Source of the DNA: Felis catus
Taxonomy: Eukaryota
Assembly (NCBI RefSeq): GCF_018350175.1
Contig: NC_058368.1
Location: 66,714,001 to 66,778,000, forward strand
DNA: 64,000 bases
Reading direction: 5' to 3'
Shown here piece after piece: positions 1 through 64,000 of the stretch (positions are counted from its first letter, which is position 1; each line of letters opens with the position of its first letter). The position numbers were made by a program, and so were the translations under genes. A model generated the notes under the pieces. It saw nothing but the letters and a program-made list of their open reading frames with translations. It was not told the origin of the DNA and did no database searches.

Positions 1-64
1 TCACGAAACATGAGATCATGACCTGAGCCGAAGTTGGATGTGTAACAGACAGCCACGCAGGCAC
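1..64 (-). mobile_element. CanSINE 5' part (cut by window edge)
   Basis: gagatcatgacctgagccgaagttggatg...gccacgcaggcac is the reverse complement of the SINEC tRNA-derived head. Confidence 0.85.
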
Positions 65-99
65 ACGCGCTGAGAAGCGCTTTTTAAAAGTTGATTCTG

Positions 100-289
100 G
101 GGGCGCCTGGGTGGCGCAGTCGGTTAAGCGTCCAACTTCAGCCAGGTCACGATCTCACGGTCCGTGAGTTCGAGCCCCGCGTCGGGCTCTGGGCTGATGG
201 CCTGGAGCCTGTTTCCGATTCTGTGTCTCCCTCTCTCTCTGTCCCTCCCCCATTCATGCTCTGTCTCTCTCTGTCCCCAAAAAAAAAAA
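100..289 (+). mobile_element. Young feline CanSINE (SINEC_Fc-type)
   Basis: ggggcgcctgggtggcgcagtcggttaagcg head, (CT)n region, polyA tail; 14-bp TSD aaaagttgattctg at 86-99 and 290-303. Confidence 0.97.
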
Positions 290-916
290 AAAAGTTGATT
301 CTGTTACACTCATGTGGCTCATAGGAAAACATCGTGTCACGTGCAACGGTATTCCCCGGTGATTTGGTACAGGGAAGGGTATCTGATGCAAAGTACGTTC
401 ACACTGTTCGCCACACGGAAAGAGCTTAGTTTTGTGTTTGATTGCAGAATGTGACAGCACAGCGCTGTTGAGGGAGAATGGCTTGAAAGCTTTGGCTTCT
501 CTGAAAATTATTATGAAAATATCCTGTGGCCATATGTAATAAGTTTTGTTATGATAATTGTGACATCCAAACCAATGATCTTTCTTATATTTTCTAGATG
601 GGTAAGTTTTCTGCTTCTTAGAATGTTAAACACCTATACGTTTGGGCAGAAAACCCCAGATGTCTTGCTATTCAAAAAATCTAATAGCCTTAAGGGCCCA
701 TTTGGCTTATGGTCCTTAGAATCCCTTTAACTTGAAGCTTAGACCACTTATCCCCCTACACTAGGTTCAGCTCAGCTCGAGTCTAGAATGAATTCTGCTT
801 GTAGGCAAATATTAAAAGCTCTTCCGGGTTTTGTTTTGTTTTGTTTTGTTTTTTGCTTTTGGCTCTTCTCAGACTTTTGATTCTCAGCAACACTTACAAC
901 AATAATGACAGCTACC

Positions 917-1273
917 TGTTGTGGGCTGAGTATTTGTGTCCCTCCCCCAGATTCATATGTTGAGGTCCCAAGCTGCAATGTGATGACATTTGGAGATGGG
1001 GCCTTTGGTAGGTGATTAGGTTTAGATGACGTCATGAGGGTCGAGCCAGCTTAATGGGGTTCGTGCCCTTAAAAGAGGAGCACACAGGAGCTGCCTCTCT
1101 CTGCCTTGTGTGAACACAGCAAGAAGGTGGCCAACCGACAAACCAGACCCAGGACCTGCTGGCACTTCGATCTTCGATTTCTCAGCCTCTGGAACTGTGA
1201 GAAGTAAACGTCTGTCAGGCCGCCCAGTTTATGGTATTCTTTTTTTTAATAGCAGCCCCAAGCAGACTAATAC
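917..1273 (+). mobile_element. MaLR solo LTR (MLT1A-like)
   Basis: TG start, ttcatatgttga...tttggagatggggcctttgg, ggaactgtgagaagtaaa, ends agactaataca. Confidence 0.85.
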
Positions 1274-2014
1274 ACTGTAATACCGTACACTGATCAATAA
1301 GGGGAATTCGTTATAGATTCCACTAAAGTCATGCACACAAAAGGCTGGGCAATTCAAGGGGGAGGGAAGAGAATTTTTGAAAACGCTCAGGTAGGCTTCC
1401 TAAGTTCCCCTCCAAAAACTTCTTACGATTGTCTCACCAGCAGATGTTTAGCCATGGCTATCTACAGATTTTTGTGATTCTCCATAACTTTTCTCATGGA
1501 TCAAAACTCAACATTTCCCCCAGTGCTGCTATTTGGACTCAGATAAGGATTACTTTTTGTAATAAGGGGGTAATTCACTTATTAATGATCAACCAGACAT
1601 TGTAATGTACTTCTATTTATTTTAGAATATGTACATTCTCCTCTTCGTCCCCCTCCTTCCTCCTCTTCCTCTTCTTCTCCTTGAGCTGTGTGTTGAGACC
1701 TGTGCTGAAAATTGTACTTGAATGAGCACATTTAATGCTCATACCTACTCTAGGAAATATGTACTGTTCCTTTTCATTTTACAGAGGCCCAGACTCTGAG
1801 GGTTTAGTAAAAATTCTAAAAGCTGGGAAGAAAAACCTGGTTCATACTGTTTACGTCTCACAGCTCTGTGTTTGCCCATCTATCAAGCCCTCGACAGTTA
1901 GATAGTCATGTACAGCCTTTGTTCTTTTTTTGACTCCTTTGGTGGCACTGCTGACCAGGGGGTGGCCAGACAGGCAAACAAAGCAGTCATGAAACAAACT
2001 AAACAGTCACTGGG

Positions 2015-2130
2015 GATATTGTCCTTCCTATAAAAAATAAAAACAAAAAACCATAAGCTGGGTGGCTTAAACAACAGATGTTCATTGCTCACAGTTCCAG
2101 AGGCTGGGAAATTGAAGATCAGCGTGCCGT
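2015..2130 (-). mobile_element. MaLR LTR fragment (MLT1-like)
   Basis: ctgggtggcttaaacaacaga...ctcacagttccagaggctgggaa is the reverse of an MLT1 3' end. Confidence 0.7.
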
Positions 2131-2889
2131 GGACGTCTCAGAGAAGGTGGGACCAGGTGTTAGGAAACCCTGTGATGCTTTCTTCAGAGCAAGGGCACAC
2201 AGGATCTCAGAGGGACAAGGTACTGTTGTCCGCATGCAGCATGGTGTGGCGAACATCACAGCTGTCTTCAGTACAGCCCACGACTTACACCCTTGAGAGA
2301 CTGGCAGCCAGACCTTCCATCTTCAAAGAGACAGTGATCACACCAAATGCTGCCGTGCCCATAAAGGGAGAAATGTTTAAAGACAGATAAACATACCCAT
2401 GGGCTCAGAGGTTACACTGCTATAAGGAGGGGTAAGGAAACCCTGGAGTGAGAATTACAGGCATCGGACAGAGTGATCTCGCATTCTGTTCACAAGGATT
2501 CAGGATGGTTCACCGGAGTCCCACGATGTAGCATGCGTGCAAGAGACAGCAGCAGGTGCGAACACTTACTGCAGGTGTTAACCTCCAACCTCACGGCCAG
2601 TGCGTGTTCTCCTTCTTCAACAAATTGTTGACTCCATTATCAACAGCTTATCTGGGGAGAGTTTTGTTGGTTTGCAAGCTAAGTGGCACGGTCTTGAAGC
2701 TAGAGGACCTCTAGAGATGTCTCCCACGATGATGCCAAGTAGAGGAAGAAGCGGAACACCGGCGTAAGGAACGGCAGCCACTCAGCCTTTGTGTTCCTGT
2801 CCCTTAACAGCTGACCTCGAAATGATCCCCACCCTCCCTTCCCTGACGGCACCACTGGATTCTCTTTCTGGCCTGGGTGTGTTTATCTT

Positions 2890-3340
2890 TCACTTTTGTA
2901 TTATGAATATCTTCCAACATAAACAAAAGCAGAGAAAATAGCACGATGAGCCCATCACCCCCTTTCGGGAGTTACCAACGAACACTCGACTCGCTTTTTC
3001 ATCTTTGTTATTTCACGTCTCTTTTCTTCTCTAATATTTTAAAGCAAAGCCAAGAGATCGCGTAATTTCACTAGCTGTCCTTGAGGACACACTCCCAAAA
3101 GATATGGGCTTTTCTTTTTCTCCTAGCAGAATTACAACATCTTAGCACGTTCGACAAAATTAGCAATTACTATTCACGATAATCTAATACCCAGTCTATC
3201 CTCATTTTTTTTTTCTCAGTTTGTTTTTTGAACAGTTGATTTGCTCACATCAGGTGCCAAACAAGACCCACATGCTGCCTGTGATTGCTAAGCCTCTTTC
3301 GTGTCTTTTTCTCCTTAAACAGTGTCCCTCCTTGTTGTTT
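2890..3340 (-). mobile_element. Old L1 3' UTR fragment (L1MC/ME-like)
   Basis: ttttgtattatgaa...aaacaaaagcagagaaaatag...caggtgccaaacaagacccaca resembles a reversed old L1 3' end. Confidence 0.6.
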
Positions 3341-3776
3341 GCATGCTGCTTATTTCTGGGGTGGTTTGTTTGGAGAGAAGGTGGCCTGAGAGATGAGAAT
3401 GAAGCAATCTGCTGAAATAACTGAGTTCTCTTCCCATTTTTAATTTTATATATTTAAATATCTAGCAAATAAGATTACTTTGCCATGAGGTAGCCACTTT
3501 GACTAGGCTTCCAGTTGTATTGCTGCATTATTTTTGAGACCCAGAAACAGCTACTTGAAAGGTATTTTTTAACATCGTACAATTAAGTGTTAGTAAGGTG
3601 ATTTTGGTACACTACCACGTCTTAGTTTACAATTTTTTTTTCAATCTTCACACAGATATTCAGATACTTTTTAAAAACATAAATTATAGGGTTTAATCAC
3701 GTTATTCTTTACAGATCCAAATTCCACCAAATCATTTTGGTATGTGATTGTCACTTTTATATTTTTCTTTTCGTGT

Positions 3777-3868
3777 TCTTTTTCTTCTTTCTTTCTTTCT
3801 TTCTTTCTTTCTCTTTCTTTCTTTCTTTCCTTCTTTCCTTTCTTTCTTTCTTTCCTTCTTTCTTTCTT
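3777..3868. repeat. (TTTC)n microsatellite grown from a SINE tail
   Basis: Direct reading; abuts the poly-T tail of the SINE at 3869. Confidence 0.95.
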
Positions 3869-4087
3869 TTATTAAATTTTTTAAATGTTTTATTTATTTT
3901 TGAGACAGAGGGAGACAGAGCATGAGCAGGGGAGGGGCAGAGAGAGAGGGAGACACAGAATCTGAAGCAGGTTCCAGGCCCTGAGCTGTCAGCACAGCAC
4001 CTGACACGGGGCTTGAACTCACAAACCGCGTGATCATGACCTGAGCCGAAGTTGGATGCTTAACCGACTGAGCCACCCTGGCACCCC
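3869..4087 (-). mobile_element. CanSINE
   Basis: Full-length reverse copy ending gagccaccctggcacccc. Confidence 0.95.
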
Positions 4088-4277
4088 TCTTTATTTTTTG
4101 AGAGAGATAGAGCACGTGAGCGAGGCAGAGGGACAGAGGGAGAGAGAGAGAGGATCTTAAGCAGGCTCCACGCTCAGCACAGAACCCATCAAGGGGCTCG
4201 ATCCCACGACCCTGAGATCATGACCTGAGCTAAAATCAAGAGTTGATCGTTCAACAGACTGAGCTGCCCAGGCACCA
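4088..4277 (-). mobile_element. Older CanSINE variant, adjacent in tandem
   Basis: atcttaagcaggctccacgctcagc...aaaatcaagagt...ccaggcacc. Confidence 0.9.
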
Positions 4278-4281
4278 CTTT

Positions 4282-4311
4282 TATATACATATATATATAT
4301 ATGTATATATG

Positions 4312-4343
<32 letters not shown>
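4282..4343. repeat. (TA)n microsatellite, imperfect
   Basis: Direct reading. Confidence 0.95.
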
Positions 4344-4344
<1 letters not shown>

Positions 4345-6869
4345 TTTAATTTGATGTCATTGAATTTTCTCTTTAGATTGCTCAAATATTATGAGTGACT
4401 AAGGATTCAAGGCAGACGGTTTCAGAAATACATACACATATAAAGACATCAAACAGAACTTCTGCTAAACTGATGGTATGTTTAGTATAAAGAGATTTAA
4501 AAATTGTCAGGAGTCACTTGTGTCCCCAACATAGAACATGACCATATCCTGCAGAGACTCAAATCCTTATCCATTGCTCCCAACACACGACTTCTTCATT
4601 CCAAAGTGTACTGCATGTGTCTACTTACATTTTTAAAGCCAGGGTCTATTTCGGATACAGTTGGCATGCATGGTTTTATTTTATGTGAGAAACTTTCAGA
4701 CCATGATCTTTTCCTTCCGTGATAGGCGGTAACATTATCCAGCCAAGAAATGAAAGCAACGTGGCAATTGGGATGTTTGATTTTCACACAATTGGCTTCC
4801 ATTAGGTACAACATTATGGATCACATAACTACAACGTTTATACTATGTATATACGTTGCCACGCATAAAGAGACACAGAGACACACATAGAGAACATACC
4901 AGAACTTCCTCATTTACAAGGAGGTGAGAAAAGCAAGGAAATGTCTTCTGAAGCATATTTAGTTCTCTCCGGGGCTCACCTCTATCCACTCTCTGCATGT
5001 TTGGAGACTGAAGTTTAGCCTGTAGCTGAGAGAACTGCATTTAGTTATTGGGTAGGAGGAGGGTTCAAGGAAGAAAGAGAAAATTGAAGTTTATAAAGAA
5101 AAGAAGAAGAGGGTCAAGAGAGACTGTGGGTAATGAGAGAACCAGTGCGGACAAAGAACATGAGGTGAATCAAGTCCTGTTAGCCTGGAACTGAATTTCA
5201 AGAAGAGTAACTCAAAAGCTTACTAACAAAAGTTTGCAAGTTGCAAATGTTGGGTTCAGTTAAGAGATAATTCTTGCTAAAGTCATAACAGACTTTTCTC
5301 TTTATCTTCTCCTATTTTAAAGTCCCATTGTATTCATTAGCTCAGCTTTTTTTTATTCTTAAAAAGAAAAAAGTCAAATAGTATTTTCGTTGGTTACAAG
5401 GTTATTTTGTTTTGTAGATATTATTTTATAAATGTAACCTTGGCTATCTTTTATTATTATTACCCATATCAAATAATGAAAAATTAAATGATGACTTTTT
5501 TCTCTTTCACATTATATTCATTCATTTTTACCCTTTGTTAGACAAACAAACAAATGCATACAGACCCTAAAGCATGTGCAAATTATTTTCACCCTCACCG
5601 ACATTAAGAACTTGGTCCTGCACTATTTTTAAATACTTAGCTTATCATTTATACACAATCTCTTCTTGAGGTATAATCCATGGTTTCTTCTTTATGTAAA
5701 AATTAAATAATAATTTATATAAACTATAAGTTAGAATTAAACATTTTTAACTGAACTGAGGCTGTGAAGTTCAGTTTATGCATTCTTGAGCTATTCGTAA
5801 GCCAGTTTTCAATACCCTTGTGTTATAAAGGATTAAATTATAGCTTTGCAGTAGATTAGGTTTCTTTGTATTATTGTATTTATACATCTGGTTGGTCTAT
5901 TATGCATTTTCTCCATACTATCTTATAAACTGATTAGGACATAACTCCTTTTCTATTGTATTCATAAGAGCCCACCATAGCATGGATTTAAAAAGCAAAA
6001 TTAAATACCCAATATCTCTGGCGGAGAAAATCATTGGTTCTCAATTGCTGCATTGTAATTCTGTCTATAGATCTACCTACCTACATTGAGCTTTAAAAAG
6101 AAAATGCAATTAAAGACACAGATTGCTGTGAACGAGGAATTATATTCTACCAGGAGTAATGAGTAAACTTTGCCCATTTCTGACCCTGGCTAGCACATCT
6201 GTGAGCTTTACTATAGAAAGACTGGGATGATACTCTTATGTCTTAATACAATACGTAATATATAAGAATGTTCACAGATCAGTTGGCATTTCTTTTGGCT
6301 TTAAGAAGCTGAGCCCTTTGTGTCCTAAAATTATAGGCACATAATCCTTGAATCTGCTGTGTGGCCAGAAAAAAAAACAGTGGAGCATGCTCGTTTTGTT
6401 CGCTGAACACTCAATATGCAATATGAAAGCAAGATGTTTAGTATTGCACTAAGCAATAAAATGTCACTCAAGTGATAATAGCATGCACAACTTAGCACTT
6501 TCTGGCTTTCATGTTTAAGAAAAACAGACTGGATGGACTGGTTAAATCCAGCCAAAGGTAAGGGCTTTGAAAGTTCTTCCTTAAGATATTCCTTAAGATC
6601 TGGCTGTCGTCTGCTGGAAGTGGTATGCCAATTTCGGACTGCAGGTCGGGCAGAGATGGGCACTGGTGATGTTTTGGGTATGTAGGAATCTATGTAGGAA
6701 CCTATGCCTGGAAGTTGGCCTGATTTGTAAAATCTGGTGGCAGTTTCATTTGAAAACAAGGAGAGGCATGAGTTAAAGATGTTTCTGGTGTCTCTCCCTG
6801 GGGCTTCCCAGAGTGGCCAGGGCTTCTGATTCTTCTGTCATTGTTTCCTTACTTACCTCTCTGCCCTGT

Positions 6870-7100
6870 TACTCTGTGAACTCTTTTGAGGCAAGGACGT
6901 AGTTTATACAGCCCAGCCCCAGTGGCTGGCCTGGTACCAGGCTCTTAGTAGGTGCTCATGAAATGTTTGCTGAAGTGAATGAATGAATACAACAAGCTTC
7001 TTTTGAAACATTCTTCCACTCCTGTCTGAGAGCTCCATGGACCAAGGGGTTCACTATGCCTAGCACATCCTAAATACTCATAAGTTCGTTGCCTGATTGA
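6870..7100 (+). mobile_element. L2 3'-end fragments
   Basis: gaggcaaggac...tagtaggtgctcatgaaatgtttgctgaagtgaatgaatgaat, a typical L2 tail. Confidence 0.65.
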
Positions 7101-9726
7101 CTGAGACGAGCATTTATAGACCGGAAACTAAAAGTGACTGATAGCTCACATTTAACACGCTTTTGCTTTCTATGACTTCAGCTGTTTAAATAATAATTGT
7201 CCCAACGACCTTTTAGAGCATACCTCACGTACACTTACTTTCTTAGAAAGGAAGTGTAGGGAGCAAAATACGGCCTGTATCAGCTTCTGCTGTTTCGTTA
7301 GCTGCAGAGAAAGTCTGGAAAATTATAATTAGCGTTGAGAGGTCTAAAAGGAGGGTTGCAGATTTAGTAATAAATCACCCATATTATATTTCATTTCTTC
7401 TCATCTTCCTCCTTTCTTCTTTGTCCCTCATTTCCTTCTCCGTACCCTATCTCCTGTCTGTCTTTGACTGAAGGAGCCTATCTACGTATGGAAATGTGCA
7501 TTGGACCGTGACCTGTACAGTCCCTGGAATTGTTCTCAGGGTGAAAAACCTTCGTGAGTATTAGAAACAATTACCATTTCCATTTACAACTAGACCCAAA
7601 GCTTTATGAGTGGCAGAGATGTAAATTTATTTTAACCTTAAATCTACAGTATAATTTTTGTGTATGGAAAACCAGTACTAGGAGGCCAGTGTGATTGGGA
7701 GATACATTTCAATTAATTCTTCCACCGATGCCTTATCTCTTCTGCATCAGAACCTTTTATAGTGTTAAAATTAACAATTATGCAGCTGATGGTTGGCTAA
7801 ACCCACCAGGGGACCTGGAGAGAGCCTCAGATAACACGACACATATAAATCATTCAGGAGAACAATTCATGAAAGAAAAGTTATCTGTGTTTGGGATGAC
7901 ATTGGAAGAACTAAATAGGAGTCAATTGGAAGAAGGGACATTTAGTCCCATTGTCCAGCTTGCCTTTCTCTCTCTCTTTTTTTTCTAATTGTGTCATAAT
8001 ATACATTTTTAAAATTAATTATCCACTTGGTGGCAAGATAAATGTCTCTTCTTGTGCTAAGGAAATAGTGGCCTCAGTGGCGAAAGATTATTTCACATGA
8101 GCGGCACTCGTAAAGAAAGCTGTTACCAGACAAGGTGGCAACTGTTCTTTGAAGGAACACGGTGAAGGGTGACAGGCAAGCCCATGTTTACCAAACTGAA
8201 CGAAGTCTGGACTGGCAGATTTCAGCCCACTGGTTGGTTACAGAAGCAGAGAGAACCGGGTCTGGAATGAGGTCACACCAAACCACGTAGATCACCAAGT
8301 AGTCAGCACCCGTGAAGCGGGGTCCTAGCGAGTACCAAGCACTACTTTCCCGATTTCCTCTGCAAATATGTGGCAAGTACCTGTAGAATTAGGTTCATGC
8401 TTAAGCCTTCGGCACCGTAAAAAGGTCTATTCCAGGGCATTTTACAACGTGTTGTCCTCGATGCAGGGCAAACACATATGCACACGTACGTTCGGGAATA
8501 ACCTGGGATTTAATAGGACCAATGGCCAGATGCTACGATCTTGTGAGTGATCTGTTTTACCTACTTATATTTTTATTTAAATTGCTTCTTTCTATATAAC
8601 TTCTTCCGTGGATACTTAAAAAAATCGTATGTGTGCTGTCTTGATTCTTCTTTCTTGGCTACTGGTTTGGATTTTACACTCCACTCAGAGTCAACAGAAG
8701 TACTGAACCTGCAGTTCTCACATACGGAATAGTAACAAGGCTTAAAGCTTTAATAAGCACAAGAGTGACAAAATTGTCCTATAATTTTCATTTCCTTAAG
8801 GTAATTTATTCTTTTCCCCTAACGCCCACCCCTTGCTACAAACATGCAGAAGAAATAAAAGTCATGAGAGGAGAAAAAAAGATATGGGTTTTTGACAAGG
8901 TTCAATAACTATGTCACAGTTTGGTGAACATTTTACTATTCATTATTCTTCAGTGAAGTATGAATTACAGTTGCCTTAATATTTATTTGCATCCAAAATA
9001 CCTGGATAAAATTTATTGTTTTGTTTTTGTAGTCCATTAAATTGTGCCGAAAACTATTTATGATGACACACAAGGTTTTTAATTATTTGCTCTGATGAGC
9101 ATATCAATTATAATTTCATTCTGGTATTTAGTTCTTTGGGAAGACATAAATGTTTGTGATCAAATGTTAACAATCAATAATGGTGCAAAGATGTCATCGA
9201 TTTGTTTAACACCCTCATTAAAGTGTAGAAAATAATGGTTAGGATATAGACATAACGATCCCACAGCAGATGTCATGGAGACACTAATGGTGTCACATAG
9301 GAGAAGATTGGCAGGAGCAGAGAGAAGACAAATCCAGAGTGTTCTATAACAGAAACTGTTCCCTAATCATCACCCCCCTCGGCCTTGTAGTAACGAGATA
9401 GCAGAGGTGAACGTTAGAATCCCCACTATGATTTTTCGATACTACAATATGTTTTTCGGTACTAAGTATCAATGCAGATATGACAATATTCCGTAGCCAA
9501 CAAAACATACTTGGCCTCATGACCTACATTGTGTGGATGAATCCTTTTGTCATTTCTATCATTTCAAGGCTAAAAAAGTCTTCTGGGTTTTTTCACCGAA
9601 GACCGGTTAGACGGGGTAGATCCTGCGAGAGCCCTTCTCCCCTTGGTCCCTCGAGGCCCCTTCCACACAGGTCTTTCTTGTCTGTGCTCTATACTGAGAT
9701 GACACTTAAAAACAACAACAACAACT

Positions 9727-10005
9727 AGATACAATTCACATATCATAAAACTGACCAGTGTAAAGTGGGCCATTCAGTGGCGTTTGCACATTCACGGAGC
9801 TGTGCAGCCATGCCCACCATCTCATTCCAGAACACGCTCTTAATCCCCAAAAGAAGCCCTCAGCTGTTAGCAGTCGCTCCCCATGTCCCCCACCTCCCAG
9901 CCCTGGAGGCCACTCATCTTTGTCCCGTCTCTAGGATCTGCCGATTCGGGACATCTCACATACACAGAGTTACACCGTATGTGGCTTCTTGCATCTGGCT
10001 TCTAC
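9727..10005 (-). mobile_element. L1MB-type 3' end
   Basis: agatacaattcacatatcataaaa...ttcagtgg...ccaccatc...ttccagaac...ccccaaaagaagccc. Confidence 0.8.
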
Positions 10006-10639
10006 GCTGCGTCATATTCCCTGTGCTAAAGTTGATTTTTCTGCCCTCGTGGAGGTCATAGTCTTGTAGGACAATCAGGCTAGATAAATACATACTATAC
10101 ACAGAGCGGGCAATGACTCTTCCTCTTGATGGTGTTCCAATTTCCTGGGCGTGCTATGTATAAATACAAAATAATGACCCTTATTATGTTATTGCCAGGG
10201 TGACAATGCCTGCAGAACTGGGATCAACATCATCTTCAACTCTACCTTCAACTTTATGCTCAGTGCTCACACTCATCTTCTCTTTATTTCTTAATCAAGG
10301 GTCAAGACAACATAAAGACTCAGGGTGGATTTGTGGATCACTTTCAAGTTGCCTCTAATACAATGGGCCGACTTGCCTTGCTTTGGCTTCCGTGTTCACA
10401 GTTCAGTCCCCCCTTCGTTAAGCTTAAAGATGCTGCCTCATTAGGTGCCACACATAATACTACCTCTCCCCAGAGTGCCGGCCTCTTGCAGGATCTGAAA
10501 GACGATACTCGGATTTGTCTAACCCAAAGCTGTCTCTTAAAAATCCAAGCCACCACCAAAAATCCTCTTACTTCCTTTAAAATGTTCTGTGGACATCTTA
10601 ACTCAAGTAAATACAATTACTTTCTTTACTCATATGAGT

Positions 10640-12000
10640 TCTAGAAAATCTCTATAGAAAACTTGAAAGACAAATTATACAGAAGAAAATAAGACTCGCC
10701 TATAACCCTGGCAGGTGGAATAAGCTAATGTTGATATCTTACATTTGCTTCTACTCTGTTTTGTGCACGTATATTCTTTCACACTCAATAAAAATTACTG
10801 AATGCCTTTTATGTATAAGGGGGAAATTGGTGGAAGAAAGAGCAAATCTCTAGGAGATCTGTATAAAAATTAGGATCACCCTTCCTTCTGCCCAATGATA
10901 AATATTAGGGCAAGTCTATTTCCCCATATCTTGAAATATTCTTCAAAAACACGACTTTTCAGACCTGTATGTGAATGGGCCAAAAGTTCCAGATGGAAAC
11001 TCATTTCTGTTGTTTTCTATTTTTTTTTTTTTACCATTAAAAATAATGCTATGTTAAAATTAAGTCAGATAATACCTTACATAAAATTTTGGGAGCATTC
11101 GTAATTAAATTCTTAGACCAGATTGTTGACAGGATTGCCAAGTCCGAGGATATTTTGATCTTTCAGCATATTATACAGTATTGCTAAATTACCTCTCACC
11201 TGTGATGCCGATTTGCACTCATACTGGCTTTGCCTAAGAGTGCTCCTTTTCCAATTTCCCGAACAAAACTGACATTCTAATTGCAAACATCCTTAGCTAA
11301 TTTCTTGGACAAAATGTTATCTTTAATTATTGGTCAAGTTGAGTGACTTTATATACTTATTAGCTATTTTTGTGTGTGTATTATGTATGATTTGACTATT
11401 CTTATCTTTGCTGTTTTTTTGTGTGTTGAAGTATCTGTTCTTACTGGTTCATAAGTGTTTTTTATATAGCAAATAATCTGTCAGATATTCTGTAATTTAT
11501 ATTTTGCTTTTTGCTTTTAAGTGAATTACGGCTCTTCAAGAAAATATATACAGGAGCCCCTGGCTGGCTCAGTCAGTAGAGTGTGTGACTCTTGATCTGA
11601 GGGTCATGAATTGGGTGTAGAGCCCCATGTTGGGTGTAGAGCATACTAAAAACAAAATTTTGAATAAAAAAAATATATATGGAAGTTTTAAATGTTTTCA
11701 TAACTGACATTTATTAATATTTTCCTTTATCGTTTTCTGCCTTTGATTTCATACCTGAATGTCCTTTTCCAATGGAAAGTTAAAAAAATCCTTATTTTTT
11801 CTTCTAGTTGCTATGTTTATTTTTTATATTGAAAACTTCAATCTATCTGAAATTTATTTTGTCATATGGAAATGTAGGCATTCAACTTTACTTTTTCTCC
11901 AGTAGCTCTCCAACAGCAGCACATTTATTGAATAAATCTTTTTGTAAGTGATTTAGAACATTAAAAAAAAAACCGCTAAGTTCCTACATGAACTAGAACA
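10640..12000 (-). mobile_element. Decayed L1M (ORF2 end/3' UTR), interrupted by a SINE
   Basis: T-rich stretch with aaataatgctatg, attgctaaatt, cttattagctatt, atctgaaatttattttgt motifs of reversed L1. Confidence 0.55.
11553..11672 (+). mobile_element. Short old CanSINE (tRNA head plus A tail)
   Basis: ggagcccctggctggctcagtcagtagagtgtgtgactcttgatct...ttgggtgtagag...aaaa; flanked by aaaatatata. Confidence 0.85.
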
Positions 12001-12927
12001 CATTAGTTACTTTCTTTCCTGGGTACACTGAAATCGCTTGCATTTTGCTATTCTCGCCAATTCTTCCAGGAAGAGCCCCGCACAAATCTTACTATGAAAA
12101 ATATAGTAAAATCCGTATCTCCAAATTCTAATGTTCTCCGTTCCTATACTTAAAAAAAAAATGTGAAGACTTTTTTTAGCTTTTTTTGTGTAGTGTCTGA
12201 TACAGAGCAATGCTTAATCTGTGTCTGTTGAATACTTGAACGAACGGGCTCCATGAAACGCCTCTACATGTAACGTTAAAATAGTCAGGGGTGTGCACTG
12301 GGCAGTCTTTGGACATCGCAGAGCCCAGCAGTGAGGTCGTCAGACCTGAGAACACACTCTGTTTTCTACCGATCATTTAGCTCAGTCTTAAGTCATGTCG
12401 TCTTCAGTTAAACAATTTCCTTCATTCTGATTCCCACCTTCACAAAATTCCACAACTTTGACTTCTGAAAAAATTTCTAGCAAGAATGCCTCCACTGCGT
12501 GGCTTCACTCCAGACATCATCTTATGCGACTCATTTTTCTCTCTCAAGTCCACTCCACCCTCTTCCCTCCCTGCTGTTCTTTTTCTTCTATATGCCAGGA
12601 GACCAGATCCCTTGGAAACATTCTTTGTCATTAAAAATTAAGTCCTTTGACGCATTTTTAATATGCTAAGTTTTAAACTTTTGTCTTGTTATTATATTGG
12701 AAATGAGTAATTTTCTGGGCCCCAGACAGATTTTTCAACTTTTGAGAAATTGGCTTCAGCTGCTGCCGTGTGTGAAATAATTAATATATGTAGTACTTAG
12801 TACGCTGCATGGCCCTTGTCAGAAAGGTACCCAGAAAACAACTTTCCTTCCAACCTTTCCTATACTAAAGTGTATCTGTTTCTCCCATGAGACCACTTTC
12901 TCATCGGCAAAGGCTATTACCGGACTC

Positions 12928-13161
12928 TTATTTTTATTTATGTATTTTTTATTTTTTCAATGTTTATTTAGTTTTGAGAGAGACAGAGACAGAGCATGAG
13001 TGGGGGAGGGGTGGAGAGAGCGGAAGACCCAGAATCCGAAGCAGGTTCCAGGGTCCAGACTGTCGGCACAGAGCCTGATGTGGGGCTTGAACCCACAAAC
13101 CGTGAGATCATGACCTGAGTCGAAGTCAGACACTTAACTGACTGAGCCACCCAGGCACCCC
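12928..13161 (-). mobile_element. CanSINE
   Basis: Full-length reverse copy. Confidence 0.95.
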
Positions 13162-13314
13162 TATTTATTACCTGACTTTTAAACTCCAGTATCTAGCCCA
13201 GGGCTTGGTAACAGACTCAAACTTAAATAAGTATTTGATGATTGAGTAACTGTAAGCACGGAGAAATAACACGAACAATATAATTAGAAAAGGTAGTATG
13301 AGTCCCATTTTTTC

Positions 13315-13542
13315 TTTTTTTTTTTTTTTCCAACGTTTTTTTATTTTTTTTATTTTTGGGACAGAGAGAGACAGAGCATGAACGGGCGAGGGGCAGAGAG
13401 AGAGGGAGACACAGAATCGGAAACAGGCTCCAGGCTCTGAGCCATCAGCCCAGAGCCCGACGCGGGGCTCGAACTCACAGACCGCGAGATCGTGACCTGG
13501 CTGAAGTCGGACGCTTAACCGACTGCGCCACCCAGGCGCCCC
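13315..13542 (-). mobile_element. Young feline CanSINE
   Basis: CpG-rich near-consensus copy; perfect 15-bp TSD gagtcccattttttc at 13300-13314 and 13543-13557. Confidence 0.98.
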
Positions 13543-13767
13543 GAGTCCCATTTTTTCAACCTTAATTACTATTTGTCAACAAAGTCTACTGATTCTGCTG
13601 GCCCACTTTTCTGTAGTTACATTCCAGACTATTAATATATATAACTACATATACTTTAATTCCATTCTCTTCCAGATTCTAAATATTTGATGCTTCAGAA
13701 GTTACTTTTCCATTACTTCCAATTCCATCACCATTTTCCAAGATGCATATGCAATTCCTTTCCATAA

Positions 13768-13799
13768 ATGTGTGTGTGTGTGTGGGTGTGTGTGTGTGT
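13768..13799. repeat. (TG)n microsatellite
   Basis: Direct reading. Confidence 0.9.
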
Positions 13800-13962
13800 A
13801 CTAGCATAGACTGGAGCCATGGTAGGTGCTTAAGTAAGAGCTGCTGAATTTGAAATGATTCTTTTGTCTTCCCCAATCTTACTAATGATCATATGTCTTC
13901 TGCACCTGATGCTATGTATTTGGAACAATTACATTTGAATAGCTACATTACCTTCATTTCTT

Positions 13963-14167
13963 TGTGTTTTTTTATTGTTTATTTATTTATTTTGAGAGAC
14001 AGAGAAAGAGAAAGAGCATGAGCAGAGGAGGGTCGGAGAAGAGGGAGAGAGAGTCCCAAGCAGGCTCCGCCCTGTCAGCGCAGAGCCAGGCGCAGGGCTC
14101 AAACTCACATACCACGAGATCATGACCAGAGTCAGCGGCTGAAAGGACTGAGACACCCTAGGGCCCC
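13963..14167 (-). mobile_element. CanSINE, diverged
   Basis: Reverse copy with TSD taccttcatttctt at 13949-13962 and 14168-14181. Confidence 0.92.
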
Positions 14168-15704
14168 TACCTTCATTTCTTATAATAAAGCTTACATTGT
14201 TTCTCTTCTAGTACTGCAGACTTCTCTCCAGTTTTTTTTAGAGAATTGTTACATAATATTAACATTAAGATAGAGCATTTAAATGATTATTTTACCCTAT
14301 CTGGTGATTCCAAAGAGCTCTCGAGATGTTTTTGGCTTCTTAAAATAACCTGCCGAGCAGTGTGCTGCTTCCTGTATTCTTCCTTCTGGGGCTCAGATGC
14401 CATTAGACTTGCTTCTCGTTTTCTTTGGTCATTTCATGTATTGGTATCTTCCTTCCTTCCTCTCCCCTCCTCTTTCTTTTCTTTCTCTTCCCTTCCTTTT
14501 TTGGGACACTTTAGATAAAGCTCTCCCTTCTAAGGAAGTGTTTTGCATCTTGTTCTCAGTAACGTGTAGGTAACTTCTAGCTGCTGGGTTGTTGTTGTTT
14601 TTTACTGGTATCCAAATGATCATTGTTCCACTTTCTCCCATGTTCTTTCATGAAATCTGTTTTATTATGTTCCTCACTATGTTATGCCATCTCCATTCTC
14701 TTCTTCCTGTTTTCTTCTCTTACACCCAGGGAACTTGGGCTTATGTTACTCGTTTTGGTTTTTCCTCAGCATTTTTGTTCTGGGCCCTTAGAGCTGGCCC
14801 AGCAGACCTGCCTGGGCTTAGCAGCAAACCTGTGTCTTTTTTATTACAAAGAGCAGACACATCCCCACAGCAAAAACATGTTGGTAGAGGAATTTTTTGT
14901 GTGTGGTTTTCTGTATCAACTTTAATCTTTTGCTGACTCTTCAAACCAAATCGAGCAAACCCACAAAACAACAACAGAAAACTGACAATCTTTTTTAATG
15001 GCAATATTCTCGCTCCCCTCGGTTCTATTTTGATTCTGTATTTCCTTGCTGGAGTCAAAGGTTAATTGTTGTTTTTACTGAAATGGTTAATGTAACAAAA
15101 ATACCTCTCTATTGTGGTCACAGTGTTCCTCATACCCATAGTTCTATTCTTGAGGAGAATGAATTGCATTCTGAATTATCAGGACTGTCTTCCCAAAGTA
15201 CTTACCCTTTTTTCTTAATGCTGTATCCAAAGTAAATGCTTGTATTTTTTCCTGGTAATATGAATCACCCATCAAACTCGTCGTTTCCCGGAATTTGAAT
15301 TGAAAAGGTTCTTGCATAAAGAAAAAGCTCAAGAAGTTTTTGTTCGATGAGTGGGTAAACCTTAATTTATGTCATTCCAGTTGTGATAATAATTAATATC
15401 TTCCTCTCTACCTGTATTGCATCATCTTTACCACAACAGCTAACATTTACCTGCTTTGTGCCAAGGACACAAATCACTTAAGAGGCATTATCAAACCATC
15501 GTAGCTGTGTGTAACTTTGTTTTTCTTTAGAATAACTCAATTTAGATTTCAGGACCCGCTTCTACCAGGATTGTAGATGTTTTCTCTCAGATACTTCAGG
15601 GTTCCCCTTTTTCCTGAGGTCATTTCTAAAAATCAAGGTTGTAATGGACACTGTTCTTAAGCAATATAACTCCCCCAACCTTCTTGTTAATAAAATACGG
15701 ATAT

Positions 15705-16080
15705 ACTGGGCAGCAGACTGTTCATCTTGGTACCCCTTTCTCTGTCTCCTTTGAAAATGGGGTAACTAATTCTGGCCAGTGAACATAAGATGGGGCCAGC
15801 TGGAACTTTCTAAGAAAGTTTTGCTTCCACACGGGCTGATGCTGCCTCTTCCTCTCTCCTCTTTCCTGCTTTGATCTCAGATGTGATGCCCGGAGCTAGG
15901 ACCACAATCTTGTGACCATGCAAAAAAGGCCCCAAGTTGCAAATACATTATCAAACTGTAGAACCCATTTGAGTATTCACCTGTTTTTGGACTTCCTATT
16001 CTGTGAGAAAAATACATGACTCTTTTCAAGGTCCCCGAGGTTGTTTTTTACGCTACTTGCAGCTGAATGTGTCTGTAAGT
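15705..16080 (+). mobile_element. Old MaLR LTR (MLT1J/K-like)
   Basis: ttctggccagtga, gatgtgatgcccggagct...catcttgtgaccatg-like, tggacttcct...tgagaaaaata, acttgcagctgaa. Confidence 0.65.
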
Positions 16081-16334
16081 ATTACAGGAAAGTTATAGTG
16101 CTGTGGATGAGAGGGTTCTGTCAATTTTGGTCTCTAGCATCGCCTCTAGACCTCCATCGTCATTGCACACAGGTCATCACTGAGATCCCTTGTACCTGGC
16201 TAACGGTTATTTTAAACCCTGCCACTTTCCGTTCTAGTTCTTTACCATGATGATATTGGTGGTGGTGGCAAGGGTATCCTCTCTTTTGGTACCACTCTGG
16301 GGTCTGAAGATGTTGGCAAAACTGGCTATAGCTC

Positions 16335-16622
16335 TGTGGTGGACTATTGTAATGTTGGCCCCCACTTAGCCACCCCTGTAGGCATTCTTACATTGCATAG
16401 ACCTTTTTACATGGACTCTAGGCTTGGTCTCCTGACTTGCATCAGCCAATGGCACATCAGGAAGCAGAGTGCCCGCCAACATGGGGCTCCAGTTGAACCA
16501 TGTAGAGCAGAAGAATTGCCTAACTGAGCCCAAGCAACCCACAGAATCATGGGAGATAGTAAAATGCTCGTAAATTTAAGCACTAAGGTTTGGGATAGTT
16601 TGTTACACAGTAATTGATATCA
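16335..16622 (+). mobile_element. Old MaLR LTR (MLT1G/H-like)
   Basis: tgacttgc...gccaatgg, ctgagccca...cccacagaatcatg, ttaagcactaaggtttggga...gtttgttacacag. Confidence 0.7.
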
Positions 16623-17545
16623 GGAAGATTCCCTTCTTCCTAGATACGCCATGATTTAAAGACTTGCAATATTATAATGACTAGCACAGCTATAAAATTG
16701 GGAAAAGAGATAAGTATTTGCTTTTGCATTTTGCTGCAAATCCTAGATATAATTTTTGTGTGTATGGAACACAAGAAGCCTGATACGTTATAAGCCAATC
16801 CCAAACACTACATTTTCTATTTAATTCCATTTAGCATTTATATAGTGCTCATTACTGCAGAATATAGGTGCTTTACAATATTATTATTTAGCATTCATAT
16901 AACACTTTGTGCTTTTAGCGTATGTTATAAATTATTTTAATTTTTATATTTGCAAAGTACTTTACAGTCATTTAAATTTTAAAATTATTTCATGACCCTC
17001 TTTGTGGAAGAGAAAATGTATAACTGATATCGGGCACAGTTTATATCTTCCCTGACAATGTGCCTATGTTGTCTGTATAGAAGGCCGGGTCGACGGCGAT
17101 GAGTAGAAGTGTAGCATCGATACAATTGCAGCAAAGGCCACGCCAGAAAAATCTGCATCGAAAACGCGAGTCCCAGCCAATTGTTCCCTTCCAGCAGTAT
17201 TTCATACAAGTATCCCAGAAGCCATAAGTAGATTCGTACAGCAACTCAAGCTGGAGGCATTGCACCATGGTAGACCAGAGCAAAACTCTGGCAAAGAAGG
17301 TCTTCAACCTTCCTGATTATTAGCTTTCCTCCATAAAATGGATCTCCATTTTATAGGGTGATCGTGATGACTGAGCCAACATGAGTAAAAGTACTTTATG
17401 TAGGCCTGATATGCTGGAAATGCATCAAAGTTAGAGCTATTCCACTAAGATTGTATTCTTAAGACTAAGATCTTCTAACTTAGACCTTGTTACTAAGATC
17501 TAACTGCTTATTAGGAGTATGTGCTAAGTGAGAAGGAATTTCTTT

Positions 17546-17774
17546 CTTTTTTTTTTTTTAATTTTTTTTTCAACTTTTTTTTTATTTTTGGGACAGAGAG
17601 AGACAACGCATGAACGGGGGAGGGGCAGAGAGAGAGGGAGACACAGAATCGGAAACAGGTTCCAGGCTCTGAGCCATCAGCCCAGAGCCTGACGTGGGGC
17701 TCAAACTCATGGACCACGAGATCGTGACCTGGCTGAAGTCGGACGCTTAACCGACTGCGCCACCCAGGCACCCC
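17546..17774 (-). mobile_element. Young feline CanSINE
   Basis: 16-bp TSD gagaaggaatttcttt at 17530-17545 and 17776-17791. Confidence 0.98.
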
Positions 17775-18692
17775 AGAGAAGGAATTTCTTTAGCATCACA
17801 AAGTTGTCTTGCTTTGAAGTATGAAGGGATGCATTAACCCTTTCAGGTTCTGAAGGTGCCATCCAGTAACTCACCACTTTTCTTATACTCTCTGCAAACG
17901 ATCACAAGGAGTGAATCCATTGCAGGATTTATTAATCCTATGATCTTCCTTGTCGGCCGGAGTGTCTGCCTCACTCCTGCTAAAGTGCGCCGTTCTTTAT
18001 CTTTATGAAAGGACACGTGCTGTAGGATTTCTCCACCCAGGGAAGCAGAGGGCATCTGGTACTTCTGGTGACCCAGGACTACCATGCTATTCCCTGGGAT
18101 GCATGGCAGGGTCACCTACACAATACTTCCCTCTTCCTAACAATGCCAGCAGTGGCCTTGGCCATCAAGATTTCCCACCGCCCGGAGAGCATTTGGCTGG
18201 TGCCTTCCAGGTTCAAGGAAGAAAATGGAGCCACTGCTGCCTTGTCTCCCACAAAAAGGAAGTGGAGAAATGTCTGTCAAATGGCTTCTTAGTAGCACAG
18301 TTATAACTTGTACTCAATCTTACATTCTAGAAAGCATTGTTCTTTCTAGAGCCGCAGTTTTCCTATATATTCTTATATTTTGGAATTCTACCATTATTTA
18401 TATACCTGCATTGCAAGATGATCAGGCTGGTTCCTCAACTGCTCACTCAATTGCTTTGACCATAGCATTTGGAGGCTTGGTTTCCTGAGAGAAATGCATA
18501 TTTTCAGCTTTTCAGGTATAGCAAGGCAGAAACCTGGGCTTTCAAAGTGGTTTGTGCTTTTGAATGCCTTCACACATAATCATTAAAACTGAAAGTTAAA
18601 CAGGATGGTAATGTAGAAACTATCATGTTATCTCTTTTTTCTTCTTTGAGGTTCTTAAACAAAGGTGGACCAGTTTCTAAAATTCATATATA

Positions 18693-18904
18693 TTTTGATT
18701 TGTTTTAAGTTTATTTATTTATTTTGAGAGAGACAGCATGAGAAGGGAGGGGCAGAGAGAGAGAGGGAGAGAGAGAATCCCAAGCAGGCTCCATACCATC
18801 AACACAGAGCCCGAGGTGGGGCTCGAACCCACGAACCGTGAGGTCATGACCTGAGTCGAAACCAAGAGTCAGACACTTAACCGACTGAGCCACCCAGGTG
18901 CCCC
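18693..18904 (-). mobile_element. CanSINE
   Basis: Full-length reverse copy. Confidence 0.95.
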
Positions 18905-19074
18905 CATATGTACTTTCAAAATGAAATGTAAAATGTTGGGTCCATTCATGTGTTTCAGAAGAACTGGCTGACTTTTGAAGGAGCATTTTCATGACTCATG
19001 TAGTTCTGTCTCTGTTTTGAAATTTGTTGGCCCTGAAAAGCTGTGAAAACACTTATTTGAATATTTGTTGATTC

Positions 19075-19283
19075 AGGACGCCTGGGTGGCTCAGTCGGTT
19101 GGGCATCCAACTTCAGCTCAGGTCACGATCTCGTAGTTCGTGAGTTCAAGCCCCGTGCCGGGCTCTGTGCTGACAGCTCAGAGCCTGGAGCGTGCTTCGG
19201 ATTCTGTGTCTCCCTCTCTCTCTCTGCCCCTCCCCTGCTTACTCGTGTTCTCTCTCTTGATCTTGCTCAAAAATAAATAAACA
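19075..19283 (+). mobile_element. CanSINE
   Basis: 18-bp TSD ttgaatatttgttgattc at 19057-19074 and 19284-19301. Confidence 0.97.
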
Positions 19284-20229
19284 TTGAATATTTGTTGATT
19301 CTTAGGCAGATAACAGATGAAACTGCCAACTATTCTCAGGTATACTCAGATCACTAGACTTACTCATTCTCAGGCATTTTCAAATCTTTCGACTTAAGGG
19401 TTTGGCCCTAATATCCTTCTCATCTTAGTTCTCCCCTGAAAATGAGAGCTTTGGAGAAAACCATGAAGGGCGAAAGCTGAACTAAAAGGTGAATGCTGAG
19501 CTGTGCTGTAGGCATAAATGTGAAGTGTCAGCGGAAGACAAGAGCCAAGCTCACTGCTCACGTGATGAAGTTTCTGAAGGCTGATTCCTGACCAAGTAGG
19601 GCAGGAGACGTGGGTCACTGGGGGGATGTTCTTGTAAGAAGCCCTATAAATCACAGTAACTGAAACACAACAGCGAGAGGAAGCGTTGGAATTCGTGAAC
19701 CACTAGTAAGAAGTATTTAAGAGGAAAGAAAAGACAATAGGAAAAACGGCTGAAGTGAAAAGGAAATTGATACTTGAATATGATGCATGCAAGAATTAAA
19801 AATAGAAGCCCACAAAAGAGACTTTAAAGAAATGTGAAAAAGCCCTGCAGATGAAATGTTATAAAAAAATATTGCTAGTCAGTTTTAATCAACCATGGCA
19901 AAGCCACATGTTTTATAACTGAAGGAACTGACAAAAGCAAAATGACCAAGTCAGCATTGGAGAAAGGGAATTGGGGAAAAGAGCACTTACCAATTGCAAA
20001 AAAAAAAAAAAAAAATGGAGGGGAGCTGGTATTTAAGGCAGCTGCGACAAATGTGAGGAAATGGCATGAAAATGTTGAGAAAGTAGAATAAATGCTAAAT
20101 CAAAAACAATTATTAATTGAAAATTAATAATTTCCATTATTATTTCCATTATTTCCATTATTATTAATGGAAAACAATAAATCTCCCCTTGGAGTCACGC
20201 TGGCATTAAATAAGAATGAATTATAATGA

Positions 20230-20450
20230 GGGGTGCCTGGGTGGCTCAGTCAGTTAAGCGTCCGACTCAGGTCATGATCTTGTGGTTCTTGAGTTCAAGC
20301 CCAGCATTGGGCTCTGTGCTGACAGCTCAGAGCCTGGAGCTTGCTTTGGATTCTGTGTGTGTGTCTCTCTCTCTGTCCCTCCCCCACTCGCACTGTCTCT
20401 CTCTCTCTCTCAGAAATAAATATAAAAAATAAAAATAAATAAATGTTAAG
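20230..20450 (+). mobile_element. CanSINE
   Basis: ggggtgcctgggtggctcag head, A-rich tail, ttataatga on both flanks. Confidence 0.95.
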
Positions 20451-21446
20451 AGCTAGTTATAATGAAACATTACAGCCAAATGCAACAAGGCGGAGAGAAA
20501 GAACCCCACTGACATAGATGATCTAAAGAATAGTATCTGTGGCAGGTATAGGAACACAGATAAGATTCTTAATACCATTCTTATCAGATCAATCTTCTGC
20601 TAAAAACCTTTAGTGCTCCCCACTGCTTGCCGAATGACCCTACCTTCAGGGTGTCTATACTAAAGCATCCAGTCCTGCCTCCTCTAGGAGCTGCCATTTC
20701 CACTAGCAAGAACCCTCCAAACCTGTAGAACCCTGCTCAGGGCTCTTGCCTTCTGTCTCTTCCTCAAGATCTGCCCCTCCACCTTGAATGAATGTTCTCC
20801 CCCTCATTTCAGCCTTTCTCTGGCATATATCAAATACATCTCAGATCACCTTCTCCCCTATTAATTTGCCTCCACTGCTTCCGCTGTGGTTCAGACCTGT
20901 ATTCTTGCCGTAGCCTCCCCTCTGTCTCCCCCAATGCATCTTGCCCCTCTGCAGGTGCGGCTGTGCCCAACTGGAGTGGAGTCTTTCCAAGAGCAGACCA
21001 GAGCTGCTGTAGGTCTCTCTGATGAGTGTCACCTGCTCAGATATGCTTTCCAAGATGACCCTAGCCGACATTCAACGTACAATGATCAGAACAATCATGT
21101 GTTTGTGGTTTATGGGTTGACTATCTGTCTTCTACACTGCTGTGGAACGTGAGTGCTATCTGAGTGCCTCCATTTCTTGAGGATGTTAAGATGGACATCA
21201 GGAGTGTAGGATTTGAAGGGAGCGTCCTTGGCTGCTCCTCAAGCCCACACTTGGGCCTCATGTCCACCCAATAATTTGGTGGAAGTCTCTCAAAAAGGGC
21301 CCGCAGATGGATGACCCAGATACAAGATCCGCCCTCAGCAAAGAAGCCCTCCATTAGGCTTGGTGCACTCCATTTGCTTAGGTGTGGAGGGAACTAGCAC
21401 CTCCTGGAAACATTCTCAGGGATCAAATAAGGGCTTTCCGGCTGAG

Positions 21447-21638
21447 CTTTATTTTACTTTTTATTTTTTGAAGTGTATTTATTTATTTATTTTGCAAGAG
21501 AGAGGGGGAGAGGATCCCAAGCAGGCTCCGTGCTCAGCGGTGAGCCTGATGCGGGGCTCAGTCTCACAACCACGAGATCACAACATGAGCCAAAATCAAG
21601 AGTCGGATGCTTAATCGACTGAGCTACTCAGGTGTGCC
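21447..21638 (-). mobile_element. Older CanSINE
   Basis: cccaagcaggctcc...gccaaaatcaagagtcggatgcttaatcgactgagc. Confidence 0.9.
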
Positions 21639-21687
21639 TACGGGACCTCTTTTCTTGAGCTTCCATGGAACATTTTTGCTTTCTTTT

Positions 21688-21891
21688 TAAATTTTTTTTT
21701 TCAACGTTTTATTTATTTTGGGACAGAGAGAGACAGAGCATGAACGGGGGAGGGGCAGAGAGAGAGGGAGACACAGAATCAGAAACAGGCTCCAGGCTCT
21801 GAGCCATCAGCCCAGAGCCTGACGCGGGGCTCGAACTCACGGACCGCGAGATCGTGACCTGGCTGAAGTCGGACGCTTAACCGACTGCGCC
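21688..21891 (-). mobile_element. Young feline CanSINE lacking about 13 nt of its 5' end
   Basis: Near-consensus; stops at ccgactgcgcc; flanks gaacatttttgctttctt / gaacattttttctttctt. Confidence 0.96.
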
Positions 21892-22796
21892 AGAACATTT
21901 TTTCTTTCTTAAACATTATATTGCTTTAGAAAATTATATGAAAAAAACAGAAACTCAAATAGGTCTGATAAAAAATCACGGTGTTAAAAAATTAAATGTT
22001 AACAGAAAAGTCCATTCTCTCTAACTCTTCCCAAAGATTTTTAGAAGTCATTCCTACATTAACTTAAGAACTGTAGCCTCCACTCTTCCTTCACTCCCTA
22101 CCTATGGGGCATGTACAGGATGTTGGCTTCAGAACATATTTGACAGACGGTTCCCTTAGCCAGGCTAAGATGCTGTTTTGCCACAATAACAGGGGCACCA
22201 TGGCAACCATTCTAGAAGGTTAAGAGGAGATGATCTTAGAAGCACATTCATCTGACACACAACTCCTGAACTTCATTGGTGCCCATGACTGTTGCCATTG
22301 TTGACTTGCAGCCTTCACCCAGTGTGGGTGTATTTCACTGTTTGTGAGCTCATATCTTTCCTTTTCTTGTCAGATTTTTGCATTGTCAGCAAAGGAGGGG
22401 GTGGGGAAGAAAGACAAGAGGACATCAAGAAGTGGTCCTTGTGTAACATGGGCTCTTTGTAAGCATAATCATTATGCAGACCTTCCAGCATGGTGGCAGG
22501 AGGGGGGGTGGTGTCCAATCTTATAAATGAAATAGATGAACATAGTTGAAGAAACTTAGCAAGGAGGTACCATAGCCTTGTGGTTAGGCAGAGAAGATTT
22601 AGAATCAGAAAAATTTGCATTTGAATCCTGGTTCTTTCTCTAAAGAGCATCTTTTCCTTCATTTCCTAGAGGGAGTGGGGGTGGGGAGGCAGCTTCCTCC
22701 TTCTAGTCAGGGCCCTTATTCCTCCCCAACCCCCAACTCCAAACAAAAAGTCTGAACTATATTTGGTAGGTGTCTCTTTGTATTAAAAAAAAATTA

Positions 22797-22940
22797 GGGG
22801 CGCCTGGGTGGCTCAGTCGGGCTGATGGCTCAGAGCCTGGAGCCTGCTTCCGATTCTGTGTCTCCCTCTCTCTCTGCTCCTCCCCCGTTCATGCTCTGTC
22901 TCTCTCTGTCTCAAAAATAAATAAACGTTAAAAAAAATTA
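22797..22940 (+). mobile_element. CanSINE with internal deletion of the B-box region
   Basis: gctcagtcgg is joined directly to gctgatggctcagagcc; TSD ttaaaaaaaaattag. Confidence 0.93.
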
Positions 22941-22959
22941 AAAAAAAATTAGCAGGGGT

Positions 22960-23450
22960 ATGACACGATCAAAATAAGATTTGATGGCGATTAATTTGAT
23001 CCAGCTGACAGAATGGAGAGAAGAGACAAGCAGAGAGAGGACTCAGGCCACTGCGATGGTTTATACAAGTGCCCCCATGAATGTGAACGTGAATGTTGGG
23101 AATGGTCCAAGGGAATAGAAAGGAGGGAATGGAAAGAAAAATCAAAGGGGTTTGAGCACTGCTTTAAAGCTAGGGGTAAATGGGGAGTAAACCATCAATA
23201 GAGACCTAAATTTAAGGAGGTAAGATGTGAAGAATTAGTTTGGCAGTGGGAAAGGACAGACGATGATGAGTTTGATTTCAAACAAGCTGGGCTTCAGATG
23301 CAATATTCAGATGAAGAAAGAAAGAAGGGTGGTGAGTCAGGAAACAGAACTTGAATTTGTGAGTGGAAGAACTGAGATGTTAGACCAGAACTGGACAGAG
23401 GAGCAAGGATGCTTCCAAGATGGTCTGGCAAAGGGTTTTTTGGGGGGATC
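22960..23450 (-). mobile_element. Decayed L2
   Basis: Purine-rich stretch with gatgagtttgatttcaaaca..., typical of reversed L2 body. Confidence 0.45.
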
Positions 23451-23839
23451 TATAGGACAACAGGAAATACAGATCATTTAAGGGGATTAAAACAATAGGC
23501 AAATAATTTAGATATGACACCAAGTTTGGCCAAAAGCATTATTCTATTCTTGTTTTTGTTTGAGTCCAGACATGATTGTGGAGTGACAGTCTTGTCTTTG
23601 TCTTGATCTATCATGATCACTAGGTGGCTTTGAATGACAAGTCTCCTGTGAAATTGTTTACGTCCAATGGGAGAACACCCCAGCCTCGTTGTGAGTGCCA
23701 GAGCAGCTCGTAGCAATGCTGGGGCCTGACTGATAGTTCCAGGCTTGCTCTCATTGGCAGGGGCTGCTTTTCCTCTCTTAATATGAGCTCTCCCCAGATG
23801 CCCCTAGTTCACTGTTACTCAGTAATTCACGATATGTGT

Positions 23840-24240
23840 TTGTTTATTTATTCAACTAACATTTGTGAGGACCTCCTATGTGCTAGGAATATAATGGTGG
23901 TCAAAGCAGACACAGACTCTTTTTGGAAATTAGAGCCACAGTAGGTAGAAGAGAGATGGGAACACATTAATTAAAGGAAAAACCATATTTAATTGCAAGC
24001 TGTGATAGCTATTGTGAAGGAAAAGTGCAGAGTTTTCAGAAGGTATAACCACAGAGCTAACCAAGCCTATAGAGTCAGAAAATTATGTTTGAGCAGAAAT
24101 CTAAAGCATAAGTGGGAATTAGCTGGGTGAGGAACTAGTTGGGGATGGATGGTAGGAAGGGTCCTCTGGGTAGACTTAATATCATCTGCAAAGGCCCTGA
24201 GGTAGAGAGATTTTGGAGAAACCACAAGAAGGTCCACCTT
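23840..24240 (-). mobile_element. L2 3' portion
   Basis: ttattcaactaacatttgtgaggacctcctatgtgctagg...tgcaaaggccctgaggtagaga. Confidence 0.75.
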
Positions 24241-25052
24241 AAAGCTACTTCCAAGTCTTCTCTTGGACCAAACAGTATTTATTACAATACTCAGCATTCT
24301 AAATAATGAGTTTGAAAACTCAGTGGGCTGTTTGGGAGCCAGTTGGCTTTAGGTGAAGAAAGCTGCCATCAGTGTTTGAATTAATGCTATAATGGTGTAT
24401 AAGAAACAGCAGTCTTATTATCTGGGAATTCATCAAAATCTGTGTTCCCTATTTGAACCTTAGAAACTTGGTGTTTTTACACTGAACACTTGGCGCATTC
24501 CATCTTCTTGCCCCTCATTTCTTAATTACTGTCTTGTATTCTGTGTCTCTCATTAAATCCCTAGCCCCTCTGAGGATGAGATTCTGTCCTGTTCATTTCA
24601 CAAGTCTCCTAGCCCCTTGGCACTTAGTGAATTTCATCGGTGTAACGAACATTTCTTGAGCGATGTGCCCAACAGTGCTCCACATTTGGATACAAAACCT
24701 TAAGTGATGGATCTCCAGCCTCAGGGAGTTTAGAGTTGTTGAAAGAATCTGAGCCACCATCCTGAAAAATAAAACACTTTCGGGCCCTTTATCAAATTAC
24801 TCAACCTAAATTCCTACAATTGCTTCTTCCATGATAAAATAGTCTTATACTTCAGAGTCTAAGAAAGCACTTTTAATAACATTTTCATATTTTAAAATAA
24901 AGTTTGAAGATTACAAGATGGTATTAGTGTTGTTAAAATCAAATGACTTAATTGTGATCCCATTTATAATTGATGCCTTCACCTTGGGGTATTTGAAAAT
25001 GAGGTGCAATTCCTTTTATCTTTCCAATGGTGGGCCCTTGTAATGCTTGTAT

Positions 25053-25262
25053 GAGCACAAGACTAGGAATTAGGAGCTCTTCATTCTGCCCCTGACTCAC
25101 CAGGTTACCCAACTTAACCCCACCGTTTCCTCATCTGTAAAATGGGGGTAATAATCCTTACCTCTCTCACTGGGGTGTCATGAGTATTAATTAGTGTTTG
25201 TCAAGTGCTTTGAGATTTTCAGATGAAAGGCCCCGTAGGAGCCCAGTCTAGAGTATTATTAT
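25053..25262 (+). mobile_element. Amniote-age CORE-SINE (MIR1_Amn-like)
   Basis: MIR core gtttcctcatctgtaaaatggg followed by tail gtttgtcaagtgctttgagattttcagatgaaagg...agtattatta. Confidence 0.75.
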
Positions 25263-27513
25263 ACAAAGCCTCCCCATCTCCCACTTTCACTGAGCAGTGA
25301 TTACCAATTATAGCCAACTCTAAATGGCAGTGACGCTGCATTCAGACACGACAAGGCAAGTTTTATTGGTCCATTAGGACATGCCTATTTGAGTGAATTA
25401 GTTTTGTGAAAATGGTTACCATGCCAAGGACTTTTATTCCGAGCAGTTGTTGGTCTTAATAGTTAATAGTTAAGTATTAAGCCATTTGGAAGGGCTGGTT
25501 GCACATTTCAGTTGGGTTGACAGACCTTCATGACCATGCCATGTACATCTGAAGCTCAGGCATGTGGTGTGGTAGAGCTCACTTCTCATAAAATGAAGTT
25601 ATATTTATATGGAAGGCTGACTTCAGTTTCTAAGAAACCAGCTGAAGAGTGAAGACGATGTTACCTACTTAATTAGGAAAGGAAGAAATGTCTCCCACAT
25701 ATAATTTTCGGGATTGCAATTTCAAAGGATTCATAACTTGTGAAAAAAAATTAGTTCTTTCATTAGAACCATATTTAATACATGGCAGCAAGTTAAATCA
25801 ATTCTTGATATCTTTTTTTTTTTAACTACTTTGTGGATCTATATTGATGACCCAATATTTGAGAATTAGCAGACTGGTGTTCAACTTCAGAAAGGGGCAC
25901 AATTCTTATAGGTAATTACTGGATTGAAATAATGGATATTCTTTGAACAATTAAGGCACCATTAATTTATCTTGTTCCAGGTTTATTTGTTTTTTGATCT
26001 CCCATAAGACTTAGCATTTTTCCTGGTTCAAAAGTAACTGTTAATTTCTTCTTCATGAAGCAGGGTATTAGCTAGATAAATCTGTTTGAAAAGCTACCTG
26101 AGTTGTTAACACGATGATCTTATCTAAAAGTTAGATGACACATTCATATTTATGAGTACAAGTTTCTTTTTAAAAACACAAAACAAAAAAATTCTCTAAG
26201 AGTCAATGTTCCTCAATCATTGCAGAACTGTGTGTTTTTAATTTGTCGGAAAGGCAAGACAGGAAAAGATGAAGTGACAAAATGTTACCAAGTTTTCTTC
26301 CACATAGGAAGTAATAACGTATTTTCCTATCTTGTAGATCACAAGGTAACATCTCATCATGAATTCATATCATGTTTATAAACACTATATGACCTCGTTT
26401 AGATTCATTCCTAATTCGTGATAATTTGAGTGTGAAGAGATGTAAAAACACCATTGTTCTGCCCATGAAAACAGAGTTCCTTAAACAAATTCATTGTGTA
26501 AACAAAGGAAACACTTTCTTTACTTAAGAGTGAGGCCTAACGTTGTCTAGGGCCTGAGAAACCAGTTAGTGGCATTGTTGGCTACAAAGAACATGCCAAT
26601 TATGAATGATTCTTATCTACCTATTAACAGACTTAGCAGTCACTCCTTAACACTTACAGCCCATTATCCTGACCATAATTTTGCTGTTTGCTTACTAAAA
26701 CACACACACACACGTTATCTTTTTAAAAATCACAAATTTAAGGGACATAATGAGTTTTCTTCTATGTATGCTTTACTAGTTAAAAAAAAATCGTTCCACT
26801 AACACTGAAAATCATGTATTCACTCATTCAACAAACACCAAGGCACAGAGAATGCCCTTGTCCCTGAACTGGAAGAGGGAGGGGGGAAAGAAGACTACGA
26901 AAAATTGGTGTGTAGTGTGACATAGGAGGAGAATCTTATTTATTCTGGTGAATTCTGGGGAAGGCAGACAGTAGAAAGGTGGCACCAAACTGCATTTTTC
27001 TGGAAAAAAGAGTGTGAAGTTGTAGGCAGGGGCAGGAAGCATCCAGGAAGGAGGAGAGTGCAAACAAATGCGGGAGTGGCTGAAATGCCAAGTGGGCTTG
27101 GATCAAACATGGCCTCCTTTCACGCTCACGAGGTCGTATCCCCAAGATGACTGGACGTGGTGGGAGGGCTTTAGCAGGCTGGTATGTTCAGATGTAAATT
27201 TGGAAAAGTCTCTCAGATTGCCCTCAGGCCTTCCAGACCTGGCTCATCATCAGAAGGACTGAAAACACACAAAACAAAAAAGCAAACACCATTTATTTTA
27301 CTTATTTTTGAAAAGTTAAACATTAAACATTAAACTCAAAAGCATTTGAAAAGATCAACTCTCCCCGTTTTCCTTCACACCCTCATTAACATGAAAAGGG
27401 TGCTTCCACTTATTTCTATGTTTCCTTTCTAGTCTTTTATCAAATGCAAGCAAATACGAATATAAATTCTTTTCTTCCCTTTCTTAGCCCAAGGGCAGAA
27501 GACTATAGTCACT

Positions 27514-27722
27514 GGGGCACCTGGGTAGTTCAGTCAGTTAAGCGTCTGACTCTTAATACCGGCTCAGGCTGTGATCTTGCAGTGGTGAGATCAAGCCCCG
27601 TATTGGGCTCTGCACTGAGAGTGGAGCCTGCTTGGGATTCTCTCTCCCTCTCTCTCTGCCCTCCTCTGCACATGCTCTCTTTCTCTCTCTCTCAAAATAA
27701 ATAAATAAACTTTTTTTCAAAT
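27514..27722 (+). mobile_element. CanSINE
   Basis: TSD tatagtcact at 27504-27513 and 27723-27732. Confidence 0.95.
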
Positions 27723-27777
27723 TATAGTCACTATTCTGAACCTTGCTTTTTGTTGTGTTGGGGAGTTTTGTTTTTAG

Positions 27778-27778
<1 letters not shown>

Positions 27779-27822
<44 letters not shown>

Positions 27823-27826
27823 TGTG
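27779..27826. repeat. (TG)n microsatellite
   Basis: Direct reading. Confidence 0.95.
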
Positions 27827-28029
27827 CTTGATATTTCATTTAGGAGGGGTAAGCTTGGAAATGTATATTTTTATAAGCTCCTTATTGATGCTGATAATCA
27901 GTTAGAAACCACTGACCTACAGGATGGTTAGGAAGAATGTAAGTTTGGAAGCAGTGGGAATGGAAAGGAAGCATGGTATACTTTCAGAGGTATTTAGGAT
28001 CCTTAGTGTGGGAAATTCATATTTCATCA

Positions 28030-28860
28030 GGCTCCCATTTCAAAAATATTCATCCCAGGCCTATTCTGTCCTGGTAAGTCAGGTTTCACCGTCACTACCT
28101 CAAAATAGGTCAAGGGGCAGGTATTGCAAAGGGAAGGAGGATGACATTCTCCTTCCCAAGGGGCAGGGGAATGTTGATTAGGTAGAGAAAGTGCAGGTAG
28201 GAAGGGGCCTTGACCCCATTTCCCCCAGGGGGGCAGAGGAGGGCCTGGGTTTGCTCCCCAGGGTATCTCTCAGTCAACTATGTGTGGGGGCAGAGAAGGC
28301 ACCCCAAATTCTTCAGGCATCCCTCCCTGTGGAGGGATGCACATGGCTGTTAACTACCTGTAAGCCTGCTAGACACCTACTGCACTGGGGTGATAGGTCC
28401 CTGACCTTGAGGTCTCCCAGGTGGACCGCCCACAACAGAGACCAATGGTGGCCACAGCCATATCTTGGGGCTGCCACAGCATGCAGAGGGCTGAGATGGG
28501 CTCCTTAACAAGAAAGGAGGGCTGGGCTCAGCTGGAACCATTTGAGCCCTCAATGCCAACAATGGACACAAGGTCAGGAAAGGACTAGCACTGACAGACC
28601 CAAGCCCCCACTTTTCCTGTCACCTTGATGTACACACTGAGCCGCCATCTTGGATGGGAGCAGAGGGAAGCATAGGAGATCTGAAAAAGTGAGCATTTAT
28701 CCAAAAGAGACCAAGTTCCCTTAAACATATGCTCAAGTTAGTGGGTCAGGCTCAGTTTACTTGTATTGCCAACAATGAAGAGCAGACCAGTCTCGCAGGT
28801 GGAAAAAAGAAGTGATTGTTCTTCTTTGCATATCTAGCTAATATAAGTACATTTGCAACT
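28030..28860 (+). mobile_element. Probable ancient LTR (MamGypLTR/LTR85-like)
   Basis: GC-rich block with gccgccatcttgg, aaaagagac and terminal ttctttgcatatct motifs that I recall from mammalian Gypsy-type LTRs. Confidence 0.4.
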
Positions 28861-29503
28861 CCACTGCAACTCCATTCACATTGTTTATAGTCTACAGGAT
28901 TTCATGTTTCCCCAAGACCAGAGCATTCAAAAATGGCTAAGAGAGTTTTGCCCAAGGCTCAGAAAAGTGCTAGGAAAATATCTAGATCAGAGAAGAACTG
29001 AGTTGATTACAGGGATGTTTATTAGCCCCATTTTTTTTGGTGTTGTCATTAGCCTACTTTAGTATTTTACTGTGAAAGCACAGAGGAAGTCATTTCATTA
29101 ATGCAGCTTTGCAAATAGTGGTAGCCCTTGATCCCTAAATGCCAGGGGTAATGAGAATCGGTCAACTGGCATCTAGGCAGCCTGGCTGGAGACTTTGCTG
29201 CATTGCTGATGGCTGATGGCTGATAATTTTTAAAGCAAAACATGGACTGCTTGCTTCCATTGGCATATTAGGAACATCATTGTCCCTTTAATACTGGGAG
29301 AATTCCTGCTGTCAATAAGGATAGGATTCCTTTGTAGAAAAAATTGACCCCCTGAGAAAACGTACCATTCAGCAAAGCTGGTTTCCTAGACCCACTCCCT
29401 CCTTCTGAGCGTGAGAACTACAGTGGCAATTTCCAGCTCAGGGTCCAGAAACCATTCACCTCCCATTAAAAAAAAAAAAAATCAGATCTGTATGGTTGCT
29501 ATG

Positions 29504-29552
29504 CCCAGATAGCTAATTCCCAAATAGCTTATTCCCAGATAGCTTATTCCCA
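29504..29552. repeat. 15-bp tandem repeat, about 3.3 units (cccaRatagctWatt)
   Basis: cccagatagctaatt cccaaatagcttatt cccagatagcttatt ccca. Confidence 0.9.
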
Positions 29553-30271
29553 ATTTGGGTGCAAGATACAGTATGAAGAAAAGACCCCCCAAAATGGTAT
29601 AAAATGTTTTATGTGGTCCAGAGTTAGTCAGTAAATGAGGTGTTCCATACAAAGAGTTTGAAACAAATTATTTGATCACAAAGTTCATGTGGCTCTTAGG
29701 CAAATGGCTTAATTGTACAGTATTTTTTATTGGGTATACTTGTAAGATTTTGTATTATATAATTTAGTGGTTGTTGCTCATCAATAAAGGCTTTTAATAG
29801 TAATATGAGCCTTGGGTACGTGGTGATGCCAAGGCCTTTAACCATCAGATGTAAATATCATTGAACCCATAAAACATGCCCCTAATTTCTCGTAGTACAG
29901 GTGTCATTTTTTATAGAAAAAAATAATTTTAAGAAAAAGCTGAACACTAAAAACTACTTAAAATAATATTCTTATTAGAGGACAAATAATTCAGGGAAAA
30001 ATAAGAAATAATTCTGAATTCAAACATCATGAGAAGTCAAGAATTGGCTATAGAGCAGAGAGATTCACTGGATACAATTGTTTATAATTGTTGAATTTTG
30101 ATGTCATTCTTTCCATACAGGTGCTTTCAAGTTTTTGGTTCTCGTTTGGAAAATTTCGTTTTGTTTTTTATTTGCTCTCAGCCTGGGATCTCTTTACCTA
30201 AGCTTCAACTTTTCCTCTCATTTCTAAAAAGAAAAGCTTCCACAGAAGCTAAGTCTCAATTTTCTTTTACT

Positions 30272-30298
30272 GTTTTTTTTTTAAGTTTATTCATTTAT

Positions 30299-30346
<48 letters not shown>

Positions 30347-30361
30347 TGCGAGTGGGGTTGG

Positions 30362-30398
<37 letters not shown>

Positions 30399-30512
30399 TC
30401 CCAAGCAGGCTCTGCACTGTCAGCACAGAGCCCAATATGGGGCTCAAACCCACAAACTGTGAGCCAAAATCCAGAGTCGGATGCTTAACCAACTGAGCCA
30501 CCCAGGTGCCCC
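30272..30512 (-). mobile_element. CanSINE with two expanded (GA)n tracts
   Basis: Reverse copy; (GA) runs at about 30302-30344 and 30364-30395. Confidence 0.95.
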
Positions 30513-30898
30513 TAAGTCTGCATTTTCAATTTGTTTCCTGGTAAAGGAAAAACAAACAAAATTTTAGCTGTTTAATGAAAGTTGGTCAGATGTTCAGAAA
30601 GTTGTCTGGATGAGTGTGGGGGGAATTTTACATGGGTAGCATTTCAGAGACTTCTCTTAGTCTGTCGGTTTTTTCCTTTTCAGTCCACTTTTGGAAGCAT
30701 TTGGGTGGAGATAGGAAGAAACTGAGCTATTTGTCAAAACGATCCCCTGGGAGAGAATATGGTGTTTGGGGCTCTCTGTACCTGGGGCAAGTTTCTACAA
30801 GTTGGGCAGAAGCCCAGCCATCATACAAGGAAATGGACAAAGTACTTACCCACCACCTTTGTGTAAGCTGATTCACATTATAACTAATATTTATTGTA

Positions 30899-31110
30899 GG
30901 GCGCCTGGGTGGTTCAGTCAGTTGAACGTCCTACCTCAGCTCAGGTCATGATCTCGAGGTTCATGGGTTCGAGCCCCAAGTCAGGCTTTGTGCTGACAGC
31001 TTGGAGCCCAGAGCTTGCTTCGGATTCTGTGTCTCCCCCCTCCGCTCTCTGCCTCTCCCATATTCGTACTCTGTCTCTCTCTGTCTCTCAAAAATGAACA
31101 TTAAAAATAT
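30899..31110 (+). mobile_element. CanSINE inserted in an L2 tail
   Basis: TSD atatttattg; followed by L2-like agtgtctattatttgccagacc. Confidence 0.95.
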
Positions 31111-31282
31111 ATATTTATTGAGTGTCTATTATTTGCCAGACCTGTCACAGGCTCTGAGGACACAACAGTGAGCACAGAATCTTGCATATTAAGTTCACAT
31201 TTGATGAATCAAAAAGGAGATTTCGAACTGTAAGCATCAATTCTCTCCTAATATGGGAAGAAAGAAAATGTGGCTTCTTTTT

Positions 31283-31295
31283 TATTTTATTATTT

Positions 31296-31344
<49 letters not shown>

Positions 31345-31542
31345 AGTTACTTTTTGAGAGAGAGAGAGAGAGGCGGAGTGCGAGTGTGGGAGGGGCAGAG
31401 AGGGAGGAAGACACAGAATCTGAAGCAGGCTCAAGGCTCCCAGCTGTCAGCACAGAGCCTGACGCAGGGCTCGAACTCACAAACCGTGAGATCATGACCT
31501 GCGAAGTCAGTCTCTTAACCGACTGAATCACCCAGGGGCCCC
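31283..31542 (-). mobile_element. CanSINE with (TTTA)n tail
   Basis: TSD tggcttcttttt on both sides. Confidence 0.95.
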
Positions 31543-31692
31543 ATGGCTTCTTTTTTAAACATAATTGGTAACACTTGCGAATTTTCATCTTCTTTTCTAG
31601 CTCACACATAGGTGATCATGGGACTGCCATTTATTTACTTTGGGCCTCGGTTTTCTCATCTAAAATTAGCGAATTCATTGGAATAGTATACT

Positions 31693-31871
31693 CAAAGGGG
31701 TTCTCAAACCATCTTGTATAGTAAAGTTACTGGAAGGCTTGATAAAACACATAATACTGAGCCCACCCTCAGAGTTTCTGATTCAGTAGGTCTGCAATGG
31801 GGCTAAGAATTTGTATTTTTTAACAAGTTCCCAGGTGACGCCCATCCCAGGACCACACTTTGGGAACCACT
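31693..31871. mobile_element. MER5A (hAT-Charlie MITE)
   Basis: ggttctcaaac...cagagtttctgattcagtaggtctg...taacaagttcccaggtga...ggaccacactttgggaaccact. Confidence 0.9.
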
Positions 31872-32774
31872 AAAACTTCCAGCCTTTTCTCTTCCCTCCC
31901 AATCTCTTCTGTCTTCCTGGCAGATCTTAAGTCTTTGAGCAGTGGTGAGAAAGAGTATGTCTCTGGTACAACTTGGGCAGGGATGTTGGTAAGTGGATGG
32001 GCTAGTGAAATTCTAGTGAGGATGATGAGTTTTTACATAATCTCACAGGTTGTAAAAGTCTATCTGTGGGCTCCATATGTAGGTGTTTTGATGTCTTTGT
32101 GGAGGATGCCAACTCCGGAATGAACCCTTACACATGCCACCTGTGATAAGAAATTGGAGAAATCATTGTGACCAAGTCAATGTCCTCTGACTTCTTGTCT
32201 TGTTCTGTGATTTGCATCCTCATGTAAAATTTCTCCATACCAGTCATAATCTCCTCGATCAGCGCATGACATGAAAAGCCTTGGCTCTCCCCACTGGTGG
32301 CCCAGGGGAATCTTGAACCCTGAGCAAGTGGCAGTGGCTTGTTCTTGGTCCCCTGGATCAGGTCCCACGGGCTGTCTTAGACTTTGGGTGAGGTGGTGGC
32401 AGTGGGGCCTCTTCGTGGCCCCCTGGAACCCCAAAGTCGCCATGAGTCCCCGGTCAGCCCGTGTCTGGCTGCATCTGTCACTCTCAATTTTATACTTTTC
32501 CTTCCTAAATCTTCATCAGGCCGCATACTTATCATACGTGATACTGATAACAACATTCATGATACTGATATTCATATCTCATCTTACTATTCTGCTTTGA
32601 AACAGAGGGAGGGTATTCCATTGGGGCCACAGGATCATGAGTGTAGAAATCACCTACTCTGGGAATTTTCAACTTTATCCAAGAACACCACAGTGAAAAG
32701 GGTTCCTTTCAGGCCACCACGGATGGTAAAAGGAAGTGTATTGGACAGACCCTTCACTAGCTTGTCTTCATCTA

Positions 32775-33007
32775 TTTTACTTTATTTTATTTTATTTTTA
32801 ATTTTTTAATGTTTATTTACTTTGAGAAAGAGAGAGAGAGCGTGAGTGGGGGAGGGACGGAGAGAAAGGGAGACCCAGAATCTGAAACAGGCTCCAGGCT
32901 CTGAGCTGTCAGCACAGAACCCAACGCGGGGCTTGAACCCACGAACTGTGAGATCATGACCTGAGCTGAAGTCGAATGCTTAACCGACTGAGCCACCCAG
33001 GCACTCC
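32775..33007 (-). mobile_element. CanSINE
   Basis: Full-length reverse copy. Confidence 0.95.
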
Positions 33008-33329
33008 TGTCTTTGTCTATTTTATACATTAAAGTTCTACATAGGATTTTGGGTTTTTTTGTTTGTTTTTTCACATAAGATTTTGCTTTTAAAAAGTTAG
33101 GTAGCTTTAAAAATAGCAGTTTGAAACCACTAATTTGGTATAAGATCTCATCGCACGATTGAGAATACAGACTCAGAAATTAGCCCAAGGAGACACAATT
33201 ACAGTGAGCTAAGTGGAAGATGTGGCCCCTACAGGTTCAGGTAATCTGCTTTTCAGAAGTCTGTCCTCCGGACCCAGGTGGTGTAACTAGCATTTATTTG
33301 CAGATGCTCAGATTATTTTTCCTTATTAT

Positions 33330-33720
33330 TTTATTGGGATAAAATTCACATCACATTTAACCATTTTAAAGTGTATATTTCAGTGGCATTTACTACATTC
33401 ACAGTGTTGTGCAACCGTCATTTCTATCTAGTTCCAAAATATTTTAGTCGCTCCAAAAGGAAACTCCAAACCCATTCATCAATTTGTTCTCATTCCCCTG
33501 CCACCCCCCCAGGCCCTGGCAACCACAAATGTGCTTTCTGTCTGTGTCGTCTTACCTGCTCTGGACATTTCGTATGAGGGAAATCATACAACCCGGAGCT
33601 TTTTTCACTAAAAAGCACGTTTTCAGGGCTCATCACATCATGGCACGTATCAGCACTTCATTGCTTTTTATGGTCGAATAATATTCTTCTGTATGGATAC
33701 ATCACATTCTTGTTTATTGT
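33330..33720 (-). mobile_element. L1MB-type 3' end
   Basis: ttaaccattttaaagtgtata...cagtggcatt...cacagtgttgtgcaacc...ccctggcaaccac...ctggacatttcgtat. Confidence 0.88.
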
Positions 33721-33864
33721 AGTTTCTTGAATTTTATTTTCTCTTCTACGGCACGCCATTCTCGTTCCTGGACGCGTGTTGCCTATACCACTGCACCCAT
33801 GGGATGGGCACAAAGGTAACAGCTACATTACCACACTCAAGGCCGGTCCCTGTAGCATCTTGAA

Positions 33865-34030
33865 GTAGCTGACCTTGAATCAGGCACTTGATCTCCCTGT
33901 GCCTCAGTTCCCTCAGCTGTAAACTAGATGACTACTCACTACACTCTCCACAGGTAATAATGAGTTAACACTCATTAAAAGCTTTGAGGTTCTCTGATGT
34001 TAGGCACCATATGTCATATGTAAATACGAT
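33865..34030 (+). mobile_element. MIR1_Amn-like CORE-SINE
   Basis: ctgtgcctcagttccctcagctgtaaa core; tail aaagctttgaggttctctgatgttaggcaccatat. Confidence 0.55.
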
Positions 34031-34549
34031 GTAGCGATGTAATAAGCATCCACCAGGAGGTCAGGTTGCTTTTTCTCGCTACTTTTTTTAAAAATGACAA
34101 GCATCAGTGAACTTTCCCAGGCCTGCTGTGTGCGCCCTTCCTCTTTCCCAGGCAGAACGGGGTACCAAAAAGGGCTCTCATCTCCGCTTCGTCCAGCAGT
34201 CAGCTGCTCATCAATTCTTAAAAGACCATAGGGTGTTAAAAGGTACTGAGCAACACTTGCTAAATGTAAGACATTCTGTTCTATAATCTCACTTGGTCCT
34301 CACTGTGGCTGTTATGATATAGATGTTACTACAATTTGAATACGAGGCATGGGAGGGCCAGTGAAGTTATGTGACTCAGGAACAGGTGGAGGTAGGACTC
34401 AATCCTTGTTGTGTGACTCCTTACCTCTGGCTGCTCCATCTCCTAAGTTGACTGGTTCCTATGCTGGGAAGGTCTGAATGGCCATGTTGGACCCTGTGCA
34501 TCAGTAAAGCCTTGAGAGAAAATTGTAAAATGGAATGGAAAAAGCAAAC

Positions 34550-34994
34550 TGGGCTGGGTTGAATAGTGTCCCATTCCACCCCAACCCACTTCATGGCCAC
34601 CCAGGACCTCAGAGTGTGACCTTATTTGGAAATAGGGTCTTTGTGGATGTAATTGGTTAAGACGGCGGCACACTGGCTCAGGTTGGGCCCTAAACCAAAT
34701 AGCTGGTGTCTCTATGGGAGAAAGGAGGGAGAGATTTGGACACACAGAGGCACACAGGAGGAAGATGGTCTGTCATGACAGAGGCAGAGATCGGAGTGGT
34801 ATAGTTACAAGCCACGGTGATCACTAGATGTTAGGAAGAGGCAAGCAATGATTCTTTTCTAGAGTCTTCTAGAGTCTTCGGCTGAAAACTAGAGTGCAGA
34901 CTCCCAGCTTCCATAAATGTGAGACAATAAATTTCTGTTGTTTTAAGTCACCCAGTTTGTGGTAATGTTACAGCAGCTCTTGGAAACCAACGCA
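34550..34994 (+). mobile_element. MaLR solo LTR (MLT1C-like)
   Basis: tgggttgaatagtgtccc, gtgaccttatttggaaatagggtcttt, gaggcagagatcggagtg, aataaatttctgttgttttaag. Confidence 0.9.
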
Positions 34995-35416
34995 CAAACC
35001 TTCCTCCATAAGTTTGTGTGTGGATTCTTTCAGTGGACTGTTAATCTCATAAAGTTACAACTGAATGAAAAAGTTTTCTAAACCAAACTGCCCAGATGGC
35101 TGAATCAATGGAAAATTGAAACTTTTTGGAAAAAATTCACTGCACATGCATATCCTTTAACTACATGGCTATGATGCTTGCCAAGAAATGTTGATATAAG
35201 TGGGGGGAAAATAAAGGAATAAAATAACATACCTGTAACCAGTGGGATTAAAGAGATAGGCTAGAAATGTAGATTAGATTTGGAGGGTAGTGAGGATTGC
35301 TAGTGTTTGAAACAGTTTATTCAATAAAGGAGAAGAATGAGCTGAAAACAAAATACTTAATATACTGAAGAACAAGAAAATGTAAAAACTTGTCTGACCT
35401 TAAAATCTTCATTACT

Positions 35417-35666
35417 GGGCACCTGGGTGGCTCTGTCGGTTAAGCGTCCGACTTCGGCTCAGGTCATGATCTCATAGTTTGTGGGTTCAAGTCCCGTATC
35501 GGGCTCTGTGCTGACAGCTCAGAGCCTGGAGCCTGCTTCAGATTCAGTGTCTCCTTCTCTCTCTGCCCCTCCCTCACTTGTGCTCTGTCTCTGTCTTTCA
35601 AAAATAAATAAATGTAAAAAAAGAAAGTGACCTTTTATAAATAAATAAATAAATAAATAAATAAAT
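35417..35666 (+). mobile_element. CanSINE with compound (TAAA)n tail
   Basis: Head and body clear; flanks aaatcttcattact / aaatcttgattgct. Confidence 0.95.
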
Positions 35667-37919
35667 GAAATCTTGATTGCTACATATTTATCAAGACTAG
35701 TTTCCTGGTTAATGAGTCTGGAAAGAGAAGGTAAACTGGATTTTTTCCCCTCTGGGGACAACTATAGGGATTAATTCAAGGCAAATAGAATTCCTCATAG
35801 TAACACAGATTGGCTCTGGGGACTTTTTGGCTGATCTGTGCTTGCGTTGCTTTTTTTCAATGGGTTCATCTTATTCTTTACTGCTGAAGTCTATGGCTGA
35901 AAAGATTCTAGTTTCCAGACTGAGGGTTGGGTAGTTGTCTGCGATTTTCATTCAGTAGAGCAGAAAAAGCAGAAGACGGTGACCTGAAGGTCAGATGTCT
36001 GGTCCAAATTCTCATCAACTAGCCTGTGGCCGTGGGTAAGACCCCTGTCTCCACAAGTCCCAATTTTGTCTTCTGTTCTATGAAAGTTCAGGGCAGCAGG
36101 AAGTATAAAATACCTGCGTATGCTAAAATAACCCTTCCAGGTAAATGAAGAAGCCAAGAGTGATACAGTCGCTACAGAATGCACGGGGATTGGGGTAAGG
36201 GCCAGACCGAAGGGTATGGGTGAATGTGTTCTTCGTTCTAAGTGGAATTGAGGATTTAAGATGAAGTTTCATGAAAGCCTAAGCACACACAGCAAACGAA
36301 TTCTACCCATTAGTTTGATGATATTCCGTTCACTGCTGTGCCTGCAGGTCCAAAGGATGTATCATATCCCTTGACACCCTGCATTAGAGCAAACTGTCAT
36401 AGGAGTTCAAAATGACACTCTCAAGGAAACAGATTAAGGCACTGATATTTTGTACCAAAACATCTCACCTCAACAAAAACTGCTGTCCAAAAACAGGGAA
36501 AGAGGGTGATGCCCATTCATTTAGTAAAAGGAAAAGGGGTTATTTTTGTAACCTTCCATGCACAAACACATGCATAGAGAACTTCCAAAATGCCTTGCTT
36601 TTGGTAGATGCTCAAGAAAGATTGTGTAGATGAGTAAATACTTGCCTTTTGCATGACACCATTTTGCCTTCCTCTTCAATTTTTGGTTTATTTTCATTTT
36701 GATTTTGTTGGGATTTGCTTGTGTTGTGTTTTAGATTCAGGAGCAGCATCCCAAGAGATGGATTTGCCCCGACACCTTCCTGGTCCTTCCTTGACAATTC
36801 CAAACCCACCCATTCAGCTAAGCTTTGACGAACCACATGAAACCCTTCCCTTAACAATTCACAAGACTTTACTTTAAAAATCAAAGCATGTCTGTTCATC
36901 CCAAATGCAAACTTAAAAAAAAATTCAATTTTTCCTTTAAGTCAAACCAACACTGAAAATCATTTGTGAGGGCCAAATCTGGTGTATTGAAAGTTGAGGT
37001 TATCTCCAGGTTGACAAAGTTTCACTTCCTTGGCAGGACTGTTTTTATGGGAAACTGTTGTAGCCAAGATTTCTTCAGCAATCACACCTAACATAATTGC
37101 TGAATTCCATAGAACTGCTGTCCTTTGTCGCATGGACTTACAGTACCCTGGCAACCCCAGGCCATTCGGTGTAACAGAAAACAAAGTTTAGAGTTAGAAT
37201 TTGGTAGAACTAGAGCTTGTCACGTATCCCTTTTGTGTGATTCTATCTTAAACCTGCTTGGATTATTGTCATCACTGACAGTGTTTCAGTCCATTTTCTG
37301 GACACTGTGACTATTCAGTTCATGAGAATGTTTATCATAATGATTATAAAAAGAGCTTTCAGATCCATGGATGAAAGGCATGAGATAAGTACATAGTGTT
37401 ATGATTATTAATCCTGATTGTTATTATTATGATTGCTGCCTATTATTATAGTTTTATTGCACCTTCTCAGGAGTAATGGCCATGCTGACAATCTCGAAGT
37501 TCCTTAAGAACAGGATATTTAGCTCATTTATCAGTTTTAGTTGATCCATGGCTTCGTTTAAACTATTAAGGATTTAAGCCAATTGAATTATTTGAGCTTA
37601 GCAAAAATAGCTTCCGAAGAATTGGAGGGTGAATCATATCAGTTTTTGTGAACAAGAAGCAATATAACTCTCAAAAAAGAAGTGAAAACCTCTATTTATC
37701 CCTCTCCTATCCCTATTCTGAGACAGAACATTTCCACTCTGTGGAAATCAACCATATTCTAAAGAGGATAATTTGACAAAAATACACTCTGTTGGTGGTC
37801 TATAGATTTTGCTTCTAGGCTATATATATTATACATATCCAATTCAAGTAGATATTTTTAATGGAAACTATCCACTTTTTCCATGCTTCTGTATTCCTAG
37901 ATTATTTATCAGTCTACTG

Positions 37920-38690
37920 AAGGAGGAATAGTTTATGTACATGTAGTTTCTATCCTCAGTAATTCCCGGCCCAGCTGGAGAGAAGACAAATAAGTCAACA
38001 ATTCAAATGCCTTATGAGATCTACCGTGACAGAAAGACACACAGTGCCCTAAAGGAATTCAGAGGAGAATCATGTAGACTATGGGGTAGGGGTGCCTGGT
38101 GCAAGGAGATGGTGGGAAGGGAAAAGGGAGAGGAAGAAGTTCACAGAGTAGGTGGACCAAGCAATGAAAGATATGCAAGAGCTAGCTAGGGAAAGAAGAA
38201 CGATACATTTTATGATGTATTTTCAGAGATCTGGTGTGTCTGGAGAATAATGAGACTTGGGGCAAATGGAAGTAAGTGAGACTGGTCAGGTGATGAGAAC
38301 CAGAACACAAGAGCTTTGTCCGCTGTGCCAAGGAGCTTGGACTTTGTCTTAAAGGTAATAACAATCCTTAAATTATATTAAGTGGAGACTTAGAGAACAA
38401 CATTTGAGCAAGACCACCCCAACTATAAAGGATGGATCAAAGAGGGTGGAAATGGAGAGAGATTGAGAGATACATATAGAAATCTTTGGGGGAGTAAAGT
38501 CAATAGAGCTCAGTGATTAATTGGAGATAGAAGGCAAGTGAAAGGGAACATTTAAAAATGATTAGCAGATTTCTGGCCTGTGTGCCCCTGGGCATGATGG
38601 TGCCACCCACCCAAGTGGAGAATACATGAGGAGGTGCAGGGGGTTTTAGAGAAGATGATAAATCCTGTTTTTTAAACATTGAGGTGATAG
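37920..38690 (-). mobile_element. Decayed L2
   Basis: ccaaggagcttggactttgtct, cagatttctggcctgtg...gatggtgcca, ttttaaacattgaggtg. Confidence 0.7.
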
Positions 38691-39239
38691 TGTGGCAACT
38701 GTCTTTTTGGTTCATTTCCTCCTCTCACTGCAGTGGGGATGGTGGAGAGAGGAAGGAAGGAGAGCTGTAGGCAACTTTACTAAGCAACAAAGACCATTTG
38801 ACTCTTCTTTTCACCAAAAAGATTATTATTTAATGTTGAGTAGATACTGTTCCAGTGTCTCTGAGATTTATCTCGACAACTGAGAGATATGCCAACAACC
38901 TTGAATTAAGAAAAAGACAGAAAAAGAATCAAAACAAAAATCAAATCATATTGAATTTCAATACACAAAGGCAAGCCCTGTAAACACTTAGAAGCCCACA
39001 GTGAGTGGCAGTTTCTGAACTTGAGATGCTTGTCCTGTGTAGCAACATCATGGCAGGCTGTCAAAAGAACAGTGGGAACACAGGCTGCAAGTTTCAGCTC
39101 TGGCATCGAGTATTTGCGTGATTTAAAATAAGGAAAGCTGTCTTAGGTGCAAAGTGATCTTACTAACCTTCTTCCATATCTATACTTAATAATTTTATAG
39201 TTTTTCCAAAATACAGGTTTTCACAGAAGTTAACAAGCA

Positions 39240-39470
39240 CCTATAGCCCAAGGTCAAATCCTGGCTTTCCCCATTTTTAGCTATATGACTTGGACAAGAA
39301 GTCATTGAACTTCTTGTATCATGGTTTCTTCATCTGGGAAATGGACATCAAAAGTCATTACCTCAACGGATTGTGGTGAGATTTGAATGACTTAAATGCA
39401 TATAAAGTACTTCACACAGTACCCGGCACAAAATAAGTTGATTTAAATGTTAACTATGATTATTACCATC
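39240..39470 (+). mobile_element. MIR
   Basis: tcaaatcctggct...tgacttggacaag...tttcttcatctgggaaatgg...taaagtacttcacacagtacccggcaca. Confidence 0.85.
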
Positions 39471-39536
39471 ATAAACTGTTATTTCTCCTGAGGAGTACAC
39501 ATTAATTGGCTGAGTATTTAAAAACTGAAGAAGGTT

Positions 39537-39750
39537 GGGCACCTGGATGGCTCAGTTGGTTGAGTGTCTGACTTCAGCTCAGGTCATGATCTCACAGTTC
39601 GTGGGTTCGGGCCCCGTGTCGGGCTCTGTGCTGACAGCTCGGAGCCTGGAGCCTGCTTTGGATTCTGTGTCTCCCTCTCTCTCTACCCCTCCTCCACTCA
39701 TGCTCTGTCTCTCTCTGTCTCTCCAAAATAAATAAACGTTTAAAAAAATT
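39537..39750 (+). mobile_element. CanSINE
   Basis: Full-length copy. Confidence 0.95.
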
Positions 39751-40705
39751 CTTTTAACTTAAGCAGGTAAAACAGCTTTTTCCCTCCAAATATGGTTTTA
39801 GCTTTTCATTAATTAGAAAAACATAATAAAATTCCAGAAAAGGCCAAGACTGAATTATTTGTGCTCTGAAATCTGTACCTTCCCCTAAAATCAAATAGGG
39901 TTGTATATGAGTATCTTGAGGGAAGAATGTAGACTTGAGGGAAAAATCTGTTACTGTCTAAAGTGTATCTAAAAGAGAAAACTTTGGCAAAGTACCAGTG
40001 GAAAAGTGATGAGAGAATATGACATGTGTGAAGGTCTACTTCCTCAGGAGAATATCACAGAACATGGCTTAGGAAGAGAAACATAAGTTTTGAAAGAGAA
40101 AATAAAGCTAAGGGAGAGATTGTAATTGGAGTTTTGGAGGTAAGGATTCATTTTCTTAAATATCTAAAGAATTTAGGAGATGACACAAGCTTTAGGGAGG
40201 CAAAAATGAGGAATAAGTGGAGGGATCACTAATACCTGTCCTAGCCCTTTAACATTGCTTTATAATTCTTTTTGTTAGTTGCCAGCAATCATGTGGGGTA
40301 GAGTAGTGCCTATTTAATAAACAAGAAGACTGAAATTGTATAGATACTCAGAGTTGGTTCAAACGTTTAGAAGGTAATAACTTAGGCTGGACTTAATAAA
40401 AATGTCAGAAGTAACTATGCGATACAGAGAAGTAGAGTATTAATGAACAGTTGTGTGTAGTATTTTCACAGGATGGCTAAGAAGGATAACATACCATTAA
40501 AATGCAGGCCCAGAAAACTCCTAAAATATCCAGGCGCCAGTTAGAATGTTTAAGAGTTGTAAGTCATTGTTTCTATCCTCCTCCTTTACCTTGCCTGCTC
40601 CACCCCCCATGTTTAGGTCCATATAGTCATGCTCTGGGACAGTTAAACCTTAAACCTTAAAATCAGATATCTAAAAGAACTAAACAAGGCAGAGATGGTT
40701 ACTGG

Positions 40706-41110
40706 TGTAGCAAAATTCATGTTCTCCCTCCGATGGGATAGAGTTGCCACTAGAAAATGGCTGCCCCTTGGGGGACTACATTTCCCAGCTTCCCTTGCAG
40801 GTAGATGGAGCCATGTGACTATTTCTTACTAATGGTATGTGAGTAGAAGTGATGGGTTGTCTCTTTTCGGTCAAGGATTTTAAGATGTTATTCTTCATCC
40901 ACACTCTTGCTCCTTTCACTGGTTGGATGCCAACGACAAGGCCCTAAGCTATGGTAGAGTCACGGCCTGGAATAAGACTGGGTCCCTGAATTACTTTATG
41001 GAGAAAAGTCATCAGAAACCCTCACCTGGGTCTGTGTGTGAACAAGAAATAAATTTGCATCGTGTTAAGACACTGAAATGTTGGGGTTTATTTGTTTCAG
41101 CAGTTCAGAC
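40706..41110 (+). mobile_element. Old MaLR LTR (MLT1J-like)
   Basis: gactacatttcccagcttcccttgcag...gccatgtgact...ctgggtccctga...gaaataaattt...ttaagacactgaaatgttgggg. Confidence 0.8.
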
Positions 41111-41927
41111 TGTAACAGTAAATATTAGTTTCTTTTTAGCAAACATTTATTTTGTGAAAACTTTTTTTTTAAGAGCCAGTCACAGAATTTATATTCTCAG
41201 CTGCTTTCTGTGTATACTTGGGAAGTCACTTAGCCTTGCAAGCCTAATTTTCTCATCTTCAAAAGGTGAATGAAAATAAAATAAAATTGTATCTCTCAAA
41301 GTGTTTTCAAGCTGTGAAGGGCAAAAAAAGTGAAATATTATTAAGATTACAATAGTGTTTCATACCCCTGTGACATCACATATGCTGTTCATTTTGGAAT
41401 TCCCTTAACTCCTTCTCTTTTTTAGGGCTCACACAACTTCACCCTTCAAATTCAAATACTCAAACTGTCTTCTCACTGAAGACTTTTTCAACACCTCATG
41501 TCTTCCCTTTCTCTCTCTCTGCCCCACCAGTGGTTAATTGTTCCCTTCTCCTAAGCACTGTACACATGATTAACTAACTCGACAAATATTTGCTGATCAC
41601 CTATTACGTGCCAGACAGTATTCCAAGAATGGGTGGGGCAACAATAGATAAGAGAATCGAAGTCCTTGCTTTTGTAGTTTTATAATCTAGTAGGGGAAGA
41701 AAGGTCTGAGAAAAAGATGATGGTGCCTTGGATCAGGGTGATGCAGAGGGGATGGAGCACAGTGATCGACAATGTCATCAATTTAAAAAGCAGATCTTGA
41801 TTCAATTCCATCAAGCTGTGTGACTGGAGAAAGGACTCAATGCCGGAGTCTGTCCACATCTGTAATAGCTACGTCAACAAGATGGTAAGGATTCGAGAAG
41901 ATAATATATATGTGACCTTCATATTGT

Positions 41928-42331
41928 TGTTACAGACTGAGTTGGGCTCCCCCCTGTTCCCACCACCAAGTTCATATACTGAAACCCTAATCCCCAGTGT
42001 GACTGTATTTGGAGATAGGGCCTTTAAGGAGGAAATTCAGGTTAAATGAAGTCATTAAGGTGGGACCCTAATGCAATAAGAATAGTGTCCTTATTGGAAG
42101 AAGAGACACCAGAGTGTGCCTGCTCTCGTTCTCTCTGTGTGAGAACACAGAGAAAACACAAAACAAGATGAAGATACCATCAAGCTGAGAAGAGAGGTCT
42201 CACCAGAAACCAGGCTTGCAGGCATCTTGATCTTGGACTTCCAGCCTGCAGAACTCTGGGAAAATAAATTTCCATTGTTTAAGCCACTCAGTTTGTGGTA
42301 TTTTGTTAATGTACCCCGAAAGACTAATACA
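41928..42331 (+). mobile_element. MaLR solo LTR (MLT1A/B-like)
   Basis: tgtgactgtatttggagatagggcctttaagga...tcttggacttccagcct...aataaattt...agactaataca. Confidence 0.92.
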
Positions 42332-42582
42332 ATTATAATGATTTGTTCAGAAGCCTTCTCTCACACAACCTTATGACCTTCTTCAAGGCTACAATAGTGT
42401 CATAGTCTCCTCTGCACCCCAGGAGCCCAGCTCATACAGAGCGGCTGATTCCTTGTATCTGTTTAGCTATGGAAATTGCCATCTATGTGTATTCCAATGC
42501 GGAATCCAAGCTTTAGATATTGTCATTTAGGGCCCAGTTAAAAAAAAAAAATTTAAGGGCATTCTTTTAAAAATAAATTTTA

Positions 42583-43667
42583 AAAACTATAAAACTCTTA
42601 GAAGAAAACTTCTAAGTCTTTGTGACCCTGGATTAGATATAGCATCTAAAGCACAAACAGCTAATGTGTATGTATACATATACAGTGTATATATATCAAG
42701 AAAGGGAAACAACAATCTACAGAACGGAAGAAAATATTTGTAAATCTTATATCTGGTAAGGGTCTGGTATCTGGAATACACAAGGAACTCTTTCAATTCA
42801 ACAATAAAAAGACAAATAACCCAATTTAAAAATGGGCAAAGGATTTGAATAGACAAGTCTCCAAATAAGAACGGCTGATAAACACACGAAAAAATAGTCA
42901 ACATCATTAGTCATTAAGGAAATACAAATCAAGCCACAATTAGATACCACTTCATACCCACTAGAATGGCTATTAAAAAAAAAAAAGGACAATAATCAGT
43001 GTTGGCGAGCATACGGAGAAATTAAAGCTCTTGTACGTTCCTAGTGGGAACACAAATGGTGCAGCTGCGGCGGAAAATAGTTTGCTGTTTCCTCAAAAAA
43101 AAAAAAAAAATTGAAAATAGAATTACCATACGATCCAGCAATATTAGTTTTGGAGATATACCCAAAAGAATTGAAAGCTGGGTCTCAAAGAGATATTCAC
43201 ACATTCACGTTCATGGCAGCGTTACCCGCAATAATCAAAAAGTGGAAGTAACCCAAGTGTCCACTGACAGACACATGATAAACAAAACATGGTAAATCCA
43301 TACAAGGGAACAGTATTCCGTCTTAAAAACGAAGGACATTCTGACAAACGTTATAAACGTGGCCAAACCTTGAGGTCATTACGTTAAGTGAATGAGCCAA
43401 TCACAGAGGACAAACGCTGTACGACTCCCTTTAGGTGAGGCACCTGGAACGATCAAATTCACAGAAGTTGCAAGCAGAATGAGGGTTCCTAGGGGGGAGG
43501 ATGAGAAGGGGGTGAGGCGGTGTTTGATGGCACGGAGCTCAGTTTTGCAAGAGGGAAGAGTTCTGGGTGTTGGTTGCACAACAACGTGAGTATACTTAAT
43601 GTCACTGAACCGTCCACTGAAGATGGTACCTTTTATTTTATGTGCCTTTTATCACAATTTAAAAAAG
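42583..43667 (+). mobile_element. L1MB-type element: ORF2 3' end plus 3' UTR, degenerate
   Basis: aaaactataaaactcttagaagaaaac, aatgggcaaaggatttgaatagaca, agataccacttcatacccactagaatggcta, ends ttttatcacaatttaaaaaa. Confidence 0.93.
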
Positions 43668-43956
43668 CTTAAAATGTCCTTAGCCACCACATGCGTGTGT
43701 TCAACACATCGCATACACGTGGACAGACCCACGCACCCACCCCCACTTTGCCCCCCTGGATTTCATTCATCCTCAAAGCTCAGAGAGGTTTCAAGTAAAA
43801 CAAAAATGTCCAGGCAAAACCAACCCAAGTTCGGGCCCCACCAGAAAGGCCAGAATTACCATGCTTCAGATGGCAGAAGGCCCAACGTCAGAAGTCTTCA
43901 ACTTCTGCACAGGCTATTTTGTGTTAGAACCCTGGACCTAAAATATCCGCCAGAAG

Positions 43957-43987
<31 letters not shown>

Positions 43988-44383
43988 CCTCCCTCGCCCG
44001 TAATGGACTGTCTTCGGCCTGTCTTTTGCTGTAATCAAAGTTCGACTCAATAGTAGCAAATGGCTCGAGTGTTCTGAGGCTCTGCTTGACAGGCTATAAT
44101 TAGAAACACTTTACTTGACCTTTTATAAGCCATGATCCCCCAACAAAATGGTGCCGAATCACATTTAAAAAACCCTCTTGCATCTTTTGTGAGTGCGGGC
44201 AAGATTACAGGATACTTTTATTTTAGAATAATTACACTGTGACCTTCAGAGTTATTTGCAAAGGTCATATTCTCTTCACATACCCTTGATTTCCTTTCAG
44301 TTTTTCCTTTTGTCCCACCAGACATAAATTTAGCGAAGGAAGAAGAAAGAGAGAGTATTTTTTCTGTGGATGAAAACTGAAGA

Positions 44384-44740
44384 AGATAGTTCAAAGTCCC
44401 CATAGGCGCGCGGAGGGCTGTGGGCTATGATAGGCTATTTTCTACCATTTAGCTCCTGCATTATCACTGCTCCTTTTTCTTCATTATTCCCCACTTATCA
44501 CATGCAGCATCACTGCAGAGCCCAAATAGAGAGTTGTAATTACCCAGCTGCCACCTGATAGCGCCCCTTCTATCATCTTTATCTCACGAGGCCTTGCTGT
44601 TTCATCATTGGATAAGACTTGCCCATGGCAATGCCTGCGATAGTGCATCTCACAGATACATTTAACGTTTACTCATTTATCGCAGAAAAATGCTGAACCC
44701 GGGCCATTATGAGACGCACTTGCCAGTGTATTTGTTCGGT
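44384..44740. promoter_or_regulatory. GATA-site cluster, candidate enhancer
   Basis: Seven WGATAR matches (44384, 44428, 44461, 44495, 44556, 44570, 44579) and four near-matches; E-boxes at 44545 and 44552; FOX-like gtttac and tatttgt. Confidence 0.7.
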
Positions 44741-44814
44741 AAGGTTACTGGTCCTCCCTTCCGCAGCAGCCATTTTTTTCCCCTTTTCTTCCTGCAAACA
44801 CCCAGGCCACAACC

Positions 44815-45090
44815 GACTACGGAAAGGAAATTTTAATGGACCGGTCCGGCACCCGGAGCGCGGGGACCGCCCGCGGGTGTGGCCGGGTGCGCGCCCACGC
44901 GAGCGCGCGCGGACACCCACGCTCCGGCCGCCGAGCGCCTCACCCGCCTCGAACGCGCGCCGGCAGAGGGAGGGCCGCCCGCCGCCGTGCAGGGGCGCTC
45001 TGGCCGGGAGAAGGTGCTGCCTACCCAGACCTGCGGAAGCGTCGCCTTTTGGAAAAGGTTGGCCTGCTAGTGATTGTAAACAGCGGGGCC
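44815..45090. promoter_or_regulatory. Small CpG island
   Basis: Very GC- and CpG-dense non-repeat stretch (gcgcgc, ccgccc GC boxes) in an otherwise CpG-poor window. Confidence 0.85.
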
Positions 45091-45244
45091 AAAGTTGATT
45101 TCTTAAAAAAAAAAAAAAAAAAAAAGAAAAAAGGATGAAAACATATAATGGGCACCTCTTTGACAAATCCCTTGAGGTTTTCCTTTACTCACCATTGGGG
45201 AATATAGCCCGAGGACAAGTTTCAAGAATAAGTGATGTGTATGG

Positions 45245-45245
45245 A

Positions 45246-45279
<34 letters not shown>

Positions 45280-45292
45280 CGCGCGCGCACGC
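45245..45292. repeat. (TG)n(CG)n alternating purine-pyrimidine tract
   Basis: About 12 TG units run directly into about 9 GC units. Confidence 0.95.
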
Positions 45293-45424
45293 CACACGTG
45301 CACTCTCGTTTTGCTTAGTGCAACTAGAGGGATGGACTTATATGCACATTTCTATTTGACCTGGGATAATTTACCTACACTGTGGCCACTGCCCTCGTTA
45401 AAACCTGTTGGAAATTCGAAAGGG

Positions 45425-45738
45425 TATTTTTTAAAAGCTTTATCGAAGTATAGATGATGTACCAAAAAAACTTGTACATATTTAATGTACACCGTTTGAT
45501 GAGTTTGGACATGCACACACCTGATTCTGTCAACACAATCAAGGCAATAAACCTATCCATCATCTCCAAAAGTTTCCGTATGTCCCCTTTTGTGCTGGTT
45601 GTGCTAAACACGTTGAATGTGAGATCAACACTCTTAGCAAATTGGTAAGTGTGCAATGCGTGTTGTTAACAGGCATTGTGTTGTGCAAGAACTCTCGAGA
45701 ACTTATTCATCTTGCATACCTGGGACTTTTTACCCTTT
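45425..45738 (-). mobile_element. L1MA/MB-type 3' end
   Basis: catatttaatgtaca...ttgatgagtttggaca...cacaatcaaggcaataaac...gaacttattcatcttgcata. Confidence 0.88.
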
Positions 45739-46671
45739 GGAAAACAAAGGGTTATTTTTTACTCTGGGAGAAAGGCCTATTAGGAAGAAAAGAAATTCTA
45801 GGGTTAATTTTCATAACACCTTTATATATATATATACATATATATATATACACATTTAGTATTAAATGGCCTTAAATTAACAAGTGAGAAATGAAATGAG
45901 CAAAAATTATTTACATTCTTTTTAACAATGGCAGTTTCATTTAAGCACACTTTAAAAAAACCTCAATGAAAGTTCATTTTCATAAATAACGACTTGAAAA
46001 ATCCTCCTTTGGCTTGTCAGACAATTTTGCAGGCAACCCAGCCCATTATGGAAAAGGCAGATTTGTGCGTGTGGTTGGACATCAGTGAGGGAGAAAATGT
46101 GTTGCTCACGATACCAACAAAAGGTGCACATTTCCCCAGTGTCGGATTTAAAATGTGGTTTTACAGATGTGGTTTTCAAAATTACATCCTTCATGCATAT
46201 TTAATCTGGCTTGATTAATTTACTTTATGGGATGATCTATTTAAAACAACAAACAGTAATTCCTCATAATAACCACTCCCTGTCAGCTCACTGTGAATGC
46301 ATTCACATACACACTGAGGGCAATGTACCTGTACACAATTTCCCAGCTTGTTGAAAGGCTCTTCTGTGCCAGTATTTGATTTCTTTTTGATATCAAGATA
46401 AATTAGAATTGTGCCTTGCACTTCTGTAAAACCATTCTTTCACAGAGTGGCTCTGAAGGAAACGGGCATGAGAAATAAAACCTACTACAGATGTGTACAG
46501 TTTTATTATTTATTTGAAAATTTTTTACTTTTTTTTTTGTGTGGACACAGTAGCTACAAATAAAGTTATGGCGACAATCAGGGTTGTGAAAGGGAGAGTC
46601 TGCATATTTTTAAAAATACTTGGAGTCTGAGACTCATATAGAATAAGGATGAATTTCATTGAATCCAGTTT

Positions 46672-46738
46672 TCCTTTCTTTTTTTTTTTTTTTAGAGAGA
46701 GAGAGAGATCGTGAGTGGAGGAGAGGGGTGGGGAGAGA

Positions 46739-46786
<48 letters not shown>

Positions 46787-46899
46787 CTTAAGCAAGCTCC
46801 ACGCTCAGCAAGAAGTCCCATGCAGGGCTCGATCCCAAGACCCTGGGATCATGACCTGAGCCAAAATCTAGAGTCAGAGGCTCAACCAACTGAGACACC
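46672..46899 (-). mobile_element. Older CanSINE with (GA)n tract
   Basis: gaatcttaagcaagctccacgctcagc...gatcatgacctgagccaaaatc. Confidence 0.92.
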
Positions 46900-47319
46900 T
46901 TCCTGGTATTTTAACTTTTATTTTTTATTTGAGTATCTTACCCTGTGCATTTTTGGATTGCCTTAAACTTATTCTAGGGAAAAAAAAGTCTTGAGATTAT
47001 ATGTTCACAGTTCAAATATAATTTAATCAGTGAGAAGACTGTTTATTTACTATGACTTAAAATGTATTCCCTGGAAAGAGCAGAAATAGCACATGGCAGC
47101 CTTCTATAGGGCATCCAACACATAACCACAAATTGAGAATTCTACTTTTGTCTTCTACCAAATGGAATTAGAAATTGCTACAAGATCCCCAAGGACTGCC
47201 CCCGCCCTCTGTCTATGGTTCTCCAGTGGCTCGAGGGAAAGAAGTACTCGGTACCTTCACCAATCTCCCGTGCGAACCCCTGAATGGTTTTCATCTCCTG
47301 TGGCTGGAAGCCTAGGGCA

Positions 47320-47500
47320 GGGAAAGCAGTACTGTGGTGGCAAAGTATAGTTCAAATCACATAACCTCCTTTACTGATGTGGGGCCTTGAGGAAGTTACT
47401 TAACCTATGAGAAGTCTCGGTTTTCTTATCCTTACAATGGGCAGAATAATAACACCTATCTTATAGGGAAAGTGGTAGACTGAGTGTATATGCACCGAAG
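47320..47500 (+). mobile_element. MIR
   Basis: gttcaaatc...ccttgaggaagttacttaacct...tctcggttttcttatc...aatggg...aataataacacct. Confidence 0.75.
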
Positions 47501-50130
47501 TAAACACTCGGCCATGGGTCACTCATCTACTTTCATCTGGGTGCCCTGATGCAGGAGGAATGACACATGGGCCCGTGGAGCCAGTGGGCGAGACATTGCT
47601 CTGCATTTAATCATTGTGTGGTCTCCGTGGGTGAGGCGAGTCTTCCCCGTGGCACACGTTATTTATTGAGTGGCCACGGTTGTTTTACTCCCGTTGAGTC
47701 ACAGAAGCAAAGTTATTTTATGAGGTGATTAAGTCGCATGTGGTTGTGCTTCTGACAGCTAGGAAGAGCATCCTGAAGGCCCATTCATCCTGTTAAGCAG
47801 AGTTTTGTTGCATATTGTATATTTACACAGAGAAGGGATCATGGGCTTTTATAATACTGAGAAGCCAGACCTATACCAGACGTTAGGATCAGGAACCTGG
47901 ATTTCACTTGGGGTTTATGATTCAACCAGGAAAAGTTACATTGAAATTAAAAGATTTTTCTTAGTCTAAAACTTCCTCTGGAAAACAGAATCCTATTTAG
48001 AAACATGTGCTCTTTCTTTTTTTCCAACCTACTATGGCTCTCAGAGGCAGGGCAGTAGCACACAGGCCTCAGAATCAAGTTGGTTATGGCCGCCGCCCAA
48101 AGACGAGGCAGAGAAATTTCCCAAATACACGGGATTTCCTCCCGGGGTAGCATAAAATTTAGGTAGAGCGGCACTTGGTGAACTGACCAGCCAGATTGTT
48201 ATGAACTCACTGCTCAGCTTAAGCGATAGCTTGCAAAGGACATGCCTTTCAGATATAATATATTTCTAGAGTAATTTAAAGGCCTGTCCTTTCTCCTCGT
48301 TCAATGTCATCGGAGAACATTTGGAGGGGATCTTAACTGGAGGTCCACGTGGGTTTCAGAAGATTTGTGGATCTGACAGTTTCTGCCCAGTTTGGAGTCC
48401 ATGCTTAAGTTTCCGCGGGACAGTGCCTAACTTGGATCAGAGTTTCACAGGCGTTTGTGTCCCGAGACCAGGGGAAGAATCACTCTTTTGCAACACATTT
48501 TCCAGAAAAGGGAAGAACAGAAAATCCAATAGAAGAAAGAAATCTGAGAAAAGTGCACATAAAAGGAAAGAATGAATGGGAAACAGGTTTTCAGGGAGCA
48601 GAAAAGCCCGTGCAATCTCGTCCCCCCTTTTGTGCTATGCTGTCAGACCTTCACTGGCCTTTGCCAAGCCCTTTGGCTGCGGTTCAGGAAGGCCCAACAC
48701 GCGGGCGTTCACCCTGTTCTGGAGCGGCATGAAGAGGTTTCATGTAAGCCCCCGCCCCCTTGAGAAACAAGAGCCAGGTGATTAGTTTGAATTGGCCCGG
48801 ATTTTTCTTTCTCTTTCAAAGAGCTAGGATTTGTGTTACGTGCACACTGCCACAAAATGGCATGTCGTATCATGCACATCTTAACTCAAACTTCATTGAG
48901 CCCGTATGTGTCATCCCTCACGACTGCCTCTTGCCACTTTGAATAAAAGTATAGGTGTTATTATGGCAGCTCCTAAAAGCGAGCCTATTGATCTATTAAA
49001 AGAAGCACTTTTAATTAAGCAATCATATGAGATGGGTTCAAGATGCCAAGTAGTACATTTCTATGAATGACTGCCAGGGAAGGGCATTGCAGAAACTTAT
49101 TTGAGTTATTTGCCAGATTCGAAAGCTCTTCTTCCAAGAAAACCTCTCTCCCTCGTTGGAAAGCCAAGATAGCTATAATTTTTCTATTGCTGTGTCTTAA
49201 GGACATCTAGCCTGAAATCAGCCACATTTCAAAATGGATGATCTTATTTAACTTCTCTTGGGAGCTCACCTTATAGATAGGAGTTCATGCTTCATTTTGA
49301 GAGGCATTTCTCCCTAGGGGAGAATTTGTCCCTGTTCCCATCCTGAACAGAGAAAAGGCTAATAAAGGAACAATTATAATAATCTGATGTCCTTGCCTAT
49401 TTAAAAATTTCAAACTCCTGTACAGTTAGACGGTCAGAGGTGGAGGTAGGTATCGAATAAATGTTCAGTGAGGTCTCAGAATCTTCGGTTCTTTCCTTGT
49501 TGTTGACCCTTTCGTTGCCTGAGTGTCCCCGTCTATAAAAATCAGCTTATTTAATTTCTTAATGACAAGGTCTTTCTCAGTCTTAGTTCCCTGCATCATC
49601 TTGTCGTCACCTCCCCAGCTGGTAGGTCCTTCAACTCTTTTCCGAACCCATCCAGATTTCAGCCACCCTGAAGGACCAGCTCAAACCTACCTCCTTCACC
49701 AGAGAGACCTATAGCCCACATTGATTTTCTTCTCTTGCCAAACTTATTTACAACTCAGATCTGTGTCTGTCATGTACAATTTTATGTCATCACTGTCTCA
49801 CAAGGGTTCCTTTTATGTTTTGGAGCAGATTGAAAACTCCCCATGGGACTGTGTCTTGAATATTTCCCATATAGTGGATGGTCACAAAATAATAAGGATA
49901 AGGTGAATGGTTACTTTATTTTCTTGATGTGATTATCTGTCGATGGTGAATTGGATAAAATTGGTAAGGCAGGTTTCAGCCTATGGCTGGGAATTTCTCT
50001 CTGTATTTGGTTTCCTGTCATGGTTTAAAAAAAAAAAAACGAGAAGAAGAAGAAAAAAGAAAGAAACTACGGCTATGCTAAGGTTTAGAAATTTAGAAAA
50101 TTTAGTGGAATCTCATGAATAGGATTAAAA

Positions 50131-50336
50131 TTTTTTTTTTCAACGTTTATTTATTTTTGGGACAGAGAGAGCCAGAGCATGAACGGGGGAGGGGCAGAGA
50201 GAGAGGGAGACACAGAATCAGGAACAGGCTCCAGGCTCCGAGCCATCAGCCCAGAGCGGGGCTCGAACTCACGGACCGCGAGATCATGACCTGGCTGAAG
50301 TCGGACGCTTAACCGACTGCGCCACCCAGGCGCCCC
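50131..50336 (-). mobile_element. Young feline CanSINE
   Basis: 18-bp TSD tcatgaRtaggattaaaa at 50113-50130 and 50338-50355 (one mismatch). Confidence 0.97.
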
Positions 50337-50627
50337 ATCATGAGTAGGATTAAAAAGAACTGAAAAGGTCACAAATAATTCAGGTAAGCTCATAGGAGTC
50401 ATTCTGGCACACTCATCTGTTACAAACCAAACTTGTGCTGGGCACAGAGGTAACCAGCTTCATACATGCCTTTTGCCTTTCATCGTCACTCCACCCATGA
50501 CGCGTATTATTATCCACATATGACAGATGAAAAACTAGACTGGAGAATGCACCTGATGTGCCCATGATCACCTTGCTGTCTCAATGCTGGGAGTTCAACC
50601 AGGTATCAGACTTTAAGGTCCATGATT

Positions 50628-50753
50628 TATTTTTAGTAGGTCTCACACCCAGCATGGAGCCCCATATGGAGCTTGAACTCACAGCCCTGAGATCTAGATG
50701 TGAGCTGAGATAAAGAGTGGGACGATTAACTGACTGAGCCACCCATGCGCCCC
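50628..50753 (-). mobile_element. Short old CanSINE inside a MIR
   Basis: cttgaactcacagccctgagatc...gactgagccacccatgcgcccc; TSD gtccatgatt. Confidence 0.85.
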
Positions 50754-50779
50754 AGTCCATGATTGTTTTTATGTTTATT

Positions 50780-50945
50780 TGTTTCCCTCCTTAACTGTAT
50801 TGAGGAGTCATTGATAAACATAACTAATATAATTTATGTTTAAAGTATACACTGTGATGATTTAATATATATGGTGGAATGATTACCAAGATGGAGATAC
50901 CTAACTCATGTAATCACTTCATGTGATTAACTCTTTTGTTTTCTT

Positions 50946-50986
<41 letters not shown>

Positions 50987-51580
50987 AGCAAAAAGCTTAA
51001 GACTATTCTCAGAAACGTTCAAGTATATAATACTGAACTAGTAACTATAGTCACCATGCTATATATTAGATTCTCAGAACTTATCTCCTTATAACCGAAA
51101 ATCTGTACCCTTTGACCTGTATCTCCGCATTGCCCCTCCCCCCAACCCCTGGCAACCACCACTCTTTCTGTTTCTATACAATCAGCTTCTAAAGAAATTA
51201 TTATGGGGCACCTGGATGGCTCAGTTGGTTAAGCGACCAACTTCGGCTCAGGTCATGATCTTGCAGTTTGTGAGTTTGAGCCCCTCATAGGTTTCTGTGC
51301 TGACAGCTCAGAGCCTGGAGCCTACTTCAGATTCTATGTCTCCCCCTCTCTCTACCCCTCCCCTGCTCAGGCTCTGTGTCTGTCTCTCAAGAATAAATAA
51401 ACATTAAAAAAAAGAAATTATTATTATTCCACATATATGTTAATCTGTATAGTATTTGTCTTTCTCTGTCTGGCTTATTTCACTTAGCATAATGCCTTCC
51501 AGTTTCCCCTATGTCATTACACATGGCCGGATTTCCTTCTTTTCTATGGCTGAATAGTATCTGTGCATGCGTGCGTGTGT

Positions 51581-51624
<44 letters not shown>

Positions 51625-51650
51625 ATCATCTTTCTTTATGCATTCACCTA
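50780..51650 (-). mobile_element. L1MA-type 3' end, interrupted by a SINE and (TG)n tracts
   Basis: taactatagtcaccatgctatatattagattctcagaactt; tggcttatttcacttagcataatgcc. Confidence 0.88.
51205..51410 (+). mobile_element. CanSINE inserted in L1
   Basis: 14-bp TSD aaagaaattattat at 51191-51204 and 51411-51424. Confidence 0.97.
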
Positions 51651-51754
51651 TAGAAATCATTTTTTGACCTGCTACATTCTACAAAATACTCAATTGATAT
51701 GTGAATCCTACATGAACATAAACATTTTTCTTAATGGTCAACACAAAATTAGGC

Positions 51755-52640
51755 CTTTATTCATTTATTCTGAGTACTTTCTAAATGCCAGGTCCCATGC
51801 TTGGCTTTCAGGATGTGGTGTTGAACAAGAACTTCCTTCATGAAGTGTGTGTGCTTTAGAAATGGGAGAGACAGACACACAAAATGATAAACTAAAATGT
51901 GATAAATGCCATGAGTGAATGATGAAATGAGAGCCTATTGATGAAAATGATTACTGTTCTCTGGGAGAGTGTGTGGTATAGAGTGAAGGTGGGATAGAAG
52001 AGAAGGTGGTGTATATAGAGAAAAGGTGGTATAGAGTGAAGGTGGGAGATGAGCCAAAATATAGACCAAAACTGGATTGTGACAGAATTTATATGCTACA
52101 TAAAATTTTAGGGTTAGGCTCATAGGAAGACACACAGGTAATTAAGCAGAGGAATGACATAGTTACATCTGTAATTGAGAAAAATGGCTGGAGGTAGTGA
52201 AGAAGATGAACTGAAAGCAGAAACCATGGAGGTAAATGCTAATTAAGAGGTTATTGGAGTGGTTGAGCAGAGAGATCGCCAGTGGTATCTGAGTACATCT
52301 GAGTACATCTGAGTGTATCACCAAGGGTTTAAGAGTACTGACAATGGAGGGCAGATGGATTCCAGGGCCATTTCAGTAAATTTACAAGATTTGTGCATAA
52401 GGTTGGGCTTGATGTTAAGTACAAAGAACCTTAGTTACCTCAGAAGTTTCTGGCCTCTGTGACTTGGTGGATGGTGGTGGCCTTTAGTAAGATAACAAAG
52501 AAAATGTGTTTTGCTTTAGTCCAAATTGGAAATATGAATTAGTTGCCTGTAAAAGAGGCAATTGCTGGAGAAATGGGTTGGAAGTCATTTCCAAAGAGGT
52601 GGTATTCAAAAGTGTAGAAGTGGACAAAAGCATCTACCCT
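51755..52640 (-). mobile_element. Decayed L2
   Basis: ttcatttattctgagtactttctaaatgccagg; ttaagcagaggaatgacatag; gtttctggcctctgtgacttggtggatggtggtg. Confidence 0.7.
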
Positions 52641-53289
52641 GGCATTGATTGGTGAACATTCCAATATGGCAGGCTAATTGGCCAAAGGTAGCCCTGGTTT
52701 GGGCAGATTGCATGAGCTGGTTGTATTATTCCTGATACCTTAGGATTTAACTTCCAGTGGAGAAAGTTAGGTTTATTTTGCCACTGCACTTCGTGGTTGA
52801 CGTTTCTTATAAGCTGTACATGCAGCCCAAACAGACTCAGACAGGTGGTCTAGTTCCAATTCTTGCTACTGCAAAATGAGACTCTAGACTTCAACAGAGA
52901 CAGGGAGAGGCAAGAGCTGATCCAGAAGTTTGCATTGCATCCAACTTAGACCTAAAGCTCTGAGCTCAGCGTCTAAGAATTAGCCAACTTACTATACAAT
53001 AAGTTGTGAAGGCATTTTAAGAGCCATCCTTCTGACAGTGTTGCTGAATCATGGACCCACCAGCAGACTCTGGGGCATTAGGACACTTTCCTTTGGGTCC
53101 TAGGACCCACAGACAGAAAAGCCTGTGACCACTTCAGGTACCTGGAAACCCGTTGTATATGCTTATTAGAGCCTGAAACTATGGCATCTCCCCAGTCTGT
53201 AGGTCATGCCTTTAAAGATGCTCTTTCCAAATATAAAGTGTGGGTGAAGGTTGACTCACATTAGACCCCATATCAGAGGTGGCTTTGCA

Positions 53290-53500
53290 GAGGCGTTAGG
53301 AGACTAGACTCTCTGAATCCTGGCACCATTAATTACTGCCTCTGGGTTTCGGGCCAATAGCTTACCTGCTGTATGCCCGCATTTCCCATGTATGAAATGG
53401 GTCAACAACTGCACTTAACTCAGGAGTAGATCAGACAGTCTATGTGAAGTGCTTAGAATAATACCTAGCACATTGTAAGCACTGGATAAATATTAGCTTT
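53290..53500 (+). mobile_element. MIR
   Basis: tgaatcctggc...tatgaaatggg...tgtgaagtgcttagaataatacctagcacattgtaagcact. Confidence 0.8.
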
Positions 53501-53742
53501 CATTATTTTTTGTACCAAATTTGGATTGATTCATTGAGTAAAATAGCCAGGGCTGCCGTTTCTTCAGAGTATTCTTTCTCAGGATTGTTAAGACTTCTGT
53601 GACTCTGGGGACTTTGTCCACTGCCTTCACATTTTCAGTAGAGATGTGCCTATAGGGCAAGTAGGACTTTGGTTGTGTGAGGACTTTGGAATGACAGGTC
53701 ATTGTACTCATTTTTCCAAAGTACTTTAGTTTGGCAATTTCT

Positions 53743-53973
53743 CTATCATTAAAAAAAGATTAACACTTGACATGATAAGAAAGTCAGATCAACAAAAACC
53801 TTTGATCCAGGAGATAGGATAAGATAGAAAGTCACAGGCTTCTATGGGCCAGACATATAACGAGGCTGACTTCTAGGAAAATGCCTGCTGATGACTCAGT
53901 TTATCTGTAAAAGACAAATCAAGCAGAGACTAATCATGAAAGAAATGGATTAATAGTGTTAAAGATTAGATAG
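53743..53973. promoter_or_regulatory. Second GATA-site cluster with an AP-1 site, candidate enhancer
   Basis: WGATAR at 53743, 53773, 53812, 53822, 53901, 53968; TGACTCA at 53892. Confidence 0.45.
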
Positions 53974-54283
53974 GAAGGAAAGGCATTAAAGGGAGAGATT
54001 GTCATGGTCAATAAGAATAAGGAATAGAATGACCCCAGCCTGAATAATCTCATCCGATCATTTGGTTGATGTGCTGCTGATGGAAAAAAACATTGAAGAG
54101 CAAAGAAAAAGAAGTCAAAGGGCAGGCAAGTCCCCATCTGTCTGGCTTTCAACCTTTCCCTGGCAAAATGTGGGGTTGAACTAAATGACCTCTATGGCTT
54201 CTTCCAGCGTTGTCATTGTATAATTGTACAATTCCACTGTGGAGAAAGAGAAGTCCAGGGCTGGAGTTATTACATATGTACAT

Positions 54284-54284
<1 letters not shown>

Positions 54285-54318
<34 letters not shown>
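54285..54318. repeat. (CA)n microsatellite
   Basis: Direct reading. Confidence 0.95.
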
Positions 54319-54321
<3 letters not shown>

Positions 54322-54701
54322 ACCTAATCATGCACAAACATCACAGCTGCTTATTATTTTCTCAATTATCAAATTTTAATTTCATACCCCTTGTGTATTA
54401 GTGAGGGTTTAGCTTTGTTCCTTCCCAGCAGTTATGATTTAAATCAGCTCGGAGCCACAAACTGTAAGACCTTTCCCATGTTTGCTCTTTTTGTCATTCC
54501 CTTTGTTTCACCATGGCAGTTAAAGGGAAAATCCTGCGGATGAAATGAGGCCTGGTGCTTGTCTTTTTCTGGGCTAAAGAGCAGGAAGCCTGGAAAGACT
54601 GGCTCCCCCACAGCTAGGTTGGGGGAATAGCACCTTACAGGAAGGCTGGATGGTGTTGGTACCGAGAAAAAAAACCAAGCTGTGTCCAAGGATCTAATGG
54701 T

Positions 54702-54815
54702 GAAAAGAAAAGAAGAGAAGAGAAGACAAGAGAGGAGGGGAGGGGAGGGGAGGAAAGGAAAGGAAAGGAAAGGAAAGGAAAGGAAAGGAAAGGAAAGGAA
54801 AGGAAAGGAAAGAAA
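54702..54815. repeat. Polypurine tract: (GGGGA)n then (GGAAA)n
   Basis: Direct reading; about 110 nt of almost pure purine. Confidence 0.95.
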
Positions 54816-55149
54816 TCTAGGTCATGAACTGCTGGTCTGATCTACAGCAGGGCTCTGGAGCCAAGGCCGTGTACAATGCCATATTTCAAAGAGTCCCTTG
54901 CAAGCTCTAAAACTATCTCAAGAAAAATTGCCTTTGACAGTTTTGAGAGGCAGCCACTTACCTGAGACTGGCGTCCTCTGGATTTGTTTTGTTTTGCTTC
55001 ATGTCAGACACATTCAGAAAGTTTTGCTCTAGTGTTCTGTTATTTTGAACTAATTTTTCACTTAAAGTTTCCATTTCTTAAAAAAAGCCTAGATGGATAT
55101 GAGATGAAGTATTTGTACACAGTAAATCACTCAAAAACTAAAAAGTGAG

Positions 55150-55580
55150 CATATCAGTTTCCTACTGTGGCTGTAACAAATTGCCACGAATGAGTGGCTA
55201 AAACAACCCAACTCTGGAGGTCAGAAGTCAGACTTGGGTCTCACTGGGCAGATGTCTGTGTCAGCAGGCTGCTTTCTTCTTTGGAGACTTCAGGGGAGAG
55301 TCTGTTTCCATGCCTTTCCCGCTTTCTGCAGGCCACCTAGGTTCCTTGGCTTGTTCTTCCATCCCTCCACCCTTAAAGTCAGAAGCACTGCATCTCTTAG
55401 ACTTTTCTTTCACCACATCTCCCTCTGTCCACAGCCAGGAAAAGTTCCTGGTTTTAAGTTCTCATGTGATAAGAGGGTGTCTCACGGATAACCCAGGGTA
55501 ATCTCCCTCACGCAAGGCCTTTAACCGAGAGACATCTGCAGTGGGTATTTTTTGGGGCAGGGGCATCATTCTGCCTATCT
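55150..55580 (-). mobile_element. MaLR LTR (MLT1C/D-like)
   Basis: gctgtaacaaattgccac...gtggctaaaacaac...tctggaggtcagaagtc...ggataacccagggtaatctccc. Confidence 0.85.
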
Positions 55581-55804
55581 GCAATTAGAGTATTCTAATC
55601 GCTCTATTTTAAAATAATGCCTAGTAGGAGGTTTTCTGTTCAAGCCCACGGGATGCTAGATGGGCTATACTAAGTTTCTATCTAGAATCCAAATTCTTGC
55701 TTCTTACAGTCGTGCTCAATAGGTAGTACACCTGTCATTATTCCTCCCTAAATTATTATTTACCCTTGGGTTATACAGTTGGATGACCTCATTTCCCTCA
55801 TGCA

Positions 55805-55807
<3 letters not shown>

Positions 55808-55842
<35 letters not shown>
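55808..55842. repeat. (CA)n microsatellite
   Basis: Direct reading. Confidence 0.95.
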
Positions 55843-55844
<2 letters not shown>

Positions 55845-55959
55845 GGATCACAGAATAGGCGTCCTCAGTTGAAGAGCACATTTCTTATAATCCAACACAG
55901 TGTCCAAAGTCTTTCTGTAAGAAACATAAGGAACTTCTATGATTGCTTCGTTTCTTAAA

Positions 55960-56278
55960 TTTCACATCATATGTATATCCCTTTCCCTAACCGACTTACT
56001 TCACTTGGCACACTACAGTTGAGCTCCATCCACATCGCTGCAAATGGCAAGATTTCATTCTTTTTGATGACTGAGTAATATTCCATTGTATGTACATATC
56101 ACATCTTTATCCATTCATCGGTCAATGGACATTAGGGCTCTTTCCATAGTTTGACTGTGCACTTGTTGTGCTGAGCTCCAGATATTGTATGTAAGTGTTG
56201 GATCCCTAAATAGTACACCTGAAACTAACATTACACTGTTTGTTAACTAGCGGGAATTTAAATAAAAACTTTTTAAAA
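55960..56278. mobile_element. Short carnivore L1 with inverted 5' part (55960-56159 minus; 56160-56278 plus)
   Basis: Reverse L1 segment (caaatggcaagatttcattctttttgat...) abuts a forward L1 terminus (cctgaaactaacattacactg...atttaaataaaaac). Confidence 0.8.
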
Positions 56279-56813
56279 ATACCCAATAAAAATGTAAGCA
56301 ACTGGAAGTTAATGACGGTCTGATTTACTTTGTAATGTTCTGTGCTCCATGATCTTGCACATAGTATGTACTTTAACAATCTACTTGAACAGTAGTTCAA
56401 TGATTAGAGAAATTTGGTAGATGTAAAGATACCTCAAAATCTGGAAGACCTGGAAGGCAGAACAATTGGTTGTCTCATATATAACACCTGGGGAAAGGAC
56501 TTGTATGTCAATCCCAAAGAGTTTCATTGTTTAATCCATATTTTTCTTTTTAAAAATGTGTTAATAAAAAAAGTTTAGCATGATATAAACAATCCTTCTA
56601 TTTTCAAAATGGAAAAAAAGTATATTTTGTATCTACAAAGAAAATGCACAGCCACAAATTATCCCCTATTAATATTCTAATGAACATCTTTTTATATTTC
56701 TCTATGCATGCAGACTCAATCCTACGTACATAACACAATGCAGATTTTGCTTCTATTGTCGACATCCAACAATGTGTTTTGGAGTTTTTTCTATGTCAGT
56801 GAATATAAATATA

Positions 56814-56968
56814 CAGATGGTGCTTAACTTATGATGGTTCATCTTACAAGTTTCTGACCTTTGATGGTACAAGAGGGATGTACATTCAGCAGAAACCACA
56901 CTTCAAATTTTGATTTTGATCTTTTCCTGAACTAGTGATATATGGTATGATGTTCCCCCAAGATGCTG
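56814..56968 (+). mobile_element. MER82-like TcMar-Tigger fragment
   Basis: ta|cagatggt...acttatgatggttc...cattcagcagaaacc...aattttgattttgatcttttcc matches my recall of the MER82 5' end. Confidence 0.75.
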
Positions 56969-57313
56969 TCTGTTGGTACTTAATGTTGCATTGTTGAAAA
57001 AGTGGGATTGATATATACCCTCCACTTTTAAAACTGATTTTATCATTACTGGCTTCACAAAGAGAGCTTAGAAGCTGTCTTTCTTCATGGTCTGAAAAGT
57101 TTAAGTAACAAGGGCTCCATGAAGATTTGAAATTATTCAACCCTGAAACAAACTAGAACTACCACATTTTGGTGTGTAGGGAGGAGGAGGTAACTCTTTG
57201 ACATCGTCTATTTCTTCCATATTTATTGGTCTGTTTTTTTAGGGTTTTGTTTCATTTTTGTTCGTTTATATTTTTATAGAAGTCAGTGCATTAAATACAA
57301 ATTTAGCAAATTT

Positions 57314-57710
57314 GGGGCACCTTGGTGGCTCAGTCAGTTAAGCATCTGACTCTTGATTTCAGCTCAGATTATGATCCCAGGATCGTGGGATTGAGCCCAT
57401 GCACTGAGCATGGAGCCTGCTTAAGATTCTCTCTCTCAGAGCACCTGGATGGCTCAGTTGGTTAAGCGTCTGACTTGGGCTCAGGTCATGATCTTGGAGT
57501 TCGTGAGTTCGAGCCCTGCGTCGGGCTCTGTGCTGACAGCTCCGAGCGTGGAGCCTGCTTCTGATTCTGTGTCTCCCTCTCTCCCTCTGCCCCTCCTCCT
57601 CTCTCTCTCTCTCAAAAATAAACACTAAAAATTAAAAAAAAAAGTTTTTCTCTTTCTCCCATTGCCTCTGTCCTCCACTTGCACACTCTCTCTTTCTAAA
57701 AAAAGAAAAA
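57314..57710 (+). mobile_element. Older CanSINE split by a nested SINE
   Basis: Head at 57314-57437; (CT)-rich body and A tail resume at about 57642-57710. Confidence 0.85.
57438..57641 (+). mobile_element. CanSINE nested in the preceding SINE
   Basis: Complete head-to-tail copy between aagattctctctctc and aagtttttctctttctc. Confidence 0.92.
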
Positions 57711-57730
57711 CAATTTAAAAACCAAATTTA

Positions 57731-57963
57731 GGGGCGCCTGGGTGGCGCAGTCAGTTAAGCGTCCGACTTCAGCTCAGGTCACGATCTCGCGGTCCGTGAG
57801 TTCGAGCCCCATGTTGGGCTCTGTGCTGACAGCTCAGAGCCTGGAGCCTGTTTCCGATTCTGTGTGTCTCCCTCTCTCTCTGCCCCTCCCCCGTTCATGC
57901 TCTGTCTCTCTCTGTCCCAAAAATAAATAAACGTTGAAAAAAACTTTTTTTTTAAATAAAAAG
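57731..57963 (+). mobile_element. CanSINE
   Basis: 15-bp TSD taaaaaccaaattta at 57716-57730 and 57964-57978. Confidence 0.97.
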
Positions 57964-60289
57964 TAAAAACCAAATTTAAATACTTTTCAAAGCATTTTGT
58001 CATAATTCTCTAATTTTCTCAGCATCTGGAGGTGATTCACCCATTCTGATTCCTAATTTGGTTACTTGTGCCTTTTCTCTATTATTTATCAGGCTAGCTA
58101 GTGAATTATTTATTTATTCCCAGCTTTCTGCACATATTATTGATATATAGTACATGAAAGTTTAAGGTGTACAATGTGATGATTAGATACATGTATATAT
58201 TGCAAAAAGATTACAAGAATGTTAGATAACATATAGTAACTTATTAGCTTTCTCTTTTTTCTCATATAAGTAATTATTTGACTTCTTGTATAAAAGGTAC
58301 AGCACGATGAATTCTAGTCAAATTTACACTGATAATTGGAAAAAGTCTTAGCAACAGGTGAGATTAAGAGACTAAACACTCCAAGAAGATACCATTTGGG
58401 CTCAAGTGGCTCCAATGGGAATATAGCCATCCAGAGCTTAGCTGCTTTCTCCAAAAGACAAATATGTAACCAAATAAGAATGTCTGGTTTGGAATTGAGT
58501 ACGGACTTGTAGCTGCTCATGGAATAGACACACAAGATTCACTTTCAAATCAATTTTTTTTACCCTTTTTTTTTCCTTATTCTCTTCCGTGCCTCACCTT
58601 TCCATCTTCTTTGGCCATGCCACTCATCTTTCCCACGTATCAAATGGAACTACAAGAAAAGTTTGTAATCAGCTATTTTATAGAATCCTAGGTATACTGC
58701 TAAAACACATTCAACCTGAAGATTCTGTATAATTTTCATCTGGGGATGAAAGGGAAAATTTAAAAAAACTACACAGTGGGTGAGGGTGAGGAACAGGGAA
58801 ACCGTGCTCTGGGTTTGCAGCTTCCGTTCTGGGAGTCAGAAGGCAATCATTTGCTTTTCATTTGGCCTCCAGGAGGCAGTGAGCCTCACCCTCAGGGCTA
58901 TAGTGTTGGAAGTTATGCGAATGATGAGCAGAAGTAAGGTTCCTGTGAGTGACTTACCAGTAGTTACCATTTCAAAATTATTGTTTCGTCATAAATACAG
59001 TATCTCATTTAGTTCTTACAGCAACCGAGCCGGGAAGGTATTCCCATGTTTGCGGTTAGGAAAATGTGAATTACCTGTGTAATAAAGGTAGTCAAATAGT
59101 CAGGCGTCAGCACCAGAAAATGATCCCAATTCCTGCTGACTTTAAAATTGTTCTTCTTTTTTTTTTTTTTGTCGTGCTGTATCGTCTTCCTGAGATCCAG
59201 GAAGGACTGGTGCTATCGTGACAGTCATGTAGACGGGGCCATCACTAGGATCTCTGCAAATCCCATTGACAATTATCAATACGCTGTTATTTGTTGTCGC
59301 TCGGATAGACTCAGCCTTAGTAAAAAGTTACCTGTGTGTGTATGATTCAGAAATTGTAACTATCCCATGACAATCTATATATACAGTGGACCTACAGCCA
59401 TGACTGTTAGATACCATCGACTGGGGAAATGGCTCTTGACATTTTTGTCCATTTACCACCAGCTTGCCTCACCACAAGCCAGACGGAAGGCTCTGTTCTC
59501 TCACACAGAACTGTCAAATTTTATTATATAATCTTTGGTGCCATTGACTTCAATTTTTACTAGAGTCAGAGCAACTAGTACTTCCAGTGCTGGATCTACA
59601 ACATTTTGCATAATTTCTGGCGCATTTGACACTAAGTATATGTATAGATATCTCAATGGGTCAAATATTTTTACAGATTCCAACCACTCTTTGAGATCAA
59701 ATGGGAAAGGCTTAAATTTAGCTTTCTAGTTCATGTATTATATGAAAAATAACTGAAAGTAATCCTTTCACACTAGAGACATTTATGATCATTTACAAAC
59801 TATAAACCGATTAAGAAGAAATGCAATAATCACTTTTAATTTGGAAAAATCCAATCTGTAGAGGAAGACTAACTCAATATGACATAAACTAAAGTCTTTG
59901 CCAGCTGGGGACCGTTTTCCATCCAAACTGTTAGAGCGTACAAGAGCTTACTAATCCAAAAGCATCTACCAGTTTAGTAAAACCACGTCAAGTCTCAGCC
60001 AGTGAAAGAGCTGACATGAGCTTTGTACTGGAATTGTGTATCTGCCAAATCTGTGAATGATACCAAATTGATCATCTTTTCCCTACTGCTTCGAATGTCA
60101 CCTTATCCTATACCAACGCTCCACGTGTCTTTGAGTCTCTTTCCAGACTTTGTTCTGGTCCATTGCTTTGTGTATTCATACTAATTATAGTATCTTGATA
60201 ATATATTTTAATATCTTGTAGGACTTGTCCCTCTTCTTTATTAAACATTTTAAAGGTTTTCTTGAGCATTTTTAAACATTTACTTTCTA

Positions 60290-60536
60290 GGGGCACCTGG
60301 GTGGCTCAGTCAGTTGAGCATCCGACTTCAGCTTGGATCATGATCATGATTCATGAGTTTGAGCCCTGCATCAGTCTCTGCATCAGCCTGCATCAGGCTC
60401 TGTGCTGACAGCTCAGAGCCTGGAGCCTGCTTTGGATTCTGTGTCCCCCTCTCTCTCTGCCCCTCCCCCGCTCATGCTCTGTCTCTCTCTCAAAAATAAA
60501 CATTAAATTTTTTTTAATTTAAAATTTTTTTTTAAA
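60290..60536 (+). mobile_element. CanSINE with internal micro-duplications
   Basis: 20-bp TSD ttttaaacatttactttcta at 60270-60289 and 60537-60556. Confidence 0.96.
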
Positions 60537-60604
60537 TTTTAAACATTTACTTTCTATATGATACTTGGAAATAGCTTAATTAGTTTTTTAAAAAATCCCG
60601 CTAA

Positions 60605-60800
60605 GGGGCACCTGGGTGACTCAGTCAGTTAAGCGGCCAGCTTTGACTTATGTCATGATCTCCTGGCTCGTGGGTTTGAGCCCGGTGTTGGGCTCTGTGC
60701 CGACAGCTCAGAGCCGGGAGCCTGCTTCGGATTCTGTCTCCTCTCTCTGCCCCTCCCCCACTCGCACTCTCTCTTAAAAAAATAAACACTGAGAAAAAAT
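60605..60800 (+). mobile_element. CanSINE
   Basis: Full-length; flanks aaaaatcccgct / aaaaatcctgct. Confidence 0.95.
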
Positions 60801-61019
60801 GTTTTAAAAATCCTGCTGGTCTTTTAAGTTGGATTATGATAAGTTTAGAGATGAATTAAGGGAGGATGGATTTATTTAGAATGAGGAATCTTACCAGAGG
60901 AGAGTGTGTCTTTCCCTTTATTCAAAACTTCTTCAGGACTCACAGGAGAAATTCAGAATATACATATCTTACACACACATACACACACACATCTTTGAAT
61001 TTACCACATTTTATTGTAA

Positions 61020-61152
61020 TTTTCTCTCTACTTGTCATTTTCCTCCAGTAGATTGTCGGTTCTTTAAGGGGCAGCTCTTCGCTTATTATTGTAACCCAGA
61101 ACCCTGGGCGGTGCTAACATATTGTGAATGGTCAATAAATACATGGATGGAG
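61020..61152 (+). mobile_element. L2 3' end
   Basis: ctccagtagattgt...ttaaggggcag...tcaataaatacatggatgga. Confidence 0.6.
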
Positions 61153-63491
61153 TAACTACAATTAATTGTGACACTCCTTTGACCATTAAAGTGACTGACA
61201 GTGAACATCAGGAGGCAGAGGTTAGAGATTTGGAGGCTCAAAGTCGGATTGCGTCCTCCCTCCTGCCCCTCACCCCACAGTCCCACCAGGACTGAAAGAT
61301 CAAACCATTAGAAAGACAAGTGACACTCATGTCTCGACGCAAATAAAAAATTCAAAAGTGCTAGAAAGGACTTTAATATTCCTTTCCCTTAAGGGACAGA
61401 AGCAAATTGACGGCCAGGGAAGGGCTCTTCAGTATACAAATTCTTTATAGCACAGGCACAAGATTTTAAACAATGTCCTCAGCCCTCTCCTCTTTTGTCT
61501 GTGGCGATAGAATGGGGGATTCTGTGCTCCAACAGCTCTTTCAGGGAAAACATAAACACTCCAAAATGTAAACTTCACATAGTTGCTGCATTCAAATTAA
61601 TGAAAGCTGGAAGTGTCCCTGTTCTCAGGATGGGGTGGCTATTGTGGAAAATGCCTTCTTAAGCACTTCTGGCAGCCAGTTTCCTGCCCAGAACAGTCCA
61701 GAGAGCGTCTCTGCCTTCACAGCCATGGAGTCCATATCCTGGGGGGCCAGCAGGGCAGCAGTGAGGGGGGCCATAAGTGCCTGCAAGGGTTCTCCACCAA
61801 CACAAACCTCTTGAGTCTCTGCCTTTGGAAGTGCTCGCTACGGTAGAAGAATGAAAATTGACCCTTGGTCCTACTGAGAAAAAAACAACAAAAGAAAACA
61901 AAGCAGAATGGATGACCACGTTTTCAGACACGAGCAAACCTGGAACAGATTCTTCCACAGGCGTTGGGCTGACCACGTACGCAAAACGAAATTTTGCAGC
62001 ACACTTTATTTTGATTATTTGAAGCCAGGTGTTGATAAGTACGGATGTGCTTGTTCAATCTCTTTATATTCTATATCAAGAAGCTGAGACCCAGAGAATT
62101 TGAATGACTTACTAGTAGTTACACAGCCAGTTAGAGACAGGGCTAGAATAAGAGCCAATATCCCTATGTCCTTTCCATTCTGTTGCATTGCAATGCCCAT
62201 CTACCTTTTTATTTGAATACGTTTTTAATTCAAAATTATTCGCTGTTGGACTGGGTGGAAATAAATCTGGGCTTCCGGGCTTTTACTATAAATCTGCTAT
62301 TAGAAAAATTAGCACCTCCCTAGACTGTTTTCCAAAATGTGTTTTAACATGCTTCTTCAGCTTAAAGTATTTTATGTCAGGGTTAAGAGAGGCAGGAACT
62401 CTTGGTCAATATTATTATTATCTTAGAGAAATCCAGGTTATTAACTCTCACTTTGCACCTAGCAAGGCATCTAGTTATAAAAAAAAAATCACAACTTAAA
62501 ACTTTTTCAAAAAATCACAAAAACGTGTGAAAAAATCTCTTTTTTGGCACTTTGGATGGTGATAACACAGCTTTCCTTTCAACCACATGCATGAAATTTC
62601 TGACAAATTTAGGATAGTTTGGCAGTTCATTTCAAAGCTGTTGGTGTCTGGACCGTGGAGGATGTGATTATGGGACCTAAAATCATATTGTAAAATGTTA
62701 CATAATGATCTTGTTTGCAAAAATTCAGCTTAGTTTGCCTTTCCCAAGTTGGAAACACTGAACTTAATAATGGATACAAATATAAAGGGTCAGTTACGTA
62801 TCGCTTTCCATTTGCCCATTCCAGAGCTGTTTATTTATGATTCAATTACTTTACCATTTCCCTCAATGTGTCAGATTCGGGACTAAGGATAAGGATGAAT
62901 GAAACACATTGTCTCTACCTTCAGGAATGTAGAGTACATAAACTTGAGCACAGTTACAAGAGACGGATTATTATGCACGTTGGGAAAGTATGACAAGGAC
63001 TGAGAAGACAGACGCCTTTAAGACCTAGAGAATTAGGAAAAGGGGGAAGTGTAAATAGTGGGAAGAGTAAAAACCATGTTTTCCTCTCTCTGTTTGAAGG
63101 ACCTTCCATTTCCTCCCACTCTGGACTAGGGCCAAATTGTCTCTGACTACGACAGACAAACACAGAACTATCCTTCCGTGCCTCCTCCTTTCCGCTGTCT
63201 CAGGGAGTGTGACACTCACTCCCTCACCCCGTGCATGCTCCTGGCTCCGTCCATTTCATTTTCCAGGTCCCCTTGGAGTCTCTTTGTTCTTTCTCTCCTC
63301 CTCTTCCTCTCTCCTTCTCCTTTCTCTTCTTCCTACTACAAATACAAATGACAATACAAACAACAGGTTAAAATGTTAAAGTGATTTTTGAAAATAAAAT
63401 TACATAAAATTATATTAAAAAGTATAAATGATATATAAAAGTAATCCCTTCCTTTCAGCTTTTAAACAATGTTTAAAATATGTAATGTTCA

Positions 63492-63696
63492 GGAAGCCTG
63501 GGTGGCTCAGTCAGTTGAGCGTCTGACTTCAGCTCAGGTCATGATCTCAGGGCTCCTAAGTTCCAGCCGCACGTCGGGCTCTGTGCTGACAGGTCAGAGC
63601 CCAGAGCCTGCTTCAGATTCTATGTCTCCCTCTCTCTCTGCCCCTTCCCCGCTCGTGCTCTGTCTCTCAAAAATAAATAGACATTAAAAAAATTTT
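63492..63696 (+). mobile_element. CanSINE inserted in an old L1
   Basis: TSD aatatgtaatRttca on both sides. Confidence 0.95.
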
Positions 63697-64000
63697 AATA
63701 TGTAATATTCAATATGTATGAAAGAATATGTGTAATGCAAATCCACAAATAAAATAAACCTGTGAAATCCACCCAACCCAAGAAATGGAATTCTGACCAC
63801 GTTCCTCTTCCCCATCCAGAGGCAATCATAATTCTTAGTTTTGTAGCCATCGTTCCCTTGCTTGTCTTGATTGATATGAGTGCATAAAGAATACATTTTA
63901 AAAGTTTGGTTGTTTTTGAGATTTAGAAAATAATATCAAACTCTGTGCTATCTTCTGCTACTTGGTTTTATCCTTGCCATTATATTTCTAAGATTTCATT
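63697..64000 (-). mobile_element. Old L1 (L1ME-like) 3' end
   Basis: cccatccagaggcaatcataattc...tgctacttggttttatcc...attatatttctaagatttcat. Confidence 0.6.

Follow-up and report, generated by a model that had tools for sequence, protein, structure and literature searches.

Among described regulatory elements, the closest in layout to the one reported here are the poised enhancers, about 80% of which have a non-methylated CpG island at most 3 kb away; the island shields the neighboring module from methylation and boosts its contact with CpG-rich developmental promoters, and orphan islands attract Polycomb when inactive (bioRxiv 10.1101/2020.08.05.237768). Homotypic arrays of GATA sites are best described for GATA1: multiple WGATAR motifs are found in 67% of the segments bound by this factor vs 31% of the unbound ones, and TGATAG is the variant it favors least, with 93 of 734 motifs in bound and 14,524 of 76,273 in unbound segments (Zhang et al. 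2009, PMC2790884). In a c-Kit element, CGATA is bound by GATA1 only when unmethylated (PMC7244756). Finally, the conserved-element landscape of SOX21 spans more than 450 kb (PMC526512); two of its elements are located inside Abcc4; in fish, several direct expression to the ear, brain or lens (PMC3480646).

The locus analysed here, within a 64-kb stretch of cat DNA (the window), shares something with each of these systems (Table 1). Like the poised enhancer PE Sox1(+35), it shows a motif cluster beside a short CpG island, apparently distant from coding genes and presumably within the domain of a developmental SOX gene; unlike PE Sox1(+35), its module is of the GATA/AP-2 type, and whereas poised enhancers are defined by p300, H3K4me1 and H3K27me3 in stem cells together with deletion and knock-in, the present element is delineated from sequence alone (Pachano et al.). 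As in GATA1-occupied segments, WGATAR sites are many (seven here; bound segments average 2.3) and GC boxes of the SP1/KLF type lie nearby; unlike in these segments, where AGATAA makes up 40% of the motifs, only one of the seven sites is AGATAA and three are TGATAG, and the E-box-GATA composite at TAL1 spacing known from homotypic GATA enhancers is absent (PMC2790884). Two CGATA words at the island edge recall the methylation-sensitive c-Kit element, which differs in that one site of a haematopoietic gene was tested there, whereas ours are predicted sites (PMC7244756). The conserved enhancers of the SOX21 locus, many of which are active in the brain, ear, lens or skin of fish, would belong to the same landscape; in contrast to our element, they are not described as GATA arrays in the parts of the two reports drawn on here, and the core of one of them, CNE6, has no exact match in the window (PMC526512, PMC3480646).

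We give about an even chance to the reading that the GATA/AP-2 binding module and the orphan CpG island together form a distal enhancer, with SOX21 as its likeliest target. This reading is favored because the GATA cluster goes beyond chance and the sole CpG island of the 64 kb starts 67 bp after its last site, and it is strengthened by the adjoining orphan island and by the presumed position of the locus in the SOX21-ABCC4 gene desert. The sequence-only reading had already proposed a developmental enhancer with a target outside the window; that proposal is retained, with the island and the desert position, neither of which it had used, as its backing, and its logic of E-box and FOX partners is not supported. 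No feature indicates blood, heart or endoderm specifically.

Table 1. Features of the GATA/AP-2 module and the adjoining CpG island (positions in the window)
Feature	Position	Strand	Remarks
Left flank	44090..44270		TAATTA 44097, 44229; nuclear-receptor half-sites AAGGTCA 44116, 44240, 44261
WGATAR array	44384..44584		AGATAG x1, TGATAG x3, TGATAA x2, AGATAA x1
AGATAG	44384	+	
TGATAG	44428	+	
TGATAA	44461	-	
TGATAA	44495	-	
TGATAG	44556	+	
TGATAG	44570	-	
AGATAA	44579	-	
Homeodomain-type TAATTA	44537		
E-box CAGCTG	44545		
Weak CTCF-like match	44548..44566	+	12.2 of 29 bits, fourth-best in window; covers CACCTG and first TGATAG of core
E-box CACCTG	44552		last two bases shared with TGATAG 44556
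Core GATA triplet	44556..44584		inward-facing TGATAG-N8-CTATCA (44556-44575), TTATCT 3 nt later
GATA near-matches at island edge	44610..44682		GGATAA 44610+, CGATAG 44638+, AGATAC 44654+, CGATAA 44677-
AP-2 (TFAP2) candidate site	44620..44630		full GCCNNNGGC match, consensus match 44621-44629
Orphan CpG island	44651..45200		only one in 64 kb; GC boxes and CACCC box

The window contains 135 WGATAR sites, about one per 474 bp, which fits the expected rate of about one per 500 bp, and the seven sites of the array, as well as the four near-matches, were all found where the sequence-only reading had placed them. No further WGATAR occurs around the array in 43990-44383 or 44585-46390. At least seven sites in 201 bp were obtained in 0.07% of 20,000 uniform scatterings of 135 sites (0.02% with another seed) and in none of 150 third-order Markov simulations, and a control by dinucleotide shuffling of 44000-45000 put the P of the GATA cluster at 0.0014. 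The array is the densest WGATAR cluster of the window, with a P of about 0.0002-0.001 that holds per single window, the choice having been made among very many windows. Clustering of WGATAR at this place exceeds chance for this motif. The next densest cluster holds five sites in 201 bp (six over 231 bp, 53743-53973) and is within chance (P about 0.09). WGATAA sites alone do not cluster (three in 201 bp, P 0.89).

Could the CpG island be real and the GATA cluster next to it a chance arrangement without GATA-dependent function, chosen as the most striking cluster of the window? As a multiple-choice control, 1023 hexamer families of the same shape were scored with repeats masked. WGATAR ranked 18th, and 16 of the 17 families ranked above it peak inside the CpG island. 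Once families with CpG cores, with low-complexity cores or with their peak in the island had been removed, 523 were left, among which WGATAR came first at ~1e-3, the runner-up, at 9e-3, being about 8 times less extreme. About 0.5 equally strong clusters are expected if any of these 523 families were eligible, a figure which speaks for chance, as do the mostly weaker GATA variants in the array and the partner motifs (FOX words, E-box spacing), which stand at or near chance level. However, GATA is among the few well-known motifs, so that far fewer than 523 tests were effectively made; the lag of the runner-up, the improbable adjacency to the only island, and the near-matches, which prolong the signal to 10 GATAR in 300 bp (P 5e-5), argue in the same direction. 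The probability of such a cluster this near the island was put at 7e-6 (300 bp) to 7e-5 (3 kb), a rough and post hoc estimate of joint chance. On balance, a chance arrangement seems to us unlikely.

The make-up of the array differs from that of GATA1-bound segments. AGATAA/WGATAA, the preferred variant, is not enriched, and the mix of variants does not differ significantly from that of WGATAR in the whole window. Moreover, WGATAR presence predicts little: in one erythroid line, about 0.7% of the WGATAR-bearing 500-bp segments, and 211 of the 21,233 segments with a second WGATAR, were bound by GATA1 (PMC2790884).

The inward-facing pair of the core triplet is the only one of WGATAR sites at most 12 nt apart in the window; the TTATCT had been described as following at once, and a gap of 3 nt in fact separates it from the pair, which itself is present as claimed. 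One outward-facing pair within the same distance is found window-wide, at 32529-32550. The two E-boxes announced just upstream are there, and form the only double E-box of the CAGSTG type in the window. In TAL1-GATA composites, a full E-box lies ~7-9 nt upstream of WGATA. This identity was rejected here: the gap between CAGCTG and TGATAG is 5 nt and CACCTG overlaps the GATA site, so that the proximity of E-boxes stands and the TAL1-GATA spacing is absent. What is present are mere half-sites (TG-N7-WGATA), at 44428 and 44495 and at about chance frequency.

Between the array and the island, the palindrome TTGCCCATGGCAA (44619-44631), within it TGCC-CAT-GGCA, had been read as X-box-like. The strict RFX X-box consensus is GTNRCC-N0-3-RGYAAC. 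The palindrome differs from it at both outer bases, and the window holds no strict match; the RFX identity was thus rejected. A better fit is offered by the AP-2 consensus GCCNNNGGC (PMC9038197), which has nine matches in the window, and TGCC-N3-GGCA is found at this place only. FOX-like words, by contrast with the partner sites claimed in the sequence-only reading, are at background in the array region (1 vs 1.1 expected). In the left flank, which possibly belongs to the same module as the array, three of the 15 AAGGTCA half-sites of the window are gathered; outward-facing half-sites, TGACCTT ... AAGGTCA at 44240-44267, enclose a TATTTGC word.

The CTCF-like match over the E-box/GATA core, at 12.2 bits, and a further pair in the island (13.9 and 13.0) bring in a different kind of element, repressive or architectural: a Polycomb-bound orphan island with sites for TRPS1 or a GATA repressor, or a CTCF anchor. 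TRPS1 binds GATA sites, and the recruitment of Polycomb by inactive orphan islands, mentioned above, also points this way. For the CTCF variant, however, the core match is mismatched at two high-information positions, ~1.8 CTCF-like matches as good as 12.2 bits are expected by chance per window, and the convincing match of the window lies elsewhere. This strongest match, 58863-58881 (+; 20.4 of 29 bits), is a possible loop anchor 14 kb to the right of the island. We regard a repressive or architectural role as improbable.

An island was called over more than 200 bp with GC above 50% and CpG observed/expected (o/e) above 0.6; the segment 44740-45060 (321 bp) reaches GC 0.68 and CpG o/e 1.07. 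Of 1274 windows of 300 bp, six qualify, and all are found here (starts 44651-44901). The core of the island (44800-45050) is 74% GC with a CpG o/e of 1.13, vs 0.34 window-wide, and the last WGATAR is well inside the 3-kb distance used for poised enhancers. Such CpG retention (o/e 1.1 vs 0.34) suggests that the island is hypomethylated in the germline. At the right edge of the island, a (TG)13 directly joins a (CG)n tract (45246-45290), which is Z-DNA-prone, and a CACGTG E-box follows just past it at 45295. The left edge carries two CGATAR words, out of eight in the window; they account for two of the 11 CpGs in the GATA-rich stretch singled out by the earlier reading (P about 0.004, post hoc).

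These two words also lend something to the view that the array is a relic, left either by an ancient interspersed repeat or by decaying CpGs along the island shore (CGATAR to TGATAR), and possibly exapted. Indeed, five of the seven array sites begin with T, and the two CGATAR that remain are those closer to the island. The T-first share is however not significant (P 0.14), the excess of TpG/CpA is ordinary, 33% of windows being as high, and the array has no second copy in the 64-kb window. We therefore rate a relic as very improbable. Internal tandem duplication as the origin of the array was ruled out separately, flank identity being 0.26 vs 0.27 for the null, with no tandem array at this place.

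Another possibility is that an unannotated or non-coding transcript has its promoter in the island, with the array as a proximal or first-intron module. In one variant, the array would lie entirely in a first intron of 580 nt on the minus strand, bounded by a donor at 44943 and an acceptor at 44364; the donor CGG|GTGAGG scores 8.3 bits and the acceptor 11.8 bits. GC boxes, ETS and YY1-like words are present in the island, which is moreover overlain by the top-scoring exon candidate of the window, 44945-45100 (-), although the acceptor score of this candidate is due to a poly-T tract. The region 43990-45240 is wholly or partly matched in 20 of 24 sequencing runs (6 RNA), and five RNA runs contain 27-76% of its sampled words, but matches in RNA runs may reflect DNA. 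The ORFs of the island are without Pfam match, and its length is small by the standard of gene promoters. Besides, a promoter would be compatible with enhancer action and not exclusive of it. We hold the promoter explanation to be rather unlikely.

The window as a whole is mammalian non-coding DNA of ~41% GC with 32 SINE-like stretches, which we take to be of feliform carnivore type. Its 143 ORFs of at least 75 aa and its exon candidates gave no sign of a coding exon: none of the 96 sequences searched (92 exon candidates and 4 ORFs) matched Pfam, an outcome that carries little weight where exons are short. On the minus strand, the array has an exon-like stretch on either side, at 44284-44363 and 44945-45100. 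The Rfam scan of the window returned one tRNA-like match only, inside a SINE. An L1-like 3' end lies at about 42560-43660, with a CpG o/e of 0.7-0.9 in 43001-43600, high for an old repeat, and three SINE pieces stand in series at 57314-57943, one apparently inserted in another. Pattern scans for an orthologue were run mainly on microbial collections, which are unlikely to contain one; they yielded 29 loci (metagenome contigs, 0 and 4; genome contigs, 0 and 1; viral contigs, 24), none aligned over more than 29 bp, as by chance.

Where is this element located, and what would it act on? Three interpolations, made with assumed human coordinates, place the window at hg38 chr13 94.93, 95.00 and 95.04 Mb; with scale factors between 1.0 and 1.25 the range widens to 94.7-95.45 Mb, and the error on the locus is about 0.1-0.2 Mb. 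Since the interpolated position falls there and an ABCC4-type C-terminus (ETAL-stop) is not encoded in any of the six frames of the window, the best-fitting location is probably the gene desert between SOX21 and the ABCC4 3' end, a placement which depends on the assumed coordinates. The likeliest target would be SOX21, roughly 250-300 kb away, with ABCC4 second. The SOX21 promoter presumably carries a CpG island. SOX21 lies within a 0.5-Mb sub-TAD, and rearranged domain boundaries in the region cause eye disease by enhancer adoption (bioRxiv 10.1101/2023.12.11.571097). In trophoblast stem cells, Sox21 serves as a marker and is associated with super-enhancers (PMC10193302); in midbrain progenitors it overlaps GATA2 (PMC5952183). 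The expression reported for ABCC4 is gastric and megakaryocyte (PMC9135761; PMC3698506).

The invariant core of CNE6, the one SOX21 element that was compared, has no exact match anywhere in the window; one match with two mismatches was found at 54574, and 6 of 100 shuffles do as well. The desert corresponds, as we assume, to mouse chr14:118.3-118.49 Mb. In the table of Tal1/Gata2/Gata3 targets of the mouse brainstem (PMC12431775), none of the features in the part covered here falls in that interval, and the table lists features of the Sox21 gene. A literature search of mainly open-access papers turned up no report of a GATA-array enhancer in the SOX21-ABCC4 interval; the element may well be catalogued already, for example in VISTA or ENCODE. 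An ultraconserved element (uc.355) and a VISTA enhancer (hs341) presumably lie beside a CpG island ~50 kb past the 3' end of ABCC4; such a position would agree with the layout and is not counted as evidence; uc.355 maps to 13q32 (PMC3002293). Against the enhancer reading we count the low predictivity of the motif, the single AGATAA among seven sites, the unclustered WGATAA, the ~0.5 clusters expected, the Tal1/Gata2/Gata3 table and the error on the locus.

If the locus is indeed a distal enhancer, its two parts could have distinct tasks. The left part (~44380-44690), with its mostly sub-optimal GATA sites, one AP-2 site, two E-boxes and one homeodomain site, would be opened cooperatively where a GATA factor is abundant. 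Pairing of GATA2/3 with TFAP2A/C is a feature of trophoblast and placodal ectoderm. Because of the AP-2 site, we propose this pairing as a guess for the factors concerned, which would act in trophoblast, in non-neural or placodal ectoderm, or in otic epithelium. The orphan island would keep the module unmethylated, aid its contact with a CpG-island promoter of the same domain, and so may relay the signal to SOX21. A more specific version, which we consider improbable and put forward as speculation, is that of a methylation-gated long-range SOX21 enhancer: the weak GATA array would join the island through the two CGATAR and the AP-2 site, methylation spreading over the island edge would silence the last GATA sites and raise the dose of GATA2/3 and TFAP2 that is needed, and, in trophoblast or in placodal/otic ectoderm, the island would act as the module's tether to the SOX21 promoter at a distance of 250-300 kb.

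The layout discussed here is already well known, and what is gained is one more annotated element and no new principle. If our reading is true, this element would be a specific enhancer tying GATA/AP-2 input to SOX21, a gene of trophoblast stem cells, inner ear and midbrain, or to the drug transporter ABCC4.
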